Source: a virus (lineage: Duplodnaviria; Caudoviricetes). Taken from it: a DNA stretch of 64,000 nt. How positions within the stretch are numbered: the stretch's first letter is position 1; every line of letters begins with the position of its first letter. A model generated the notes under the pieces. That model saw nothing but the letters and a program-made list of their open reading frames with translations, was not told the DNA's origin and did no database searches. Positions 1-64,000 of the stretch are shown here, in pieces. The stretch lies in IMG/VR virus record IMGVR_UViG_3300037418_002116. One strand, given 5' to 3'. A program made the translations under genes and the position numbers.

Positions 1-273
1 TTCATCCATTCCTTCCTTTTCGGAAGAAACTGAAACGATCTTTGGATTGAACATCGGCATTATCGATCCGGAATCACGACCGTTGCCGAACACAAACACG
101 GCCCACGGGAGCCCGACTTGATTGGCCGATAGACCATAGCCCTTCATTTCCGAAAGAAGCTGTTTCAGCGTTTCGAATGTCTCTTGGGCATTTTGTGTTT
201 CGAAGTCAAAAGGGATGGTCGGGGTGTACAGGATAGGGTTGTCGGAAGCGACAAGTTCAAGCTTTTCAGTCAC
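1..273 (-). CDS. def: Peptide deformylase, N-terminal part (runs off the window start)
   Basis: Manual translation from GTG at 273: MTEKLELVASDNPILYTPT...GYGLSANQVG...MFNPKIV...EGMDE. This contains PDF motif 1 (GxGLxANQxG). Not in the ORF track. Confidence 0.8.
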   Translation of the reverse strand, partial: MTEKLELVASDNPILYTPTIPFDFETQNAQETFETLKQLLSEMKGYGLSANQVGLPWAVFVFGNGRDSGSIMPMFNPKIVSVSSEKEGMDE

Positions 274-443
274 TCTTTGTATCTTTCAATGGCCCGGATA
301 GCAGCACGGGCTTCGTCTTTGAATTCTTTCCAAAGTTCACATTTTGTAGAATCTTCGGAATCGCAAATCAGGCACAATCGCTTGTTGATAGTTTTGCCAG
401 CCGCAAGGCATATCTCACGGCTGACTGATTCCACTTTCGACAT
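270..443 (-). CDS. Small hypothetical protein (57 aa, Cys-containing)
   Basis: Manual translation MSKVESVSREICLAAG...ERYKE with GAGGA upstream; overlaps its neighbours as in a coupled operon. Confidence 0.5.
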   Translation of the reverse strand: MSKVESVSREICLAAGKTINKRLCLICDSEDSTKCELWKEFKDEARAAIRAIERYKE

Positions 444-1206
444 GACGATATTTTTCCTCGATCCGGAGCGGATTGCTGCGAACCATGCGTGTCCGGATGA
501 CCGGTTTCGTAGGATGATGTTCGAAAGGAATAGTCGCCAATTCGTTAATTGTCAACATCCTTTCTTCCGTAATCCGTGAAATTTCGGTGCCAACTCGGAA
601 ACAGGCAGCATGTTCTTCAAAGAAATCTATGCCAAATGCCTTTATCATCTCCAATTTCTCTCTTGTGTTCTTACCCATGAGTTTGGAGTGGCCAAAGAGG
701 TAATGCGCCGCCGATTGTACAGAATTTTTGAAGGCGTCTTGTTGACGCCAAAGGATCATATTGTTAGCTTCATCCATCGTCGGAACGTTGATGATTCTAC
801 AATCGAACGACGGTATCGTTTTGGGTTCCTCTCCAAAATAAGCACAATATGAAAGGGTAAATTTGGCAGCGCACATAGCGGCCAACACAGAAGCGAGTTT
901 CTGAATTTTACCATCGAACATGAATTGGCTTGGGCCTTCACACGGTTCCCAAATCAATGAAATTTCGTCCGATTGCGTGTACCCGAGTAGAGCCTTGGTT
1001 TCGTAGGCCAGATATTCGGTCGTGTCCTGCATACAAGCAGACATGTCACGGTCGAACGGACGCTTCATTCGTCTGGTAAAGCTGGAAAACGAGCGGCCAT
1101 CCAAACGGGCATAGATCGGGAGAGAGGTATCCAGTTTCTGTTCAGTGAAGACCTTTTCGTAGGTCTTCATGCGGTCACCGAAGTTGTCGTGGTGTTTTGT
1201 ACTCAT
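415..1206 (-). CDS. thg1: Thg1-like tRNA(His) guanylyltransferase / 3'-5' polymerase (TLP)
   Basis: Motifs RMKTYE, RLDGRSF, GYTQSDEISL, FDGKIQKL, FDCR and WRQQDAFKNS are typical of the Thg1 family. Confidence 0.9.
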   Translation of the reverse strand: MSTKHHDNFGDRMKTYEKVFTEQKLDTSLPIYARLDGRSFSSFTRRMKRPFDRDMSACMQDTTEYLAYETKALLGYTQSDEISLIWEPCEGPSQFMFDGKIQKLASVLAAMCAAKFTLSYCAYFGEEPKTIPSFDCRIINVPTMDEANNMILWRQQDAFKNSVQSAAHYLFGHSKLMGKNTREKLEMIKAFGIDFFEEHAACFRVGTEISRITEERMLTINELATIPFEHHPTKPVIRTRMVRSNPLRIEEKYRHVESGISQP

Positions 1207-1405
1207 TACTTACATATTTGTAGAAATTATCGATTTCAGTATTGGAATCGCTTGCTGTTAGAATTAGTTGAGAAACCATGCGGCCTTTGAAATATACATC
1301 TTTAGAAAGGTACACATGAATGAATTCAACGCCGTCGAAGTCAGTACCGATGGTTGTATTCGGAAATGAAGCGGCTTTGACTTTACATTCAACGAATGTC
1401 GGCAT
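1175..1405 (-). CDS. Hypothetical protein
   Basis: ORF track 1175..1438; more likely starts at the ATG overlapping the upstream TGA (MPTFVECK...). Confidence 0.5.
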   Translation of the reverse strand: MPTFVECKVKAASFPNTTIGTDFDGVEFIHVYLSKDVYFKGRMVSQLILTASDSNTEIDNFYKYVSNEYKTPRQLR

Positions 1406-2388
1406 CACGTATATGTTCTTTCCCGTTTTGTTGGCCAAAGAGGATAGTTTACGTGTTTGTAATGGCGGTCATAATAATCATCGCCATAATAAGAATGAGC
1501 ATTCTTCCATTCTTTATGGAACATATCATTGATTTCCTCTTGAGTCAAGCTGAAACTATTCTGTTCATCTTTCGTTTTGTGGAAGAAGTATTTTCTATCA
1601 CCATAGGGAAGTTCTGGCAGAGGTTCCGGATTTGGAGTTATAACAGCTTTATCGCTAAGCTTTCGTGCAAATGAATACACACGATAATTTGGATCGTGTG
1701 TAAACTGTGTTACAAACACCAAATATGGTTTTGCGTTTTGCTCAATAGTATAATATGTTACTCTCGTATCTTTATATCCATAAGAGTAATAGTTTTTCTT
1801 TTGTTTGCCATCCGGGTCGCTGTGATCGATTTGTTCGCAGCTTGCCGAAGAAACATAAAATGTTCCGATGTAGCGACCGCTAACCGCTGGCGACTCAACC
1901 ATATCACCGACTTCCAGTTGCTTACGCTCTACCGGATTAAGGAACTTGACGTATCTTTCATCTGATATAGAGATCAGATGATTGATAGCGCCGATACGGC
2001 CCCAAAGATATTGGCCTTGGAATTCGCCCTTCAAAACATCTTGGGTCTGTAACAATTGTGAGAGATTGTGTGCGGTGATTTCAAGTTGGAAGCCACGGGG
2101 ATCATTGATCCTGAACCATTTGTTCGACGTTTCATATCGAGTGACAGAGTGATCGAACTTGAAGCCGGTAATAGGCGTGTTCTCTATCTGGATTGCCGGA
2201 AGGCGTTTGTCCAGTTCCGGGTTTTTTGCATAATAGTAATCTTGGTTCTTGCCGGACCAATGATCGACTGTCTCTTTGCGCTTCTGTGCGGCGGCATCGG
2301 TTCCGTCCGGAACTGCAAACCCGAGAATATCACCACCATCATTCCTACGACCGACATAGAGTGTTTTAGGAAAATTTGTAATTTCCAT
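1405..2388 (-). CDS. Phage hypothetical protein (DPRGFxLEI type)
   Basis: 327-aa ORF with AAGGA SD; no function recognised. Confidence 0.75.
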   Translation of the reverse strand: MEITNFPKTLYVGRRNDGGDILGFAVPDGTDAAAQKRKETVDHWSGKNQDYYYAKNPELDKRLPAIQIENTPITGFKFDHSVTRYETSNKWFRINDPRGFQLEITAHNLSQLLQTQDVLKGEFQGQYLWGRIGAINHLISISDERYVKFLNPVERKQLEVGDMVESPAVSGRYIGTFYVSSASCEQIDHSDPDGKQKKNYYSYGYKDTRVTYYTIEQNAKPYLVFVTQFTHDPNYRVYSFARKLSDKAVITPNPEPLPELPYGDRKYFFHKTKDEQNSFSLTQEEINDMFHKEWKNAHSYYGDDYYDRHYKHVNYPLWPTKRERTYT

Positions 2389-2405
2389 TATTGTCCTTAG
2401 ACATG

Positions 2406-2430
2406 AAAAAGCAGCCCATGGAAGGGCTGC
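2406..2430 (-). terminator. Rho-independent terminator
   Basis: Minus strand GCAGCCC-TTCCAT-GGGCTGC followed by TTTTT. Confidence 0.75.
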
Positions 2431-2443
2431 ATAAAAAATAAAA

Positions 2444-2542
2444 TAGAAGGAGGATTTAAGTGGGGCGTCCTTACCAGACTAGACGACACCGTTCATAGCG
2501 TTGTGAACAGCGGCAGGATTCGAACCATACGTTTCCCCAGAC
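2444..2542 (-). ncRNA. Circularly permuted tRNA-like RNA (order T-arm, closed acceptor hairpin, D-arm)
   Basis: Minus strand TGGGG-AAAC-GTATGG TTCGAAT CCTGC-CGCTGTTCA CAACGCTA TGAACGGTG-TC-GTCT AGTCTGGTAA GGAC-G-CCCCA, with its own promoter and terminator. Confidence 0.75.
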
Positions 2543-2546
2543 TTTA

Positions 2547-2575
2547 TATATACGACATTTTCAAAGAAATGTCAA
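2547..2575 (-). promoter_or_regulatory. Sigma70-type early promoter
   Basis: TTGACA-17 nt-TATATA on the minus strand. Confidence 0.7.
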
Positions 2576-4288
2576 CTAAAATGTTTCAACGGTTGAAAAA
2601 TTTCCTTTTTTCACCACTTTCATAACCCGGTCGAAATTATCCACCATATTTTCACGATGGGAAATGACTATGATATTCGTTTCCTCGCCCATGGAGCGCA
2701 GGATTTCGAATACGTACTTGATACCATCTTCGTCCAAAGAGGAATCACCAACTTCGTCCAGAATCAGCAAATTGGTAGCCATCGAATTTTTCTTTCGGGC
2801 GATCTGCCTCCAAGCGAAAAGAATAGCCAAATCAATACGTTGCTTTTCACCTTCCGAGAAATTTTCATAAGAGAAATCGTCCCGGTAACGGGATTTGATA
2901 GACTCCTGAAAATTTTCGTCCAGATTGAAGCTCACATAAAAATCCATGGCCGAAAGATACTCATTAATAAGCTCATTCATATAAGGAATATATCGCTGCA
3001 CGATAGCGGTTTTTAGACCGTTGTCTTTCAGCATGAGCGCCGCCACGTTTTCGACTTCCCGCTCATTCATGAGTTTCTGTTTCGTGTTGAAATATTCCGT
3101 TACCAGCTTCCGGGCCTTTTTGAGGTTAGCCTTGGTGGTTTCCTCTTGGGTCGCATCCGAGTCATCAACCAAATCAGATTCGAGCTTGGTGATGAATTTG
3201 TTGTTGATGTGGACAGAGGATTGAAGCTCTGAAATCTTGCGGTTGGTCCGGTCGAGAGCATCGATGACCGCACCCTTTTTTTCAAGGTGTTCCGCAATCT
3301 GAATGAGCTTGGCCTTTTCCAGTTTGATCGTCTCTTCTAGAGGCGTATATGAAGTCGTGTGCGTATGGATTTCTTCGGCCTTAAACGTGCCGTCGATGCT
3401 CTGTTTGCATGTCGGGCAGTGATCGTTCTTTTCATAGAAGGCAACCCGGTTTTTATGCTCCCGCACCTTCTGTTCCATGGTCTGGGTGAACGACTCAATC
3501 GTCTTCTGCTTTTCGATAAGCTTGGCAAATTTGGCCTTCTTATCGTCAAGCGTTTCCTTTTCGGTCAAAAGCGTTTCAATCTGCTTTTGACTTACTTCAT
3601 TTTCTCCAAGCAGCCGGTCAATCTCTGAACGGGCACGATCCTTTCTATCCTGCTTCTGTCTATTGATCGATTCAAGAAAATCTTCATTCATCTTGACTTT
3701 CTCTTGTTCGATCTTCAAGAGCCCTTCGACTTCTTTCAGATGCTCTCGATTTTCCTCTTGCTGTTCCTTGAGCAAGGAATTCATGCGAGAGAATACAGAG
3801 ATATCAAGCAGGTCTTCAATGATTTCACGACGCTGTTGCGCCGTCAAACGCATAAACGGAACATAGTTGTTCGATCCGAGTACGACAATCTGTTTGAAAG
3901 AATTGAAGTTCAGGTTCAGCACATTTTCTTCAATGTACTTCTGATAATCCTTTGACGATGCAGACTGATTTATCAGAGTGCCGTCCATATAGATTTCAAA
4001 CACCGCTGGCTTAATACCACGACGGATCATGTAGGTTTTACCCTTCGTCTCGAATTCAATTTCGACCAAAAGGTTTTTGCCATTGATGGAGTTCACCAAT
4101 TGTGGCTTATTGATTTTGCGAAAGTCCTTTCCGAACAACGCAAACGTCAGCGCCGAAATCATGGTCGATTTACCAGCGCCGTTTTGCCCAATGATGAGTG
4201 TTCTCGGATGTGAACTTAGGTCTATTTCGACGGGATCATTACCCGTTGCTAGAAAATTCTTGTAGAGTAGACGTTTAAAAATTACCAA
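2576..4288 (-). CDS. gp46: Recombination endonuclease ATPase subunit (Rad50/SbcC-like)
   Basis: Walker A GQNGAGKST, CPTC zinc hook, FSEGEKQR signature, LLILDE Walker B. Confidence 0.95.
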   Translation of the reverse strand: MVIFKRLLYKNFLATGNDPVEIDLSSHPRTLIIGQNGAGKSTMISALTFALFGKDFRKINKPQLVNSINGKNLLVEIEFETKGKTYMIRRGIKPAVFEIYMDGTLINQSASSKDYQKYIEENVLNLNFNSFKQIVVLGSNNYVPFMRLTAQQRREIIEDLLDISVFSRMNSLLKEQQEENREHLKEVEGLLKIEQEKVKMNEDFLESINRQKQDRKDRARSEIDRLLGENEVSQKQIETLLTEKETLDDKKAKFAKLIEKQKTIESFTQTMEQKVREHKNRVAFYEKNDHCPTCKQSIDGTFKAEEIHTHTTSYTPLEETIKLEKAKLIQIAEHLEKKGAVIDALDRTNRKISELQSSVHINNKFITKLESDLVDDSDATQEETTKANLKKARKLVTEYFNTKQKLMNEREVENVAALMLKDNGLKTAIVQRYIPYMNELINEYLSAMDFYVSFNLDENFQESIKSRYRDDFSYENFSEGEKQRIDLAILFAWRQIARKKNSMATNLLILDEVGDSSLDEDGIKYVFEILRSMGEETNIIVISHRENMVDNFDRVMKVVKKGNFSTVETF

Positions 4289-4297
4289 ATACTAGTC

Positions 4298-4579
4298 CTA
4301 AGCGTGTTCTTCAATCCATGTCATGTAATAGTTTCGCAATTCGTTGTACAAACCAGCATAATGTTCTGGAAAAGGCATTTCTGGAAATATTCTATGAACG
4401 AGACACAAGACAACCCATGACGGATTATCCATCAATAGTTCATAGATATGTATTCTTGCGTTTTCATCTGTCACAAGAGATTCGAATAGAGGATGGAGTT
4501 TCCAAGTTCTTGGATTTGAGTGGTATTTTACATCCTTATGAATCTTGTCGAGGACAGATTTGTATTCTTCAAATGTCAT
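4298..4579 (-). CDS. Hypothetical protein between gp47 and gp46
   Basis: 93-aa ORF overlapping the gp47 stop. Confidence 0.65.
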   Translation of the reverse strand: MTFEEYKSVLDKIHKDVKYHSNPRTWKLHPLFESLVTDENARIHIYELLMDNPSWVVLCLVHRIFPEMPFPEHYAGLYNELRNYYMTWIEEHA

Positions 4580-5634
4580 AATTCAAGCTCATTTGCTTTT
4601 TGATACAGATTCGTGAACAGACCCAAAAGCTTATCCTTTCGGACGGTCAGCTTTTGATCCGAGTTCTGAATGTATCGGGTAATAAAGGTAAGAGTATCTT
4701 CGATTTCGAAGTTGCCTTCTTCCTGACTGGTTTCAGCCCGGAATAAAGGTTCTTCTACCACTATGACGTTGGCGGCGTTGGTCTTGTTCAGCCTGTCCAG
4801 ATACTTTTCGAAGTTAACTGGATTAGTCTTGTTCTTGACCACAACTTTGATGTAGGAATTGTCGATAACAGATGTATCGAGTTCCTGTTCGCCCATTGAG
4901 TCATCATAGCTCAATTTCTTGAACAGCTTATACGGATTTTCGATAAAGTCAATAGTCAATGTTTCTGTATCGAGAACATGGAAGCCTTTGGCCACGTCGT
5001 GATCGGCCCACGTCATTTCATATGGCGTTCCAAGGTACATGATGCCGTTGGAATACGATTTGAAATGAAAATGGCCAGAGAACACAGACAGATAGGCATC
5101 GAAAATCGAACGGTTCAAGCCATGTTCAGCCGGACGGCCACGCAACATTTCATAACCTTGAATTTCAAGGTGACCCATGATGATTTTGGCATGAGCTTGT
5201 TCGATCATTTCCATGGTGAGCGCCTGATTTTCAGGAGTAATCCATGGAATCATCAGAATTTTTAGATCACCAAACGTTTCATAAGTCGGCTCGGAATAGA
5301 TCGTGAAATTGTAGTCCTTCAAAAGCAGCATTGGCGAATTGACGGCCAACGTATTCCGGAAAAACGAAGAGTGGTTTCCGAGAATGATGCGAAGGTCGAT
5401 GTCCCGCTCTGCGATCTTGTCGAAATACATTTCCCGTGTCATTTGGAGCGTCTGGAAATTGACGTATTTCCGACGATCAAACGTGTCACCAAGATCAATC
5501 ACGGTTTTGATACCGTGATTGTCCAGATATGGAAAAAAGATATCGTCATAGAACTTTTTGTGATAATTCAGAAGCACCAAGGAATCATTGCGGACGCCGA
5601 AGTGCTGGTCTGTGATTAAAGCGATCTTACTCAT
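4576..5634 (-). CDS. gp47: Recombination endonuclease nuclease subunit (Mre11/SbcD-like)
   Basis: Metallophosphoesterase motifs DQHFG, DLGDTFD, GNH and SGHFH. Confidence 0.95.
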   Translation of the reverse strand: MSKIALITDQHFGVRNDSLVLLNYHKKFYDDIFFPYLDNHGIKTVIDLGDTFDRRKYVNFQTLQMTREMYFDKIAERDIDLRIILGNHSSFFRNTLAVNSPMLLLKDYNFTIYSEPTYETFGDLKILMIPWITPENQALTMEMIEQAHAKIIMGHLEIQGYEMLRGRPAEHGLNRSIFDAYLSVFSGHFHFKSYSNGIMYLGTPYEMTWADHDVAKGFHVLDTETLTIDFIENPYKLFKKLSYDDSMGEQELDTSVIDNSYIKVVVKNKTNPVNFEKYLDRLNKTNAANVIVVEEPLFRAETSQEEGNFEIEDTLTFITRYIQNSDQKLTVRKDKLLGLFTNLYQKANELEL

Positions 5635-5815
5635 TCGAGAATGTTTTTTCCCACATGGTAATTTCTTTTGGATATTCAGTCCTCAATTCGTTTATCAGCT
5701 TGAAATATCTCTTTTGTTCTTTACTTCCAATTTTTGTTCTAGCAGCATCATGATGTTTGAAAAGCAAATCGACATAGACCAAACCAATGGCTTGTGATAA
5801 ATTATCATTCATCAT
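5627..5815 (-). CDS. Small hypothetical protein
   Basis: 62-aa ORF coupled between gp55 and gp47. Confidence 0.55.
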   Translation of the reverse strand: MMNDNLSQAIGLVYVDLLFKHHDAARTKIGSKEQKRYFKLINELRTEYPKEITMWEKTFSNE

Positions 5816-6365
5816 CTTTTTTCTTTGTCACCTTCTTTTTCTTCTTCTCTACCGAAGCTTCGAACTTTTCAACGAACAAGTTCATGTTCTCACGGGCACC
5901 ATCAGAATATTTCACCATGCTATTGTTACCGCCTTCCGTGCCGGATTGAGTTTCCGACGTGCCAAGAAAGATTTCAGTATTTTCAATAGATTTGAATTTG
6001 GTGTACAAATACTTCTTCTCTTTCTCGATACGACGCAAAAACGCATACCAAGAAATCTGGGTGAAATAAGAGAATGGAGAGGTTGATTTTTCGGGGTCGA
6101 AGTTGTCAATATATTGGATGCAATTAATGATGGCATCCGAGACAAGTTCATCACGGAAAGGATACTTCTGAAATTGATGTAGGTGAGATAGCTTTTCTGC
6201 AATATCCCACAAGCACTTTCCAATGTAATCATTGACTGGTGGCTTTGGTTTGCCTTGTTCCTTGGCAATCTTGACCGCAGTCGCATATTTCGTCATTTCA
6301 GTGTAAAACTTTTTGTTATCTACATAATGTTCCGCTGTTTCTTTGTTGTTCTTCTTAGATTTCAA
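5805..6365 (-). CDS. gp55: Late sigma factor
   Basis: HYVDNKKF...YPFRDELVSDAI..C.QY..NFDPEKS..PFSYFTQI.WYAFLRRI.KEKK, the T4 gp55 family pattern. Confidence 0.95.
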   Translation of the reverse strand: MKSKKNNKETAEHYVDNKKFYTEMTKYATAVKIAKEQGKPKPPVNDYIGKCLWDIAEKLSHLHQFQKYPFRDELVSDAIINCIQYIDNFDPEKSTSPFSYFTQISWYAFLRRIEKEKKYLYTKFKSIENTEIFLGTSETQSGTEGGNNSMVKYSDGARENMNLFVEKFEASVEKKKKKVTKKKDDE

Positions 6366-6652
6366 TGTAAATGTTTACTCTTCTCTTTCTGTTGTTCCTT
6401 CAATCTATCATGATAATCAGCCAGCAAGTCGTATGCATCGGCGGTTTTGTTTGCGTATAGGGTTCCAAGAATGGCGTTCGGCACAACTTTGAATAAGATG
6501 TCTGTCTTTTCTATTGTCACCATTTGATCGATACCGTAGGGAATAGCCGGTTGAATCGACATTCCCATTTGCTCCCCGGTATCGACAATTATTATATCCA
6601 TAACAGAGGACAGAAGAAGATGTGTTTCATCCTCTGCATCTCTTGTTCCCAT
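6362..6652 (-). CDS. Conserved T4-like hypothetical protein (Sm-like); true start probably upstream of the ATG
   Basis: The frame stays open upstream through ILYIRLKSGETIMG with no ATG/GTG/TTG. Confidence 0.6.
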   Translation of the reverse strand: MGTRDAEDETHLLLSSVMDIIIVDTGEQMGMSIQPAIPYGIDQMVTIEKTDILFKVVPNAILGTLYANKTADAYDLLADYHDRLKEQQKEKSKHLH

Positions 6653-6693
6653 TATGGTTTCGCCACTTTTAAGACGAATATATAGGATTCGTC

Positions 6694-8172
6694 TTAGATT
6701 TTTGTCGGAAGCTTGGCTTTGTATATTTTGTATTTTAAACCTTCCTTGGCATAGATTTTAAGCCGCTTTTCAAGGTGAGTATATGTATGATTCTTACGGT
6801 CGTTATGGCGAAAGTCATCCGCCAAATCGAACAATGTCACATGATCCTTTTCCTGACCACGGCGAAGGCCACGGCCAATGGATTGGAGATTACGAACTTT
6901 TGATTTGCTTGGGAAAGCGAAAATCATATAATCGAGGTTCACAATGTTAATGCCACGACTATACGTTCCATATGAAGCGACGATAATATTGTTTCGTGAC
7001 GCTTCTGTGTCTTCTCTGATTACTTCACGGTCGGCAACCGACACATCCCCGTAAACAAAATGAATATTCTTGTTTTTATCGTTTCTTTCCAGTATTTTAT
7101 CATACAATATTTTGCCATGTTTGTCAACATAATTGTAAAATACAAGAACATTGCCCGGCAAAGATTGTGCCAAGTTTGCAATGAAATTATTGCGTTCTTC
7201 GTTTGCTATAAGGAAAGCTACTTCTGTCTTGTACTCCTTATTTGCCTTCTTTGCGAAGTGTTGACGCACTTCATCTTCATAGCTGAATACAATCACTTTT
7301 AGGGTAAGATCGGAAGAGAACTTGCGATCTATCATTTCCCGTGTGCGGATGAACTGTTTGATCGGGCCGAACAGACCGGTCAATACCAGTTCGTGTAAAT
7401 CGACTTCATCAATCGTACCGGTGAACCCGAGGCGAACGGAGGCGTCCAGAACATCCATGATTTTCCGGATCGAAGCGCCCTTGGCTTCATGGGCTTCGTC
7501 CACCAACACGGCGTCATAGCCTTGAAACCAGCGCTTGGTTTGGTTGATGGCCGATTGCCACGTCGTGATAACGATATCGTTCAGATTGGTTTTCTGGAAA
7601 CCTTCATAGACACGGGAGCATTCATCCTGAACATTCCAGCTATCGTCCAGACTTGAATAATATGCAAAATCCTTGTACATTTGTTCCACCAGAGCTTTCG
7701 ATGGAACAATGAGCATTGTTTTACATTTGAAATATCGTATCAGAGAGTAGATGGCGAGCGACTTGCCGCTGTTCACGGCAGAAAGCGCCAGCATCCGTTT
7801 TTCACGGATTGCGTGTGCGATGGTCGCAAGCTGATAGTCTCGGGCTTCGATGCCTTCCGGCAATTTCAGGGTTTTAAGAAAATCTTCGGCTTCTTTGATC
7901 GAAAACGGTGCGTTCGAATCATCGAAGTGAACATCGCATTGATATCCTCGCTCTTCACAGAATACCTTGACATGGTTCAGGAGCCCGTAATAGAGCGTCT
8001 TGTCCTGAAATTTGTATAATCGAATTTTTCCATCCCAAATCTTCGCTTTGAATTTTGGACTGTGCACCGCATTGGGTGCCATAAACGTGAAAAATTCCCA
8101 AAGTTCTTTCTCTACCGCCGTCGTACTTCTGATTTTTATGTACGTGTTATTGTGATGGTAGACATCTACTAT
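6694..8172 (-). CDS. uvsW: UvsW SF2 helicase (start extended from the track's 8082 to a likely ATA 8172 or ATT 8184)
   Basis: WDGKIRL, RDYQ, VDEAH, GFTGT and LQSIGRGLR motifs; in-frame upstream IVDVYHHNNTYIKI...ELWEFFTF resembles the T4 UvsW N-terminus. Confidence 0.92.
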   Translation of the reverse strand: MVDVYHHNNTYIKIRSTTAVEKELWEFFTFMAPNAVHSPKFKAKIWDGKIRLYKFQDKTLYYGLLNHVKVFCEERGYQCDVHFDDSNAPFSIKEAEDFLKTLKLPEGIEARDYQLATIAHAIREKRMLALSAVNSGKSLAIYSLIRYFKCKTMLIVPSKALVEQMYKDFAYYSSLDDSWNVQDECSRVYEGFQKTNLNDIVITTWQSAINQTKRWFQGYDAVLVDEAHEAKGASIRKIMDVLDASVRLGFTGTIDEVDLHELVLTGLFGPIKQFIRTREMIDRKFSSDLTLKVIVFSYEDEVRQHFAKKANKEYKTEVAFLIANEERNNFIANLAQSLPGNVLVFYNYVDKHGKILYDKILERNDKNKNIHFVYGDVSVADREVIREDTEASRNNIIVASYGTYSRGINIVNLDYMIFAFPSKSKVRNLQSIGRGLRRGQEKDHVTLFDLADDFRHNDRKNHTYTHLEKRLKIYAKEGLKYKIYKAKLPTKI

Positions 8173-8183
8173 AGTATTGATAA

Positions 8184-8627
8184 TTACATTCCTGAATAAT
8201 ATTTTTTCATTTCAATCCAGTTGGCAATATCTTTTGTTCTATTCCAACGGATATAATCAATGACTTCTTTGCAATATAAAACGATATCTTCTTCTTTTTC
8301 TAAACGGTCCATGAGAGACTGATACATGGGATCAGCTTTAGCCATCTTTTCCGCTTGATCTTTCGTTTTCGCAATTAGCGGACTTTTGGCTGTTCTCTTC
8401 AATTCTTCAAGATATATGCCTTGAAGGTAATAACCCTCTAACCAAAACTGGACAGTTTCTTTTTTACGGAGTAGAGAACGATATATGTTTTTATGGGCAT
8501 GAAGATAGTTCAAATATTTTCTGTGAATCATCTGGCCACTGGCAGAGTCTTCAAGCATCCCATTTGGGTCATCATATCTAATGATCGAATCTTTAGCGTA
8601 TTCCGTTTGTATTTCTTCTAGTGTCAA
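8184..8627 (-). CDS. uvsY: UvsY recombination mediator
   Basis: Size, position next to uvsW, and the HRKYL...IxNxIExKKxxSG pattern; TTG start with AGGA SD. Confidence 0.75.
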   Translation of the reverse strand: MTLEEIQTEYAKDSIIRYDDPNGMLEDSASGQMIHRKYLNYLHAHKNIYRSLLRKKETVQFWLEGYYLQGIYLEELKRTAKSPLIAKTKDQAEKMAKADPMYQSLMDRLEKEEDIVLYCKEVIDYIRWNRTKDIANWIEMKKYYSGM

Positions 8628-8651
8628 CAGTATTTCCTATGTTTATATCCA

Positions 8652-8680
8652 AATATACATGAAAAATGAGTACAAGTCAA
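8652..8680 (-). promoter_or_regulatory. Sigma70-type promoter for uvsY-uvsW
   Basis: TTGACT-17-TATATT on the minus strand. Confidence 0.65.
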
Positions 8681-8766
8681 ATCTTGTCAAGTCTTTTCTC
8701 GAAAAAAGATTCATTGCGGAATCAAACACTTAGTTATATTTTGGGTATATTGCAACAAATCGTGAT

Positions 8767-8795
8767 TTGACTCTGGTTTCCGGGTGTATTATCGT
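8767..8795 (+). promoter_or_regulatory. Possible sigma70-type promoter facing the gp3 3' end
   Basis: TTGACT-17-TATCGT. Confidence 0.4.
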
Positions 8796-8902
8796 CTGTC
8801 CTTATGAACATAGAGTCTTCTAATGAATCTATAATAACACAACTGGATAAGCCTTCGGCTATCGAACGTAGTTCGATTGTCTAGTGATTCATTAATGAAT
8901 CT

Positions 8903-9442
8903 TTATATAAACTCATACCAATCATATTTGAATCCGACTGTAGCTGACACAGTACCTTTCTCGGTTGTGTCCATATCGATTCCAGTCAAACTAATGGGCA
9001 TCATGTTACGGAACGTGATATTGATGTTTGGATTCGAAGAGTTCGTTAGAGAGAATAAAGTACCATCAGATGTTACATTGTAACGTTCTGTAACATTCAA
9101 TCTCTTTGCTTCAAAATCTTTGAACTGGTCTGTATTTTGTGGAGCGGTGATACCCACCATCCAATTAAATATTTCCTTGTAGTTTGTTAAATCTTCCGAT
9201 ACACGGAATGATAGAATCAAGTCCTCATAGTACAACTTAGTTGCACCAACGGAAAAATAGTTCAATGGATTGTGGATGACCTTTGGGTCAAAAGAAATTC
9301 CGGGTAGATTCGCACGGAAACAGAAAAATTCTACATTCTTGGCTTCATGAAGCACGAATTTGAATTTATCGACATAAAGCGGATTGACGTTTATGGGTAC
9401 AATCGGTGGACGTTCGATATCAGCCATTTTTTCTGTTGACAT
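8903..9442 (-). CDS. gp3: Tail completion / sheath stabiliser
   Basis: FFCFRANLPGIS, KLYYEDLILSFRVSEDLTNYKEIFNW, F.N..PISL.G. Confidence 0.9.
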   Translation of the reverse strand: MSTEKMADIERPPIVPINVNPLYVDKFKFVLHEAKNVEFFCFRANLPGISFDPKVIHNPLNYFSVGATKLYYEDLILSFRVSEDLTNYKEIFNWMVGITAPQNTDQFKDFEAKRLNVTERYNVTSDGTLFSLTNSSNPNINITFRNMMPISLTGIDMDTTEKGTVSATVGFKYDWYEFI

Positions 9443-9471
9443 TCCTAAAAAATTCGGTATGAGTGTGAATG

Positions 9472-9479
9472 TATTTATA
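9472..9479 (-). promoter_or_regulatory. T4-type late promoter
   Basis: TATAAATA 30 nt upstream of gp3. Confidence 0.8.
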
Positions 9480-9492
9480 AGGAAAGTGACCG

Positions 9493-9663
9493 ATGAAGAC
9501 CGGCGATACCGTTAAGGTTCTGACCTCCCTCACAATGCCCGACGAAAAGGGTAGAGTGAGGGAGATTACGAATCAGGGTCGTGTTGTTGTAGAATTCTCG
9601 GGAAGCCGGGTTGGTTTCTACACTTTAGGGCAGGACGAGTTCGAAATTATCGAATCAGCCTAA
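9493..9663 (+). CDS. Small KOW/SH3-like hypothetical protein (56 aa)
   Basis: Manual translation MKTGDTVKVL...KGRVREI...RVVVEF; below the ORF-track cutoff. Confidence 0.55.
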   Translation: MKTGDTVKVLTSLTMPDEKGRVREITNQGRVVVEFSGSRVGFYTLGQDEFEIIESA

Positions 9664-9670
9664 ATAGAAA

Positions 9671-9748
9671 GCCCATGTAGGCCAATCGGTTAGAGTCGGC
9701 GGACTTAAAATCCGTACAGTGTGGGTTCGAATCCCACCATGGGCACCA
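9671..9748 (+). tRNA. tRNA-Leu(UAA) with a short variable loop
   Basis: GCCCATG/CATGGGC acceptor, GCGGA-CTTAAAA-TCCGT anticodon arm, TTCGAAT T-loop, encoded CCA. Confidence 0.92.
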
Positions 9749-9762
9749 AAACAGGAATAGTT

Positions 9763-9978
9763 ATGAAAATATTCATTTCGTGCAAACATTCCGATATGCT
9801 GGATATGCAAATCGAGGATGAAGACGGGAACTTGATTTTGGAACACCAAGGTTATGGACCAAACATCGGTTCTTTATCTGGTGGAGATTATCTAAGTCTG
9901 GTGATCGATAACGACACTGGAAAAATAATCGATTGGAAACCAATTACCCAAGACGAAATTGAGAACTTCGATGAGTGA
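9763..9978 (+). CDS. Hypothetical protein
   Basis: ATG 9763 with AGGA SD (the track start at 9721 lies inside the tRNA). Confidence 0.65.
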   Translation: MKIFISCKHSDMLDMQIEDEDGNLILEHQGYGPNIGSLSGGDYLSLVIDNDTGKIIDWKPITQDEIENFDE

Positions 9979-10207
9979 TGAAGACGATTCACGTGACCAA
10001 CATCGCCGGAAAATGATGGCGTTTGTGGCCAGTGGTGACACGCCAGATGTGGACGGTCGCAATCTGGGTAACGCTCTCTACACGATGGGCGAACTTGGAT
10101 TGTTTGCAGATGACGTGGATTCGGTTTCGACCGAACAAGCCATTCGCATATATAAACTGATTTCGGCGGTCATGTTAAATGGCTTCCCGAACGATTTGAA
10201 AATGTAA
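9971..10207 (+). CDS. Hypothetical protein
   Basis: ORF overlapping the upstream stop. Confidence 0.6.
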   Translation: MSDEDDSRDQHRRKMMAFVASGDTPDVDGRNLGNALYTMGELGLFADDVDSVSTEQAIRIYKLISAVMLNGFPNDLKM

Positions 10208-10210
10208 TAA

Positions 10211-10287
10211 CGGCGGTTCGTACAGCGGCCTAGTACCCCCTGCTCATAACAGGTGCAACGCCGGTTCGAATCCGGCACCGCCAACCA
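10211..10287 (+). tRNA. tRNA with CAU anticodon (fMet-like acceptor end; Met versus Ile2 identity uncertain)
   Basis: CGGCGGT/ACCGCCA with a C1xA72 mismatch, GTAC/GTAC D-stem, CCCTG-CTCATAA-CAGGT, GCCGG-TTCGAAT-CCGGC, ACCA. Confidence 0.88.
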
Positions 10288-10289
10288 AA

Positions 10290-10385
10290 TTCCTCCGTTA
10301 CGGGCATGTACCGTCACTTGGAGTCCCCTATATTTCGCCGGTCGGATAGGGCACCGTTCAATTCGGGAAACGGAGGAGTCGACCA
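10290..10385 (+). ncRNA. tRNA-cluster structured RNA with a T-loop and CCA end
   Basis: TCCTCCGTT/AACGGAGGA closing stem, ACGG/CCGT and CCCTAT/ATAGGG arms, CCG-TTCAATT-CGG T-arm, 3' GTCGACCA. Confidence 0.65.
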
Positions 10386-10400
10386 TTCAACAAGGGAAAT

Positions 10401-10730
10401 ATGAACACATCTCCATGGGGGAATCCTGCCCCTATCGAAATTCAGGATGAAGCCGACACACCTTTTTATTTCGAAGTCGGCTCGGAAGATGATAAGTTTG
10501 ATTTTGTTTGCACTTCCGCTGATTTGAAAGATATGGTAATTGCGAGTGTGCTTCCATACATGGCGCTTTCGAAGCTTTCTGCCAGTGACATCCTCATTTT
10601 CACATATCGAGAAGAGATAGACGAAATCGCAATCAATCCGGAAATTCCGGCTGGTTATTTCCGTTTGTTTCACGTCGGTAGCAAAACAGACTTCAAAGAA
10701 TTCAAAATTCACGAAAAAAAGGTTGTATAA
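10401..10730 (+). CDS. Hypothetical protein
   Basis: 109-aa ORF with AAGGGA SD. Confidence 0.65.
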   Translation: MNTSPWGNPAPIEIQDEADTPFYFEVGSEDDKFDFVCTSADLKDMVIASVLPYMALSKLSASDILIFTYREEIDEIAINPEIPAGYFRLFHVGSKTDFKEFKIHEKKVV

Positions 10731-10921
10731 TGGAAAAAGTTGTGACATATAGAGAAATTGTGGTTGATGGGGAGACTCATTTGCCTACATATACAAGAAC
10801 CGTTTGGGAAGAGCCTTATTATGAACATGGCGATTCTTTTAACGGTCGTGCGCTACCGGTTCTGGTAGCAGCCGGTACGATTGCTGCATTGATTTCTTTG
10901 TTCCTCATTGCGGTTGTCTAA
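10730..10921 (+). CDS. Small protein with a C-terminal transmembrane segment
   Basis: 63 aa; hydrophobic C-terminus ALPVLVAAGTIAALISLFLIAVV. Confidence 0.6.
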   Translation: MEKVVTYREIVVDGETHLPTYTRTVWEEPYYEHGDSFNGRALPVLVAAGTIAALISLFLIAVV

Positions 10922-10926
10922 AATAT

Positions 10927-11003
10927 TGGAACGTAGCTTAGCCCGGTAAAGCCCTCAACTGATAATTGAGAGATCAGTGGTTCGAATCCACTCGTTCCAA
11001 CCA
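10927..11003 (+). tRNA. tRNA-Ile(GAU)
   Basis: TGGAACG/CGTTCCA acceptor (U1-A72), CTCAA-CTGATAA-TTGAG, AGTGG-TTCGAAT-CCACT, ACCA. Confidence 0.93.
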
Positions 11004-11022
11004 AACATTTAAATATCACTCA

Positions 11023-11051
11023 TTGACATTCCCATATAAGTCCAATATGTT
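11023..11051 (+). promoter_or_regulatory. Sigma70-type early promoter
   Basis: TTGACA-17-TATGTT. Confidence 0.6.
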
Positions 11052-11084
11052 TCGAAAAATTAACCGAAACCAAAGGATTCGCAT

Positions 11085-11900
11085 ATGGAAGCCGAAACGC
11101 TTATTGAGCCGGTCGATTATTTCGCAGATATAAAGAACAAGTTGATTGAAGCCAAGAAAGACGATCTGGCCAAGCAAGTCGGCGTTCTGCAATCACAAAT
11201 CCTTCTAGCGAAGGAAATCGGCCAAACTGCCTTCCTCCACAAATTGTCCTTTGCCTATAGGACAATCGAACGTGAAATTCAAGCCATCGCTGGCGGATGG
11301 AATCATTATGTCCTCGAAAAGGACATCAAAACTTTCATCGACAAGGTGACGCCAAAGCACTCCGTCAAAATCATCGAATTGGAACGGTTCCCACGGGCAA
11401 TTCCGGTCACTGTGCTGGAAAAAATTAAAGTCGCCCAAGCAGCGAAAATTTTCGATAATTTCGTTGTGGTATTCACCGATTTCACCGGCATGACGAATGA
11501 GACGGTGCAGACGGAAGCTGAAAAGGCCGTTGTCGCTCGAAACAAAGACCCGATTGTATTCGGCTATTTTACATCGCCGGAATCGGGCATCCGCTATGAC
11601 AAGTTCTATTTCATAGACGACTGGATCGATGAATATTGCGATCTTGACTATTCCAAGATGATCGAAAAAATGACCGCTCTTGGAATCCAAAATCCAGACA
11701 GAGAATTGGCCATCGATCCGATCATGGTTTCCAACATCGTGGAATCGGTCATGAACGATATGATTGAAAAGGCCAAGCCACGTTGGGACAGAGACAATGG
11801 TGGAGTGACCGTTGTGGAGCGTCCGGTTGCACAGAAGGTTTCATTCTTTCAGAAGGTGAAAAACTTCATCGTTGAGAACGGCAAAATTGGTGCTGACTGA
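11085..11900 (+). CDS. Phage hypothetical protein
   Basis: 271-aa ORF with AAGGA SD; no function recognised. Confidence 0.8.
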   Translation: MEAETLIEPVDYFADIKNKLIEAKKDDLAKQVGVLQSQILLAKEIGQTAFLHKLSFAYRTIEREIQAIAGGWNHYVLEKDIKTFIDKVTPKHSVKIIELERFPRAIPVTVLEKIKVAQAAKIFDNFVVVFTDFTGMTNETVQTEAEKAVVARNKDPIVFGYFTSPESGIRYDKFYFIDDWIDEYCDLDYSKMIEKMTALGIQNPDRELAIDPIMVSNIVESVMNDMIEKAKPRWDRDNGGVTVVERPVAQKVSFFQKVKNFIVENGKIGAD

Positions 11901-12394
11901 TGGCTGACAATCTCCCTAGCGAAATCGATCTTACATTGGGTCGGGAATTTTCAACGGATTTCCACGACAAATTTGAATCCGTGCGCCGGTATATCAATTT
12001 CGTCAAGGATGGCGGCGAATTTTGGGAATTCAACAACACCAGATTTCGTTCTTTGACACTAGAAGCCATCTATGGGGATTTTACGCCTCACCCGTGGACA
12101 GAGACAATTTTTCAGAAAGACATATGGAAAGCCGAGGAAGATCAAAACCAATGGCTTTCCACCTACAAAAAATTCTTTGGTTCTTTGCCAGCGTTAGCGC
12201 CGGGAGAGATGGCGGTCGAAGAAATCTATCATTACGAATTGTATGATGGAAACAATTGTGAATATTGCGATCGTCATATTGACTTGTTAAGAAAAAGCAA
12301 GTATCATGGAATGTGTAATTTCTGTTCAGAAGCAGAAGACTATAGACGAGTCGGCTTCTTTGCGGAAGCAGTGTCGGAATTTCCGCTGGAATAG
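11900..12394 (+). CDS. Hypothetical protein with a CxxC...CxxC zinc motif
   Basis: CEYCD...CNFC near the C-terminus. Confidence 0.7.
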   Translation: MADNLPSEIDLTLGREFSTDFHDKFESVRRYINFVKDGGEFWEFNNTRFRSLTLEAIYGDFTPHPWTETIFQKDIWKAEEDQNQWLSTYKKFFGSLPALAPGEMAVEEIYHYELYDGNNCEYCDRHIDLLRKSKYHGMCNFCSEAEDYRRVGFFAEAVSEFPLE

Positions 12395-12418
12395 CGTGAA
12401 TTAGGTAAGGACTATAGA

Positions 12419-12829
12419 ATGGTAAGAGACAAAGCAGCTTCGTTCACCAAACTGTGTGGCAAACGAACGGCCCAAATCGTTAAGGAAGTGAATACGTTTG
12501 GAAATCTTTCCAACCCCTACAATTATGCATTCACCAAAGAGGCTGTTGATAAAGCCTTCGCAGAAATCAAGGCGGCTGTTGCTGATGCGGAAGCAAGATT
12601 CGCAAAAGGTTTGAGGGACCAACCGCTTGTTGGGACCGGTCGTCGGAAACAGACGGCTGTAGCAGAAACCACACCTGTGCAAAAGCGTTCCGAGGAACCG
12701 TCCGGTTCATCTGAATTGGCTGAAACCACTGTGTCGCTGGTGGACGAAGCATCCAAACAAGCACAACGTGAAGAAATGGAACGTATCGAGAAGGAAGACG
12801 TACCCGCCTTTCTGAAAAAGAAAGCTTAA
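12419..12829 (+). CDS. Hypothetical protein
   Basis: 136-aa ORF (GNLSNPYNY motif) with AAGGA SD, followed by a terminator. Confidence 0.7.
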   Translation: MVRDKAASFTKLCGKRTAQIVKEVNTFGNLSNPYNYAFTKEAVDKAFAEIKAAVADAEARFAKGLRDQPLVGTGRRKQTAVAETTPVQKRSEEPSGSSELAETTVSLVDEASKQAQREEMERIEKEDVPAFLKKKA

Positions 12830-12868
12830 TGCACGACCACGCTATTTCTTAGATTCGCATACATTTCG

Positions 12869-12906
12869 AGGGGTTCACTGGCAAAAGCTGGTGAGCCCCT
12901 TTTTTT
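12869..12906 (+). terminator. Rho-independent terminator
   Basis: AGGGGTTCACTGGC-AAAA-GCTGGTGAGCCCCT-TTTTTT. Confidence 0.85.
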
Positions 12907-12948
12907 CATAAATAAAAGAATAATAACTCCAAATAAGGGAACCAATAT

Positions 12949-13686
12949 TTGTTCAAATTTATAAAGGTAATTGGGGTTATTGCCTCGATTGCTGTCCTCT
13001 CAACTGCTTGCATATCTTACAAATATCATCATAATTCAATTAGTATTGTGCAAAACGACACGAATACCGTGATGATTGGCAATAAAATGTCCAAAAAAAA
13101 TCCAAAGACAAATGAAATGGAAGAAGGAACCGCCGCTGGCGCTGGCGTTCTTATTGATTCCACACATGTTATAACCGTCATGCATTTGCTTGACGAAGAT
13201 GGTTCGGCACCAGATATCACCATCACTACAAAAGATGGCAGAGAAATCCATGCTACTGTTATCGATACCGATAAAATCAACGATTTGATGGTATTGAAAC
13301 TCGATTCCTCTGTATCTGTCGATGTAACCACTCGATTCTCTTGTGTCAAGCCTACAGAGCTTGGTCGTTCTATCTATACCATCGGCCAACCAAATGGTTG
13401 GGAAAGAATGGTGACATTTGGATGGCTTTCTGTAGTCCAAATTCCAGATGGAAAAGATCATCCACATATTCCACAATGGATTGCCAATTTGGCCGCATTT
13501 CACGGTAATTCTGGTGGAGGAACCTTTGACAACATCACCGGTGCTGTCATCGGCATCACAGATGCAATTGCCTACTGGCGTGATGAATTCGGAACACATC
13601 CCGGCCCACTCACGCTGATGGTCGATCCGGCTGCAATGTGCGGAATCATGGCCAAAAATAATATCGATTTTAAGAAATCGAAATAA
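12949..13686 (+). CDS. Trypsin-like serine protease with a lipoprotein signal
   Basis: Lipobox LSTAC; catalytic TVMH, D(LMVL) and GNSGGG; CATAAATA late-type promoter at 12907-12914. Confidence 0.85.
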   Translation: MFKFIKVIGVIASIAVLSTACISYKYHHNSISIVQNDTNTVMIGNKMSKKNPKTNEMEEGTAAGAGVLIDSTHVITVMHLLDEDGSAPDITITTKDGREIHATVIDTDKINDLMVLKLDSSVSVDVTTRFSCVKPTELGRSIYTIGQPNGWERMVTFGWLSVVQIPDGKDHPHIPQWIANLAAFHGNSGGGTFDNITGAVIGITDAIAYWRDEFGTHPGPLTLMVDPAAMCGIMAKNNIDFKKSK

Positions 13687-13698
13687 TTAAAATTTCTG

Positions 13699-13727
13699 TT
13701 GACTCCCTCCAAAGAGTGATCTATATA
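13699..13727 (+). promoter_or_regulatory. Sigma70-type early promoter
   Basis: TTGACT-17-TATATA (preceded by C, giving CTATAT). Confidence 0.75.
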
Positions 13728-13756
13728 TAGGTTAGGTTTTGAGAGGGAGTTAAGGA

Positions 13757-13948
13757 ATGTATCTCGCACCTGTGGTTGTTTCCAAAAACGAACACAATGT
13801 GTACAAGGTGGAATTCGAAACCGGTAATCGCCTTCGTTCTCTGGTCGATGACGGTTCGGATCGACTGAATCAGGCGGAAGCCCGCTCGCTGGTTCGCATT
13901 CTGGAAAACGCCGGTCACCAAGCTGTCTGGCTTGTGGAAGGCGAATAG
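13757..13948 (+). CDS. Hypothetical protein
   Basis: 63-aa ORF with a strong SD downstream of the promoter. Confidence 0.65.
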   Translation: MYLAPVVVSKNEHNVYKVEFETGNRLRSLVDDGSDRLNQAEARSLVRILENAGHQAVWLVEGE

Positions 13949-14027
13949 GACAAGGATTTCAACAATGACCAAGAAAGACCCACGTTTCTCCGTCGATTAA
14001 GCTGGTTTAGCTTAATGGAGAAACAAT

Positions 14028-14579
14028 ATGACCATCACTGTCAAAGCCTATAATGGACAGGCTTGGACCTTCGATTCTATTGACGACGCTGTTGTCAAGA
14101 TCAATCGTTCTTACCCTATCGAAAAGCTTTCCCGTGGCGTTCTTAGCTATTGGGTACAGTCGAACGTTTTTGGCCGTGGATTCAGCTTCGGCAATGGCGA
14201 CGATGTGGTTTTCTATGACGAATACGATCTTCGCATTCCTGTGTGGAAGGTCAAGGAAGCTTTCTATAACCTTCCCGAGGAAGTTCGGGAGACTAAATAT
14301 TATTACTGGCGCTCTCCGAAGGCTCATGCCAAGCCGGAACATTTTCGAAAATATTCTGTTCCGTACACTGGCGTCCGTCACTGGCGGCGTGGCGGTCGCC
14401 GTATTCGCACGTTGCAACAGTTGAAGGCCGAAGAAGCTTTGGCGTTGGATGAAGAGGCAATCGAACACAATGTCAAGCCCCGTAAAAAATATATCCCCAA
14501 TGATCGTGACGATCACATCGTCTATGTCCCTCGCACAAAAAACTGGAAAAAGTTTCGTAAAAGTCAATGGAAGGCTTGA
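14028..14579 (+). CDS. Hypothetical protein with a basic C-terminus (KNWKKFRKSQWK)
   Basis: 183 aa; GGAGA SD. Confidence 0.75.
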   Translation: MTITVKAYNGQAWTFDSIDDAVVKINRSYPIEKLSRGVLSYWVQSNVFGRGFSFGNGDDVVFYDEYDLRIPVWKVKEAFYNLPEEVRETKYYYWRSPKAHAKPEHFRKYSVPYTGVRHWRRGGRRIRTLQQLKAEEALALDEEAIEHNVKPRKKYIPNDRDDHIVYVPRTKNWKKFRKSQWKA

Positions 14580-14589
14580 CGGGAAAAAC

Positions 14590-14702
14590 GAATCCTTTAC
14601 AAGGGTTCTCGTCGGTGTTCCTTCCCCGCCACCCCCCGTGCCCGAGGGCACCGATGCAGTGACGTTAGTACCGTTGTTCAAACGATTGGAACACGTCACT
14701 GC
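14590..14702. other. GC-rich structured intergenic element
   Basis: Three hairpins including a perfect 10-bp GCAGTGACGT/ACGTCACTGC stem, plus a C-rich tract. Confidence 0.45.
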
Positions 14703-14721
14703 CCTGAATTCAAGGTGACTC

Positions 14722-14892
14722 ATGACGGATGTACAAATCGCTGAACTTCTGAAAACCAGAAAAGGTAGAATTTTCTTCTACATCTGGTATGCGATTGCAT
14801 TCGTGTATGAATACCGGTTGAGAATACTCTTGACTCTGGCTATGATAGTCAGTATCAGTGTGTTCTGTTATCTGTGTGAGAATTATTGGTGA
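14722..14892 (+). CDS. Small membrane peptide (56 aa)
   Basis: Manual translation MTDVQIAELL...ILLTLAMIVSISVFCYLCENYW. Confidence 0.5.
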   Translation: MTDVQIAELLKTRKGRIFFYIWYAIAFVYEYRLRILLTLAMIVSISVFCYLCENYW

Positions 14893-14993
14893 TGGGAGTA
14901 TTTAACACTATCATCAATTTTCTCAATGAACATTGGGTTTTGGCTTTCATCATTTGGGCATCGCTCTTATGGATAGCAAAACCTATCTGGTAA
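14892..14993 (+). CDS. Small membrane peptide (33 aa)
   Basis: TGATG coupling; MGVFNTIINFLNEHWVLAFIIWASLLWIAKPIW. Confidence 0.5.
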   Translation: MGVFNTIINFLNEHWVLAFIIWASLLWIAKPIW

Positions 14994-15106
14994 CCCGGCA
15001 TTTCTGAAACGATAGGAAATGCAACACGGTCGATTGGTTTTTGAGGGTACGCCCGGCCACCAAGAGATTACTAATTGATTCGTGAGGGGATAGAAAAGGT
15101 CGGGCA

Positions 15107-15310
15107 ATGAAATTTTCCATGCGCCATAAAATATTTGAGAATACGATTCGAGAATTTGACGAAAATACCGCACCAGATTGGTTGACGAGCAAGAATACGG
15201 TCAAAGGCTCGACTATGGATGATCGTTGGTTCTGGAATGAGCATGTTTTGACTTTGGAAATTGGTGAGACAGTTCACACCGACTTTCAGGAAATCACAAG
15301 AATCGAATGA
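15107..15310 (+). CDS. Hypothetical protein
   Basis: 67-aa ORF coupled to the next gene. Confidence 0.6.
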   Translation: MKFSMRHKIFENTIREFDENTAPDWLTSKNTVKGSTMDDRWFWNEHVLTLEIGETVHTDFQEITRIE

Positions 15311-15624
15311 CCTACAAGCTGTTTTTGGATGATGAACGAAATCCTGTCACACCTATTGATTGGAAAATTGCCCGGTCCTTCGAAGAAGCTTGTCGGCTTT
15401 TTGAAGAGTTCGGAGCGCCATCATTCATCAGCTTTGACCATGATCTTGGACAATCGCTTAGCGGTTTCGACTTCGCCAAATGGATTGTGGATAAGGATCA
15501 AGATCAAAACTTCCTGACAGAGGATTTCGATTATTACGTTCATTCCCAAAACCCTATTGGGAAACAGAACATCGAAGGACTCTTGAATTCTTATTTGAGG
15601 CAGAAGTTCGATGATAAATTTTGA
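15307..15624 (+). CDS. Cyclic-phosphate-processing receiver-like domain protein
   Basis: KLFLDDERNP...ISFDHDLG..SGFDFAKW...HSQNPIG pattern. Confidence 0.75.
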   Translation: MTYKLFLDDERNPVTPIDWKIARSFEEACRLFEEFGAPSFISFDHDLGQSLSGFDFAKWIVDKDQDQNFLTEDFDYYVHSQNPIGKQNIEGLLNSYLRQKFDDKF

Positions 15625-15778
15625 GAAGTGTAAGCCTGATTGCCCCGAATGCGGCGGCAATGGTTTTATTGGTGGAGATACGCAATCTCTATGGGCTTGT
15701 ACAATTGCAGTGAGGCGACATCGAAAAGCGATTGATGCCGAAATGAAAAAGGGAGCCCAAAAGCTCCCCAATTCTTAG
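15611..15778 (+). CDS. Small CxxCxGxG zinc-finger protein (55 aa)
   Basis: Manual translation MINFEKCKPDCPECGGNGF... Confidence 0.45.
   Translation: MINFEKCKPDCPECGGNGFIGGDTQSLWACTIAVRRHRKAIDAEMKKGAQKLPNS
15746..15768 (-). terminator. Terminator for the small lipoprotein gene
   Basis: Minus strand GGGAGC-TTTTGG-GCTCCC-TTTTT. Confidence 0.7.
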
Positions 15779-15906
15779 TTAGCTGGCTGTGAGCTATTGC
15801 CACCGGCATGGTCGCCAACGGCAGGAACATCAACTGGACCATTGCCACAAGCGGCAACAGATACACCAACGATTACAAGCATAATTGCTGCGATTACAGT
15901 TTTCAT
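15775..15906 (-). CDS. Small late lipoprotein (43 aa)
   Basis: MKTVIAAIMLVIVGVSVAAC-GNGPVDVPAVGDHAGGNSSQPAN; GAGGG SD; TATAAATA at 15955-15962; own terminator. Confidence 0.75.
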   Translation of the reverse strand: MKTVIAAIMLVIVGVSVAACGNGPVDVPAVGDHAGGNSSQPAN

Positions 15907-15983
15907 CTAAGTTTACCCTCTTTGGTTGTGTTGTGACGATCTATTCGTCTGTTCTATTTATAAAAAATGTTAAGCGAGAAAAT

Positions 15984-16223
15984 ATGACTTTGTATAGTGT
16001 TCTCATTCGTGCAACGAATGATCCCGATAAAGTAAAGCTTTTTGTCTTTGATTTTGAACCTTCAAAAGAAACTATAGAAAAAGCATTGGATGAATGCGAA
16101 CTGGTGTTTGGCAAAAATCTAACTGGCTATAGTTTTAGCGGTACACTAATTAAGCGTAGTGACACAGACGAACCGCCAGAGATTAAGTTCTTTGATGGTT
16201 TCAACAAGTTTAATCGATCTTGA
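15984..16223 (+). CDS. Hypothetical protein
   Basis: Likely ATG 15984 within track ORF 15885..16223. Confidence 0.5.
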   Translation: MTLYSVLIRATNDPDKVKLFVFDFEPSKETIEKALDECELVFGKNLTGYSFSGTLIKRSDTDEPPEIKFFDGFNKFNRS

Positions 16224-16929
16224 CGGCTTTGTAGCCTTTGGAATGGCCATAGGTAATTAGATTGCCGTGTCTTACGCCATTGGCTTTGCTCCATGCTGTA
16301 AGATTGGTTATTTCCTCTTGGCGTCCATCTGGATATGTGACAAGCCATTTTGAAGCCATAGATTTGGAAATTTTATTTTTCCATTCTTCCGAGTGCTTTT
16401 TGCCTCGATTGGCTTCATGCATCTTGGCGGCATTTTCTCGATTAGTATCAATGCGAGTGGCAGCGGATTCACGCAACTTTTCTTTGGTTTCATTCGACAT
16501 TGCCTTACCCTTATTCCAAGGGACGTAATCTTTCTTCGCTTCACGCATTTTCTGCTTGGCTTCCTCTGTGTGTTTCTTACCATAGAATGGATTATCTGGA
16601 CCGGAGAATGAAGGCGGGCGACAATCGATAAGATGGTTCAAAAGGATACCGTGATAATCATAATTCAGACGCCCATATGTTTGAATTAATTCAGCTTCTA
16701 TATCATATGCGGTGCTTTCTTCAAGATTATCATGAAGAATTTTTATTTCTGGGTCTTTGCCGTATAGCTTTCGAATCTTGGCTATTCTGCCGTTCAGTCG
16801 TTTGTTATGGCAATACTCTGGTTTGTCAGTCAGATGTTGTTTGTATCGGTTTCCGGTCCCTTTGCCGATGTATAATGGTCTATCGGAGTTCGGATCGATT
16901 ATAGCGTATACGTAATATTTGTTTGTCAT
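16210..16929 (-). mobile_element. Free-standing GIY-YIG homing endonuclease with NUMOD3 repeats (Seg-like)
   Basis: YYVYAI...LYIGKG, NPFYGKKHTEEAKQKM, GKKHSEEWKNKIS; sits downstream of gp23 with a CTAAATA promoter at 16955-16961. Confidence 0.88.
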
Positions 16930-16964
16930 AGGGTTCCTTGTGGATTACTATGACTATTTAGCTC

Positions 16965-16992
16965 AAAAATAAAGGGAACCGGAGTTCCCTTT
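16965..16992 (-). terminator. gp23 terminator
   Basis: AAAGGGAAC-TCCG-GTTCCCTTT-ATTTTT. Confidence 0.8.
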
Positions 16993-17017
16993 ATGATTTT
17001 CTGTGTTAAACTTAGTT

Positions 17018-18388
17018 TTACACAAGATTTTTTACGACAAAACCACGATAGTAGCTGTTTTTCTTGTTTACGTGAATTGCGCCGTCCGCAGCCGAAGTAG
17101 CGAATGGGTGAGCAACCATACCGTAACGTGTCTTGAAGCCGATCTTAGGCTGGAAAGTATCCTGACCAACTGCACGGTACATCTGTAGAGGGATGTATGG
17201 GCAGTAGAACATACCGGCGTCGAATGACGAAGTACCCTTGTAACCAACTACGGCAATCTGGTTGCCCGCAGAAGAGTTTGCATATGGATCAATGTAAACC
17301 TTGTACTGGCCGAATAGAGTACCAGCGAAGGTGTTACCTGTGTCGTCAACTTCAAGAGTTTCCTTCTGCATTGCCGACTGGTAGTCGAGATAGCCAGCCA
17401 TACGGAAGGCAGATGCTACGTCAGAAGAGCAGAGAACGAAGTTACCCTTACCACGACGGGTTGCCTTGGCAATAGCGTTAGCTTCACGTTCAATCTGGAA
17501 TAGAAGACCCTTGAACTTTTCAACCATCCAACGACCGTTCGAGTCAACGTCCAAGTCGTAATAACCAGCGGTTGCTACGTTGTCCTGTGCACCGATTGTG
17601 GCAGTTGCATAGATCGAACGAATAACTTGACGGTTGATTTCGGCAAGAATTTCTGATGACAGAATGTTTGACAATTCTGTTTCAGCGTCCAAACCGTGCA
17701 CGGCCTTCAAGTCCTGTGCAAGTTCGTGTGAGTATTCAGCCTTCAAAGCACGGGACATTGCTGTTACCGAAATCTTTTCGATGCTGAATGACATTTCTTG
17801 GAACGCATTCTTTGAACCGTCGCCAAGAGCTTCGGCAGCGTTACGTGTCATACCAGTTGCGAAGGTGTAGGCAGTGTTACCAGTTGTGATCAACAACGTT
17901 GGGTCTGTACCTGTCTGAACACCACCAACGGCGGTTACAGAGGCAGTGTTACCAGCCGCAGAAGCAGACCAGTTAGTCTGTGGTTCATTGAAGAGAGCTT
18001 CTGTACCTGTCTGATTCTGGTAGCGAGAACGCAACGCAAAGATCAAACCGGTTGGAAGTGTCATTGGCTGAACGCCGCACAGATCGTAAGCGATCAAGTT
18101 TGGCATCGAACGACGGATCAACGAAATCAACACAGGGTCATAAGTATCGATAGCACCGTCAGATGCGTTCGATGACGAATTACCCATAGAGTTTGTTGGA
18201 GCCGCTTCAAGCAAGTAAGTCAAAGACTGAGTCTTGTCACGGGCAACCGTTTCCATGTTTGCCTTCAACTGGTTTTCCAGAAGAATCGCAACAGTCGAAC
18301 GACGATGCGAATCTCTGATCTTTGGAAGGTCTTCATGGTCAAGGACCGGAGCCCACTTTTCCATCAATGTATTGATATCGTATTCCAT
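17018..18388 (-). CDS. gp23: Major capsid protein
   Basis: DPVLISLIRRSMPNLIAYDLCGVQPM, SRALKAEYSxELAQDLKAVHGLDAE, FQPKIGFKTRYG. Confidence 0.98.
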   Translation of the reverse strand: MEYDINTLMEKWAPVLDHEDLPKIRDSHRRSTVAILLENQLKANMETVARDKTQSLTYLLEAAPTNSMGNSSSNASDGAIDTYDPVLISLIRRSMPNLIAYDLCGVQPMTLPTGLIFALRSRYQNQTGTEALFNEPQTNWSASAAGNTASVTAVGGVQTGTDPTLLITTGNTAYTFATGMTRNAAEALGDGSKNAFQEMSFSIEKISVTAMSRALKAEYSHELAQDLKAVHGLDAETELSNILSSEILAEINRQVIRSIYATATIGAQDNVATAGYYDLDVDSNGRWMVEKFKGLLFQIEREANAIAKATRRGKGNFVLCSSDVASAFRMAGYLDYQSAMQKETLEVDDTGNTFAGTLFGQYKVYIDPYANSSAGNQIAVVGYKGTSSFDAGMFYCPYIPLQMYRAVGQDTFQPKIGFKTRYGMVAHPFATSAADGAIHVNKKNSYYRGFVVKNLV

Positions 18389-18433
18389 TTTTACTTTAAT
18401 CTCCTGTTAGGAATTCTTTAATATATTTAGCAA

Positions 18434-19693
18434 TTAGCGATTTTTACGAAGATTCTTGGTCATCATAGAAGCAATTGCCTGTCCAACTGGATTTACATCC
18501 TTAGCTGTCGAAGCATCTACTTCTTCTGTAATAACAACTGGTTCATCGTCGGCGTCGATAGAAGTCTTCTTTACATCCTTAGCGAAGTAAGATTCTTTCA
18601 AGTCTTTAATCTGACTTACGAAGTCTTCTTCATCTTCGAATTCGATGCCTTCTGCGAGCATAACTAGACGTTCTTTCTGATTTGCAGAAAGACCATCTAC
18701 ATGTTCCATCACCAATGCAGTTTTCTTTGATTCATTAAGTTCGTTTGCGAGAGCAACGTTCTTATTGATTTCTTCGTCAAGAGAAGCTTCAAGTGTTCCA
18801 ACACGGGAAACAAGTTCTTCAACAATGTCTACTTTGTCATCTGGGATTTCAATGTAGTGTTCTTCGAAGAGATTCTTCAAACCAACTAGGAATGATTCAG
18901 CGATTTCTGTACGAACGTTCGACTGAATTTCAACCTTATTTTCTTCAAGCCATTCAGAAACAACCTTATCAAGGTAGTCGTCCATCTTTTCTACAAGATT
19001 TTCAACGAATACTTCCTGATCCTTTTCATTCTGTTCAAGAATCTGGTCCACTACTTCCGAAATAACTTCGTTAGCAGCCGCAATAACAGCGGTTTCGAAA
19101 ATGTTCTTTGTCTTTTCCTTGAACGATTCAGTCAAATCTTCCTTGCCGAGCAAAGCAGCAAGGTGTTCAGAGATATCCAAGTCTTCCTTGGTTACCTTAC
19201 GAACTTTGATATCGACTTCCTGACCGCCCTTGTCGTCATCGCTCGAATCGTCGTCTGAATCATCTGAGTCAGAGTCGTCATCGCCACCAGCGGCATCGGC
19301 AGGCTTCTTAAGCTTGGTGATCTTACCGGCGTTGTTGTCGTCGGCCTGATTGTCGTTGTCGTCATCAACATCATCGTTCATGTCTTCATCGGCAGCTTCA
19401 CCAATGACAGAAGCCTTATCCTTCTGCTTGAACTTCTTATGGTTGATGTCTTTCTGATTGTCGTTCTTGGCCTTATCAATGCCAGCTTCGATCTTCGAAT
19501 TGTCGGCAGAGACGTTATCAACGTCGCCGGGAAGGTCTGGACCGGTCTTCTTAAGGTCTTTCTTCGTAGGAACGTTCTTACGCTTGTCGAAAACAACGTC
19601 TGGAACTTCCGAAGTTTTGTCGTCTGACTTGAACGCTTCTTCAAGAGCCTTTTCTTTTACTGACTTTTTGATTTCATTCAAAAGCTTTGACAT
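18434..19693 (-). CDS. gp22: Prohead core scaffold protein
   Basis: Acidic coiled coil with LxESFKEK...IFETAV, AESFLVGLKNLFEEHYIEIP; adjacent to gp23. Confidence 0.92.
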   Translation of the reverse strand: MSKLLNEIKKSVKEKALEEAFKSDDKTSEVPDVVFDKRKNVPTKKDLKKTGPDLPGDVDNVSADNSKIEAGIDKAKNDNQKDINHKKFKQKDKASVIGEAADEDMNDDVDDDNDNQADDNNAGKITKLKKPADAAGGDDDSDSDDSDDDSSDDDKGGQEVDIKVRKVTKEDLDISEHLAALLGKEDLTESFKEKTKNIFETAVIAAANEVISEVVDQILEQNEKDQEVFVENLVEKMDDYLDKVVSEWLEENKVEIQSNVRTEIAESFLVGLKNLFEEHYIEIPDDKVDIVEELVSRVGTLEASLDEEINKNVALANELNESKKTALVMEHVDGLSANQKERLVMLAEGIEFEDEEDFVSQIKDLKESYFAKDVKKTSIDADDEPVVITEEVDASTAKDVNPVGQAIASMMTKNLRKNR

Positions 19694-19762
19694 GTTAACT
19701 GTATTCTCCTAGAGAGTTATAATTTCTTGTTTTATTTAGCAAATGGAGTATTTTGACAGTTA

Positions 19763-20404
19763 TTATGCCAAATACTTACGGAACGCTTTTAGGAACTGCG
19801 CTTCACGCAATTCTCTATCTTTCACGCTCTTTACAATCTCGATTTCTTCTACAAGTTGTTCTTTCTTGCGCCATTCTAGACCGTCGAAAATCCATTCGAC
19901 GTTTTCAACTAGAGACTCAACGAAACAACCCGGTCCCGATGGTTCAGCCACGATATCGACTGTCATCAATTTGAAATCCGGCTGAACAACCTTCATGCCG
20001 TTCGATTCTTTGATCGAACCAAGGCCACGGCTGGACACACCAAGGCGAATACCTTCGTCCAAAAAGGTCTTTGCGATCTTGCCGCATGGGGTATCGAGAA
20101 TCTTAGCTTTACCGAAAACAACGTTTTCGTTCATGCTCAAAGCAGTGATGATGTGAGATACACGGTCGAGATTGAGCGTTGGATTGGATGGATGGCCAAG
20201 TTCGCCCATGGCACGGTTTTCAGAGATAATCTGTGAATAACGGCCCAATTCATTTTCAAGAACAGAGCGGGGATAAACACGCTTGTTTCCATTCAAAGTT
20301 TCAGCAACCATGAATGGACCTTTGATAAAGTATTGCTTGATACCGTTCTTTTCTTCTGTCAGAAATTCAATTTGTTCGTCAAGTTCTTCTGTAAGTAGAA
20401 ACAT
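19763..20404 (-). CDS. gp21: Prohead protease
   Basis: NGNKRVYP, GELGHP, LGVSSRGLGS, VDIVAEPS. Confidence 0.97.
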   Translation of the reverse strand: MFLLTEELDEQIEFLTEEKNGIKQYFIKGPFMVAETLNGNKRVYPRSVLENELGRYSQIISENRAMGELGHPSNPTLNLDRVSHIITALSMNENVVFGKAKILDTPCGKIAKTFLDEGIRLGVSSRGLGSIKESNGMKVVQPDFKLMTVDIVAEPSGPGCFVESLVENVEWIFDGLEWRKKEQLVEEIEIVKSVKDRELREAQFLKAFRKYLA

Positions 20405-20409
20405 TCTTT

Positions 20410-20703
20410 TTATTGTTTAACCTCTTTTGTAGGCTTTTTCTTTTTGAAGCGGTCAAAAAGACCTTTCTTCTTTTCTTTTGGGAGAGAGGCTACTTTCTGG
20501 CCAAGTGCGTAGTTCTGTGAACCATGCCAATTAGTCAAATCCTGCCAATCCTGTTTAAAGCCTTCATTGAATACAGACTGTGCAGCAATTGCGTTCACAT
20601 CTTCTGCAATCTGTTCCAAAGCTTTTTCTTCAAGCTTAGATTTGATGGATTCCACAAAACTTGTTGGGGAACCTTCGTAAAGCTTCAATAGTTCATTTTT
20701 CAT
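20410..20703 (-). CDS. Prohead core protein (gp67-like)
   Basis: Start at ATG 20703 (TAATG overlap), MKNELLKLYEGSPTSF; position between gp20 and gp21. Confidence 0.6.
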   Translation of the reverse strand: MKNELLKLYEGSPTSFVESIKSKLEEKALEQIAEDVNAIAAQSVFNEGFKQDWQDLTNWHGSQNYALGQKVASLPKEKKKGLFDRFKKKKPTKEVKQ

Positions 20704-21404
20704 TAGTGACCCTTTACGTGTTTGTCCCATTCGGTTTCTTTTGGGGTGGCCTTCATAATCATGCTCTTCCATGAACGTTCTTTGTCAGCCACAGTACGGC
20801 GCTTTTTATTCACAACGAAGGTCGTGAACGATTTGCCGTTCTTTCCACCACGTGTGGTCGAGATAGTATGAGCGCCCATGTCTTCTTTGACGGGCTCTAC
20901 TTCTTCCTTCGTCAACTTATCGACGGCTTTACGAATGCCTTTGTCACGCTTCGCAGCAGTCTTTTCGTATTCAGCCGCTCTTGAAGCAGTGTAATCTATA
21001 TTCTTTTTGGAATGACCTTCATCTCTCTGAATACGTTCATCACGACGAGCATTAAACCCAAGAGTATGATTCATTGTAGAATTGTCATGTGCAGACTTGA
21101 CATATCTTCCAAGTCTTTCCTTGGAAATTTCGTCAAGCTGTTCTACTTCTTCTGAAAGATCGCCTTTAAGTTTCTTGATCTTTTCAGGCTTTTTATTAGT
21201 AATTTTGTCCTGAATTTTTGCGTTATCAGTAGCAACTACGTTTTCGTCTCTGTCTGCCTGTGCACTTTCTTCAAATACTTCCGGAGCGACTTCTGTAGCT
21301 ACGGATTCACAAATACTATTAGCCTTTTCGGCCAACTTTGCTCTGATGTCATCAAAGAATTTTGTAGGTGAGCCTTCCATAAGGCTAATAAGTGATTTCT
21401 TCAT
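20703..21404 (-). CDS. Prohead core / internal head protein
   Basis: N-terminus paralogous to the 20410 gene; carries the ExLxEISK..L..Y module. Confidence 0.65.
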   Translation of the reverse strand: MKKSLISLMEGSPTKFFDDIRAKLAEKANSICESVATEVAPEVFEESAQADRDENVVATDNAKIQDKITNKKPEKIKKLKGDLSEEVEQLDEISKERLGRYVKSAHDNSTMNHTLGFNARRDERIQRDEGHSKKNIDYTASRAAEYEKTAAKRDKGIRKAVDKLTKEEVEPVKEDMGAHTISTTRGGKNGKSFTTFVVNKKRRTVADKERSWKSMIMKATPKETEWDKHVKGH

Positions 21405-21409
21405 TGTTA

Positions 21410-22228
21410 TTAATCCTTTGATAGTTTCTTTTTTCTAGCAAGAGTGTTAAGCCCTCTTACTCTATTATAAAACTTCTTATTATTGTTTTGACTTTTACCG
21501 TCATAGGCCAATATTTGACCTTCTGCATCGCCTTTATATTTTGACAATTTTTCCTGTGACAATTCTTCCAAAGGTTCGATTTCTTCTTTGGTAAGTTTGT
21601 CTACAGCTTTCGCCATGTTCTGACGACGCTTCCAAGATTTTTCAAAAAATTTGTCTGCCAGCTTGGAGTCTTTTTCGCCTTGCTGGTAGTTGGCGTAATT
21701 CTTGTTCTTGATTTCGTCTCTAACTCTATTGGCACGGTCACCATAACGTCCGGTTGCCGCAGATTTAGTTGCCAAATCATGGGAAGCTTTCTTTAAATAC
21801 GAACCAAGAGTAGCCTTTGAGAGTTCTTCCAAAGGTTCTACAGCTTCGGAACGAAGCGCACGTTCATTGGTTGTGTATGTCTTGCCGACAAAGTTTGTAT
21901 TTTTGCCAGACTTTGAAGCAGCGAAGTCGTTCAACTGATTGTAGGCGTCACGATCATCTGGACGCTTAATATTTTTGATACGAGCGTCGTTTCTCTTCTT
22001 TGGCTTCGTAGGAGCGCCAGTCAATTCGTCTGTATCGTCTTCAATATCCACATTATCGAGATGCTGTTTCATCATTGCCTTGTGACCGGGGGTCATTTCA
22101 GCAAGTAGCGCTTCCGACAAATCAACGACCAAATCGGCAACGACCGATTCCGCCTTTTCGGAGATAGACTCCGTTAGAGGGGTGAAATCACCCTTCAACA
22201 AATCAAGAATGTTTTGTTTCTTAAGCAT
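21410..22228 (-). CDS. Internal head protein with repeated EPLEELS modules
   Basis: Two EPLEELS(K/Q) modules; CATAAATA late promoter upstream. Confidence 0.65.
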   Translation of the reverse strand: MLKKQNILDLLKGDFTPLTESISEKAESVVADLVVDLSEALLAEMTPGHKAMMKQHLDNVDIEDDTDELTGAPTKPKKRNDARIKNIKRPDDRDAYNQLNDFAASKSGKNTNFVGKTYTTNERALRSEAVEPLEELSKATLGSYLKKASHDLATKSAATGRYGDRANRVRDEIKNKNYANYQQGEKDSKLADKFFEKSWKRRQNMAKAVDKLTKEEIEPLEELSQEKLSKYKGDAEGQILAYDGKSQNNNKKFYNRVRGLNTLARKKKLSKD

Positions 22229-22271
22229 TTAGGTATCCTATATTGTTCAAATATTTATGAAAAATAGGATT

Positions 22272-23966
22272 TTAGCTAAACCACTTCTGTTTTGGGTTAG
22301 CGTTATCCTCTTTGTCGTCATCATCTTGATCCTGTCCCGGCATTCCACCAGCATCTTGACCGGATGGAGCGCCAAATTGGTCACCACCGGGCATTCCGCC
22401 CATGCCACCGCCCATAGGATCACCGAAACCGCCACCATCCATACCCATGCCGCCGCCGAAGCCGGACATCTGGTACTCGGGTTCTTCATCGATTTCTTTC
22501 TTGATTTGAATCCATTCTTCTTCTGACATATGCAGAACGTTTGTACGGACCCAAGTCTGTGAATAAAATTTTCCAATGTATGGTTCGATATCACGCAAGT
22601 TTGAAATACGAGCCTGCATGATTTCGCCTTCTTTCAACTCTGTGAAGAAGTTATTTTCATTCCATACAATGAGAATGTCGTCTTTGTACTTGTCCCATTC
22701 TGTAGAAGTCAAAACCGACTTCAAAATCAATTGATCGCCAAGAATATCAAGAAATACTTCTGCGAAACGTGAACGAAGACGATTTACGAAATCCGAAAAC
22801 TTCACTTCGTCACGAGAGATTTCTGATGGACGGCCAATATTGAAACCACCTTCGGAATCGAGGCGACCGATTGGCACTTCCAAGGCTTCGTAAAGCTTCT
22901 TTTTGAAGTACTCAACGTCGGTAATCTGGCCAAGATTTTCACCGGCTGGCAATGTTTCAACCGTCGTGCCCTTACCGTCACGTTGTGGGAACCAAAAGTC
23001 TTCCAACATCGTGGCAATACGCTTGTCGTCTGAAACCTGTCCTGTTTCCGGATCGAATTTCAGTTTCTTATTGTGCTTGCGCATGATTTCAGCCACATAT
23101 TGTTCGGCTTTCATCTTAGGCAAGTTGCCAACTTCGATATTGAAAATTCTTCTTTCTGGCGCACGGGCAATACGATAGATCACCACGGCATCTTCCATCA
23201 TGCGAAGCGTGTTATACGCCTTGATCGCCTTATGGAGATTTGAGAGGATCATTGTATTGTCATTGTTACGAATACCCGAGTGAACATAGGTAATCGAGTT
23301 CGGTGAAATCGGAATACCTTGTGGGTTCTTACGATTGACACCGGAACCATTGTACACAAAGTATTCAATATATTTCTTGTTTACTTCCAAGCTGTTTGTG
23401 ATGATGTTAGCATAGCTTGGGATTCGCTTATTGTTTTTGATAAGCTCTTTTACTTTTTTGATCTTTCGAGGATCGACATTACGAAGTTCAAAGATACCGT
23501 TGGCTGGATTTTGTTCATCGATCATCTTATGATAGTAGATACGACCATCCACATACCATTGACGGAAAATATGATAGCAATCTTTCTTGAAGTTCATCAT
23601 CTTCAAGATGGCATCGAATTCTTTCTTGATTGCGTGGCGAGTGTTTTCCCCGATATCGATCTTCTGTGTGTCGATATCGACCGGGCCGGTTGGTGAGGCA
23701 TAGTCGAAGGCTTCATTGATAATGTCCTGAATCGCCTTATCGACTTCCTGTTGTTCAGAAAGTAGTCTATATTTTGTGATAAGAGCGGCTTCATCAACAG
23801 TAGAATTGTCGAGAGCAACGCCATAATTGTAGAAGCCCGATGCATTGGAACCGATTTCCAATGCACCGTCGTTATCCGATTTTTCGATAACTTGAAGGGT
23901 TGACGCCTCACGAATTTTACGTTCTTCGTCAACGCCTTTATTAAGCTTATAGCCAAAAAATCTCAT
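22272..23966 (-). CDS. gp20: Portal vertex protein
   Basis: FRQWYVDGRIYYH, MEDAVVIYRIARAPERRIF, EDFWFPQRDG. Confidence 0.98.
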   Translation of the reverse strand: MRFFGYKLNKGVDEERKIREASTLQVIEKSDNDGALEIGSNASGFYNYGVALDNSTVDEAALITKYRLLSEQQEVDKAIQDIINEAFDYASPTGPVDIDTQKIDIGENTRHAIKKEFDAILKMMNFKKDCYHIFRQWYVDGRIYYHKMIDEQNPANGIFELRNVDPRKIKKVKELIKNNKRIPSYANIITNSLEVNKKYIEYFVYNGSGVNRKNPQGIPISPNSITYVHSGIRNNDNTMILSNLHKAIKAYNTLRMMEDAVVIYRIARAPERRIFNIEVGNLPKMKAEQYVAEIMRKHNKKLKFDPETGQVSDDKRIATMLEDFWFPQRDGKGTTVETLPAGENLGQITDVEYFKKKLYEALEVPIGRLDSEGGFNIGRPSEISRDEVKFSDFVNRLRSRFAEVFLDILGDQLILKSVLTSTEWDKYKDDILIVWNENNFFTELKEGEIMQARISNLRDIEPYIGKFYSQTWVRTNVLHMSEEEWIQIKKEIDEEPEYQMSGFGGGMGMDGGGFGDPMGGGMGGMPGGDQFGAPSGQDAGGMPGQDQDDDDKEDNANPKQKWFS

Positions 23967-24008
23967 GATACCCTTTTCTATTTAACTATATTGAATATAT
24001 AGCTAATT

Positions 24009-24569
24009 TTAGATATCAGTACCGCCAGCGAAGCCAGTTGTGCTTTGATCACCAGAGGTCCAGTAGTCAACGGAGAAGGAAACTGGATAGCTGATAACGT
24101 CATCCTGTCCCCAATCCATGCCGATAGAACCGACAGAAATAGGCCAAATACCGTTGAACTTGTATTCACGAAGAACGTTGCCGTTCTGTGAGTAAAGAGT
24201 TACGTCGGCAATCGACTTGTAGAGCGACTGTTCAGAAGTTGGGAGTCTTCTAATGTTGCCAATTGGTGAGTTGATTGAGTTTACCCATTCTTCCATTGCA
24301 TTACGGATCAAGTGATCTTCATCACCAATGATAGTAACTTCCCAATCGGAATAGTTCTGGGTTACACCAGCAACTTTGATCGCACGGCCAAAATAAGAAA
24401 CCGAAATTGGGTTCGTATCTTTCTGTGGAACGTTTGTCGCACGGCAGAGGAATGGCAGAACTGAGTCAGCCTGTCCGTTTACCGGGTTGGTGATTTTCAC
24501 CTGAAAAAGGTTCGTTCTTGCGCCACCGTAACGAAGAGCCGAACGAAATGAATTGATGTTAAAAGCCAT
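24009..24569 (-). CDS. gp19: Tail tube protein
   Basis: GGARTNLFQV, YFGRAIKVAG, YKFNGIWP; TATAAATA at 24602-24609. Confidence 0.95.
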   Translation of the reverse strand: MAFNINSFRSALRYGGARTNLFQVKITNPVNGQADSVLPFLCRATNVPQKDTNPISVSYFGRAIKVAGVTQNYSDWEVTIIGDEDHLIRNAMEEWVNSINSPIGNIRRLPTSEQSLYKSIADVTLYSQNGNVLREYKFNGIWPISVGSIGMDWGQDDVISYPVSFSVDYWTSGDQSTTGFAGGTDI

Positions 24570-24621
24570 GGTTAAACTCCAAGTTTCTTATTATTTTCTT
24601 ATATTTATAAGGGTATAGACG

Positions 24622-24652
24622 AAAAAAGGCTGGCATCTTTCGACACCAGCCC
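24622..24652 (-). terminator. Terminator after gp18
   Basis: GGGCTGGTGTC-GAAA-GATGCCAGCC-TTTTTT. Confidence 0.8.
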
Positions 24653-24708
24653 AAAGTTATTAGTCTACATTCTTCTTATTGTTGTAAGTATTTATGATAA
24701 TCAAAAGA

Positions 24709-26628
24709 TTACTCACCAAACTTACCTACGATTTCTTCGAATGCAACACCGGTACGGGTAGCGATGAAGTTCAAGCGAATGAATTCAGCTACACGTGCTG
24801 GCTTGATATAAATGTCACCTACCAATTCGTTGCGGTCGATAACTTCCGGAGTGTTGTTTGTTTCGTCGCAAACAACTTTGAAGTCATAGATACCACGACG
24901 GCCCTGAATATCACGCAAGAATGGTTCAACCATGTTGCGGAACTGTGCACGTGTGAATTCATCGTTGAATTCAAACAACTGGTAACGTGATGCCTTCGCA
25001 ATCGCCTTTTCGAGAACGATGAACAGACGACGGACGTTGATGCGGTCGAAAGCCGATGGCTTCGAAAGCAAGGTCTTCTGTCCGAAGAGAACCGTTCCAT
25101 CACCGGGGAATGTTGCCACCGGATTGATGTTGTTCTTGTAGAGCGTGTCACGGTCTGCTTGACGTGGATTCCAAGCGAGCTTGATCACGTTCTTGATCTG
25201 GCCACGGTTGAAACCGGCAGCGGCCCACCAAGGATCACGGTCTGTGTCGGTCTTAACGTGCAGACCGGCAATGTCACCGTTCATTGGAACGTAGCGGTAC
25301 AAATCGTTGTAACGATCATACTGCCATTTCCAGTTGTTATCGAGAGCCGCATATGAAGTAACAGGTAGAGTATTTCTGTATGTTACGATATCTGTAGCTT
25401 CGTCGCCCTTGTTGTTAACGGCATAGGCACGTGGTGGAGACAAGAACGCAACGCAATCAAGACGAACTTCACAGATATTGTTGATGATATATGTCGCCAA
25501 AGTCTGTGTAGCATCCGAACCAATAAGGATCGAAACTTCAACATCTTCCGGAGAAGCAAACAATGAATAACCACGAATCTTTTCAGAGTTTCCGATAGTT
25601 GTTCCATCAGAACCATGATCAAGCGAGTTATCGATTGGCAAAGTACCAGTCACAAAGGTTGTGGTTGATGCTTGGCTACCAGCGTTTGTCAAAGATGAAG
25701 GATGACCGGCCCAACGGATGTAGTCAGACTGTTGATTGATCACTTCCTTGTAATATGAAGTCGCACCATTGTCATACTTGGCATCAGCCGCCTTCGATAC
25801 TTTCTGGTATACTTCAAGAACTTCGCCACGCTGATTTGTCCATAGACCATCTTCGTCAACAACAACGATATGCATTTCGTCGGCAGAACCACCAAGGTTA
25901 GCAACGTAGTCGGAAGTACCCGGAGCGTTGTCAACTACAGTGTAGAATTCCCAACGACGCACGGCTGTTTGAGCCGTGCCACCAGCAAGGTGACGTGAAT
26001 CGAGAACCAACGAAGTTGTGTTGGAAATTGTTGCAACAGAGTGTGTTTCACCATTGATAACCAAAAGATCACCAACAACAAGTTGAGTGGTGAAGCTTGT
26101 TCCTGAACCGGTAACTGTTGTTGTGTTTGCAGTAACAGAAACCGTACCAGTCAAAGTAGACTGATAAGCAGATGCAGAAGGGCAAACAGATACTTTCAAA
26201 GAGTTACCCATTGCGCCAGCGAACTTAGCAATCCATGGGCCTGTATTGAAAGATGTTTGAAGATTTCCGGTATCGTATGAAGATGAATATTCATCATCGT
26301 TACGAACAAGAAAGCCCGCCGTACCGGCAGAAGCATTGGTTGCTCTTAGAGCGGTATTGGCGTTGTTGTCGTTAACAACACGAACAACCCAAAGATTGTT
26401 TGCGTATGCCAAGAAATTAGCAGCCGAGAACCAATCGTTGGCTACGGTATTATTTGGCTTCCAGAATGTATCAACAAGTTCTTGTTCAGAATCGATACTG
26501 ACAAGCTGATCTACTGGCCCCCACTGAAACGCACCGGCCAAACCACCTTCCGTAGTCGAAACCGCAGGAATAATGTTGGTTGTGTCGAATTCTTTTACGT
26601 ACACACCGGCTGATAAATAGAATGGCAT
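24709..26628 (-). CDS. gp18: Tail sheath protein
   Basis: SAGVYVKE, WWAAAGFNRG, FDRINVRRLF, IYIKPAR. Confidence 0.98.
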   Translation of the reverse strand: MPFYLSAGVYVKEFDTTNIIPAVSTTEGGLAGAFQWGPVDQLVSIDSEQELVDTFWKPNNTVANDWFSAANFLAYANNLWVVRVVNDNNANTALRATNASAGTAGFLVRNDDEYSSSYDTGNLQTSFNTGPWIAKFAGAMGNSLKVSVCPSASAYQSTLTGTVSVTANTTTVTGSGTSFTTQLVVGDLLVINGETHSVATISNTTSLVLDSRHLAGGTAQTAVRRWEFYTVVDNAPGTSDYVANLGGSADEMHIVVVDEDGLWTNQRGEVLEVYQKVSKAADAKYDNGATSYYKEVINQQSDYIRWAGHPSSLTNAGSQASTTTFVTGTLPIDNSLDHGSDGTTIGNSEKIRGYSLFASPEDVEVSILIGSDATQTLATYIINNICEVRLDCVAFLSPPRAYAVNNKGDEATDIVTYRNTLPVTSYAALDNNWKWQYDRYNDLYRYVPMNGDIAGLHVKTDTDRDPWWAAAGFNRGQIKNVIKLAWNPRQADRDTLYKNNINPVATFPGDGTVLFGQKTLLSKPSAFDRINVRRLFIVLEKAIAKASRYQLFEFNDEFTRAQFRNMVEPFLRDIQGRRGIYDFKVVCDETNNTPEVIDRNELVGDIYIKPARVAEFIRLNFIATRTGVAFEEIVGKFGE

Positions 26629-26720
26629 TGGGTAAATACTCCCTTATTATTATTGTTTTATGCAGGAGTATTTAGGAAACGGCCCTTTTTAACTTAATTT
26701 TGACCTAAAAATGGTCAATT

Positions 26721-27032
26721 ATGACCATTGGGGACATTATGGTAGATACTTCAAATCCGTTTTTTGGAAAAAAACATACCGCCGCTTCCCGCAAAAAAAT
26801 TAAAGAAAATCATGTCGGCATGACCGGCAAAAAACATTCCCCAGAAACGAAAGAAAAAATGTCAACGGCACACACGGGCCGGAATTGGGTTTACAAAGGA
26901 ATGGTCACCAAATCTATTCCGAGTGAAGAACTGGATTCCTATCTCGAAAGCGGTTGGTTGAGAGGCAGAGCTATCGATAAAAGAGGATCGAAGAGCTACA
27001 TGCTGAAATTTTTGTTCGAAAATTCCCCTTGA
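26721..27032 (+). CDS. NUMOD3-only protein (no nuclease domain)
   Basis: NPFFGKKHTAASRKKI and GMTGKKHSPETKEKMS; likely start ATG 26739. Confidence 0.7.
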   Translation: MTIGDIMVDTSNPFFGKKHTAASRKKIKENHVGMTGKKHSPETKEKMSTAHTGRNWVYKGMVTKSIPSEELDSYLESGWLRGRAIDKRGSKSYMLKFLFENSP

Positions 27033-27057
27033 CATTCATTCATATAACCGATATATT
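27029..27057 (+). promoter_or_regulatory. Sigma70-type early promoter
   Basis: TTGACA-17-TATATT. Confidence 0.75.
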
Positions 27058-27092
27058 AACGTCATAGTCATTGGATTATGAAAGGATTGTGA

Positions 27093-27302
27093 ATGGCTGA
27101 TAAAGGCAACCGGGTTCAGATGGCGCAAATTGTTGCGTTCGCCAACTTTCCCGATTTGAAGCGCTTTCCCGATGAAAACCATATCGTGGTGCGCAAAGAG
27201 TTGAAGCGCAACTTCGGGAACCTCAAGGACCAGTACGAAATGGCAATCGCCAAGCTGGCCACTGAACAGCGCCCTATTCCCATTTCTCTCCCGATGGCTT
27301 AA
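27093..27302 (+). CDS. Hypothetical protein
   Basis: 69-aa ORF with AAGGA SD. Confidence 0.65.
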   Translation: MADKGNRVQMAQIVAFANFPDLKRFPDENHIVVRKELKRNFGNLKDQYEMAIAKLATEQRPIPISLPMA

Positions 27303-27341
27303 AACCCAAACGGGCCTGTAGGTCCATCAAAGGAGTCGAAC

Positions 27342-27710
27342 ATGGCCGAAGATGAAAAGCCGGATAACATGGACTATTATGTTGTCCGTGGTGGAATGTC
27401 GTGGGGTAAGGATGAAAGCCTTCAAACGGCTTTCTTCAATTGGTTCAAAAATGAACGACCGGCGAGGGATGTTAAGGTGGTCATCCACCAAGTTGCCCAA
27501 AGCGCCACAGTCGATGACTTCGGTCGTTTGAACTGGTTTACCAAAGATGGCGAGCCCGTCAAATTGGGTGAAGTCACCGTCACCAAGAAACTCATCGAAC
27601 GATACAATGCCGTCATGACTGATATTGACGAGCTTCTGGTGCCCGTCGAAGATAATTTCGATTGGGATTTGGCGATGCGGGTTAAGGAGGAATCTCATGA
27701 AAAAGCTTGA
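27342..27710 (+). CDS. Hypothetical protein
   Basis: 122-aa ORF with AAGGAG SD. Confidence 0.7.
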   Translation: MAEDEKPDNMDYYVVRGGMSWGKDESLQTAFFNWFKNERPARDVKVVIHQVAQSATVDDFGRLNWFTKDGEPVKLGEVTVTKKLIERYNAVMTDIDELLVPVEDNFDWDLAMRVKEESHEKA

Positions 27711-27873
27711 ACCAAAGGTTGGCGATGTGGTCGCTTTCAACATGTTGCCGGATGCCGCATGGTTCGACGTGCTGGCAATCAATGGCTTCATCATGACCGT
27801 CCGTGAACACGGCACGGATTATGCTGAACAGCGCATCGACAAGGGCGGCGTAAAGCAGATTCGTAAGCCATGA
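27697..27873 (+). CDS. Small SH3-like hypothetical protein
   Basis: ATG 27697 with AGGAGG SD; MKKLEPKVGDVVAF. Confidence 0.65.
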   Translation: MKKLEPKVGDVVAFNMLPDAAWFDVLAINGFIMTVREHGTDYAEQRIDKGGVKQIRKP

Positions 27874-28235
27874 GAACCTATTATGTTTCGGCTTTGGATT
27901 TAACGACCGACGAAGTTCAGCTATATTCCTTCCCCACGCCTCAATATGGGGATAGCCCAGACAAGATCGATGGTGTAGGATTTTACCGCACCATCGTTTC
28001 CCTAAACGCTTTCTTCCATGGTGGCAGTTCTCATTATCGAAACTGGACCGACAAGCGTTTGTTCTCCCTCAAAACAGAACGGGAAGTTGAGTTTGAAAGG
28101 GAAAGAGGACGACTCGAAGGTGGTCCTACCATTCCTTTTTCGAGTCTTTTCGCTTTCTATCGACACATTGGTTACGACTACAAAGCCAAAAAATACACGA
28201 CCGGCGAAAAGCTCCATCCATATTCTAAATTTTGA
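27870..28235 (+). CDS. Hypothetical protein
   Basis: 121-aa ORF with ATGA coupling. Confidence 0.65.
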   Translation: MRTYYVSALDLTTDEVQLYSFPTPQYGDSPDKIDGVGFYRTIVSLNAFFHGGSSHYRNWTDKRLFSLKTEREVEFERERGRLEGGPTIPFSSLFAFYRHIGYDYKAKKYTTGEKLHPYSKF

Positions 28236-28296
28236 TTGACAAAAAGATTCCAATGTGGTACATATTGGATATCTGCAATCTTAATTAAGGAAATTT

Positions 28297-28824
28297 ATGG
28301 ATTATTTGTTTTGGGGATTAATGCTAATCCCATTTGCGTTTGCTGTTGCAGCTAGTGAATATGAGTCCATCGTCGCTGGCCTTGTCTCAATCGTTCTTGC
28401 TGCCGCTTTCTTTTATATCTTCACGGACTACAATCCGCTTCCTTGGATTGTCGCCAACCCCGGAACCGCTGCGATCTACACCGGTTTATATTTTGTGACC
28501 GGTGCGATATATTCCGTCGTGAAATGGCTGTATGTCGTGAACACATCGACGAACAGAATCAAAACGGATTTCGAGAGGTTCAAACTCAATAATCGTGATG
28601 ATACCTCAATCGAAGCCTTCAAAAAATCCGAATACAATAGCCTGAAAGTCTTGAAGAACAAGGCTCGAATCATGGGCTGGCTTGTCTGGTGGGTTCCGTC
28701 TCTCTTCTGGACTGTTACCCATGATCTTTTCCGCAAAATTTGGGATCACATTTACAATATGTTCTCCGGTTTGTACGAAAAGATCGTTTCTCGCAAGATC
28801 GATTCTACGCTGAAAGATTTCTAA
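28297..28824 (+). CDS. Membrane protein
   Basis: Several hydrophobic helices; promoter TTGACA-17-TACATA at 28236-28264. Confidence 0.7.
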   Translation: MDYLFWGLMLIPFAFAVAASEYESIVAGLVSIVLAAAFFYIFTDYNPLPWIVANPGTAAIYTGLYFVTGAIYSVVKWLYVVNTSTNRIKTDFERFKLNNRDDTSIEAFKKSEYNSLKVLKNKARIMGWLVWWVPSLFWTVTHDLFRKIWDHIYNMFSGLYEKIVSRKIDSTLKDF

Positions 28825-28869
28825 TTTTTCTGCTTGACTCTTAAAAGCGAATAGATTATACATATACTC

Positions 28870-29190
28870 GTTGTGATGAAGACGACTGAAAGGTATTCAG
28901 GACTCGGGGGCGGAACCCGACTAGTCCACCACAACCAGATAGAGGGACGAAAGCCCGGCCAATAACACGGCGTCGTATGATGGCTGGCGTTCTATCTGGT
29001 TATGATGGGCTAGAAACAGGATCGACTGGTACGTAATAGGAAGTTGGAGCAACCGGCATTGTACCGCCGTTATCGGGCTAAACACAATAAGAGACAACGA
29101 TAACTTCGTTCCTCTGGCAATCGCTGCCTAATCAGCAGTAGCCAATGAGTTTTGGCGGTTGAACTTGGAAACAGAATCAACCGCCGCTTC
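28870..29190 (+). ncRNA. ssrA: Circularly permuted (two-piece) tmRNA
   Basis: Acceptor piece ends CTAGTCCACCA (28931); coding piece starts GGGCTAGAAACAGGATCGAC (29007); G3-U70 pair; tag frame DNDNFVPLAIAA* at 29093-29131; promoter TTGACT-17-TATACA at 28834. Confidence 0.9.
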
Positions 29191-29207
29191 TATTTTCAGG
29201 AAAAAAT

Positions 29208-29522
29208 TTGAGTAGAATATTAACCAACGGCGCACTTGTGCCGGAAGACAATTCCCATACAGAAATCAATCCGGTCACAGGTCAACAAAAGGCTTATGTG
29301 ATTCTCTCGGAAGACGAACGGGCCAAGGGCTTCGTTCGCCCGCTTCGCAGAAGCTACAAACACACAGTGTGTGGAACCGAAACCACGATGGGTCAAGCCA
29401 TCGCTGAAACCTACGCTCGTAATCCGAAATTTTATTCTGCCACCTTCTGTTGTCAGTGCAAAACACATAAGCCTCTAAACGAATTTCATTGGTCCGGTAC
29501 AACGGAAATTGTTGGATCATGA
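29208..29522 (+). CDS. Phage hypothetical protein with putative zinc ligands
   Basis: HTVCG...FCCQC; TTG start. Confidence 0.7.
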   Translation: MSRILTNGALVPEDNSHTEINPVTGQQKAYVILSEDERAKGFVRPLRRSYKHTVCGTETTMGQAIAETYARNPKFYSATFCCQCKTHKPLNEFHWSGTTEIVGS

Positions 29523-29743
29523 AAAAAGATTTAGACCCAGATTTTTGGGATGACTTCGTTTTCTTGGCCCAATCCTTTGCTTCGATCATGCAAGGCGATG
29601 TTTATGACCATCGCATAAATGGCGCATATGCCATCATGAAAAAATATGGATTGGACGAATACGGATGTCCACCGGAAGACGAAGAAGACGACACGCCAGT
29701 TCCTATGATTCCGGCTAAGAAGCCGAAACAGGCGTTGGATTGA
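29519..29743 (+). CDS. Hypothetical protein
   Basis: ATGA-coupled start at 29519. Confidence 0.6.
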   Translation: MKKDLDPDFWDDFVFLAQSFASIMQGDVYDHRINGAYAIMKKYGLDEYGCPPEDEEDDTPVPMIPAKKPKQALD

Positions 29744-29970
29744 GCGACTTCCTAAATGACTTCGAATCGTTATTCGGAGTCCCTGATAAGCCGAAGCGAG
29801 ACTTCACCAAAGAAGTCCAGACAACCCAAGCAAATCCAGATGCCAAAAAGCTGATAACCATTCGGCTTGATCGGGATATTATAGCTTATTTTCAACAGCA
29901 AGGCGAAGGGTATCAAACCCGTATCAATAATGCCTTGCGGGAATTTATGAATCAACGATTAAAGAAATAA
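29740..29970 (+). CDS. brnA: BrnA-like antitoxin (ribbon-helix-helix), orphan
   Basis: KLITIRLDRDIIAYFQQQGEGYQTRINNALREF. Confidence 0.8.
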   Translation: MSDFLNDFESLFGVPDKPKRDFTKEVQTTQANPDAKKLITIRLDRDIIAYFQQQGEGYQTRINNALREFMNQRLKK

Positions 29971-30359
29971 TGCGTGTAGTCAGTGAGGAAGAGTTCTCTC
30001 AAACGCTTAGGGAACAGCTTTCAGACGATTCTTTTGATGAATTTGGTGTGGTGACCGGGCCGGGACGTTCCGGCGCTGTAGCAGCCGTGTATGCCTCGCA
30101 TTTCCTGCATATTCCATTCATCCCATACGGTGCCAATGCTCCCGTCCATCTTGGCCGATTGCTGATTATCGATACCGCTGAACAGACCGGCAAAACAATC
30201 CGCAAAGCATCACGTCGATATGAAAATGTGCCTCATTCCGTGCACACGCTTTACAAAGAGCCGCCAAGAGTTTGCTTTTGGTATGAAGCTCCAAAGCCAC
30301 AACATTATAAACACGAAAGATTAAATGAACAGCCTACCGAACATTCTGACCAAGGATAG
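29970..30359 (+). CDS. Phosphoribosyltransferase-fold protein
   Basis: VVTGPGRSG and the PRPP-loop-like LLIIDTAEQTGKTI. Confidence 0.55.
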   Translation: MRVVSEEEFSQTLREQLSDDSFDEFGVVTGPGRSGAVAAVYASHFLHIPFIPYGANAPVHLGRLLIIDTAEQTGKTIRKASRRYENVPHSVHTLYKEPPRVCFWYEAPKPQHYKHERLNEQPTEHSDQG

Positions 30360-30561
30360 TTTTTCGAAGGAAGTTGAAAAATTTGTTCTGGAAACCGGTT
30401 CCGATTACATGGATGCCGTATTGCATATCTGTCAAGTGAGAGATATCGAGCCCGAGACAGCCGCCAAGCTTATAAACGCCAATGTCAAAGGTATGATCGA
30501 AAAGGAAGCCAGCGATCTAAACCTTTTGGAAGAGAAACCACAATCACTGGAATTTGAATGA
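30325..30561 (+). CDS. gp33: Late transcription coactivator
   Basis: FSKEVEKFV...YMDAVLHIC...EPETAAKLINANVKGMIEKEA..LNLL. Confidence 0.9.
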   Translation: MNSLPNILTKDSFSKEVEKFVLETGSDYMDAVLHICQVRDIEPETAAKLINANVKGMIEKEASDLNLLEEKPQSLEFE

Positions 30562-31163
30562 TTTCTCCCGAGCGAACGAAACAGATTTTTGTTGCTCTTC
30601 GTTTGCACTTCACCGGCTCATACGACTACATCAAATATCAAGGCAAGACTCGGACCGGACTAAAGCCAGCGGAAACATGGGCAGTCGAAAAGATCGCCTT
30701 CAAATTCCAGAACGAAGAAGCTATTAAAGATTTCTTTGTCGCCAATATGATCGACGGTTTTGTGAAGACCGGAAAAATAGGCTCATTCATCAATGCCTAT
30801 GCCAACAAAGATGCGACAGAAATTTATGAAAAATCGACAAATTGGTATAACGCCTCATACAATCTGACTTCGGATTTGAACAAGTTCGATGGTCTGAAAG
30901 ATTTGACCGTCTGTGTCGATGGCAATCATCCAAAAATTTTCCAAGCGGTTTTGGAAAATGAAATTTCGATTTTCACCATGGCTTGTGTGATGCTATTTTT
31001 AGGTGATCGAATTGTCGATTACTGGACTAAAAATTGTGATGATACAGTATTGTTTGGGGACTATATTCGATTTTTGAAGAAATATGTCCCGCTCATACCA
31101 AAAGATAATGAAAAGATAAAAGAAGCAATCAGTAGTTACAACTATAAACATAGGAATATATGA
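30558..31163 (+). CDS. gp59: Helicase loader
   Basis: ALRLHFT.SYDYIKYQGK; position between gp33 and gp32. Confidence 0.85.
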   Translation: MISPERTKQIFVALRLHFTGSYDYIKYQGKTRTGLKPAETWAVEKIAFKFQNEEAIKDFFVANMIDGFVKTGKIGSFINAYANKDATEIYEKSTNWYNASYNLTSDLNKFDGLKDLTVCVDGNHPKIFQAVLENEISIFTMACVMLFLGDRIVDYWTKNCDDTVLFGDYIRFLKKYVPLIPKDNEKIKEAISSYNYKHRNI

Positions 31164-31429
31164 GAAAATCAAGAATTGAACGCCGTAACGAATGGCGTCT
31201 CGAAAATCGTAAGACCAATGGTGAATCGAACAAACCATGGATTTCGACTGTAGACCCACGCTATGAGCCGGTCGTTGTCAAGAGCAAGACATATGAAGCC
31301 AATGGCAAGCGTGAAGTTGCCCGCCGTCTAAAAGCACCAAAGGTCGTGCTGGATTACGAGATTGTCGGTGTATCTCCAATGAAGGCACCAAGTGGAGAAA
31401 TTTCTGCTTTGCGGGAAAAATTCTCATGA
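31160..31429 (+). CDS. Hypothetical basic protein
   Basis: 89-aa coupled ORF. Confidence 0.6.
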   Translation: MRKSRIERRNEWRLENRKTNGESNKPWISTVDPRYEPVVVKSKTYEANGKREVARRLKAPKVVLDYEIVGVSPMKAPSGEISALREKFS

Positions 31430-31764
31430 ACCTGAACGAATACGCTGAAATGTGTCATAAGGCGAATGCCAAGTGGTGGCCAGAAGACGTTCGAACCCGC
31501 AACAAGGGTGAAGCGATTGCGCTCATGCATTCCGAGCTTTCAGAAGCCTTGGAAGGTGAACGCAAGAACCTCATGGATGACAAGCTCCCGCACCGTAAAT
31601 GTGCCGAAGTCGAGTTTGCCGACACACTCATTCGAATTTTCGATTATTGCCACGCCTTCGGCTATGATTTGGAAGGTGCTTTTCAAGAGAAGATGGCATA
31701 CAACGCCATTCGGGAAGATCACAAACTAGAACAGAGAATGAAAGAAAACGGAAAGAAATTTTAA
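31426..31764 (+). CDS. MazG-like NTP pyrophosphohydrolase
   Basis: ALMHSELSEALE...EVEFADTLIRIFD. Confidence 0.8.
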   Translation: MNLNEYAEMCHKANAKWWPEDVRTRNKGEAIALMHSELSEALEGERKNLMDDKLPHRKCAEVEFADTLIRIFDYCHAFGYDLEGAFQEKMAYNAIREDHKLEQRMKENGKKF

Positions 31765-31771
31765 AATTTCT

Positions 31772-31902
31772 TGACTTTTCACTGTTCTTCTGGTATAAAT
31801 AAAAGATATTATGTCTAGTGTGGTTAAGAAAAAGATATCAACAATACGTCAAAATTATTATGGATAACGTGGATATGACAAAATATAGGATAATAAGAAA
31901 AT
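31772..31902 (+). promoter_or_regulatory. gp32 promoter region and A/T-rich leader
   Basis: TTGACT at 31772 with TATAAATA at 31794-31801 (early/late overlap), then a 100-nt A/T-rich leader. Confidence 0.6.
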
Positions 31903-32778
31903 ATGTCACTATCCCTTTCGGACTTGAAAAAGTCCTCGAAATCCCGTCTCGATAACCTAATCACAAAATCCCAAGCAAATTCCGAACAAGGCGCTAAAGA
32001 CGCTCGCTTTTGGCAACCAACCGTTGACAAAGCTGGCAATGGCAACGCTCTTATTCGCTTCCTCCCTGCATCAAAGGAAGATGGTATTGACGCTCTCCCA
32101 TGGGTGAAGTACTTTGAACACGGCTTCAAAGGCCCATCGGGCAAGTGGTATATCGAAAAATCCCTTACTTCGCTAGGTCAGAAAGACCCCGTTTCCGAGT
32201 ATAATTCTATGCTTTGGAACAAGGGGACCGATGAAGCCAAGGAAATCGCACGTGCACAGAAGCGCAAGCTTGTGTTTGTGTCGAACATTCTGGTAATTAC
32301 CGATCCGGGTAATCCAGAAAACAACGGCAAAGTATTCCTGTTCAAGTATGGTCAAAAGATTTTTGAGAAGATCAAGAATATCATGACTCCGGATGAAGCA
32401 CTTGGTGAAGAACCAAATGATCCGTTCGATTTCTGGACAGGCCAGAACTTCAAGCTTAAGATCAAGAAAGTTGGCGATTTCCGCAACTACGATGACTCTA
32501 GCTTCGCAACTCCATCTGTTCTGTTCAAGAAAGATGAAGAAATCGAAGCCGTCTGGAATTCGCAGTACTCGCTATCGGAATTCCTTGATCCGAAGAACTA
32601 CGAAAATTATGACGATCTTCAAAAGAAGCTTCATGAAGTCCTACAGATTCAGACCGAATCTGTTTCAACGACCGCTGAACGCCTTTCTATGAAGGTTGAT
32701 GCCGAAGTAGCAAGCGCTGATGCAGAAGTCGAAAGCGGTGAAGACGCCGATTTGGACGAAATTCTGAAAAACTTGTAA
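31903..32778 (+). CDS. gp32: Single-stranded DNA-binding protein
   Basis: DARFWQPTVDKAGNG.A.IRFLP, WYIEKSLTSLGQKDPVSEYN, DPFDFW.G.NFKLKI; acidic tail. Confidence 0.97.
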   Translation: MSLSLSDLKKSSKSRLDNLITKSQANSEQGAKDARFWQPTVDKAGNGNALIRFLPASKEDGIDALPWVKYFEHGFKGPSGKWYIEKSLTSLGQKDPVSEYNSMLWNKGTDEAKEIARAQKRKLVFVSNILVITDPGNPENNGKVFLFKYGQKIFEKIKNIMTPDEALGEEPNDPFDFWTGQNFKLKIKKVGDFRNYDDSSFATPSVLFKKDEEIEAVWNSQYSLSEFLDPKNYENYDDLQKKLHEVLQIQTESVSTTAERLSMKVDAEVASADAEVESGEDADLDEILKNL

Positions 32779-32829
32779 TCTCGAAACCTGATTTACTTCG
32801 TTGAAGTAGTCAAGGTAGCCACCGAGGGC

Positions 32830-32863
32830 AAAAGAGGAAGACTTAATTGTCTTCCTCTTTTTT
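32830..32863. terminator. Bidirectional terminator between gp32 and gp16
   Basis: AAAAGAGGAAGAC-TTAATT-GTCTTCCTCTTTTTT. Confidence 0.85.
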
Positions 32864-33340
32864 ATTGTTCAATGCGTCTAGAGTTTGTTCTAGAGTTCCG
32901 GTGAAAACGGCCTTGTCGATGTAGACCTTTGCGTTTCCATTCGTATCCGGCATATAAATTTTTCTTTTTTTCTCGATATACGCCATCTTCGAAGAAAAAA
33001 TATTTACTCGCTTTTCGTTGCCATCGATGATGGTTTTGAGCAAGCCGTTGAGCGCTTGGAAGTCTTTGTCATCTTCCGTGTCAGAGGCTATCTGTGCGGC
33101 CTTTTCAGCCGCCTCTACAGCGATTTCCAAGGCATCTGCTATGTTGCGTCTCGCTTCCTCGAAATCTGCCTGTAGCTGTTGCTCTTCGGCATCCATCGGT
33201 TCCGTGACCGCACCGCCGACACTCACGGGAGCCGGAAGATTTTGTGCTTCCGTTAGGGTTTCCGGTTGAGTGTCCGTTAGGTTTTCGTGTTCCGGTTCTG
33301 GATCGATATCCAAAATTTCATGAATTAATTTTTTTGTCAT
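32843..33340 (-). CDS. gp16: Terminase small subunit
   Basis: DFEEARRNI..., helical core and AVFTG.LEQ C-terminus; follows gp15. Confidence 0.75.
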   Translation of the reverse strand: MTKKLIHEILDIDPEPEHENLTDTQPETLTEAQNLPAPVSVGGAVTEPMDAEEQQLQADFEEARRNIADALEIAVEAAEKAAQIASDTEDDKDFQALNGLLKTIIDGNEKRVNIFSSKMAYIEKKRKIYMPDTNGNAKVYIDKAVFTGTLEQTLDALNNKKEEDN

Positions 33341-34209
33341 TTGTCGGTTCCTGTCACAGGATCATATTTCTTTCCGTCCTGAAACTCTTGAATGGCAGTA
33401 ATGAAGCCATAATCGTCTTCTTTATTTATGTCCTGATATGGGATTGTAAGATTTGGGTCTGATGTGGGTTGGCCATCGCTTGTCAGACCGGGAGTCACCA
33501 TGATACGAGCAACACGCCCATGGGCCTGCATTTCGTCTTCTGTGATTTTTCCAAGGCCGGGTATCGAGTGGAAATCCACCTGAACACGTTTGATCACTCC
33601 TGATTTCTGAATCGGGCCAAAAATCCATCCATCGATTTCGAAGTTGAAGGTAGCAGTCAGCACACGGCGTTCCTTGAAATCGCCATCGTAAATGTCGTCC
33701 ATCGTCGGTGCATCCAACATGTTGACACGAGCATCATATTTGTAGGCAGAGCCCGGAATCAAATCGAGCGTCGTGTTGAAATCACCATTGAAGAATGGGA
33801 CAATCTGTTCCACAATCTGGTATACATCATCCGTGTTAACCGACATTGCATAGAGTTGAAATTTAAATTTCACGGCAACCGGCATGAATTGTGTAAGAAC
33901 TTTGTTTCCATCATCGACAATAGACACCAATTTATGTATGGCATTGTTCTTACGGCTTTCATCGATTGTGAAACCATCGCAAATGAACCCCATGCGAGGC
34001 AATTGTATCTTGACAACTGGATTGTTGGCAGGGTGATCCTTCATCAATGCGTACCATTTTTGCTTTGGAGCATAGGTGATAGGAACCTTTATTTGTTGAA
34101 GTTCCGTTTTGTCAGCCGCCAGACGGGTAATGTAGATTTCATTGAAAATGTTTCCGAACATAATCACGTATTTTCTGGTAGTCGAGTGATAAAAGCTGTG
34201 GCCTAAAAT
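33337..34209 (-). CDS. gp15: Tail terminator / sheath stabiliser (ATT start inferred)
   Basis: KVPITYAPKQKW, LPRMGF, QIVEQIVPFF; AGGAGG-5 nt-ATT TTA GGC CAC = (M)LGHSFYHSTTRKYV. Confidence 0.92.
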   Translation of the reverse strand: MLGHSFYHSTTRKYVIMFGNIFNEIYITRLAADKTELQQIKVPITYAPKQKWYALMKDHPANNPVVKIQLPRMGFICDGFTIDESRKNNAIHKLVSIVDDGNKVLTQFMPVAVKFKFQLYAMSVNTDDVYQIVEQIVPFFNGDFNTTLDLIPGSAYKYDARVNMLDAPTMDDIYDGDFKERRVLTATFNFEIDGWIFGPIQKSGVIKRVQVDFHSIPGLGKITEDEMQAHGRVARIMVTPGLTSDGQPTSDPNLTIPYQDINKEDDYGFITAIQEFQDGKKYDPVTGTDK

Positions 34210-34239
34210 TTTAACCTCCTACTAATTTAAATGGGATAC

Positions 34240-35097
34240 TTACCATTTGAAATCGGTGTTTCTTTTGACGAATGGAGAAATTTCAGAGAAATCTACAACG
34301 CCATCAGCTTCATCAGTGAGAAGCTTGTTGTCCGCTTGTTTGTCCGTATCTTCAACCTGAACGTCTTCATCAATAATCGTGGCTTGGTCTGTATCGTCTT
34401 CCAATTTGATGGAATCGTCATCTTCCGTGGTCATTGGAGAACGCATAAGATCGCCAGAGAACAAATCTTCGATTGAATCGATTTCCGTGTCACCGGTATC
34501 AAGTTTTTCGTGACTGTATTCGAACAATTCACAGAACAATTCGTATGTCTGCAATGAACCACCTTGATAAAAAATGGCGTCGTGCTGTACGAATTTGATT
34601 TCGAAAAGACGCTGGAATGTGGATACCCAGATTAGATCGCCTTCACGGGGACGGTCATAAGGGATATAGTATCCTTCGATATTGCCTTCTTCCATCAAAA
34701 TGCCATTCAATTGGCCGGGCATGTAGCGATTGGTAACCTCTTGCTCCATCGTGTCATCATTTTCCGACATCAGATGTTCCAATCGAACTTCCTCAAAACG
34801 CTTGCGAGATATAGAGAGATGCAATTCATCTTTGATTTGCACATCGAATTTCGACATGAATCGAGCGCCGTCGAATCCTTCCGTATTGTTCGGATAAGCT
34901 TCGATCATCACGGCATCATTGAAGGAATTGACGGTCGATTCCCCGAAAAGATCGTCCAAATTCACGGAAGTACGTGGCAAATAATTTACCCAGAAACCCA
35001 TATTTTTGATAGCACCTATGGTGAGGTCTTCAAACAACTTTTGGGTTGGACCAAAGATGTAGTTGTTAATATATCTATTGGGTGAAAGTGAAGCCAT
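34240..35097 (-). CDS. gp14: Neck protein
   Basis: YLPRT, DELHLSISRKRF, PREGDLI, LFEIKFVQH, CELFEYS. Confidence 0.93.
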   Translation of the reverse strand: MASLSPNRYINNYIFGPTQKLFEDLTIGAIKNMGFWVNYLPRTSVNLDDLFGESTVNSFNDAVMIEAYPNNTEGFDGARFMSKFDVQIKDELHLSISRKRFEEVRLEHLMSENDDTMEQEVTNRYMPGQLNGILMEEGNIEGYYIPYDRPREGDLIWVSTFQRLFEIKFVQHDAIFYQGGSLQTYELFCELFEYSHEKLDTGDTEIDSIEDLFSGDLMRSPMTTEDDDSIKLEDDTDQATIIDEDVQVEDTDKQADNKLLTDEADGVVDFSEISPFVKRNTDFKW

Positions 35098-35100
35098 CTA

Positions 35101-38100
35101 TCATCTCTTTATGAATTTATTCAAGTATTTATCATATGAAAAATTATTGTCATCGTTCGTGGTATTTCCTATAACACCAAGTGTTGTATTAGAATTTTTC
35201 GTATATCCGGGCACTTTGATACCTTTTGTAAATGTTCGCAAGTAATCATCGTAACTAAGTCTGTTACTCTGGACATATCTCGCAATAGCGATCACTGTAT
35301 CATTTTGTTCGATGCAAACTAGAACGCCTTCAAGTTCGGCATGTAGTCCGAATGCATCTACAAGATCGTTCTCTTCTGCTATATTTGCAAAAGCTTGAAT
35401 TCTTAGCGAGGCTGTATCTTCATCGTTATCATCATCTTCAACGATAGAAGCCGAACCACTAATGCTTAGTGTAGAAGTTCCGTCGATATTGTCATTATCT
35501 TCTACAAGATCGCCAAAAGCCCGAATAGAAATTGCGGTTGATGAAGATACGTTATCATCATTTTCAATTGCTGAAAGCGCCGCTTGAATTATCAGACGAG
35601 TAGCGGATACGAGTCCGTCATCCGCTTCGCCAATAGAAGCACTACCATGTACAGCGATGGCCGATGCAGACGATTCCGTGTCTGAACCTTCGGTGATCGA
35701 GGCCGAAGCCTTAATTGCGATAGCGCCAGTCGCAGAAACAGTATCATTGGCTTCTGCAATCGAGGCAGAAGTTTTAATCGAAATAACACTACTTGCCGAT
35801 ACTGTGTCACCAGATTCTTGAAGGTTGCTGGTGCCTTTGATAAGCAGTGTTGCGGGTGACGATACGGCATCATCAGCTTCTACAATACCCGCTACATCTT
35901 TGATAAGCAGTGTTGCGGTTGACGATACGGTATCGTCACCTTCCGTGACATTCAATATGCCTAGTACTATACCAGCCGCCGCAGCCAATGTGTCATCGGC
36001 TTCTGTAATCGATGCCGTGGCTTTAAGCGGCAATGTAGCAACAGAAGTGAACGTGTCATTGGCTTCTGTAATATTCGCAGTTGCTACCTGTGGCGGCACA
36101 AAGCCTACAGCCGAAACCGTGTCATTGGCTTCTGTAATCGAGGCAGAAGCTTTCAGAGTGATTGTCGAAGCAGAAGAAACCGTATCGTTTGCTTCTGTAA
36201 TATTTACAGTTGCAACCTGTGGCGGAACAAAACCTACAGCGGAAACCGTGTCATCCGCTTCGCTCAATGCAGCTACGGCATGAATTGGTGATGCGCCTGT
36301 AGAAGAAACAGAATCGTTTGCTTCTGTGGATGCTACAGCACCAGCAATCGCAACTTTAGTTGCAGAACCTAGACTATCGTCCGCTTCTGTTACGGATGAA
36401 GTAGCTTTGATAGGCAAAGCTGCTGTAGAAGAAACCGTATCGTTTGCTTCTGTTATAGCAGCATCCGCCGAACGACCACTAGTCAATACAGATGTTGCAC
36501 TTAGCGTATCACTATCTTCTGTGATAGAAGCATTGGCTTTGATTGCAATTGTAGCAGTAGATGAAGAAGTGTCGTTTGCTTCTGTTATGACAGGTGTAGA
36601 ACTGTCATAAGCAACAATGTTGTAGTCATTGTAGTCAAGAGCGGTAACAAACTTGCCGTCCGCAGAACAACTAACTTCCCAATACTGTCCGTTGTATGTA
36701 TTTGGTGGCGTTAGAGCAGTGAATGTTGTAAAGTGGTCTGTAGACTGATATACTGCTGCAAACGTACCATCACCACCTGACAAATACTGGATACTGCCAT
36801 CATCTGACAACGATAGGTAATGAAGTTCAGATGGGCTGGTTAACGTCTTTGACGTCCATGTCGTACCACCATTTGTCGAATAAAGGTAGGTATCGGCTAC
36901 TGGTGTTGTTGCTGAACGTGCTGTAACTGCAATTGTTTGACCATCGACAGAGCAATCGATGTCTTTGTACGCTGAATTTCCGTTAGGACCGGGTGAAGGA
37001 ATCGTTGTTACTTGAGTCCAACTGACACCAGAATTCGTGCTTTTCCATAGTCCTGTCAAAGTTAGGCCATAGATTACCGAGCCATCGCTTGAAAGTGCAA
37101 AATCAACCCATGTTCTAACACCAGCCGCAGTTAGTGACGCCCATGTTGAGCCCTGATTGTATGAGATTACAGGATGTGAACCAGTCGTTCCATTACGTTC
37201 ACCAGCAATGATGACAGAGCCATCATTCGACATTCCTACAGCTTGCCAGTTGCCTGTCAATTCTGCGAAAGTCGATGCGCCTGTGGCAGACCACGTTACG
37301 CCTCTATTGGTTGATTTATAAATGTCCCCGAAAGACAGCGGTGCAATTAGAATGCTACCATCGTAGTTGCTACCGAATAGGTAGGACTGTCCTGATAGAT
37401 TAGTCTGTTGAGTCCATGAAACACCCTTATCAGAAGATGTCCAAGGGAAATCAAACGCACCAGCGATGATCAGTGAACCGTCTGGCACAACATAAGCGCT
37501 GCCAGTCCAATTGAAACTGTTATCGCCGGAATTGGTTACAAAGAAGCCTTTTGGCTTGTTAGCAACGATAGAGATTGTAGCAGTAGAGCTTAGCGTATCG
37601 TTTGCCTCAGATACGCTTTCATTTGCCTTAATTGAAATCGTTGCAGTTGATGACAGTGTATCGTCTGCATCTGATGTGACACCATTTGCTTTAATCGGAA
37701 TCGTTGCTGTAGATGAAACAGTGTCATTGGCTTCTGTGATAGACGCCGCTGCCTTTATGGCCAGTGTCGATGGAGAGACAACAGTGTCACCGGCTTCTGT
37801 GATCGATGCAGAAGCTTTTAGAGCAATTGTGGATGTCGAAGCAACGGTATCATTGGCTTCCGTAATCGAGGCTGTACCTTTGATCGAAATTGTGGAAGTC
37901 GAAGCAACAGTGTCACCGGCTTCTGATATCGCACCAGAAGCCGTAATAGAAATTGTGGAAGCCGACGATACAGTATCGTTCGCTTCGGTGATAGAGGCAG
38001 TTCCGGCAATCGGCGTTACTTGGATAACTGCCGTCACAGTGTCATTTGCTTCTGTTATAGAAGCATTAGCCTTGATCGCAATCGTAGCAGTAGATGAAGT

Positions 38101-40353
38101 GGCGTCGTCGGCTTCTACAATGAATTGACCGGAATTTCCAACCGAGAAATACAGATCACTTGGAGTTCCAGTATAAGAAGTACCGCCAGTATAGATGCTC
38201 GCTGAACCATTAGGATAAGTGCCATTAAATTGACCGGAAGCGAAATAATAGTTTACTGTGTCAGTTGCACCACTTCTGCTAACCAACAGCATATACGTTG
38301 TACCTGCGTTGGCGGTAATCGGAGAAGGAAAGGTAAACGTGGTGTTGGTAGCAGTAATTGTTAATGTGGAGCCAGCAACAGTCGATGACGTCGCTAATAC
38401 GGTCGCACCAGTAGCATCACGCAACTCAACGTAGAGGTTGTCTGTAGGACTACCTTGCTTGGCCAATCTAACAACACAGCTATCAACAACTAATTGTTTA
38501 GATGGTGTGAAAGTCTGCGCTGCACCAATATTGCTAGCATTATAACCAACAAGCAATGTAGTATCGATCGTTGTTGGAAAATTGTATTCGCCGCTTGAAG
38601 ACGATGCTGTATTCGGGTTGCTATTGTGGCTTGCTGATGATAGTGTGTCATCAGCTTCCGTAGGAGTTGAAGTAGCTTTAATCGCAATTGTTGTTGCTGA
38701 TGCAACTGTATCACTGTCTTCTGTAATAGAAGAAGTGCCAGAAATACCAAGTGTTCGAATCGTATATTCATTGTATTTCAATGTTCCATTGTCATTCATA
38801 ATGTATGGAAATACGATTGAATTGCCAGATTGATAAACGGCTCTTGCGTCGTGAGAGATAATCGAAACACTGGTTGTTCCGGTGTAGTCGAGTGTACCAG
38901 AACCCCAAGTTGCGCCGTTATCTGTAGAAGTCTTTACAGAAAGTGTTGTCGATCCAAGACCATAGTATGCATACACATTTCCGCTATCGTTGAATAGTCT
39001 GATAGAACCGCTGTTAGTACCGCCAGTTGATGTTCCGGTAACTGTTGGCGTCAGTGCAGAGTCAAAACGCATACCTTGTGGGGTAATTACCGTCTGGTTT
39101 ACCGATGTACCATGAGCAAATACTATTCTCTGGTTTGTACTTAGGTATGATGTCGATGTACAGACAGGCCCCGGAGTAGAATATAGGAAAGTAGTTGCCG
39201 TTGATTGTGTTTGTAGGACGTTTGCACTAGACAACGCTCTTTGTGCTGCCGTTCCCGACGCCGCAGAGAAAATAAAATGAATAATGTCACTGGTGCCCAG
39301 AATAGCATCAAATACAATACCATCGAATGCGCCACCAGCATCAACCGCCGTGTTGGTCGTCCAAACGCCACCCGTCGAACGACGTGAGTACACGGTTCTT
39401 GAGTAAGAGTTGCTCATGCTGACAACACGAGCGCCTTGGTGCAAGACTACGACTGAACCATCGGAACGAACGATGATCGAATTGGTGTATGCGTTGATTA
39501 GTGCGTTAGTTTGTGTATTCAGCGCAGACGTAATTGTTTCGACAGTACCGAATGTATCTGACGATATATCGAAAGTAAGATATTTGAAGTTTACAGATGT
39601 TGTCGCACCATCTGTTATACACAAGTGGATGATGTTACCTACTTGGAATCCAGAAATCCACTGAATTCCGGTAGTGAAGCCAGTTTTTGTAGTGACACTT
39701 GACCAAGAGGAAGTTGGTGCTGTTGATTTATATGCCTGCAATGTTGTTGCAGTCGTACCATCGACTGCAAAGAAATAGAATGCAGAAGAACCGGCAGTAC
39801 TTATCTTGAATAGCGCATCCGTGGACGTTCCCTGACTGTTCCCCACACCACTGGCGGTGCTGTAAGTGTGGAGTTCACCCCCTGTGTAAACATTATCTGT
39901 ACTCCAATCAAGGAGATAATAATTGCTTGCATCCGCCGCTCCTGAACGGGTGATCACGATGTAATAGATCGTTGAAGCCGATAATGCATATGGAGTACTG
40001 AATGTGAAATTCACCCATGCATAAGAGGTTGTTAGTGATGAACCGGCAACCGTTGCAGATGTAGCCAGTACTGTGGTTCCATCAGATGCAACAATGAGTG
40101 CAGTAAGATTATCGGTAGGGCTTCCGAATTTTTTTAGAGAGAAAGAGGCAGTTGCGATAGTAACAGCGCTGCCTGTAGTGATTTTTTGGGCCATGCCTAT
40201 ACGGCTAGTGGCATCACCCCAAAGGTTGTTAGCATCGCTCAAACCCGCTGAATTAAGGGATTGGGCATATGCAGTACCCGGTGGCGTTCCTAGAAACGGA
40301 CCTACAGGATTTACAGTTGAGCTTATACCAGTAATTGTTACAGGTAGAGTCAT
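35101..40353 (-). CDS. Large Ser/Thr-rich virion fibre protein with about 30 21-aa repeats, two related beta domains and a BNR-like region
   Basis: SITEANDTVSSTATIAIKA-type repeats; duplicated GSPTDNL...VLATS.TVAGS.LT domain; S.D.G..W repeats. Confidence 0.85.
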   Translation of the reverse strand: MTLPVTITGISSTVNPVGPFLGTPPGTAYAQSLNSAGLSDANNLWGDATSRIGMAQKITTGSAVTIATASFSLKKFGSPTDNLTALIVASDGTTVLATSATVAGSSLTTSYAWVNFTFSTPYALSASTIYYIVITRSGAADASNYYLLDWSTDNVYTGGELHTYSTASGVGNSQGTSTDALFKISTAGSSAFYFFAVDGTTATTLQAYKSTAPTSSWSSVTTKTGFTTGIQWISGFQVGNIIHLCITDGATTSVNFKYLTFDISSDTFGTVETITSALNTQTNALINAYTNSIIVRSDGSVVVLHQGARVVSMSNSYSRTVYSRRSTGGVWTTNTAVDAGGAFDGIVFDAILGTSDIIHFIFSAASGTAAQRALSSANVLQTQSTATTFLYSTPGPVCTSTSYLSTNQRIVFAHGTSVNQTVITPQGMRFDSALTPTVTGTSTGGTNSGSIRLFNDSGNVYAYYGLGSTTLSVKTSTDNGATWGSGTLDYTGTTSVSIISHDARAVYQSGNSIVFPYIMNDNGTLKYNEYTIRTLGISGTSSITEDSDTVASATTIAIKATSTPTEADDTLSSASHNSNPNTASSSSGEYNFPTTIDTTLLVGYNASNIGAAQTFTPSKQLVVDSCVVRLAKQGSPTDNLYVELRDATGATVLATSSTVAGSTLTITATNTTFTFPSPITANAGTTYMLLVSRSGATDTVNYYFASGQFNGTYPNGSASIYTGGTSYTGTPSDLYFSVGNSGQFIVEADDATSSTATIAIKANASITEANDTVTAVIQVTPIAGTASITEANDTVSSASTISITASGAISEAGDTVASTSTISIKGTASITEANDTVASTSTIALKASASITEAGDTVVSPSTLAIKAAASITEANDTVSSTATIPIKANGVTSDADDTLSSTATISIKANESVSEANDTLSSTATISIVANKPKGFFVTNSGDNSFNWTGSAYVVPDGSLIIAGAFDFPWTSSDKGVSWTQQTNLSGQSYLFGSNYDGSILIAPLSFGDIYKSTNRGVTWSATGASTFAELTGNWQAVGMSNDGSVIIAGERNGTTGSHPVISYNQGSTWASLTAAGVRTWVDFALSSDGSVIYGLTLTGLWKSTNSGVSWTQVTTIPSPGPNGNSAYKDIDCSVDGQTIAVTARSATTPVADTYLYSTNGGTTWTSKTLTSPSELHYLSLSDDGSIQYLSGGDGTFAAVYQSTDHFTTFTALTPPNTYNGQYWEVSCSADGKFVTALDYNDYNIVAYDSSTPVITEANDTSSSTATIAIKANASITEDSDTLSATSVLTSGRSADAAITEANDTVSSTAALPIKATSSVTEADDSLGSATKVAIAGAVASTEANDSVSSTGASPIHAVAALSEADDTVSAVGFVPPQVATVNITEANDTVSSASTITLKASASITEANDTVSAVGFVPPQVATANITEANDTFTSVATLPLKATASITEADDTLAAAAGIVLGILNVTEGDDTVSSTATLLIKDVAGIVEADDAVSSPATLLIKGTSNLQESGDTVSASSVISIKTSASIAEANDTVSATGAIAIKASASITEGSDTESSASAIAVHGSASIGEADDGLVSATRLIIQAALSAIENDDNVSSSTAISIRAFGDLVEDNDNIDGTSTLSISGSASIVEDDDNDEDTASLRIQAFANIAEENDLVDAFGLHAELEGVLVCIEQNDTVIAIARYVQSNRLSYDDYLRTFTKGIKVPGYTKNSNTTLGVIGNTTNDDNNFSYDKYLNKFIKR
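35240..38750 (-). repeat. Tandem 63-bp (21-aa) repeat arrays inside the large fibre gene
   Basis: Recurrent plus-strand GGCTTCTGT(A/T/G)AT; about 32 units counted by eye in three blocks. Confidence 0.85.
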
Positions 40354-40931
40354 TAGATCACCACATCAGAACCACGTCTGATCACCAAATCCGGTGAAAG
40401 AAGCGCTTTCCAATCCTCTATTGACTTCATGTTTAATGGTGAACCTTCTGAACTAGGTGTAATACATGACACCCAATGAACAACTTTTGGTGCCAGAAAT
40501 CTTAAATTTTTTGCGAGTTCCAAGCATTCGTCATCCGACAAATTTGGCATCACGTCTTCCGTGATCGCTATATCGATCTTACCTCCCGCAAAATTCTCGA
40601 TATTTTCACGACTTTTCTCGGATAGAGAATCTTCATTCAGAATTTGAATTTTTGCATGGATATGTTTGTTTTCATGAATCCATGTTGAAATATCTGTGGC
40701 GGTCACATTCAAACCTTGGGCAATCCAGTCTTCCGCAGACCAGCCAAAACCAGCCCCAATCAAAGCTATTCTTTGAGTAGGTTGCAAATCCAATGCATTT
40801 TTCAATATTAAATGATCATTTCCGTAATATTGTGTTTTTGCCGAACGAACGTACCCAACGACAACACCGTCAACAAGACAACTATACAGTGAAGACCAAG
40901 TAGTTTCTAGGTTGCTATCTACCAAAGGCAC
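40353..40931 (-). CDS. Class I SAM-dependent methyltransferase-like protein
   Basis: IALIGAGFG followed by VTATDIS; CTAAATA promoter upstream. Confidence 0.65.
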   Translation of the reverse strand: MPLVDSNLETTWSSLYSCLVDGVVVGYVRSAKTQYYGNDHLILKNALDLQPTQRIALIGAGFGWSAEDWIAQGLNVTATDISTWIHENKHIHAKIQILNEDSLSEKSRENIENFAGGKIDIAITEDVMPNLSDDECLELAKNLRFLAPKVVHWVSCITPSSEGSPLNMKSIEDWKALLSPDLVIRRGSDVVI

Positions 40932-40988
40932 CGATACAAATTCCCCAAATATAACAATACTATTTAGGCTATACTGTCTTCTAAAAAC

Positions 40989-41021
40989 AAAAAGCCCCCA
41001 CCGTGAGGTAAGGGGCTTTTT
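40989..41021. terminator. Terminator (bidirectional form)
   Basis: AAAAAGCCCC...GGGGCTTTTT. Confidence 0.8.
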
Positions 41022-41044
41022 GCTTTATGAAAGGATTATGCAGT

Positions 41045-41449
41045 TTAAGCGTTACCGGCTGTCAATGTGAACGAAGTAACCGAGAATGCCTGTCCCGATG
41101 CGAACGAAGTGTTGTCAACGGTCATGTCGCCACCGCCGCCCGTAGCAGTAACGGTTCCCTGTGCATGACAAGTACCGCCAGACGAGAAGATACGGAAGTG
41201 ACCGGCTGTACCGGTCGCATCGGCAGATGTATCCTGCCATGTGCCAGACAATGCCTTTGTTCCGCCAGATGCAGCGGCCATCCAGTCAGAAGGCAAAGTA
41301 CATGTTGCAAGAACAGTACCGGAGTTAGCAGCGGCGCATGAAGCAGGAGCAGCACCAGATTTAATCAAAAGAGTTGGTGCAGTTCCAATAGTCGATTCGA
41401 CAACATCTAGACGTGCGTTACGAACTGCCACACTATATTGAAGGGTCAT
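41045..41449 (-). CDS. Small beta-rich virion protein (134 aa), probable fibre or decoration subunit
   Basis: RNARLD...LPSDWMAAAS...ATGTAGHFRI...GGGGDMTVDNT; strong SD and own terminator. Confidence 0.75.
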   Translation of the reverse strand: MTLQYSVAVRNARLDVVESTIGTAPTLLIKSGAAPASCAAANSGTVLATCTLPSDWMAAASGGTKALSGTWQDTSADATGTAGHFRIFSSGGTCHAQGTVTATGGGGDMTVDNTSFASGQAFSVTSFTLTAGNA

Positions 41450-41496
41450 AAGTTATATTTCCTCTGAAAGTTAGATTTATATGTTATTTATAATAT

Positions 41497-42249
41497 TTAC
41501 AAACCCGGTCCAAACATATCTGTCAAAGGAATTGAGAACGAACGAATCATTTCTTCTTCTAATTCTTGGATTTCCTTTTCAGCTTCATCAAAAATTTCTT
41601 GACCGGACAATTCTGCACCAGACAAAATTTTAATGGACTTGTATAGTTTTAGGTTTGCACCCCATTGCCTTTTGACAAGCGCCGTGGCATAACGGAGAAG
41701 CCACTTATCAGACCACACTTCCGGATATTCATTCGGATCAAGAACCTGATAGGCGTCAAAAATAATATATGTTCCGACCGCATATTTCGTCCAATCCGTG
41801 TCGATGAAAATCTTATTCATCTTACGATTGAAGCGAATGCCGGGGGTGGAATTAAAGAAATCGTTGAACATATTGATGTGTCTGATCGCCAAATAGTATG
41901 GAACGATAGATGTGCTGGTTAGATTGTAGAAATCATTCAGCATCACTTGGTATGTTGTCGAGAACAGAGCCGAGGCAGAACCAATCAAACCAGAACCGTC
42001 CACTACCTTTGTGATACCGGTAATGGAACTATCAATTTGAATATATTGGTTTGCAATATCGTCGGCGGTGATTTGATGTTTGTAGAAAATTTGGGTCATA
42101 CCATCGAAATGGTATTCCTGATAATACGAAAGAGCATCATCGATACGATCTTCGACTTGTTCGGCATCCACGGCGATTTCAATAACCGGAAAGCCGAGAC
42201 GGCGCATGATGTATTCCTTAAACGCCTTTCTTGTAGTTGGTAACGCCAT
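41497..42249 (-). CDS. gp13: Neck protein
   Basis: YIMRRLGFPVIEIAVDAEQVEDRIDDAL..Y.EYHFDG; ALVKRQWGANL. Confidence 0.95.
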   Translation of the reverse strand: MALPTTRKAFKEYIMRRLGFPVIEIAVDAEQVEDRIDDALSYYQEYHFDGMTQIFYKHQITADDIANQYIQIDSSITGITKVVDGSGLIGSASALFSTTYQVMLNDFYNLTSTSIVPYYLAIRHINMFNDFFNSTPGIRFNRKMNKIFIDTDWTKYAVGTYIIFDAYQVLDPNEYPEVWSDKWLLRYATALVKRQWGANLKLYKSIKILSGAELSGQEIFDEAEKEIQELEEEMIRSFSIPLTDMFGPGL

Positions 42250-42634
42250 AAATTTTCTTTTCCTTAAAAGCTCTTCCGCCGTTCAAGCGCACTACAATCC
42301 ATACGGCCCAAGCAAGCCATCGTGAGGCACCAAGAGCAATCATCGCATCAAACAATTGGTTATCAGCAAAAAGTCTATTCTTATCAAGAACATCGTATAG
42401 TTTGTCGTGCAATGCACCAGCGGCAGCATATTTCCCTGATGTATTTATAAATCCCTCAAAGATTCTGGGGATTGACATAAGATCGGTAAGGTAACCTTTC
42501 TGGACATAAATGTAATTTTCTGAACCAAGTTCACCAACTTCCCAAATAAGGTCACGGGTTAGGCGATATACTCGTCTATCCCCATTAAAATATTCTGTAG
42601 AAACAAATTGAATAGGGTCAGTGAAATTAGACAT
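42218..42634 (-). CDS. DUF1353-like protein
   Basis: KGYLTDLMSIPR...ALHDKLY...AD. Confidence 0.75.
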   Translation of the reverse strand: MSNFTDPIQFVSTEYFNGDRRVYRLTRDLIWEVGELGSENYIYVQKGYLTDLMSIPRIFEGFINTSGKYAAAGALHDKLYDVLDKNRLFADNQLFDAMIALGASRWLAWAVWIVVRLNGGRAFKEKKIYGVTNYKKGV

Positions 42635-42636
42635 TT

Positions 42637-43245
42637 TTATCCAGATACGGGCCAGAAAGAGCTATCTTTGTAATTGACCGGCACTGGTGAAGTTTCCTTG
42701 ATTGCTCGTGCCGCAAAGATACATTTTGTTTCCCATGATGCCGCCGCCTGCCCAAAGGCAAAACATGTTTGAGCATCCATGGTTGTTAGAGTGTTGTCAT
42801 CGGCAATCCAAACAAAGTCAGATGAGCCGCCATGCCAACGATAGTTACCAACGGGGGAACCGGATGCTACGGCAAAACCGGCCAATGTAGCCGCTCCGAT
42901 GATCCGAGCCTTAGATTCATTATCCATGGCGTAAGATTTGCCATTAAATACAAACCCATTAGCGATACGATTGTCTCTTTCTTCGTTCACTTCGTCAGAC
43001 GACACAACCTTTGAAATGGTCGCCCACACGTACTTAGGAACACCGGATGTGACAACGATGGAAACAGTAGTTCCAATTTTTCCGTCCGGAATAGGATCGG
43101 CAGGGAGAATTTCTTTTAGAGTGTACGTGCCATTGTCCCATCCGGCACCGGCACCTTGGATGACATCGTTGCCAATGGTGAAAGAACTACCAGCTAACAC
43201 TTCTTTAACCACGCTGGAATTAGATTTCTTTATCAATGCGAGCAT
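42637..43245 (-). CDS. DUF4376-like tail-fibre-associated protein
   Basis: NEERDNRIANGF...WIADDNT...FAARAIKE. Confidence 0.7.
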   Translation of the reverse strand: MLALIKKSNSSVVKEVLAGSSFTIGNDVIQGAGAGWDNGTYTLKEILPADPIPDGKIGTTVSIVVTSGVPKYVWATISKVVSSDEVNEERDNRIANGFVFNGKSYAMDNESKARIIGAATLAGFAVASGSPVGNYRWHGGSSDFVWIADDNTLTTMDAQTCFAFGQAAASWETKCIFAARAIKETSPVPVNYKDSSFWPVSG

Positions 43246-43886
43246 TTTAGTCCTTCGTAAATTTCAATATCTTTTTCGTAGTATTTATTCACAGCTTTAA
43301 GTGCTGCATCATCGTAAAACCAAGATAAGTAATCTTTCGTAAGACGATTTTTTGGTAGGGATTTATTCTTCCACATCAGCGGAACTTTAATTTGAATGTT
43401 ATGTGTTTCACTGAATTCATCGATGTGTTTTTGTATATCGTCAAATAACCACCATTCGCCTATATTCTGGCCCTTATAGGTAAGAAATGAAGATTGAAGC
43501 TGGTTTTGCCATTTTCTATCTGGAAAATACCCATGCTTCGTCACTATTTTTTTGAAATCCTCCGCAGTTAAAGATTTGTTAAACCCCTGCTTTTGTCGAT
43601 AGAGAAAAAGTGAAACCACTCGTTCTAAAGGATTTCTGATGATGCCGATGAATCTATCTGTTTCATGGGCGAGTCGGTGTTTTATGACATACTCGACATC
43701 CATGTGAGAATGATCGGCATGTTTCGGTGACATGTTTTGTGAATGTGGAATATTAAGTTCATCATAGTAATTCGAGAACGAATCTTCCGGCTGAACTACG
43801 TTATCGATGAAGAAACGTCTTACAGACGTTGAAGCATTCTTTGGAATGTTGATAAAATTGAAGCCGAAACGCTTAATACTAATCAT
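43233..43886 (-). CDS. Sulfotransferase-like protein
   Basis: PAPS motifs FINIPKNASTSV and IIRNPLERVVS. Confidence 0.85.
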   Translation of the reverse strand: MISIKRFGFNFINIPKNASTSVRRFFIDNVVQPEDSFSNYYDELNIPHSQNMSPKHADHSHMDVEYVIKHRLAHETDRFIGIIRNPLERVVSLFLYRQKQGFNKSLTAEDFKKIVTKHGYFPDRKWQNQLQSSFLTYKGQNIGEWWLFDDIQKHIDEFSETHNIQIKVPLMWKNKSLPKNRLTKDYLSWFYDDAALKAVNKYYEKDIEIYEGLKCSH

Positions 43887-44445
43887 TTAAAAGAAAGGAA
43901 TTTAGAGAAAGACGAATGCCACCTGTCGATTTGTAGGAGTGCCATGTTAGGCCAGTTTTGCCAGCGAACACCATCATGCGGTTTGGCTTCCATTCGATTT
44001 GCTTGACGAAATTTTTTTCTTGGTCATAGATCAAGGTTCCCTGTCCTTCCTGTGGATAGAGATAGGTAACAGCGGAAATGACTTTATTTTCAGCTTCGTC
44101 ATGAATGGGGTGTTCTGATGCATCTAGACACAGGATAGCCTCACCATAGAGAGTAAGGTTTGAATAGTTTCGTTTATCCGCAAAATATTCGAGGAAATTT
44201 TTTGTGTCTCTGCTTTCTAACAAATTTTTGGTATTCGGAAATTTTGAATTTTTGTATAGATTGCTTTTCGTAATGAAAATTTTGTCCGCTGTTTTGGTGA
44301 TGAATTCGCTTCGATCATTTCGAAGCACGGCGAAAATTTCCATAACGGCCAAAGCCATCTGCCCTTCGGTATAATAATCATCAATAACAATATGCGGCCA
44401 TGGCTTATCGAAACGATACAATTCGTTGCTCAATTTTTTCTTCAA
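43879..44445 (-). CDS. 2OG-Fe(II) oxygenase
   Basis: HxD (IHDE), distal WHS and RxS; WPHIVIDDY start pattern. Confidence 0.8.
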   Translation of the reverse strand: MKKKLSNELYRFDKPWPHIVIDDYYTEGQMALAVMEIFAVLRNDRSEFITKTADKIFITKSNLYKNSKFPNTKNLLESRDTKNFLEYFADKRNYSNLTLYGEAILCLDASEHPIHDEAENKVISAVTYLYPQEGQGTLIYDQEKNFVKQIEWKPNRMMVFAGKTGLTWHSYKSTGGIRLSLNSFLLND

Positions 44446-45235
44446 ATCCTTCCTTGGAAACGTCGATGCAGAGTTTATGTGTGAACCATGATAGGAATCG
44501 ACTTAAATCATCCTGATTGACCGGTTCGATATCCTCTAGCTGATATGCACTGTCAATTTTCGGGACAATTTCCGAAAATGCCATCGTGTCGTAGGTAGCA
44601 CATGGTTTGCCTTTCAGCATGGCATTGAGGCTCACGCTGGACCATGAACTAAACACTTTGTCGGCATTGTCCAACAAATGATCAAGGTTACAATTTGCAT
44701 CAGCAAAAATTATGTAGTCAGAATTATGTATACAAATTTCGGTCAATGGATGCTGCTTGAAAACAGTATATACTTTTTGTTCTTCCGCATATTTCATCGC
44801 ATCAAGCATATGATCATATTCAGGTCCAATATTGTCTTGCAATAAAAAGAGATTATATTTGTCTGGTAAATCTATAATGCGAGAGCCTTGACTATATTTT
44901 GTTCCAAAAATTTTTGTGACATCGTGGTCTATGTCGCATTCCTTCCATTGATGGAGGAATGGATTAACTTTATCGAGATACATTTTATTTGGTGTGAATA
45001 CATAAAGGTCTGTCTTTGGCGAACCAAAACGCCATGTCAGCGTTTGCTCAAAATTCATGTTATTGTAAAGTTCTGCAAAAATGCAGTTTCTTAAGTCATG
45101 CTTTTCGAGGATTGCGTCAACCAAATTTGCCACTTTTAGCATGTTCGGAAACATGTAATGGGTTTGTGGTAATCCCTTTACACCATTCATCCATTGCAAG
45201 CAGAGGTTACGGTTTGATCGAAAACATGAATTCAT
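44405..45235 (-). CDS. Capsule-synthesis (KpsS/KpsC-like) glycosyltransferase-like protein
   Basis: FKQHP and SSVSLNAMLKGKPC motifs; likely true start near 45190. Confidence 0.6.
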   Translation of the reverse strand: MNSCFRSNRNLCLQWMNGVKGLPQTHYMFPNMLKVANLVDAILEKHDLRNCIFAELYNNMNFEQTLTWRFGSPKTDLYVFTPNKMYLDKVNPFLHQWKECDIDHDVTKIFGTKYSQGSRIIDLPDKYNLFLLQDNIGPEYDHMLDAMKYAEEQKVYTVFKQHPLTEICIHNSDYIIFADANCNLDHLLDNADKVFSSWSSVSLNAMLKGKPCATYDTMAFSEIVPKIDSAYQLEDIEPVNQDDLSRFLSWFTHKLCIDVSKEGFEEKIEQRIVSFR

Positions 45236-45911
45236 CGTCCTCGCCTACATGTTTGGCTATTAATTTAGCATCTAAAGAAACTATGTTTTTCTTTCGAACA
45301 TAAATTACAGGACATTCGTTGGATAGAGCATTCTTTATTGTTTCTACAAACCAGTCTTCACGATCCGGTCTGCAAACCAGACACACCATGGAACTGTCGA
45401 ATGCAAATTTTGTTGCATCTTTAATCTCTACTGGAAATTCATAACTTTGATATGGCATAATATCGAGACAAGTTACGTCGAACCCGGCATCTGAAAGGGC
45501 CTTTCCTGTGGAGCCGTTACCAGCGCCGCAATCGATGACATGTTTGCCACCATGAAGTTTTTTCATTTTGTTTATGAATGTCTTATTCGGTCGAAAAAAT
45601 TGTTCGGAAGGGAGTAATTCCGGAACTGCTTTTAAAATTTCAGCGAATTGTTCATCGGTTAAAGTTCTCTCACTATAAGAAGCTACAATGTCACTTTCTC
45701 TGCTTTTCTTGTATGCGGCAATTACTTTCTCTGTCCATACAGTGTTATAAGCCTCTATAATTGCTTGTTTGACTTCTTCAATCACATAGTCATTTGGATT
45801 AGTGAGAACCCATTCATTGTTGTAAACATGGGCTGGCGGAATCTCGAATGTCAATCCGGGCAATTCAAGATGGAGAATCTTGAAGGTTCCTACGTATCTT
45901 ACGTTTCTCAC
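45207..45911 (-). CDS. Methyltransferase-domain protein
   Basis: VIDCGAGNG...VTCLDI. Confidence 0.7.
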   Translation of the reverse strand: MRNVRYVGTFKILHLELPGLTFEIPPAHVYNNEWVLTNPNDYVIEEVKQAIIEAYNTVWTEKVIAAYKKSRESDIVASYSERTLTDEQFAEILKAVPELLPSEQFFRPNKTFINKMKKLHGGKHVIDCGAGNGSTGKALSDAGFDVTCLDIMPYQSYEFPVEIKDATKFAFDSSMVCLVCRPDREDWFVETIKNALSNECPVIYVRKKNIVSLDAKLIAKHVGEDDEFMFSIKP

Positions 45912-46777
45912 GGTTCTACAAATCTCATACTCTGTACAAAATTGCTGTAGAAATAAAAGGTAGTCGTGGTGCCTCCACCACCGTGACCACCGCCACCACC
46001 CGTTGTTATAGATGTATAAGAAGTGTCAGTAGTAAAAGTTCCAGCAGCATCCATTGTATTCAATGCAATTTGTCTAGAATTGCCACCATATGTATTGTTT
46101 GTTTCTAGAATCCTAGTATTTGTTGGTCCTCCATGTGAAATTGAAGGAATACCAGAATCAGCTATACTCAATCCGCCTTTGATGAATACTAAATCATTTT
46201 GTGCTACTGATAGACTTGTTGTACTATGAGATGACGAAGTGCTTTGTCCACCAGCATAGAATGCATTAGATACACCACTCCATCTACCGGGAAGAACATA
46301 GACCATTTGTGAGTTCGTATCAGATGTGCTACTTGCTTTATTGAAGGTTGCAGCGACGGACGTTAAGTTTCCAAAGCCAATTGGCACTTGAAATTGAAGT
46401 AACTTGAAAGCAGTACCAACACCGGTCGTTTTGCTGTACAATAATGTTTCATCTGTTGCTGAATAAGCCCCACTATTAACGTTCACAACAGTAGTTCCGG
46501 GTGTGCTACCTTCATTCAAGACCAACAATGTGGTCCATCGACTCTGTAAACTGATTGCGGCTTGGGGATATGTTAAAGTGCCGGAAACAGACGTTGCGGT
46601 TGCAAAGGTAGAATCAAAAGCTTCATTAAACGGACCAACAGTTGTATTGGTTTCAAACCCCTGATTAACAGAAGTTTTAGAAATCATCGCATTTCTCGAT
46701 GAAATAGTTTTCAGTGCTGAAATTACATCAGATACACCAACTAGAACTACTGATGGAATAGACGCTGGAAAAAACAC
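45908..46777 (-). CDS. Ser/Thr/Gly-rich virion protein, probable fibre tip or adhesin
   Basis: Coupled to the tail-fibre gene; composition. Confidence 0.55.
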   Translation of the reverse strand: MFFPASIPSVVLVGVSDVISALKTISSRNAMISKTSVNQGFETNTTVGPFNEAFDSTFATATSVSGTLTYPQAAISLQSRWTTLLVLNEGSTPGTTVVNVNSGAYSATDETLLYSKTTGVGTAFKLLQFQVPIGFGNLTSVAATFNKASSTSDTNSQMVYVLPGRWSGVSNAFYAGGQSTSSSHSTTSLSVAQNDLVFIKGGLSIADSGIPSISHGGPTNTRILETNNTYGGNSRQIALNTMDAAGTFTTDTSYTSITTGGGGGHGGGGTTTTFYFYSNFVQSMRFVEP

Positions 46778-48105
46778 TATCCTAGAACTTTCTGAATGTG
46801 GCAGTGTTTAACACCACCAATAGACGTGATGAATAAGAAGAAAGCATTTCCCACTACTGTGTTAAGAGTATCGCCAGTAACTTTATTCCAACCGGAGAAA
46901 GTAATCGCTCCCGGTGCAGAGTTGTAAAAATACACAACCATGCTACCGTCATTTGATGGTGGAGCTATGGTAAATGTCCCACCATTTCTCATGAGAACAT
47001 AGTTGCCAGAAGCCATGTTTGGCGTCCAAGTGCCAGACGAAGTAGTGCCCAAATCTGGCGTTGTAGCCGTATACCCAACCGTGAAATTCTTTGTGACGTT
47101 GGATTTAACAGTAGCAGCATCATATCCTTGCACTGTAACGCCGATAGACCCTGCCAAACCCGCTGGTGTTACCGCTCTTACGGCATCTGTACCCGCCTGT
47201 GTTTCGGCAGTTGTCGCCAATTCAACGATACCGGATGCCGCAGTTGATGATGCCGCCACGGAAATTGTGGGAACACCCGAAACGCCGTCACCATTCGAAA
47301 CCGAAACCGGAGAAGTTCCTGTAATAGCTCTCTGAGTCCATGTGTCAGTACCTATACGAACCGGAAAGCCAGTGCCGCCAAGACCTTCCAAAGCAGCCAA
47401 GTCATTGGCCAATGTGATCGTTGGGTTTCCGGCAACACCGTCACCATTCGATACAGAAACACCAGCGCCGGAAACCGTCACGCTTCTTTGAGCCCACGTG
47501 TCGGCGGCTGTACGCACAGCGATACCGGTAGAAGTCAATGACTCAAGGGCATTCAAATCATTTGCGAGAGCTATTGTCGGATTGCCGGAAACACCGTTAC
47601 CATTACTGATAGACAAACCAGTAGAAGGGCCAGTGAGCGTTCTTTGAGCCCATGTGTCGGCGGCTGTACGAACGGCAATACCGGTAGAGGCCAGAGCTTC
47701 CAAAGCAGCCAAGTCATTGGCCAAGGCTATTGTCGGATTGCCAGAAACACCATCACCGTTACCGATGGTCAAACCAGCGGCGGGAGCCGTGAGTGTACGT
47801 GACGAGAAAGTTCCGTTACCGGTTCTGGCCACCAATCCGGTTCCGGAAAGTCCTGTGATACCCGTAATATTATTTGACGCCAGAGTGTTATTGATTGTAA
47901 CAATCTGTGTCTTAATGGTGTTAACATTGGAAGTTAGGGAAGCGACATTTGCAGTCAACGTTATGACGTTTGCAGTAACAGCAATTACATCAGAATTGAT
48001 CGATGTAATGTCGGTAACAATTCTATTAACATTGTTACCAAATTGTGTGAGCGTCACCGAAGATGTTGGGCGAACGTCCATAATAGTTGCTGTTATTACT
48101 GTCAT
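46777..48105 (-). CDS. Tail fibre protein with roughly 52-aa internal repeats
   Basis: N-terminal coiled coil; NGDGVSGNPTIALANDLAALE repeated; gp12/gp34-like ATTAETQAG..RAVTP. Confidence 0.8.
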   Translation of the reverse strand: MTVITATIMDVRPTSSVTLTQFGNNVNRIVTDITSINSDVIAVTANVITLTANVASLTSNVNTIKTQIVTINNTLASNNITGITGLSGTGLVARTGNGTFSSRTLTAPAAGLTIGNGDGVSGNPTIALANDLAALEALASTGIAVRTAADTWAQRTLTGPSTGLSISNGNGVSGNPTIALANDLNALESLTSTGIAVRTAADTWAQRSVTVSGAGVSVSNGDGVAGNPTITLANDLAALEGLGGTGFPVRIGTDTWTQRAITGTSPVSVSNGDGVSGVPTISVAASSTAASGIVELATTAETQAGTDAVRAVTPAGLAGSIGVTVQGYDAATVKSNVTKNFTVGYTATTPDLGTTSSGTWTPNMASGNYVLMRNGGTFTIAPPSNDGSMVVYFYNSAPGAITFSGWNKVTGDTLNTVVGNAFFLFITSIGGVKHCHIQKVLG

Positions 48106-48305
48106 TTATTTTCCAAAGCTCTTAATCTAGTTTCAAGGTCACTCACCATTTTTTCGAGTATGGCAATCCGCTTTTCCATGACAGGGAGATTTTTTGCCGT
48201 CTGTCTTCTTTTGCGGTAAGCTTCCAAAGATTTATTGTCTTTATTTATTAGAGCCCCGGTATCCTCATTTCTGAAAATACCGGGAACTTCGGTTCGTGCA
48301 TCCAT
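48102..48305 (-). CDS. Small conserved T4-like hypothetical protein
   Basis: R...TGALIN.D...EAYRKRR plus coiled coil. Confidence 0.7.
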   Translation of the reverse strand: MDARTEVPGIFRNEDTGALINKDNKSLEAYRKRRQTAKNLPVMEKRIAILEKMVSDLETRLRALENK

Positions 48306-48309
48306 ATTT

Positions 48310-51300
48310 TTACATCTGTAGAGCTATCAAACGAAGGTCTGCCACTCTTGGAACCATGGCCGAATCCGTTGATGTTAGAACAATTTTTATCGAGAATTGT
48401 TTGAAACCAGAGAATGCAACGCCGTTCGAATTTGTATACTGAACAGCACCGAATAGACCGGTCATAATTGTATCAGAGAAACCAAATTCGTATTCAATCC
48501 AATCGTTCTGATTAGAGATAGAAGAGAATACAGTGTCAGATGTTTCCAATTGAATCCATGGATGACTTTCAAAGGTATCCGAGTCTTCGTTATTCGCAAT
48601 TTTTGCATAGACCAAAACGTCTGTATTTGGTGGACGGTAAGCAGTCAGATATACTTTCAAATCTTCTGCATCTTGACCTTCGGCCAAAGTGATAGTTTTG
48701 CAAATATATTTGTTCTGTGCTGCACCACCGGATGCCGCAGTTTCATTAGCCGTATTGGCATTTACAACGTTATGAACAAAGACGCCATGTGTTCTGTTCA
48801 AATCGATCACTGGCGACACATAAGGAGTGCTTGAAACAATCGAGGCTACAGCCTGATTAGAACGGGCGCTCGAAATCAAATCAACTTCCTTCGAACGACC
48901 AAGCAAATTCTTTTCAGAAGTAAAGAAATTATTGTCGTCTGGAATTACGGCAATTGAAGTCGAATCCAACGAATTGGTATTCGATGTTCCTTTCATGGTC
49001 CAGCCAAGAGACGTGTTCTGGAAAGTCAAATAGTTTGGTTCGAAGTCCACAACAGAGTACTTGATTGGAATTTTTGAACCAATTGTGCCACGATCACCAG
49101 AGGCAGAACCAATGATGATTTCGCCGTCTTCCCAATAACCAGTAGTGTCACGCAATTCGAGATGTGTCAAAGTTGCATTCACGGCACGATAGCTGTACAA
49201 TGAGCCGCTTGGGTATGTTACGGTTGCGAGAGTGGCTGTTCCTCTTGTGGTTCCTGTGTTTGATTTGATTGTCAGTGTTTCGCCGGATGTATAGTTCATA
49301 ATGGAGTTAGCTGACAAACGATAGGTTCCGCCAGAGATAGCAACAACTTGGCTGTTTGCGTGAGAAGTAGCGCCAACAAGACGGTTTCCAACTGCGATAG
49401 CGGCAGTGTTACCCGAGATTGTGATTCTGTTCTGACCTCTAACGATTTCACCGAACTTGTCGAAATCCGAAGTAACGGAAGACATGATGAATTTTTCGAA
49501 TGGCTTGTTACCAAAGTTGGCTGTACCAGTCGAGTTTGTGGTGAAGTCGGCACGATAGAAGGTGATCTTCAAATCGGCATTTGGAACTGGAGTCCAATCC
49601 ATATTGTTGTTTGTGTCGAACAACGTTCCTGTATATTTTCTGCTTACAACATTTTGACCAGTTGTAACGTCAGCTTCACCAAGCTTCGTAATCCAGACAT
49701 AAGTATCTGGATTTGTAGCAGTTGGGTGAATAACCAAAGCGTATTCGACGTTGTTGTACAAGAAAATTGGGCATTGGAAATAAATTCTTGTCGCCACTGT
49801 AGCGTCATCAGAAATTTGAATCTGACTTGGTTCTAGAGCAACAACAGAATATGGAACTGTATTTCTAGTAATGTTACCAGAATTATCCACTTCACGAACT
49901 TCAAACCATGCACCAAAGCTTGCATTTTTAGCTTCAAAATACAAATCGAAGCTTGTGAGGAATATACCTTCTTCTGTTGTAGGAGCATTGATAAAGAATG
50001 TATATGCCATACAGTCACTACGACTTCCACCATTGCCACCACGGCCTGTCGTGGTTGTTGACGTTGTGGGGTTTCTGATTGGGTTAATGATTGTAACATT
50101 ACCCTGTACGCCACCAGTCTGTGACACATCATCCTGTGAGGTTACAACCACATTGGTTGAAAGGATTGTGTCTTGCTTTTGTTGAATCAAGCCCGAGGCA
50201 GTGAAATATGCCAATGCATATGTCGTTGAATCATCTTCATTTGTTGGGCTATCCGACACACGAATTTTCTTCGTTCCGGTACGGAATCGCTTGCCAGAAT
50301 CAGGGAAACGAAGCAATGCGTAAGCTTTGCCGTCCGTGCCTGAAATCCAGTTTGCACCTTCGACACCAGTTGTAGAATAAGAACTGTTCGCTGGCGTCGT
50401 ATAGTCCGACATCAATTCATCATCGACATAAACCCATAGACGAGTGTTTGGCTTAATGTCACGTGCCGACAAGAGAACTGTCTGTGGACGAATGTATGGA
50501 ATGATCGAAACGTCAACAACCTTGTTTCCAAGATTCTCTGTTGTCGAAACAACGCTTGACGTTGTGGTCGTTCCCGAGCGTGTCTGCGAACCAAACTGTT
50601 CAATCTTTGTTGATTGACCGGTTCTGTTGCTTGTTGTCTGTGCAGCCGATAAAGCAGCGGCTTCCGTGGTATACGTACCAATCAGAGCGCCAGTGCTGTT
50701 GTTGTAAACTTTATAGCCTGTGATCGTTGTCTGCCAAGAATCCCATGTTGTTTGCAACGGAGGAACGCTTGTCGGTGTAGAATCACCAACCATCGTGTCG
50801 GGCAACTGAACAGTATCAACCCAAACGTCGGAGTCTGGAGTCAATGTCAACAAACCAATGAAGTTGTAGACGGCGTTTGTCGAGTTTCTTGTAGTTGTGG
50901 CGTATGGTTGTTCGATGAACGAAACTTCCGTGTATGGAAGAGTGATCAAGTTGTTCGATTGCTGAACACCAGAACCCGAAACATATTGATATCCAACCGA
51001 GTCCATATCGAATTGTGGACGGATACTCTGTTCCTTCGGATCGACAACGATTGAGTAATCAGGATTTGTGATCGCACCCTGTGAGTGATCACGGAATGTA
51101 TCAACGAAAATACCGTTTTTGAAGCGATCAAGGCCATTTTCGTCAAGGATAGACAAATCCGAAGCTTGCTTTTCAAGCAAATTCAACTGATTATAGTATT
51201 CCAGATTTGAAATACGTTCATCCAAAACGCCAATATCACGTTTTGTGTAGTTTCTGTATGCCGTTTTCTTGACTGTGCAAGCCAAATCTTGGCGATTTGA

Positions 51301-54150
51301 CTCGATGGCATAGGCAGGCGACAATGACGGGTATGGAGCGATTGTCAATGTGGCCAAAGCCATGGCATTTGGAGGCGTTGTTGGCGTGATCGGAACCGTG
51401 GCTGGCTGACCTTCCACAATAGAAATATTTCCAGCGGAATCCATAATCACCAAGTCCTTACGAGACATGTAATACGAATAATCGTATGTTACCTGTCCGC
51501 TTGGCGAAGGAAGATGTAGACCACCAGATGGTGCCGTGAAGCTTGTTGTCTTGGCCGGGTTGGCTGTAGCGCCCGCAACAGTCGTTGAACTGGTAGCAGT
51601 AGCCGCCTTCACAGGACGGAAATCAAGACTGTTGCGAAGATCATAACGGATACCGGTCGTTGGCGACACATAGACCGGAATCTGTTGTGTCAAGATCGAC
51701 GTATCCGAAATTGTAGCGTCGTTGATTGGGTATGAATCTACAGAGAAATAACCCAAGCCTTGTGTAAATGACGGTTCGAAGTGGTCGAGGCAAACCAATA
51801 GGTAATCACCCGAGGCGATAGGCGTAATCGGTGTGATCGTTGCATGATCATAAAGATTATCACGCTGGCCATTGTCGAAGATGAAATTGCTTGTTACGTC
51901 TGTACCGTCTGTAGAGGCAGTGAAAGCTGAACTTTTTGTTCGAACCGAACGAATTTGATACACGTCGGCAATACCCAAATTGAATGGGCCGGTTGTGCCG
52001 GAAGTAGCTCCATCGATCTTCACATAACGAGATGGACGAAGAAGCTTCGCCGTTTCACGTGCCGTTGTCTTTGTCAAGCGCAATGTCGCCGTAGCAGCGG
52101 TTGTGGCCGACAAGGTTTCTTTCATGTCGAATGATGCGCTTGTTGACGAATTGATCGTGATCGTTCTATCTGTTCCGGCGTCCGCACCCTTCCCTGTGAA
52201 ATCAACAATATCACCGATTTTGTATTGTTTAGTGAAAGTTTGTCCGGTAACTGTCGAAGGAATTGCCACAGTGGTTTTTAGAACTGTGTCAGAGACGATT
52301 TGATCGATAAAAAATGTGCCAGTAACAGTCGAAATCGAAATTTTATCACCAACATTCAAACGGGTGAAGAATGTCGATGTTCCATTGATGGTTGTATTTG
52401 AGTGAGTGGCAACTGTACCGCCCATGGTTTTGGTAGCAGCGGCGTCAAGAGAGATGATAATCTCTTCCTTATCGTCATCTACAAGGCCACCAACACCATA
52501 TGGGAAAATTTCATCCACGGCACCAGTGTTGATGGTGAATGTACCGCCAGAGGCGATAGAAATTGGGAATGATTTAGTGAAAGAGTAAGAGGTATCAACA
52601 TTACCTCCCGAATCTCTTATGGCCTTAACCGCACCAGCGCCAATATCATAGATTGAGGCGTCAAGGGATGTTTCCAACAAAGTGGCTGTATTCGAGATAG
52701 GATCAAGAACAACGTCCGCTCCAAGGTCCGCTGTTGAAGCGTTATTCAAATACAGGCTTCGAACAGAAGAGAAGGCACCATTCGACATCTTAACGTCGAA
52801 CAAATACACATTGTACTGTGCAGAAGGAGTTCCGGCTACACCGGAATGGAGTTCAATACCACGAACTTTCGCATTACCGATAGCCGCACCAGTCTGTGCC
52901 GCTGTAGAGAAACCAAGGTTCGTCAAACGTGCCTGTGCAGTGTTGTAAAGCCAGACAACCGAAGCACTGTTCATGTCCCATGAACCACAAAGTTCCTTCA
53001 CACGCAAATAATTGCCCATGCGAGTGCGTGAAACTTGGTTGTTGATGTTCTGTGCATCGATGGCCTTACGAACGTCTGTGTACTTTGTCACCAAAGTTTC
53101 GACATCGTAACCCTTGACATATGCCAAGCCGGGCTCAACACCAGCAACCAACAACGAAGTATTACCAGTTGTTGTGTATAGACCCTGATTTGTGCCATTA
53201 TCTTTGTGTTCACGAATACGAACGTTCAAACCAGTAGCATAGAAGTCACCACAATCAGCGTCGGTTCTTCTAGCTAATTCATCACGAATAGCTGAATATT
53301 GTGTTCTTTCATATGTGACTTCCAAAATGCCGTCACGAATACGGAAAAGTTCAACAAAATTTGGTGGACCAGAAACATCGTCAAGGTCGGTCTTGGCCAA
53401 CACAGCTTCAAGTTTGAATCGATCAGCACCCGGAGCGGCATAGTTATATGCGCCTAGAGCCGGATCATTTAGAGTTGGGTCGTCTTGTGCGGTGACAATC
53501 GATTCTAGAACATTGAAACCGATACGTGCAGATGGAGTTTGTGTGTATCGATCAAGAATGATCGTCTGTTTCACAAATGTAATGAAGTGATCTTTTGAGA
53601 ATACAATACCGTCATCAATGGTAAAAGTTGCGCCTTTACCTGTGGCAGAGGTTGCAAAAACAACTGCATTACCGGCACTAGACGTTAGAATTTCACCATC
53701 GGCAAAAACCTTGGTCACATTATCTGTGCCCGATGAAGTATAACGGACAAAAAGAGTTTTCTTGTCGGTTGCCGCCTGTGATCCATCCGCAACAGAGACA
53801 ACAAAAGCCTTGACACCAGTCGTCGCACCAGTCATGGTTGCGCCAACAAGGTTATTGACCACCACGGCACCGCCACCAGATGTGGTATCGTTGATTTTTA
53901 CGTAATCAATATCGGTATCGATGTGGAATTGACCACCAGCTACCAAAGAACCTTCTTTGAAAATATGCTCTGCAAATCTATCGATCTGCTTTTGAAGCAT
54001 AGTTTGAAGCTGAGTCAATTCACGGGCTTGAACAGCAACCGATGGCTTGAAAACAATACGATAAAAACCCTTGGTCTGATCGTAGTCATCGTACCAAGGG
54101 TTTACATTGAAGTCAGTATTATAGGAAAAACTGATAGTATTAGATGCCAT
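48310..54150 (-). CDS. Large structural protein (DUF4815 / VrlC-like)
   Basis: NVNPWYDDYD..KGFYRIVFKP..AVQARELTQLQT, RFKNGIFVDTF; TATAAATA at 54181-54188. Confidence 0.88.
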   Translation of the reverse strand: MASNTISFSYNTDFNVNPWYDDYDQTKGFYRIVFKPSVAVQARELTQLQTMLQKQIDRFAEHIFKEGSLVAGGQFHIDTDIDYVKINDTTSGGGAVVVNNLVGATMTGATTGVKAFVVSVADGSQAATDKKTLFVRYTSSGTDNVTKVFADGEILTSSAGNAVVFATSATGKGATFTIDDGIVFSKDHFITFVKQTIILDRYTQTPSARIGFNVLESIVTAQDDPTLNDPALGAYNYAAPGADRFKLEAVLAKTDLDDVSGPPNFVELFRIRDGILEVTYERTQYSAIRDELARRTDADCGDFYATGLNVRIREHKDNGTNQGLYTTTGNTSLLVAGVEPGLAYVKGYDVETLVTKYTDVRKAIDAQNINNQVSRTRMGNYLRVKELCGSWDMNSASVVWLYNTAQARLTNLGFSTAAQTGAAIGNAKVRGIELHSGVAGTPSAQYNVYLFDVKMSNGAFSSVRSLYLNNASTADLGADVVLDPISNTATLLETSLDASIYDIGAGAVKAIRDSGGNVDTSYSFTKSFPISIASGGTFTINTGAVDEIFPYGVGGLVDDDKEEIIISLDAAATKTMGGTVATHSNTTINGTSTFFTRLNVGDKISISTVTGTFFIDQIVSDTVLKTTVAIPSTVTGQTFTKQYKIGDIVDFTGKGADAGTDRTITINSSTSASFDMKETLSATTAATATLRLTKTTARETAKLLRPSRYVKIDGATSGTTGPFNLGIADVYQIRSVRTKSSAFTASTDGTDVTSNFIFDNGQRDNLYDHATITPITPIASGDYLLVCLDHFEPSFTQGLGYFSVDSYPINDATISDTSILTQQIPVYVSPTTGIRYDLRNSLDFRPVKAATATSSTTVAGATANPAKTTSFTAPSGGLHLPSPSGQVTYDYSYYMSRKDLVIMDSAGNISIVEGQPATVPITPTTPPNAMALATLTIAPYPSLSPAYAIESNRQDLACTVKKTAYRNYTKRDIGVLDERISNLEYYNQLNLLEKQASDLSILDENGLDRFKNGIFVDTFRDHSQGAITNPDYSIVVDPKEQSIRPQFDMDSVGYQYVSGSGVQQSNNLITLPYTEVSFIEQPYATTTRNSTNAVYNFIGLLTLTPDSDVWVDTVQLPDTMVGDSTPTSVPPLQTTWDSWQTTITGYKVYNNSTGALIGTYTTEAAALSAAQTTSNRTGQSTKIEQFGSQTRSGTTTTSSVVSTTENLGNKVVDVSIIPYIRPQTVLLSARDIKPNTRLWVYVDDELMSDYTTPANSSYSTTGVEGANWISGTDGKAYALLRFPDSGKRFRTGTKKIRVSDSPTNEDDSTTYALAYFTASGLIQQKQDTILSTNVVVTSQDDVSQTGGVQGNVTIINPIRNPTTSTTTTGRGGNGGSRSDCMAYTFFINAPTTEEGIFLTSFDLYFEAKNASFGAWFEVREVDNSGNITRNTVPYSVVALEPSQIQISDDATVATRIYFQCPIFLYNNVEYALVIHPTATNPDTYVWITKLGEADVTTGQNVVSRKYTGTLFDTNNNMDWTPVPNADLKITFYRADFTTNSTGTANFGNKPFEKFIMSSVTSDFDKFGEIVRGQNRITISGNTAAIAVGNRLVGATSHANSQVVAISGGTYRLSANSIMNYTSGETLTIKSNTGTTRGTATLATVTYPSGSLYSYRAVNATLTHLELRDTTGYWEDGEIIIGSASGDRGTIGSKIPIKYSVVDFEPNYLTFQNTSLGWTMKGTSNTNSLDSTSIAVIPDDNNFFTSEKNLLGRSKEVDLISSARSNQAVASIVSSTPYVSPVIDLNRTHGVFVHNVVNANTANETAASGGAAQNKYICKTITLAEGQDAEDLKVYLTAYRPPNTDVLVYAKIANNEDSDTFESHPWIQLETSDTVFSSISNQNDWIEYEFGFSDTIMTGLFGAVQYTNSNGVAFSGFKQFSIKIVLTSTDSAMVPRVADLRLIALQM

Positions 54151-54195
54151 CTTTGTCTTTAATTATGAGGGAATATCAATTATTTATAAGAGATA

Positions 54196-55704
54196 TTACA
54201 GATTGATTACGAGACGGAAGTTTTCTTCCTGATTAACAGAACGAACAATCGGTGATCTATTTTCGACATATAGAAGCGAACCGGAGTACTTCTTTAGCGG
54301 TGAAGCTACGATTGAAGATACTGTTGCGGTTGCTGCCGATGTTCCACCTGTGATCGTTTCCGAAGTCGTGAATGAACCAACCACACTTGTTACAATAATT
54401 GAAGTTGTGTTGGCTTTTTCAACGAACACGCCGGTTGCGCCAGATGTTCCACCTGTGATGGTTTCATCTGGTAGGAAGGAACCCGATTGAGAAGTGAGAG
54501 TGAGCTTTGGAGCAACAAGATATGATGTGTCCGTGGCAATCGAATTGTTCGCCAGCAATGGATTTGCAAGTACCCCGATGACACGGAAATCGTTATTCGA
54601 GAAGAATTTTCCAGCTTCGTCACCCGAAAATTGCACGAACATCATGACATTGTAGCCGTTCAATTCATAGACAGCATTCGATCCGTGACCGCCGTTAGGC
54701 GACAATTGGGCAACGACGCTTGCACCAGAGCCCGTGTTGGCCGTTACAGCCAAGGTTGCTCTTCTGTAACCAGACCCTTCATTGATCACTTCGACTGTCG
54801 AAATAGTACCGTTCGAAACGGTTGAGTAAGCCGAGAATCCGGTTCCATCGCCAGATGTTACGGAGATAGTTGGGGAAACCAAATAGGCTGAACCACCGTT
54901 CGGCGCAATCGAGAATGCAGGCGATACCGTGGCAATCTTGGAAGCACCGGAATAATTGGTGATCACACGCTTCTGACCAGCACCCGTGCCGGACGTAATG
55001 TAGATCGATGAACCAACATAGATGCCACCAGTTGAGTTGGCAGACGATGCGAGAGTGACTTTTGTCGTATTGGAGGTTGTGACTGTGCCCGAATTGGTCT
55101 TGTAGTTGGAACCAACCGCAGCGACACGAACGGTTGAAATTGAACCATCAACGGCAGCGGATTGAACATCCCATTGGAAAGAGCCGTCATCCGCTGTAAG
55201 TTTTTTCAATGGCACGAATGTTGTTGTCACGTACTTAACGGCGTCCGGAGCGGACACTTCACCCATAAATTTCCACTTATAACCGTCACCGGTAGAGAAA
55301 ACGGAAGTCAAACGACCGGAAGGCTTAACTGTTGACGCCGCACCCTTATTATTGTACATGCATTTATACAGGTTATATTCATCCGTCAGGACGAAGAACT
55401 GACTATCTTGAAACTGTGTATCTGTATTATATTCTGTGTAGACTTGGCCACTTGTCCAATTGTATCTTGGGCCTGCAAACGTAACATCTCCCGCCGCAAC
55501 TTTCTTTGCAGAGATGATGTTGTCCCAAATCTGATATTCAGAGGCATTTACCGAGTCTACTGGTGTGGGAGGATTGTTATCGTCGGTCCAAGGCTTTGGA
55601 CGCCCGATAAACACATAGAGATTTTCAAAAGCGGCTTCATCGAAAAGCTCTTTGAATTGTTCCGCTGCAAAAAGACGAAATCTCTTGGTAATAGTTCCTG
55701 TCAT
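54196..55704 (-). CDS. gp8: Baseplate wedge subunit
   Basis: LYVFIGRPKPW, YNLYKC..N, DGYKWKFM, GSLLYVENR; TATAAATA at 55730-55737. Confidence 0.9.
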   Translation of the reverse strand: MTGTITKRFRLFAAEQFKELFDEAAFENLYVFIGRPKPWTDDNNPPTPVDSVNASEYQIWDNIISAKKVAAGDVTFAGPRYNWTSGQVYTEYNTDTQFQDSQFFVLTDEYNLYKCMYNNKGAASTVKPSGRLTSVFSTGDGYKWKFMGEVSAPDAVKYVTTTFVPLKKLTADDGSFQWDVQSAAVDGSISTVRVAAVGSNYKTNSGTVTTSNTTKVTLASSANSTGGIYVGSSIYITSGTGAGQKRVITNYSGASKIATVSPAFSIAPNGGSAYLVSPTISVTSGDGTGFSAYSTVSNGTISTVEVINEGSGYRRATLAVTANTGSGASVVAQLSPNGGHGSNAVYELNGYNVMMFVQFSGDEAGKFFSNNDFRVIGVLANPLLANNSIATDTSYLVAPKLTLTSQSGSFLPDETITGGTSGATGVFVEKANTTSIIVTSVVGSFTTSETITGGTSAATATVSSIVASPLKKYSGSLLYVENRSPIVRSVNQEENFRLVINL

Positions 55705-55746
55705 GGTTTATCCTGTAATGATTTAAATATATTTATAATCAAATTC

Positions 55747-57837
55747 TTAGGTTCTCGGGAAGGCAGCGGTTGGTACTGTGATAGAGCCGTCTGTGTCATA
55801 GCGACATATACCTTTGGTGATACGAATTTCATCAAGCCAACCATTGTAGATAGCAGAGCTAAGTGAACGACCGATTTCGAGAGGGCCTGTTGAGTTGAAT
55901 ATGGCACTATTCGCAGGCGTCGCACTTGCAACTAATGTGCCATCACGCCATAGTCTAATCTTGCCGCTGGAATTTTTACTGATGGCGATAAAGTGCCAGT
56001 TATCAACGCTGATGGAAGGGGCCGCTCCGGAACCAAGAGATTGGAAATTACTTCCGTCCGATGACCAAGCAAATGACGGCCTTTGAAGGTTGTAATCAAT
56101 ATACCAAGCCCATCCGCCAGTGGTCTGGCCCATTACATATGGAATGGAACTACCAGTGTCATGTGGCATCATCCAAAATTCGATAGTGTATTGATCGGAG
56201 TTTGATGTAGACAATTGCCAATCTGCACTATCTGGAATCGAAATATAGTCACCAGACCCATCAAAAGCAGCGGATGAAACACCGAATTTAAATTGTGTTG
56301 TGTCCAGTTTTGCATTGCCATTAAATGTTAATGGTGTATGGCCAGCCAAACTTTCATCTGTGGTGCTTGTCGCACCATTAGTTCCGTTAAATCCTGCAAG
56401 GAATACCACATTAGAGAAATATGGGTCTGATCCGCTGAGAGCGGCAGATGCTACAGTATCAACAGATTCTGTTATAGATGAAGTACCTTTCAGTGCCAAC
56501 TTAGCGGCTGATAAAATAGTGTCATTAGCTTCTGTAACAAATGTTGATGAATGGTGTTGAGAAGTTGACAATTGATAATGCAAGCCAGCGGTGTTGCCAT
56601 ACTGATATTCTGCCGAAAGAATTAAAACGGTATTGTTCACCACGTATTGCGGGAAATAATACGTGTTTGCAGAATGTGTTGTGTCCAATATCTTTATTGG
56701 AGTCCAACTCGACATAGTGAAAGAAGGAACGTTTGATCTAAACACAATAGTTTTAGACAAATCGGCAAGAGAAAAATTACCAAATTGTTGGAATACTGGA
56801 ATAGTATTCCAAAACCCAATTGTATTCTGCATTTCGGCTTGTTGCGTACCAGCTTGTGTTACCCAAGTGATGGCCGCACAATTACTTGTTGCATTAATCG
56901 CCGTTTCGTTTAGAATGAGTTCATAGGAAATGGTGATCTTTGAAATATCACCTACATTTTCTAGATTTGACAGCAACGAAAGATTGATTTCAGAAAAATC
57001 GGCAGATGCAAGCATATCCACCGCACCGAACAATTTCGTTCCGGCAGGGTGCACTAATTGATTCGCAATGGATTCATATTCTGATATGGCGTGTGAGGAA
57101 CGAATTTGGTATGAGTATTCCTGATAGAAAAAATTGTCTTCAAGATATTTGTTTGACGACAAAAATCCGTCTGTTCCGATCCATCCGCCCGGATATGTGA
57201 CTAAATCAGTAACAAAGCCGAGTTGTTCTCCGGTATTATCGTCTAGAATACCTTCATTGATTTCAAATGTGCCAAATATGTTGTTGATATAAAATTCATT
57301 TGTTTGAACTTCGTTAACAACATATGAAATGAACTTGTCTTTTCTTGCGGTGGCATTGGATGATGCACCACGAATAACAACAACATCTTCAATCTTGCTC
57401 AAAGGAACATTGAGATTCAATTTCAATGAACGCTCGATAACCCACTTACCGTCAGAAGCTCTTAGAATGTCTTTGCCGGGATAATAATATGAAACGTTTT
57501 CGTCGCCGTATAGGATACGAAACAGCATATTGTATGCTTTTTCCGTACCACGGGCACGATAGAAATCAACGATATTCTTCAATAGAAGACGATCATCAAC
57601 CAATGTAACTGGAATAGACTTCATGAATTCATTTCGCATGAATTGGAAGTACTTATCCGGTATTAGATCGGCATCTTTATAGTCAGCAAGTTTCCGAGAA
57701 ACCTGTATTGGATTTTCGAATTGTTGAAGCCATTCATAGTATACTTTAATGAAATTGACCAATTCTTCGCCATCCCGATTCCAGAAATCGGGCACCTGTG
57801 ACTTGACAAAAATGGAGATAGAATTGGACTGTGCCAT
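55747..57837 (-). CDS. gp7: Baseplate wedge initiator-like protein fused to fibre repeats and a LamG/ConA-like domain
   Basis: FYRARGTEKAY..LFRILY, ILRASDGKW, YQEYSYQI, VHPAGTKLFG; C-terminal T.EFW...W.F.A...GWLDEIRITKG. Confidence 0.75.
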   Translation of the reverse strand: MAQSNSISIFVKSQVPDFWNRDGEELVNFIKVYYEWLQQFENPIQVSRKLADYKDADLIPDKYFQFMRNEFMKSIPVTLVDDRLLLKNIVDFYRARGTEKAYNMLFRILYGDENVSYYYPGKDILRASDGKWVIERSLKLNLNVPLSKIEDVVVIRGASSNATARKDKFISYVVNEVQTNEFYINNIFGTFEINEGILDDNTGEQLGFVTDLVTYPGGWIGTDGFLSSNKYLEDNFFYQEYSYQIRSSHAISEYESIANQLVHPAGTKLFGAVDMLASADFSEINLSLLSNLENVGDISKITISYELILNETAINATSNCAAITWVTQAGTQQAEMQNTIGFWNTIPVFQQFGNFSLADLSKTIVFRSNVPSFTMSSWTPIKILDTTHSANTYYFPQYVVNNTVLILSAEYQYGNTAGLHYQLSTSQHHSSTFVTEANDTILSAAKLALKGTSSITESVDTVASAALSGSDPYFSNVVFLAGFNGTNGATSTTDESLAGHTPLTFNGNAKLDTTQFKFGVSSAAFDGSGDYISIPDSADWQLSTSNSDQYTIEFWMMPHDTGSSIPYVMGQTTGGWAWYIDYNLQRPSFAWSSDGSNFQSLGSGAAPSISVDNWHFIAISKNSSGKIRLWRDGTLVASATPANSAIFNSTGPLEIGRSLSSAIYNGWLDEIRITKGICRYDTDGSITVPTAAFPRT

Positions 57838-59711
57838 TAAAGAGTTACCGTATTAGAGATACCGTCCACATCGATTAATGTTTCATTACCAATCACTTGC
57901 ACGATATCAGTAAAGATCAATTTACTCTTTGACGTATCGAACATATTGAATGTAGGATTCGACAAAAGAATGATTTGATTATTTTGTGAGTATATATCTG
58001 TGGCATTCGGTTGTGCAGAAATAACAACTTCGTCATCATAATCTGTGAAAATGAACGACTTCATACTCAAAGTGCCATTCAGGTAATCAACCGTTCCAAC
58101 GTCGTTATCGTAATAGTTCTTTGTAGACCCCACCAGATAGTAGAGGCGCAAGGTGCCGTTCCCGTCGTCATCGAGATACATTGTTTGGTCAGAACCGGCT
58201 ATTTCAAAACCATTCGAAGAGATACACCCTTGATATTCAGTGAAAGGGCAGTATAGTTGATTTTGGAAATCCACGTTGTAGTTAAACTTAGAGTTTAGGA
58301 CCGGCGCAAAACGTTTCTCAATCGTGATGGAGACTTGGTTTGATTCAATTGCATTATCAGAATTATCGACCATGGTTGAGAATTTAGATTGGCGGAATCT
58401 ATTGCCAAATACACCAAGCTCCGTCGTTTCGAAATTTTGAACGTTTGTGGCGATCTTTGAAAAAAGTTCGTCAACTGAAAGAAGCGACTGACTTGAATTG
58501 TAATTTACTTGAACCACTGGCTTGACAAACAAGAATACAGGATCGATAATCGCCGGATCAATTGACATAGGATTGAACTTCTTAATGTCGTTGATGATTT
58601 CCGATTTGCGGTTCTCTGTAATAACAAAGCCAGTGACCGGCTTAACTGCAATGATCGATTTACCATAGAGTGGAGGATTATGGGTTTCGCCGCCCCATAC
58701 GTTCACTGCTTCAATATCCGAGTAATTTGAGAGAATGAAGTTTTTGTAGTCAGCCGCCGTGATCAAACGATTTTGAATCTCGAAATTGCGAGGCGCATTG
58801 AACTTGATTGAATCGATAGTTTCTTCATCCTGTCCCTCACGGGCACGAAGTGTGACACTCACGATATTGCAGATGTACTTTACCGTTGGGCTATCTTTAT
58901 TATAGCCTGTGTAACCGATTTTCGAGAAAGAATATGCATTATTTGGCGCTTCACCGTTGCAAGCACGGAATGTGATTGTCACGATGTTGTTTAAGTCGAG
59001 TGCCTTACCAAGAATGCCATCACCAAAATAGATTTCATAGAAGCCATTGGAATTTTTCTGTAGATAGTACACAGTAGAAGTCGCTGAAACCTCTGTAGCG
59101 TCCTTTACGAGCGTGTATGTGGTCTTTGTCGTGGAGGTAGACGATGCTTGTACTTCGACGGTCATTGTTGAAGTATCGACACCAGCCACCGGAATTTCAT
59201 AGAGTTTGCGAGTAGCGTTCACTGTATATTTGTTAGAAAGCACGACGCCTTCATAGATATCAATATTTTTTTGATATACACCACCGGCTGACTGAACAAC
59301 ATAGTCGGCAAGTGTTGAAAAGTAATAAACTACGCCATCAATAGTTGTCGAAAATTTGGTGTACGCTGGAATAACAATTTCCGATGGAGAATCATTCGGT
59401 GTGAACGAAATGGACAACTGCGCCCGAGCCGAACGGGCCGAACGTGGCGTATAATTTAGCATTTTTGAAATAGAATAAACGCTTTCCTTCATGATTGCCG
59501 AATCGAGGAAAGTTTCGTTTGCCACCATATTCAGATAGAACGAATTATAATATGTGTTGTATGCAAGCACGTCCAACAATGTAGACATGGTTGAACCTTC
59601 GAAGTCAAAATCGGTAAATTCTGGCTTTGCTCTCAAAAAGTTTTTGAGATTATTTTTGATTTCGAAGAAACCAAGTTCTGAAACTTGCAAATTTGTGTTA
59701 GCTAATGCCAT
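57837..59711 (-). CDS. gp6: Baseplate wedge subunit
   Basis: DFDFEGS..STLLDVLAYNTYYN, EIYFGDGILG, QNRLITAADY, VWGGE. Confidence 0.96.
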   Translation of the reverse strand: MALANTNLQVSELGFFEIKNNLKNFLRAKPEFTDFDFEGSTMSTLLDVLAYNTYYNSFYLNMVANETFLDSAIMKESVYSISKMLNYTPRSARSARAQLSISFTPNDSPSEIVIPAYTKFSTTIDGVVYYFSTLADYVVQSAGGVYQKNIDIYEGVVLSNKYTVNATRKLYEIPVAGVDTSTMTVEVQASSTSTTKTTYTLVKDATEVSATSTVYYLQKNSNGFYEIYFGDGILGKALDLNNIVTITFRACNGEAPNNAYSFSKIGYTGYNKDSPTVKYICNIVSVTLRAREGQDEETIDSIKFNAPRNFEIQNRLITAADYKNFILSNYSDIEAVNVWGGETHNPPLYGKSIIAVKPVTGFVITENRKSEIINDIKKFNPMSIDPAIIDPVFLFVKPVVQVNYNSSQSLLSVDELFSKIATNVQNFETTELGVFGNRFRQSKFSTMVDNSDNAIESNQVSITIEKRFAPVLNSKFNYNVDFQNQLYCPFTEYQGCISSNGFEIAGSDQTMYLDDDGNGTLRLYYLVGSTKNYYDNDVGTVDYLNGTLSMKSFIFTDYDDEVVISAQPNATDIYSQNNQIILLSNPTFNMFDTSKSKLIFTDIVQVIGNETLIDVDGISNTVTL

Positions 59712-59716
59712 TTAGA

Positions 59717-60118
59717 TTAACGTGTTCTCTCTAGAAATAGTGAAATTTCGACCGGATGTTGAAAACTCAATGGTTTGATGACTACGGTTATTTCGAATGA
59801 ATTGGCGTCAAGATTGTCTGTCAATGTGATAGAAAGCAATTCAGCACGTTCCGCATAATTTGCGATAACATCAGAAATCGCCGTCTTGACTGTTTGTACC
59901 GTCACGGGGTCGAAACTTTCGAAAAGGGACTCGTTCAAACCACCGAATACCTTTGGACGGAACAAGGTTTCGTAGTGATTGGTGAAAATAAGATTTTTGA
60001 CTTGCTGCTTGACCGCATTTTCATTCTTGACAATATTCACCGCTCCGGTTTCCGGATGGGGAATAAATTTCAAAGATAAATCACGATAGATATCTTTTTT
60101 CGTAAGTTTCGTAACCAT
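59717..60118 (-). CDS. gp25: Baseplate wedge subunit
   Basis: YRDLSLKF.PHP, AVKQQVKNLIFTN..E; start at ATG 60118 (TAATG overlap). Confidence 0.92.
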   Translation of the reverse strand: MVTKLTKKDIYRDLSLKFIPHPETGAVNIVKNENAVKQQVKNLIFTNHYETLFRPKVFGGLNESLFESFDPVTVQTVKTAISDVIANYAERAELLSITLTDNLDANSFEITVVIKPLSFQHPVEISLFLERTR

Positions 60119-60399
60119 TATGCCCCTATAGTAATTTGTGTTTGCGATGAAACCACCGTCGATGCACCGCAATATCGAGAGTCGCCATGTCTATGAATTG
60201 CTTTCCCGGCAACTGTCCATTTTCCGGAGCCTGTAGAAGAATTGGTAGCACCGGATGGATGAGGGGCTAAATCGCCTCCCGCCACGGTATCAACCGTTGT
60301 CACCAGCTTACCGCCGACTGTCCATGTTGTCTGTGGAGGAGTCTGCAATGCGCCCGCACCATGCGAATTTAGATCGCCAACCAAAGCTAAAAGTGGTAT
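60118..60399 (-). CDS. gp5.4: PAAR-like spike tip protein (ATA start inferred)
   Basis: (M)PLLALVGDLNSHG...HRHGDSRYCG; GGAG SD 7 nt before ATA; TATAAATA at 60425-60432. Confidence 0.85.
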   Translation of the reverse strand: MPLLALVGDLNSHGAGALQTPPQTTWTVGGKLVTTVDTVAGGDLAPHPSGATNSSTGSGKWTVAGKAIHRHGDSRYCGASTVVSSQTQITIGA

Positions 60400-60438
60400 T
60401 TTCTCTCTCCATTCTTGATATTGATATTTATAAGGAGT

Positions 60439-61035
60439 TTAAAGAAACCCTCGTATAGCCGATAGACCTTGTGTGGTGATGCCACTTACAAGGTCTGACG
60501 TGAATACTTGTGGATTCGGCAACATTGAAGGCGCAATCCCGAGCTTGTTCGGGTTGATATCGACGTGCAGCCATGAATTTTGCGCTCCATTCACCAGATT
60601 GAGCGAGTCTGCCACTCGGGTAAATGGCTGGATTTCCTTGACAATATTGTACATGTTGTCTTCGAAATTGCGAATCTGGATATCGAAGCCAAGGCCGATC
60701 AAGTGAGAGATTTCATTTGGTAGGCCGTTTTGTGGAATGTTGTTCATGAACGCTGCTTTGATGATCAAATCCGGGCCAAAATTTCCTAGCAGACCTTCCA
60801 ACATTCCTCTTGCGCCGGACTGTAGATTTGATACTATCTTCCATAGAGGCATATTGTTTCCGCCCGTGAGGTTGAGCGGCAAACGAGAATCCGGAATAAG
60901 TGTGGCAGAGAATTTAGGCATCCAAGTTGCTGTAACTGGATTGTATGCACCAGAAGTAAGGTGAGATAGGTTGAAATTTCTGGATAATTGAATTCCAACG
61001 TCTATGATTGTATTTTCGGTTATATCAAACGGCAT
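60439..61035 (-). CDS. Peptidase M15-like protein, possibly degenerate
   Basis: QLSRNFNL, SHLIGLGFDI, WLHVD; TATAAATA at 61060-61067. Confidence 0.6.
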   Translation of the reverse strand: MPFDITENTIIDVGIQLSRNFNLSHLTSGAYNPVTATWMPKFSATLIPDSRLPLNLTGGNNMPLWKIVSNLQSGARGMLEGLLGNFGPDLIIKAAFMNNIPQNGLPNEISHLIGLGFDIQIRNFEDNMYNIVKEIQPFTRVADSLNLVNGAQNSWLHVDINPNKLGIAPSMLPNPQVFTSDLVSGITTQGLSAIRGFL

Positions 61036-61145
61036 GGGTTAATTCCTGTGGGCTGAAAATATTTATATTGTCCCTCTTGACTTTCGCTCAAATAATGTGT
61101 ATATGAGCGGTGAGATTGGTACTAACCAACAGAGGGTGAACTAAA

Positions 61146-61532
61146 GTGAAGAAGTTTCTTGTAGCCGCTGCGATGCTGCTTTCGAGTGCAGTCGCCGCCA
61201 ATGCCGTAACGCCGGTCGAAGATTTCTATGTAAAAGACTACATCCACGCCGTGGCGGCTGAAAATCTGAACGATTTTTGCTATTTCGAACAGCGTCCGTT
61301 GCGTTTGGCAAAGGATGCTATCGAGCTTGGCGAACAGATTCTTGTCAAATATCCGAATATGAAGGCGAGAATTCAGAAAAAGATCGATCAGCGCATTCAG
61401 GACATGATGTCGGCTGTTCACGTTGACAAAAGAGGGGACTACTGTGCCGCTCACAAGAAAGAATTCTACAAACATCTCAATGAATTAAAGTCGTCTTCGG
61501 ATGAAGACGTTGGCGAGGCTGTGGACAACTAA
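61146..61532 (+). CDS. Secreted or periplasmic hypothetical protein
   Basis: Signal peptide MKKFLVAAAMLLSSAVAANA; promoter TTGACT-17-TATATG at 61077-61105. Confidence 0.7.
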   Translation: MKKFLVAAAMLLSSAVAANAVTPVEDFYVKDYIHAVAAENLNDFCYFEQRPLRLAKDAIELGEQILVKYPNMKARIQKKIDQRIQDMMSAVHVDKRGDYCAAHKKEFYKHLNELKSSSDEDVGEAVDN

Positions 61533-62188
61533 GAACTATACTTGTCCTTGCCCAAATCCTGTAGAAACTGCATCTTACCGGCGAAGCCACAACGCTTGTA
61601 GAAGTAGTCATATACTTCACGGTTGGTTCTCTTTTGGGTCTTTGTTCCTCTTTTTTTATTGAGGACTAAATCATCCTTTTGGGTTCCAACCGATTGAGCT
61701 TCATCCTCTGGTGAATTGATACTTTTGTCAAGGATTTCTTTCACCTTCGAAGCTCCATTCAAAGTGTAGGCCATAAACATTTCGGCTTTCATCGGATCAC
61801 GGCCAAGCGATTGGCGAAGTTGTGGAACATATCCAAGCATTTGGTTGGCGATGCCTTGTGCATCCGAGGCGTCAGAACGGGAAGTCATATCCTGTTTCCA
61901 ATCACATGCGAACATAAGAATGTCGTAAGGAACCTTGGTTTTTTTCGCTGCATCCGAGATATCCTCGAAAACTTTTAATGGAATTTCTCCGGAAAGCAAA
62001 GTTTCCTTGGTATTCGACAAGTCCCGAGCGGTATTGATGCACTGAATCATACCATTGGATGTGAAGTATGGATGTTCGTGCCCGACGACGTTCGTTTTCA
62101 ACGAAGCGTCCACCGTTTCATCATGAGCTTCTTCCCCGTCACCAAGTTTGAATTGTGGGTAATTTGGGTCGTTATAATCTAGACTCAT
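61529..62188 (-). CDS. Baseplate-region hypothetical protein
   Basis: 219 aa coupled to gp5; no confident family. Confidence 0.6.
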   Translation of the reverse strand: MSLDYNDPNYPQFKLGDGEEAHDETVDASLKTNVVGHEHPYFTSNGMIQCINTARDLSNTKETLLSGEIPLKVFEDISDAAKKTKVPYDILMFACDWKQDMTSRSDASDAQGIANQMLGYVPQLRQSLGRDPMKAEMFMAYTLNGASKVKEILDKSINSPEDEAQSVGTQKDDLVLNKKRGTKTQKRTNREVYDYFYKRCGFAGKMQFLQDLGKDKYSS

Positions 62189-64000
62189 ACAGATGTTCTC
62201 TTTGTAGGATCATTCGGTCCATAATTTGTCATAGCGTCATCGGCAGTTGCCACAATATCAGGATTTTTTCTCTGATAAGGCGATTTAAGAACAGTAGATC
62301 GCTTCTGTGGAGCGCCAAGATCGGTTGATTTGCCGGTCATTTCCGGAACTTCCTTGGCTTCACCTTCAAGCCACTTCATGGAACCGGCATCGGCATGGAA
62401 ACCGCCGCTTGAAAATACAGTCGTATCTCCACCAGTTGATGTGTTCATGTTGCCACCAGCCCGCAACTTGATATCTCCACCAGCTTCCATTGTGATGTTT
62501 GAGTGAGCGACAAAATCGATGTTATCGGCTTCAATAATCAAACGGGTGCATTTGATTTGTAGCGTTTCACCAACCAAAACGTCTTTCTTACCCGACGTGT
62601 GTTCGACGGCATCGTTGCGCACCAACATGGTAACGGTTCCATCAGCGTGCATAGTGATGTCAGAAGTCGAACGCATGTCGATATCATCTTTTACCGATAC
62701 TTTGTAAGCACCCATGGCGAGATGGTAAGCATCACCGGACGTGACGTTGTACATATTGCCTTGGCTTTTCAGAAGGGTTGTTCCTTCCGCTCCCATGGCC
62801 AGACGAGAACCTGAACGATGCTGTAGATTGACACGTTCCACACCGGGAGTGTCATCCATTTCCCACATATGTCCAGTCAAAGAGGCATAGACGAAGTTGT
62901 AAGGATACTGTGGAGCTTCCGACATTTGCGGTTCACCAACTGTTCCTTTGTCGCCCGCTGTAGGGAATGTTGTCAGACGAGCATCATTATTCTTCATGAT
63001 TTCTGGTTGAAACATATTTCCGTTGAAACCAACGGCTGTATGATGAGTCGACGGCTTGCCTTGATATCCACCATACGGCAAAGAGCCAGAGGGATCACGG
63101 AAACCAGACTGAACAGCACCGTCACCAGCGCTTGCGCCACCAAGATATTGTGATCCGAGCGCACCACGTCTAGCGGTTTCGGCATCGGAATAATATCCAC
63201 CGGGACCGGGATTAACATATCGTTCATAACTGGCCATGGCTTGGTTGGCCGAATCGAGCGATGTAGCATTTCTAAGTCTGTTACCGGCACCGCTTTCCGA
63301 ACCATTCAATTCAGAAAGGAAGAAATCAATTTGGCCCGATGCAGAACCGCCAGCGCCAGAAGCCAGCATGGCGGCTTTACGATTGTCGGTCCATTGGAAC
63401 AAACCGGTAGCACCGATAGAGTTGGTAACGGTCGGACTGAATGCCGACTCGGATTGCATATGGGCCGTCGCTGCCGCAATGGCGTATTCATTATAGCCTT
63501 GTGCCCGCATCTTTTGTGCGAGCAAATTTTGCACTTCGCCTTTGGTACTTGGTTCGTTTGTTGTCGAACCCGTCGTTGTTGGGTCGGTATTCGAAGTCGA
63601 GTTGTTGGCGGTCGTTGCATTGGTTGTGCGAACGTCTTTTAGGCCCGGCTTGCCCGGATACCAACCCGCTTGTTTGATTGCGTCAATGAACCATGCCTGT
63701 GAAGCGCCGCCCCATGTGCGGCCCGAGCCTGTGTCAATGTGGATGAAGGTAGGGTACAGACCAAATCCGACGAAACCACACTGTACGGCGGTCTGTGCGA
63801 ACTTGGCGAGGTTTCCATGCGAATTGCCACCTATCGATGAATAGGGAATGTCAAAGGCACGGCCATGAAGATGCTGCGAATGCTTTGCGGCACCAGCCAA
63901 AGTGGCATTGTAAGCGGGTGTTCTATAAGCAGAATTGATTTTTGGAGGCGTTCCCCAACGTCTCGCCAATTCTTCAAGGGCCAAAGCCGATGCATAATGA
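62185..64000 (-). CDS. gp5: Baseplate hub / spike protein (5' end beyond the window) with M15 peptidase and tail-lysozyme domains
   Basis: SAYR..YN...SQHLHGRAFD...FIHIDTG; ESAFSP...GLFQW; YPYN...SLTGHMWEMDDTPG.ER.NLQHRSG and beta-helix repeats; frame open to the window edge. Confidence 0.9.
   Translation of the reverse strand, partial: HYASALALEELARRWGTPPKINSAYRTPAYNATLAGAAKHSQHLHGRAFDIPYSSIGGNSHGNLAKFAQTAVQCGFVGFGLYPTFIHIDTGSGRTWGGASQAWFIDAIKQAGWYPGKPGLKDVRTTNATTANNSTSNTDPTTTGSTTNEPSTKGEVQNLLAQKMRAQGYNEYAIAAATAHMQSESAFSPTVTNSIGATGLFQWTDNRKAAMLASGAGGSASGQIDFFLSELNGSESGAGNRLRNATSLDSANQAMASYERYVNPGPGGYYSDAETARRGALGSQYLGGASAGDGAVQSGFRDPSGSLPYGGYQGKPSTHHTAVGFNGNMFQPEIMKNNDARLTTFPTAGDKGTVGEPQMSEAPQYPYNFVYASLTGHMWEMDDTPGVERVNLQHRSGSRLAMGAEGTTLLKSQGNMYNVTSGDAYHLAMGAYKVSVKDDIDMRSTSDITMHADGTVTMLVRNDAVEHTSGKKDVLVGETLQIKCTRLIIEADNIDFVAHSNITMEAGGDIKLRAGGNMNTSTGGDTTVFSSGGFHADAGSMKWLEGEAKEVPEMTGKSTDLGAPQKRSTVLKSPYQRKNPDIVATADDAMTNYGPNDPTKRTSV

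Follow-up and report, generated by a model that had tools for sequence, protein, structure and literature searches.

Does a copy of ssrA that lies among T4-type phage genes, and whose tag appears to open with aspartate, still work as a tmRNA, and what would such a gene offer the phage that carries it? The question is raised by positions 28870-29190 of the 64,000-nt stretch of viral DNA analysed here (the window), where an initial annotation, made by reading the letters, had proposed a phage-encoded tmRNA in two pieces. Our analysis reveals a gene that is complete, structurally constrained, phage-borne and conserved in position. The comparisons presented below suggest that a lytic, T4-like phage from soil carries here a very probably functional ssrA gene, which specifies a circularly permuted tmRNA of the alphaproteobacterial type.

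Architecture and detection of the tmRNA gene

The gene was examined with the Rfam covariance models using cmscan, and two models aligned over their full length with scores above gathering. RF01849 (alpha_tmRNA) matched 28830-29185 on the + strand at 126.3 bits (gathering 50, E = 4.8e-34, model positions 1-355), and RF04321 (tmRNA_permuted) matched 28870-29131 at 109.2 bits (gathering 47, model positions 1-213). The Rfam search that had been recommended at the outset therefore bears out the two-piece, permuted, alpha-type layout, with an acceptor piece at 28870-28931, a spacer, and a coding piece from 29007 onward. The limits originally given, 28870-29190, also fit the RNA, since the extra 40 nt in the alpha alignment are the promoter region, a stretch that corresponds to the 5' flank contained in the Rfam alpha model. 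These observations were further strengthened by folding of the window RNA, which gave an MFE z-score of -3.72, with 0 of 100 shuffles folding equally well, and an MFE structure in which T-arm, acceptor stem, spacer stem, helix 5 and end hairpin are all found. Taken together, the very small E-values, the folding statistics and the covariation seen in six phage homologues (see below) indicate that the match is not due to chance. The score of 126 bits nevertheless lies far under the 303-308 bits of bona fide host genes, which marks the window RNA as strongly diverged. The parts of the gene, with the evidence on which each was placed, are as follows.

28834-28839 and 28857-28862, + strand: putative sigma-70-type promoter, -35 TTGACT, 17-nt spacer, -10 TATACA (read from the sequence)
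28870-28931, + strand: acceptor piece (Rfam alignments, sequence, acceptor complementarity regex, and covariation in P2a, T-stem and acceptor stem)
28870-28901, + strand: 5' strands of helix P2 (Rfam alignments, covariation)
28904-28920, + strand: T-arm, with a 5-bp stem UCGGG/CCCGA and a 7-nt loop GGCGGAA (sequence, Rfam)
28921-28927, + strand: acceptor 3' strand CUAGUCC (sequence)
28928-28931, + strand: discriminator A28928 and encoded CCA at 28929-28931 (sequence)
28932-29006, + strand: intervening spacer, 75 nt (sequence, fold)
28933-28943 with 28991-29001, + strand: basal stem of the spacer, 11 bp (MFE and centroid fold, covariation)
29007-29013, + strand: acceptor 5' strand GGGCUAG, with G3 at 29009 (sequence, Rfam)
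29014-29026, + strand: D-loop analogue AAACAGGAUCGAC (sequence, Rfam)
29007-29052, + strand: start of the coding piece, including the 3' strands of P2 (Rfam, sequence, covariation)
29053-29082, + strand: PK1 block, 30 nt (identical or nearly so in the relatives L122 and L123, in 65 metagenome loci and in canonical Hyphomicrobiales ssrA)
29093-29131, + strand: tag frame DNDNFVPLAIAA, from GAC at 29093-29095 to the stop codon TAA at 29129-29131 (homology to both Rfam models)
29124-29138, + strand: helix 5, CUGC with GCAG, stop codon in the loop (fold; same in the Rfam alpha consensus)
29154-29162 with 29177-29185, + strand: terminal hairpin of the coding piece, loop with ACUUGGAAACAGAA (fold, covariation; loop motif as in the Rfam alpha consensus)
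ending at 29196, + strand: U-rich tail after the terminal hairpin (sequence)

The tRNA-like part carries the expected alanine identity. Its acceptor strands, GGGCUAG and CUAGUCC, form seven pairs of which the third is G-U, followed by the encoded CCA, so that the G3-U70 stem named in the initial annotation is found again in the sequence, in Rfam and in a regex check of complementarity. The stem differs from the family consensus at three pairs, all three of which are compensated. The T-loop noted there is likewise present, but its description as non-canonical does not hold, since GGCGGAA follows the norm of the alpha family (consensus GGCGGUA) and departs from it at the sixth base only. That position, changed from U to A in the window, also varies to C, G and A among IMG/VR copies. 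The outer and inner segments of P2 pair and covary among phage copies, while the middle helix contains two non-standard pairs in the Rfam register; in our own reading, a register shift of one to two bases (CGAC with GUUG) would restore pairing there. The first stem of PK1 is predicted by both Rfam and RNAalifold, and its 30-nt block exactly matches host ssrA.

Transcription is predicted to start near G28870, the first base of the RNA, downstream of -35 and -10 elements that are also kept in L123. A promoter and terminator scanner run on the window did not call TTGACT-17-TATACA and listed an overlapping TTAAAA-16-TATACT (28841-28868) instead, bypassing TATACA because its rule demands T at the last -10 position. 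The end hairpin was not called as a terminator either, the T run beginning 7 nt beyond the stem. The hairpin and its U-rich tail likely form the 3' end or a terminator, albeit an imperfect one.

ARAGORN, the other program recommended for checking the gene, reported only three tRNAs in the window and no tmRNA, although it calls the sibling tmRNAs of L122 and L123. Besides the window copy it misses the tmRNAs of three further loci (L029, L178 and L202). For the window and L029, the likely cause is the A at T-loop position 6, as copies with GGCGGAA (the window, L029) are missed and L123, with GGCAGUA, is called. Given that ARAGORN was the tool of the published census, phage tmRNAs are likely undercounted, and covariance models are advisable alongside it in any such census.

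Phage lineage and exchange of the tRNA-like half

The window belongs to a T4-like myovirus, uncultured and known from soil and rhizosphere metagenomes. It encodes a T4-type gp18 tail sheath (24709-26628), gp20 portal, gp23 major head, scaffold and baseplate wedge proteins, together with a gp41-type helicase and an SbcC-like gp46. The tmRNA gene sits in an early cluster, upstream of the gp59 helicase loader (30558-31163) and of gp32 (31903-32778). This placement between T4-type structural and replication genes, along with the presence of a tmRNA gene at the corresponding position of two related viral contigs, confirms that the RNA is phage-encoded. A 4-kb stretch around the gene is present at 0.99-1.00 of its words in six soil or rhizosphere runs from six studies, each run being a possible source, and partly in four further soil or rhizosphere runs (10 in total, none of them RNA). 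From X7, one of the four runs with part of this stretch, an 847-nt contig spans 28455-29301, and thus the promoter, the RNA gene and its flanks, with zero differences. Assembly of four DNA runs yielded short contigs identical to the window and one 602-nt contig of another tmRNA, which matches the tag region of the window at approximately 82%.

Cultured phages are distant from this lineage. A blastn query with the RNA gene matched none of 50,697 phage records, and megablast with 20 kb found similarity solely in the phiM12 group, over 258 nt of the sheath gene at 82% identity. By gp32, the nearest cultured phages are cyanomyoviruses at no more than 56% identity, and the closest of these, S-SRM01 (56%), has no tmRNA annotated near gp32.

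Searching IMG/VR through gp32 recovered two close relatives, L122 (gp32 93% identical to that of the window, sheath DNA 88%) and L123 (79% and 75%, respectively). In the window and in both relatives alike, a permuted tmRNA lies about 2.85 kb upstream of gp32. Farther gp32 loci hold a tmRNA in the same slot, of alpha type in L178 and L189 and of beta type in L188. Across the 54 loci with at least 3 kb of sequence upstream of gp32, a structural pattern search located a tmRNA there in at least 11, with several T-loop types among them. The slot is empty in 43 of the 54 and in phiM12, from which we conclude that the tmRNA gene is dispensable for this phage group.

Covariation among the phage copies reveals a constrained fold. 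RNAalifold, applied to six copies from the slot upstream of gp32, yields a fold made up of P2a, T-arm, acceptor stem, spacer base, first PK1 stem and end hairpin; of the 48 pairs that it predicts, 25 are preserved although both partners have changed. The G-U acceptor pair is invariant in all six copies, as is the presence of the terminal hairpin (9+3 pairs). In the 11-bp spacer stem, two pairs are changed between the window and L123, both with compensation, and the stem is supported across five phage copies. These compensated pairs, among the phage copies and relative to L123, argue that the window RNA is under selection for its fold and is no relic.

Comparison of the window copy with those of L122 and L123 further shows that the two halves of the gene disagree in their similarities. 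From the PK1 block to the end hairpin (133 nt), the window is 95% identical to L122 and 79% identical to L123. The left part, comprising the promoter, P2, T-arm, acceptor, spacer and D-loop analogue, yields no BLAST match with L122 (87 of 117 positions in the aligned stretch, 47% over the longer sequence), whereas 85% of aligned positions agree with L123. The BLAST breakpoint between the window and L122 falls exactly at 29053, where the last P2 strand gives way to PK1 and the tRNA-like part to the message-like part. The tRNA-like half of L122 is complete, with its own promoter, a canonical UUCAAAU T-loop, an acceptor stem GGGGGUG/CACCUCC containing G3-U70, and CCA. Two window ORFs upstream of the tmRNA gene, 27870-28235 and 28297-28824, are absent from L122. 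Since the more distant L123 has the tRNA-like half of the window, the swap most likely occurred in the L122 lineage. Exact-pattern scans of IMG/VR returned no donor, with 0 matches for the acceptor and D-loop of the window and only L122's own contig for its T-arm and acceptor. The window and L122 thus amount to a natural experiment, in which tag halves that are 95% identical are joined to unrelated tRNA-like halves in genomes otherwise 80-88% identical. The pair shows that the functional halves of a tmRNA are exchangeable in nature at a structural boundary, and it offers ready material for probing the part of each half in host specificity.

The tag and its aspartate resume codon

The apparent resume codon had been read as GAC (Asp) following AAUAAGA, and the tag as ending in Ala-Ala. 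Both readings stand, the codon at 29093-29095 on the evidence of the sequence, the Rfam alignments and the ARAGORN frame in L122, and the C-terminus on that of the sequence and ARAGORN on L122. In both Rfam alignments, GAC occupies the position of the consensus GCA, immediately before the conserved AAC GAY AAC. ARAGORN reads the same frame in L122, whose sheath gene shares 88% DNA identity with that of the window, and reports the tag DNDNFVPLAVAA. Moreover, the frame-setting bases U29088 and A29089 stand at -5 and -4 of GAC, the spacing of U85 and A86 in E. coli, the bases of the U85/A86 rule, of which A86 contributes most to setting the frame (Miller et al. 2008). These three lines of evidence agree on GAC as the resume codon. 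As the first residue added is the alanine carried by the RNA itself, the tagged product is predicted to end in ADNDNFVPLAIAA.

The aspartate codon is conserved within a narrow group. The tag frames of the window and L122 are set apart by a synonymous GCA-to-GCT change and a conservative Ile-to-Val change, and GAC is kept, while L123 has an ordinary GCA resume codon and an ANDN tag. A GCN resume codon, usual but not defining for alpha tmRNA, is absent from the window copy. It is present, with an ANDN tag start, in all 64 parsed metagenomic tmRNAs that have the PK1 block of the window, none of which has GAC; among the tmRNAs compared that share this block, GAC is found only in the window and L122. 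Alpha-type tmRNAs on IMG/VR contigs gave a non-alanine resume codon in 5 of the 70 that were parsed (Val twice, and Asp, Ser and His once each), a rough frequency, as the anchored regex parser could read no more than 70 of the 120 viral loci and 14 of the 77 genome loci. Within this data set, Asp resume codons are seen only in phage-associated copies, those of the window and L122 and that of L029, which is identical in sequence to L270. A match to the tag-start pattern in L206 proved to be due to chance, there being no tmRNA at that locus. The remainder of the window tag is host-like in its NDNF motif and its Ala-Ala end.

Asp resume codons are already on record and hence are not new. Burks et al. 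2005 (PMC1168896) listed Gly as resume codon in 30 sequences and Asp in 3, in addition to Arg, Ser and Glu, with Staphylococcus epidermidis as the named Asp example. The conservation of the codon in a phage lineage nevertheless provides a simple handle on whether phages tune the degradation tag.

Host, probable role and relation to known systems

Several observations bear on the host. In the canonical ssrA of Pseudaminobacter soli, both the D-loop analogue and the PK1 block are the same as in the window RNA. Copies of the PK1 block were also found in metagenomic tmRNAs tagged ANDNYAEARLAA and ANDNYAPVAQAA, both of which are rhizobial-type tags, and the former is the tag of two canonical ssrA genes of Phyllobacteriaceae. 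Together with the link to phiM12, these sequence identities and tags are suggestive, though only suggestive, of a host among the Hyphomicrobiales. SmpB was not found in the contigs of L122 (85% complete) or L123 (100% complete) by a search whose control was positive in 10 of 14 known genomes, and the phage presumably uses the SmpB of its host, the genome of the window itself having been read over 64 kb only.

Two soil Hyphomicrobiales possess a second, diverged tmRNA with a GGCGGAA T-loop beside their canonical gene. In Aquamicrobium soli (70 bits, canonical 308), this copy has a spacer stem like that of the window and lies inside a prophage, adjoining terminase and portal genes, and in Pseudaminobacter soli (89 bits, canonical 303) it adjoins an RtcB RNA ligase gene. 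Such findings suggest that diverged alpha-type tmRNAs also travel on mobile elements of soil Hyphomicrobiales. None of the 77 bacterial loci with a GGCGGAA T-loop is close to the window RNA beyond conserved blocks, and no donor host emerged from this set. Pattern matches at four loci (L207, L211, L236 and L241) were set aside after an Rfam rescan gave no tmRNA.

In the mechanism that we propose, host RNA polymerase would transcribe approximately 325 nt from the early sigma-70-type promoter. The 75-nt spacer, extending the acceptor helix as an 11-bp stem, would then be removed by an RNase P cut 5' of G29007 and by 3' trimming to CCA, a route modelled on the two-piece tmRNA of Caulobacter (Keiler et al. 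2000, cited by Buchholz et al. 2022). The mature RNA would then consist of an acceptor piece (62 nt) and a coding piece (about 185 nt) joined through helix P2 and the acceptor stem. Host AlaRS would charge the RNA by way of G3-U70, and host SmpB and EF-Tu would carry it to ribosomes stalled on broken mRNAs, where translation would resume on GAC, adding (A)DNDNFVPLAIAA, and the Ala-Ala end would direct the product to ClpXP. The benefit to the phage is probably extra ribosome-rescue capacity early in infection, while host mRNAs and tRNAs are being cut.

An RNA that enters ribosomes in this manner might serve to alter the fate of the tagged proteins and not simply to add rescue capacity, a proposal that we regard as unlikely. 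Here, an Asp replacing Ala as the first templated residue would change how the tag is recognised by adaptors or proteases of the SspB or ClpA type that read its N-terminal part, while the Ala-Ala end would keep recognition by ClpX. The retention of GAC in the window and L122 against its absence from the 64 metagenomic tmRNAs with the same PK1 block would fit such a role, as would the recurrence of non-alanine resume codons among the IMG/VR copies and the existence of an SspB adaptor in Caulobacter, known from the literature; Buchholz et al. (PMC9004378) also raise selective tagging as a possibility. Yet the tag has a host-like C-terminal degron and is host-like in the rest of its adaptor-type motif (NDNF), L123 combines the same tRNA-like half with ordinary GCA and ANDN, Asp resume codons occur in ordinary bacterial tmRNAs (Burks 2005, PMC1168896), and the sample amounts to two sequences, which is very small. 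A speculative extension, to which we would likewise attach little probability, treats the phage tmRNA as two exchangeable cassettes that recombine at the P2/PK1 junction. The tRNA-like cassette (promoter, P2, T-arm, acceptor and spacer) would have to fit the AlaRS, SmpB and RNase P of the current host, and the message cassette (PK1, tag and end hairpin) would carry a phage-lineage tag, switched to Asp so that tag adaptors read it differently from host tags. If so, cassette exchanges would follow changes of host, and the phage would control degradation through a tag of its own that is no copy of the host's.

A more sceptical view holds that the gene is a decaying or non-functional passenger, derived from host ssrA DNA gained by recombination, or that it specifies an RNA acting outside trans-translation, for example as a decoy for host SmpB. 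The low score (126 bits versus about 305 for host genes), the ARAGORN miss and the empty slot in 43 of 54 related loci and in phiM12 could be read in this way, but we consider it very unlikely given that every element needed for function is intact, that compensatory pair changes are seen across phages merely 75-88% identical in the sheath gene, and that the tag frame is open and conservative and the promoter conserved with L123. The tRNA-like half swapped into L122 is, moreover, complete with G3-U70 and CCA, unlike the outcome of decay. It is extremely improbable that a bacterial tmRNA was joined to phage DNA through an error of metagenome assembly, even though the window derives from metagenome assemblies and its PK1 block is identical to bacterial ssrA. 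Phage genes closely flank the RNA gene on both sides, the surrounding 4 kb recur at 0.99-1.00 of words in six runs of six studies and partly in four more, the 847-nt X7 contig covers 28455-29301 with no differences, and two separate IMG/VR contigs carry a tmRNA at the same position. In addition, no bacterial tmRNA examined, from 77 genome and 65 metagenome loci, is close to the window RNA outside short conserved blocks.

Read as a functional ssrA gene, the window copy adds one more to the two-piece phage tmRNAs already published. Buchholz et al. 2022 (PMC9004378) found a tmRNA in 402 of 18,146 phage genomes and a two-piece form in 53 of 133 unique structures, 50 of these 53 being marine or aquatic. 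In the same work, Melnitz-like marine phages carried ssrA in 17 of 47 contigs, where it was described as "common but not defining," and both ribosome-rescue support and an altered fate of tagged proteins were proposed for phage Melnitz. These are the two roles put forward in the initial annotation, which are thus reasonable proposals but no new ones. The window copy differs from the published cases in its soil origin, the ARAGORN miss, the conserved Asp resume codon and the exchange of the tRNA-like half in the closest relative. The window tmRNA matters little by itself; its value lies in adding a soil T4-like lineage, probably infecting Hyphomicrobiales, to two-piece tmRNA phages known almost only from marine and freshwater settings.

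The closest published parallel is provided by the Methylophilales phage Melnitz, the pelagimyophages and related marine contigs, which are likewise lytic T4-like myoviruses with an alpha-type permuted tmRNA behind an early promoter, placed in an early cluster near the late-transcription coactivator, gp59 and gp32. In both groups only some members carry the tmRNA (17 of 47 in their case, at least 11 of 54 loci in ours). Judged by the published description, the window is set apart by its origin in soil and rhizosphere, not seawater, and by its Asp resume codon. An Rfam scan of the window also revealed no glutamine riboswitch, a further difference from the Melnitz system. The phiM12 group (Emdodecavirus), which contains the nearest cultured phages by DNA, comprises T4-superfamily myoviruses with a similar order of structural genes, and phiM12 itself infects the alphaproteobacterium Sinorhizobium. 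Tail sheath DNA is 82% identical over 258 nt, but no megablast similarity was seen outside the sheath, and a search of phiM12 with the alpha_tmRNA model stayed empty up to E = 1.

At the level of the RNA, the window copy shares with the two-piece tmRNA of Caulobacter crescentus and other alphaproteobacteria (RF01849) the order of acceptor piece, spacer and coding piece, the GGCGGNA T-loop, G3-U70, the D-loop analogue, the PK1 block, a tag starting xNDN and ending in Ala-Ala, the stop codon in the loop of helix 5 and a terminal hairpin with the ACYUGG-AACAGAA loop. Unlike alphaproteobacterial host tmRNAs, it is carried by a phage, scores 126 as opposed to 303-308 bits, has three acceptor pairs changed, and has A for the consensus U in the T-loop and GAC for GCN. 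As in the Asp tmRNAs of Burks 2005 (PMC1168896), a tRNA-like part that still accepts alanine is combined with Asp as the first templated residue; unlike the Staphylococcus epidermidis example, which does not come from an alphaproteobacterium, the window RNA is of the alpha-type, two-piece form.

Differences from L122 in the tmRNA gene and its flanks

Comparison of the window with L122, its closest relative among the IMG/VR contigs, reveals that 228 nt in L122 (5043-5271) substitute for window positions 27784-29052, a region that comprises two ORFs and, downstream of them, the tmRNA gene's tRNA-like half.

27870-28235, window ORF upstream of the tmRNA, replaced in L122
28297-28824, second window ORF upstream of the tmRNA, replaced in L122

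The tRNA-like half encoded by the 228-nt stretch is complete but different, and its T-loop is the canonical UUCAAAU; the tag half is still 95% identical between the two. L122 also lacks the roughly 178 nt immediately 3' of the window's end hairpin (29227-29404), and an ATG-started ORF starts there at the corresponding point. The TTG-started window ORF at 29208-29522, for which a family search returned no match, may on this account not be a genuine gene along its full length.

tmRNA genes in other contigs

The position upstream of gp32 was also found to be occupied in a distant T4-like contig, whose gp32 is 56% identical to the window's.

L188:3174-3560, + strand, beta-type two-piece tmRNA (122 bits, tag AANDERFALAA)

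Since this tmRNA is of the beta type, the gp32-upstream slot is filled by tmRNAs of differing bacterial lineages.

The GAC resume codon and GGCGGAA T-loop recur together in two identical genes, one on a 455-kb IMG/VR contig (L029) and the other (L270) on a contig that binning places in a Gammaproteobacteria MAG; ARAGORN, run on the L029 copy, did not call it.

L029:831-1112, - strand, alpha-type tmRNA with GAC resume codon, GGCGGAA T-loop and tag DNDNTVMALAA
L270:644-925, + strand, identical copy

A further tmRNA, from viral contigs (L202 and L205), shares its end hairpin with the window and is not called by ARAGORN. Its candidate tag frames are EWKHFRWLPRAA, read from a GAA codon, and an alternative ending METLPLAA.

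L202:5730-6062, + strand, viral-contig tmRNA
L205:9367-9740, - strand, viral-contig tmRNA

Finally, another soil tmRNA, on a 602-nt contig assembled from metagenome run X7, matches the window only in the tmRNA tag region (29080-29153), with 13 differences over 74 nt, including an Ile-to-Val change common to L122. As the sequence on both sides of this match is unlike the window, the alignment hints at additional mosaic tmRNA relatives.

Second tmRNA genes in soil bacteria

Besides a canonical ssrA (308 and 303 bits; L349 and L350), Aquamicrobium soli and Pseudaminobacter soli each possess a second tmRNA gene, which is of the alpha type but diverged and scores 70 and 89 bits, respectively.

L233:5217-5545, - strand, diverged tmRNA of Aquamicrobium soli
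L272:1997-2308, - strand, diverged tmRNA of Pseudaminobacter soli

The former, whose resume codon encodes Val and whose tag is VNDNVPLADRRVAA, lies within a prophage beside the genes for the large terminase and the portal. The latter adjoins an RtcB RNA ligase gene.

Other genes near the window tmRNA

26721-27032, + strand, short ORF containing NUMOD3 motifs (Pfam E 2.4e-13)
29740-29970, + strand, 76-residue ORF with a match (E 1.2e-13) to a PHROG whose annotation is toxin-antitoxin system antitoxin

NUMOD3 motifs are typical of homing-endonuclease DNA-binding modules, and the ORF carrying them separates the sheath gene from the tmRNA-bearing early cluster. The antitoxin-annotated ORF follows about 550 nt 3' of the tmRNA gene.

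Follow-up and report, generated by a model that had tools for sequence, protein, structure and literature searches.

To our knowledge, the beaded phage fibres described so far come from only a few cryo-EM structures, in which 2 to 11 dimers are seen, and a rule by which to recognise the rope from sequence has been lacking. The chain-like architecture itself, in which dimers of a small β-protein are strung along a second polypeptide, is already published and is not a new principle. In the whiskers of phage Bas63, dimers are wrapped "such as beads on a string" around the collar rope, which fills in their incomplete β-sandwiches (PMC12609058). The collar-whisker systems of Bas63 and Sf14 (Felixounavirus; PDB 9MT4 and 9C39) resemble the locus described here in coming from myophages, in bead fold and, as gene position and homology suggest, in the neck site and in the placing of dimers around a rope. 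They carry only two dimers per rope, however, their beads measure ~107 aa and an Ig-like collar protein supplies the rope as a short extension at its N-terminus, whereas the rope described here has 1750 aa, its units are mostly C-terminal and an Ig-like collar was not found. In the Pseudomonas podophage A1002 (PDB 44NX), eleven dimers dock via augmented β-sheets on the fibre-dock domain of gp39 (residues 243-468) at ~20.5 aa per dimer (PMC13730344), a spacing that matches the 21-aa period reported below. A1002 gp40 is homologous to the bead of this locus, many dimers share one rope chain, ~20.5-24 rope residues are used per dimer as compared with 21 here, and a globular domain sits at the far end of the rope. 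The A1002 system differs in its 11 dimers, its two bead paralogues (gp40 and gp41) and a rope, gp39, that is part of a split podovirus nozzle, whereas the present locus lies in a myovirus neck setting, has a single bead gene and distributes its 32 units over three blocks that are interrupted by globular domains.

Two further systems are related more loosely. In Fiber I of the Ralstonia podophage GP4 (PDB 8JOU), the gp80 bead and the rope are encoded by separate genes in the same order as here, and just downstream of gp80 lies the gene of a virion protein (325 aa) that shows a weak period of 20-22 aa; however, Fiber I carries five dimers, is a podovirus tail fibre docking on the capsid and gives a weaker fold match. 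For the garland protein of Agrobacterium phage 7-7-1 (gp014, PDB 9RKV), the published model places dimers in contact with tail fibres, and no rope was resolved (PMC12796354). This protein provides the closest solved fold, forms homodimers and comes from a phage of an alphaproteobacterium, the host group that relatives of the present phage appear to infect, but its 36 dimers were described as a garland on baseplate fibres and the rope is unmodelled, whereas in the present locus the partner rope is evident from sequence. Fibritin of T4 (wac) is likewise an accessory fibre encoded beside the gp13/gp14 neck genes of a T4-like phage, but it is a trimeric α-helical coiled coil with a C-terminal foldon, whereas the rope here is predicted to be all-β, to consist of 21-aa hairpin units and to require a second protein; no fibritin family match was obtained for the rope region proteins in Pfam or PHROGs. 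What is new in the present locus is the TEAxDT rope family, its size, the spliced-in domains and the reuse of the unit on the baseplate.

A repeat protein and a small β-protein between neck genes

The window, i.e. the whole 64,000-nucleotide stretch analysed (IMG/VR record IMGVR_UViG_3300037418_002116), encodes the following features, in which "rope" and "bead" are named after the roles proposed below.

41497..42249, minus strand: gp13-like neck protein, upstream flank
41485..41492, minus strand: T4-type late promoter TATAAATA, 36 nt upstream of the bead ATG
41045..41449, minus strand: bead protein, 134 aa, phrog_3758, N-terminal helix and β-sandwich
40995..41014, minus strand: intrinsic-terminator-like hairpin and T-run, directly after the bead stop codon
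40353..40931, minus strand: 192-aa protein resembling class-I methyltransferases, encoded between bead and rope (Methyltransf_11 at E 0.03, below the cut-off)
35101..40353, minus strand: open frame of the 1750-aa rope protein; from N- to C-terminus, lectin-like domain, BNR-like region, 2 units, lectin-like domain, 9 units, sortilin/BNR propeller, 21 units, C-terminal tail
39790..40224, minus strand: GSPTDNL domain copy 1, aa 44-188 (lectin-like/DUF4082 as a lead only, atlas score 0.85)
38734..39756, minus strand: BNR-like region, aa 200-540, putative propeller (atlas lead to BNR families, score 0.85; Asp-box-like motif visible)
38599..38733, minus strand: repeat block 1, 2 units, aa 541-585 (unit profile)
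38128..38553, minus strand: GSPTDNL domain copy 2, aa 601-742 (similarity to copy 1)
37558..38127, minus strand: repeat block 2, 9 units, aa 743-932 (unit profile)
36595..37551, minus strand: Sortilin-Vps10/BNR β-propeller domain, aa 935-1253 (PF15902)
35251..36594, minus strand: repeat block 3, 21 units, aa 1254-1701 (unit profile)
35101..35250, minus strand: C-terminal tail, ~50-60 aa, conserved in the relatives L006 and L004b; candidate virion anchor
34240..35097, minus strand: gp14-like neck protein, downstream flank

A profile built from the protein's own units, run against all six frames of the window, identified 32 copies of a TEAxDT repeat of 21 aa (E 1.5e-10 for the best unit), grouped into blocks of 2, 9 and 21, in agreement with the initial annotation, which had counted about 32 in three blocks. 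A motif-free self-similarity scan also returned a period of 21 aa for this gene with a score of 3.07, as compared with a median of -0.27 across the 57 window frames of at least 150 aa; two shadow frames overlapping the rope gene excepted, no other window frame scored above 0.36. The units have diverged at the DNA level (62-81% matches), so the repeat reflects neither a recent expansion nor an assembly artefact. The region had no nucleotide match among isolate phages, and tblastn with the rope gave a single one, to Curvibacter phage P26059A; the nine-unit segment found nothing in the same tblastn comparison, probably owing to the low-complexity filter, and a full-text literature search with the repeat motif as a text string returned chance matches only. 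Between the blocks, the two GSPTDNL copies described initially are 38% identical (E 2e-21), and a BNR-like character was borne out for aa 930-1260, which score 37.2 bits against Sortilin-Vps10 (Pfam cut-off 33) and match BNR families too. For these lectin-like and BNR-propeller domains, host surface glycans are the presumed ligands.

The order gp13, bead, methyltransferase-like gene, rope, gp14 is conserved in relatives, with 692 nt separating the bead and rope genes in the window. The methyltransferase-like protein keeps its position in T4-like relatives at 57-63% identity, and Pfam and PDB searches with it gave nothing above cut-off. The N-terminus of the rope is only 41-66% identical in relatives as compared with up to 95% for the neck genes, a pattern typical of a host-recognition fibre. 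The relatives of this phage appear to infect an alphaproteobacterium. Known ropes are anchored by an Ig-like collar (Bas63, GP4) or a nozzle platform (A1002), neither of which was recognised here in Pfam or PHROGs searches; the conserved C-terminal tail is the probable anchor of the fibre, and gene position alone points to a site near the neck.

The 134-aa protein displays the hallmark of beads from chain-like fibres, i.e. a length of ~105-170 aa, an N-terminal helix and an incomplete β-sandwich. Its AF2 model (pLDDT 96.5) comprises a helix at residues 7-21 and seven strands, the same helix-plus-sandwich arrangement as in the published whisker monomer (PMC12609058). The model superimposes best on 9rkv_A, the garland protein of 7-7-1 (Z 14.6 and TM 0.78, with an rmsd of 2.1 over 131 residues), followed by the Bas63 whisker 9mt4_K (Z 10.7), the Sf14 chain 9c39_K (Z 10.6) and GP4 Fiber I 8jou_a (Z 6.8). 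At the sequence level, the bead family profile matched the fibre protein gp40 of A1002 at E 1.4e-10 (44nx_B) and the garland protein of 7-7-1 at E 2.7e-5 (9rkv_A), while a seven-protein search gave no significant match to GP4 gp80 (E 0.009). Phages Seuss and 7-7-1 have homologues with a virion structural protein annotation, and homologues are present in the virion cryo-EM maps of A1002, 7-7-1, Bas63 and Sf14. A role as a capsid decoration was rejected on these annotations and on homology, the best structure and sequence matches being fibre beads rather than decoration proteins; the gene's occurrence is also tightly linked to the rope. The gene had been described as looking highly expressed, which fits its own late promoter (10 matches to TATAAATA in the window against 1.8 expected), its Shine-Dalgarno site and its terminator; promoter and terminator together suggest a subunit required in large excess. 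Natural tandem duplications of the bead (P0124, P0144 and P0180) hint at the dimer as the working unit.

The 21-aa unit also occurs in the gp7-like baseplate wedge protein of the same window:

55747-57837, minus strand: gp7-like baseplate wedge protein
56428..56544, minus strand: two in-phase 21-aa units, aa 432-470 (unit profile)
55819..56262, minus strand: Laminin_G_3 (LamG) domain, distal to the two units, aa 526-673 (E 5.8e-18)

The first of these units scored E 7.8e-4 window-wide, and the second, weak on its own, lies exactly 21 aa further (the pair spanning aa 434-467), so the two units originally noted ahead of LamG were recovered. As regards the wider proposal of a fibre used on both neck and baseplate, the neck is suggested by gene position only, and the baseplate units are specific to this phage, being absent in the two closest relatives.

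Linkage of bead genes and 21-aa periodicity across viruses

The association of the two families was assessed from both directions. Among 119 IMG/VR loci chosen solely by a tandem TEAxDT DNA pattern, 58 extend for 3 kb or more upstream of the repeat gene, and in 57 of these a bead gene lay upstream on the same strand; the 57 loci represent 51 rope clusters and, at 90% identity, 46 bead clusters. Conversely, 57 bead loci extend for 3 kb or more downstream, and in 49 of them a gene with a 20-22 aa period was found within 2.7 kb downstream, against a background of 7/793 among upstream frames. Detection by TEAxDT only was positive in 25 of 53 bead loci, the remainder carrying other 21-aa dialects in the motif-free period scan. 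The co-occurrence called for initially is therefore tight in both directions (57/58 and 49/57), and the small protein is not unlinked to the repeats. What is conserved beside bead genes is the 21-aa periodicity, while N-terminal domains and tails vary. The bead family comprises 2678 clusters at 50% identity. Bead position 5 is Tyr in TEAxDT loci and Leu or Phe elsewhere (p 4e-12), but the two classes are differently sampled and consist of related sequences, which makes this co-variation unusable as evidence of contact.

Proposed fibre and alternative explanations

Together, these data make it probable that the 1750-aa protein is the single-chain rope of a beads-on-a-string virion fibre, of which the 134-aa protein is the bead. 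The TEAxDT-type rope occurs in no solved structure, and comparison with PDB chain sequences (single sequence and profile) gave no detectable similarity and nothing relevant; the bead-rope contact suggested for this phage is therefore modelled on relatives with dissimilar rope sequences. By analogy with these, bead dimers would clamp around the rope, each 21-aa unit forming a hairpin of two short strands and each strand completing the open β-sandwich of one bead monomer, which would give one dimer per unit. At their 21-aa period, the 32 units offer regularly spaced sites within the range of ~20-24 residues per bead dimer. The blocks of 2, 9 and 21 units would thus become three rigid beaded segments (~27 Angstrom per dimer, ~85 nm in total) that space out the lectin-like and BNR-propeller domains, and on the baseplate two bead dimers would gather on the two units of the gp7-like protein, giving its LamG domain a short stalk. 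It had been proposed from the outset that a small β-protein is strung on the repeats and that repeat number sets fibre length, and both synteny and bead homology to solved structures (A1002, Bas63 and GP4), in which the bead wraps a rope chain via β-sheet augmentation, support this. The stoichiometry is revised: as all solved beads are dimers, each taking up ~20.5-24 residues of the rope in A1002, a 21-aa unit is likely by analogy to hold two beads, i.e. ~64 per chain and not the ~30:1 anticipated earlier. A complex prediction of four beads with a three-unit rope segment, run without controls, returned scores of 0.00, 0.73 and 0.00 and weighs neither way.

Alternatively, the repeats may fold by themselves, as a single-chain hairpin stack or solenoid or as a trimeric β-structure, with the small protein an accessory bound elsewhere, for example as a garland at the fibre tip. 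AF2 modelling of rope aa 1466-1680 alone (10 units, 30-row alignment) produced regular strand-turn-strand units with two strands, a β-hairpin, in each, and dimers of the homologous 7-7-1 garland protein were described as contacting tail fibres, no rope being resolved (PMC12796354). The hairpins, regular but of low confidence, make autonomous β-structure a possibility; however, the mean pLDDT was 57 and the pTM 0.53, as compared with a pLDDT of 96.5 for the bead, the five models spanned 31-57 and confidence dipped at each turn. The autonomous folding envisaged at first as counter-evidence thus received no confident model, a result that is compatible with, and no proof of, a rope without a stable fold of its own. 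Binding elsewhere would also make it hard to explain the near-absolute linkage between bead genes and a 21-aa period across very different phages, the A1002, Bas63 and GP4 structures all display beads on ropes, and 7-7-1 itself encodes two proteins with a 21-aa period, gp010 and gp009, adjoining its bead genes. Self-folding repeats are therefore considered unlikely.

Less likely still is that the bead acts as an adaptor to the virion, binding the rope at a single place or at very few, for example on a globular domain or the C-terminal tail, with the repeats as mere spacer. Family members fused once to enzymes or β-helix domains (P0208, P0211, P0167 and P0218) would suit such a role, but it is the 21-aa periodicity, and no particular tail or head domain, that is conserved beside bead genes, the promoter and terminator suggest a large excess and the solved relatives bind periodically along the rope. 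Chaperones are common among small genes adjoining fibre genes, but the reading of the 134-aa protein as a non-structural assembly chaperone of the repeat fibre, acting outside the virion, is the least probable and was rejected on homology and on the virion annotations and cryo-EM maps of its homologues given above.

Implications for phage fibres

Under the preferred rope-and-bead explanation, the fibre of this phage would greatly exceed all solved examples in length and would have binding domains set between its bead blocks, and its docking unit recurs inside a baseplate protein. A 21-aa period beside a bead gene, here in its TEAxDT form, could provide an annotation signature for thousands of uncultured phages and prophages. 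If one dimer binds per unit, fibre length and valency would be readable from sequence and possibly engineerable. More speculatively, and with somewhat less than even confidence, the 21-aa unit may be a portable docking tag and the bead a universal coat protein, such that any run of n units would become a rigid beaded stalk of programmable length. The same kit would then serve at the neck, with ~64 beads per chain and glycan-binding domains spliced between the blocks, and in the two-unit stalk of the gp7-like baseplate protein, and the methyltransferase-like gene might modify one of the partners. Should the portable-tag reading prove true, bead-rope fibres would be a widespread modular system of myo-, sipho- and podoviruses rather than a curiosity of a few phages.

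Genome setting and anatomy of the probable rope

Late genes for structural proteins of a T4-like myophage form a module on the minus strand of the window, in the order gp25, gp6, gp7-like, gp8, a 1946-aa structural protein, an enzyme cassette, gp13, the bead/rope locus, gp14, gp15 and the small terminase. The nearest relatives of its gp6 are found in Ochrobactrum phage vB_OspM_OC (43% identity) and pelagimyophages, and a nucleotide search against isolate phages returned no match to the window. The features of the region are:

35101-40353, minus strand: rope gene (1750 aa)
40353-40931, minus strand: 192-aa class-I methyltransferase-like gene between the bead and rope genes (Pfam hit below cut-off)
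41045-41449, minus strand: bead gene (134 aa), with its own late promoter TATAAATA, a ribosome-binding site and a terminator hairpin directly after the stop
42637-46777, minus strand: enzyme cassette between fibre and neck genes, including a sulfotransferase-like gene (PHROG hit) alongside several genes with no assignment

A profile built from the rope's own repeats identified 32 units of 21 aa, arranged in blocks of 2, 9 and 21, and a motif-free scan gave a self-similarity period of 21 with a score of 3.07 (median of other long window frames, -0.27). The unit consensus approximates a-S-I-T-E-A-x-D-T-V-S-S-T-a-T-I-a-I-K-A; in the aligned units Glu and Asp show little or no variation, Thr is nearly invariant where scored, and the DNA copies have diverged (62-81% matches). 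The two GSPTDNL domains (aa 44-188 and 601-742; 38% identity, E 2e-21) are true paralogues. Their assignment as lectin-like or DUF4082, from a language-model look-up, is a lead only, as is the BNR-like character of aa 200-540; aa 930-1260 score above the Pfam threshold for a sortilin/BNR propeller. Every part of what the initial annotation had described, namely the 32 units, the three blocks, the domains, the units in the gp7-like protein and the 134-aa gene, is present.

A PDB sequence search with the rope gave no match. Ten units modelled alone (AlphaFold2-type model, 30-row alignment) reached a mean pLDDT of 57 (31-57 over five models) and a pTM of 0.53, with two strands per unit and confidence dropping at each turn after the acidic motif; this low-confidence model would fit a rope in need of a partner, without proving it.

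The bead and its solved relatives

The bead is a virion structural protein by PHROGs (phrog_3758, E 2.3e-35), from a family of 2678 clusters at 50% identity (E up to 0.001), and is unusually conserved, with ~80% identity to Sinorhizobium prophage proteins. Its AlphaFold2 model (65-row alignment, pLDDT 96.5) shows a beta-sandwich preceded by an N-terminal helix. Among chains of known structure, the family profile hits two: A1002 gp40 (44nx_B, E 1.4e-10) and the protein of phage 7-7-1 in 9RKV (E 2.7e-5). Compared by structure, the model aligns with 9rkv_A (Z 14.6), with the whisker of Bas63 (Z 10.7), with the neck protein of Sf14 (Z 10.6) and with GP4 Fiber I (Z 6.8). By sequence and fold, the bead is a homologue of proven beads.

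In the Bas63 whiskers the rope threads the grooves of the monomers, completing incomplete sandwiches (PMC12609058). The A1002 rope, ~300 Angstrom long and formed mainly by residues 243-468, gives each dimer ~20.5 residues and 27 Angstrom (PMC13730344). In GP4 the rope has its own gene and bears five dimers (PMC12609058, PMC13730344), and the 7-7-1 'garland' has 36 homodimers with no rope modelled (PMC12796354). The rope studied here resembles the solved ropes in period and gene linkage but not in sequence, and has 32 docking units versus 2-11 in the solved cases; GP4 shares its bead-then-rope gene order. The beads-on-a-string architecture proposed earlier therefore exists in solved relatives to whose beads the present one is homologous, and the bead/rope pair most likely follows this published chain-like fibre design.

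Several observations concern relatives of the bead. In Ralstonia phage GP4 (L212, 8948-10354), the gene for the solved bead gp80 is followed directly by that of a 325-aa virion-associated protein, whose sequence shows a 20-22 aa period only weakly (score 1.14). Agrobacterium phage 7-7-1 (L208, 1387-6740) has two bead paralogues, the published garland protein gp014 and gp012, the latter closer to the window's bead family (E 5.6e-19). Just downstream, a 21-aa period occurs in gp010 (GDWxYPxY units) and the gp009 C-terminus (APMADA units), which may be the garland's unresolved ropes. Among bead-family proteins P0124, P0144, P0180, P0208, P0211, P0167 and P0218, there are tandem bead pairs, one with a signal peptide, and bead domains joined N- or C-terminally to large domains of beta-helix, deacetylase-like or other kinds; natural tandem duplications are seen in P0124, P0144 and P0180, the last with degenerate AITEGPS units immediately before the pair.

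Linkage of bead genes to a 21-aa period

Loci were collected from IMG/VR by a DNA pattern of two TEAxDT motifs 63 nt apart, which is blind to the bead, yielding 119 loci, 58 of which extend 3 kb or more upstream of the repeat gene. A bead-family gene lay upstream on the same strand in 57 of these 58, mostly within ~2.7 kb of the rope gene (largest gap, 6.7 kb). The linkage is not explained by redundancy, as the 57 loci make up 46 bead clusters (90% identity) and 51 rope clusters. Conversely, 80 loci were found via the bead alone. The narrow TEAxDT detector was positive in only about half; with the motif-free scan, 49 of the 57 loci with enough sequence showed a gene of 20-22 aa period no more than 2.7 kb downstream (background, 7/793 upstream frames). 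Four of the eight missed loci were explained, three being profile-positive and one having its rope upstream. The two families thus co-occur across phages, as the initial annotation had anticipated.

In a typical rope the N-terminal part is globular and variable, often LamG, and is followed by 9-19 units and a short tail. The ropes without TEAxDT motifs use other 21-aa dialects, e.g. ATLSATGTLDIxG... or AGMTDNIVGQVSIAASLSKTM in Caulobacter phage Seuss; what is conserved beside the bead is therefore the 21-aa periodicity itself. The Seuss protein, gp039 (L002, ~11177-11983; hypothetical), lies 2.7 kb downstream of bead gene gp033 and ends in a basic tail. In Curvibacter phage P26059A (L003, 4980-7480), gene 0005 encodes a distant bead (33% identity) and gene 0007 a TEAxDT rope; together with a 309-aa protein they sit in the head module, between portal and prohead protease, so the bead/rope module is not bound to one virion site.

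Bead residue 5 is Tyr in 63/73 TEAxDT-rope loci versus Leu or Phe in 31/42 other-dialect loci, a difference confounded by relatedness; it lies within the N-terminal strand, which mediates dimer contacts in Bas63. Bead-rope co-variation, confounded by sampling, was set aside as contact evidence.

Stoichiometry, neck locus and baseplate copy

Bead homology, period and linkage uphold the earlier proposal of a small protein strung on the repeats, and the interpretation as a beaded fibre is supported; the ~30 beads then expected would be corrected to two per unit. As beads in solved structures are dimers, one dimer per 21-aa hairpin would place ~64 beads on the rope, in beaded segments of roughly 5, 25 and 57 nm. 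The private promoter and terminator of the bead gene fit a demand for large excess.

Relatives share the order gp13, bead, methyltransferase-like gene, rope, gp14, and their ropes have 38-40 units in 1960-2658 aa. One of these is split over two frames (1327 and 677 aa) in the closest relative (L004, 11075-18249; gp13 95% identical), the split being either real or an assembly frameshift. The flanking neck genes are up to 91-95% identical and the rope N-terminus 41-66%, a pattern that would be expected of a host-recognition part. A ~60-aa C-terminal tail, conserved in three of the compared ropes, is the best candidate for a virion anchor. The methyltransferase-like gene holds the same position in T4-like relatives L004, L005, L006 and L057 (57-63% identity), and bead or rope might be its product's substrate.

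In the gp7-like protein, two in-phase units (aa 434-467) precede a LamG domain. In the two closest relatives, similarity to this protein stops after the first 424 residues, and other domains lacking units follow, which suggests that the units and LamG are a swapped-in cassette.

Relative to the accessible literature, the recognisable rope repeat family and its near-obligate pairing with the bead are new, as are a rope whose docking units number 32, the placing of globular binding domains between blocks of beads, and a docking tag in a baseplate protein.
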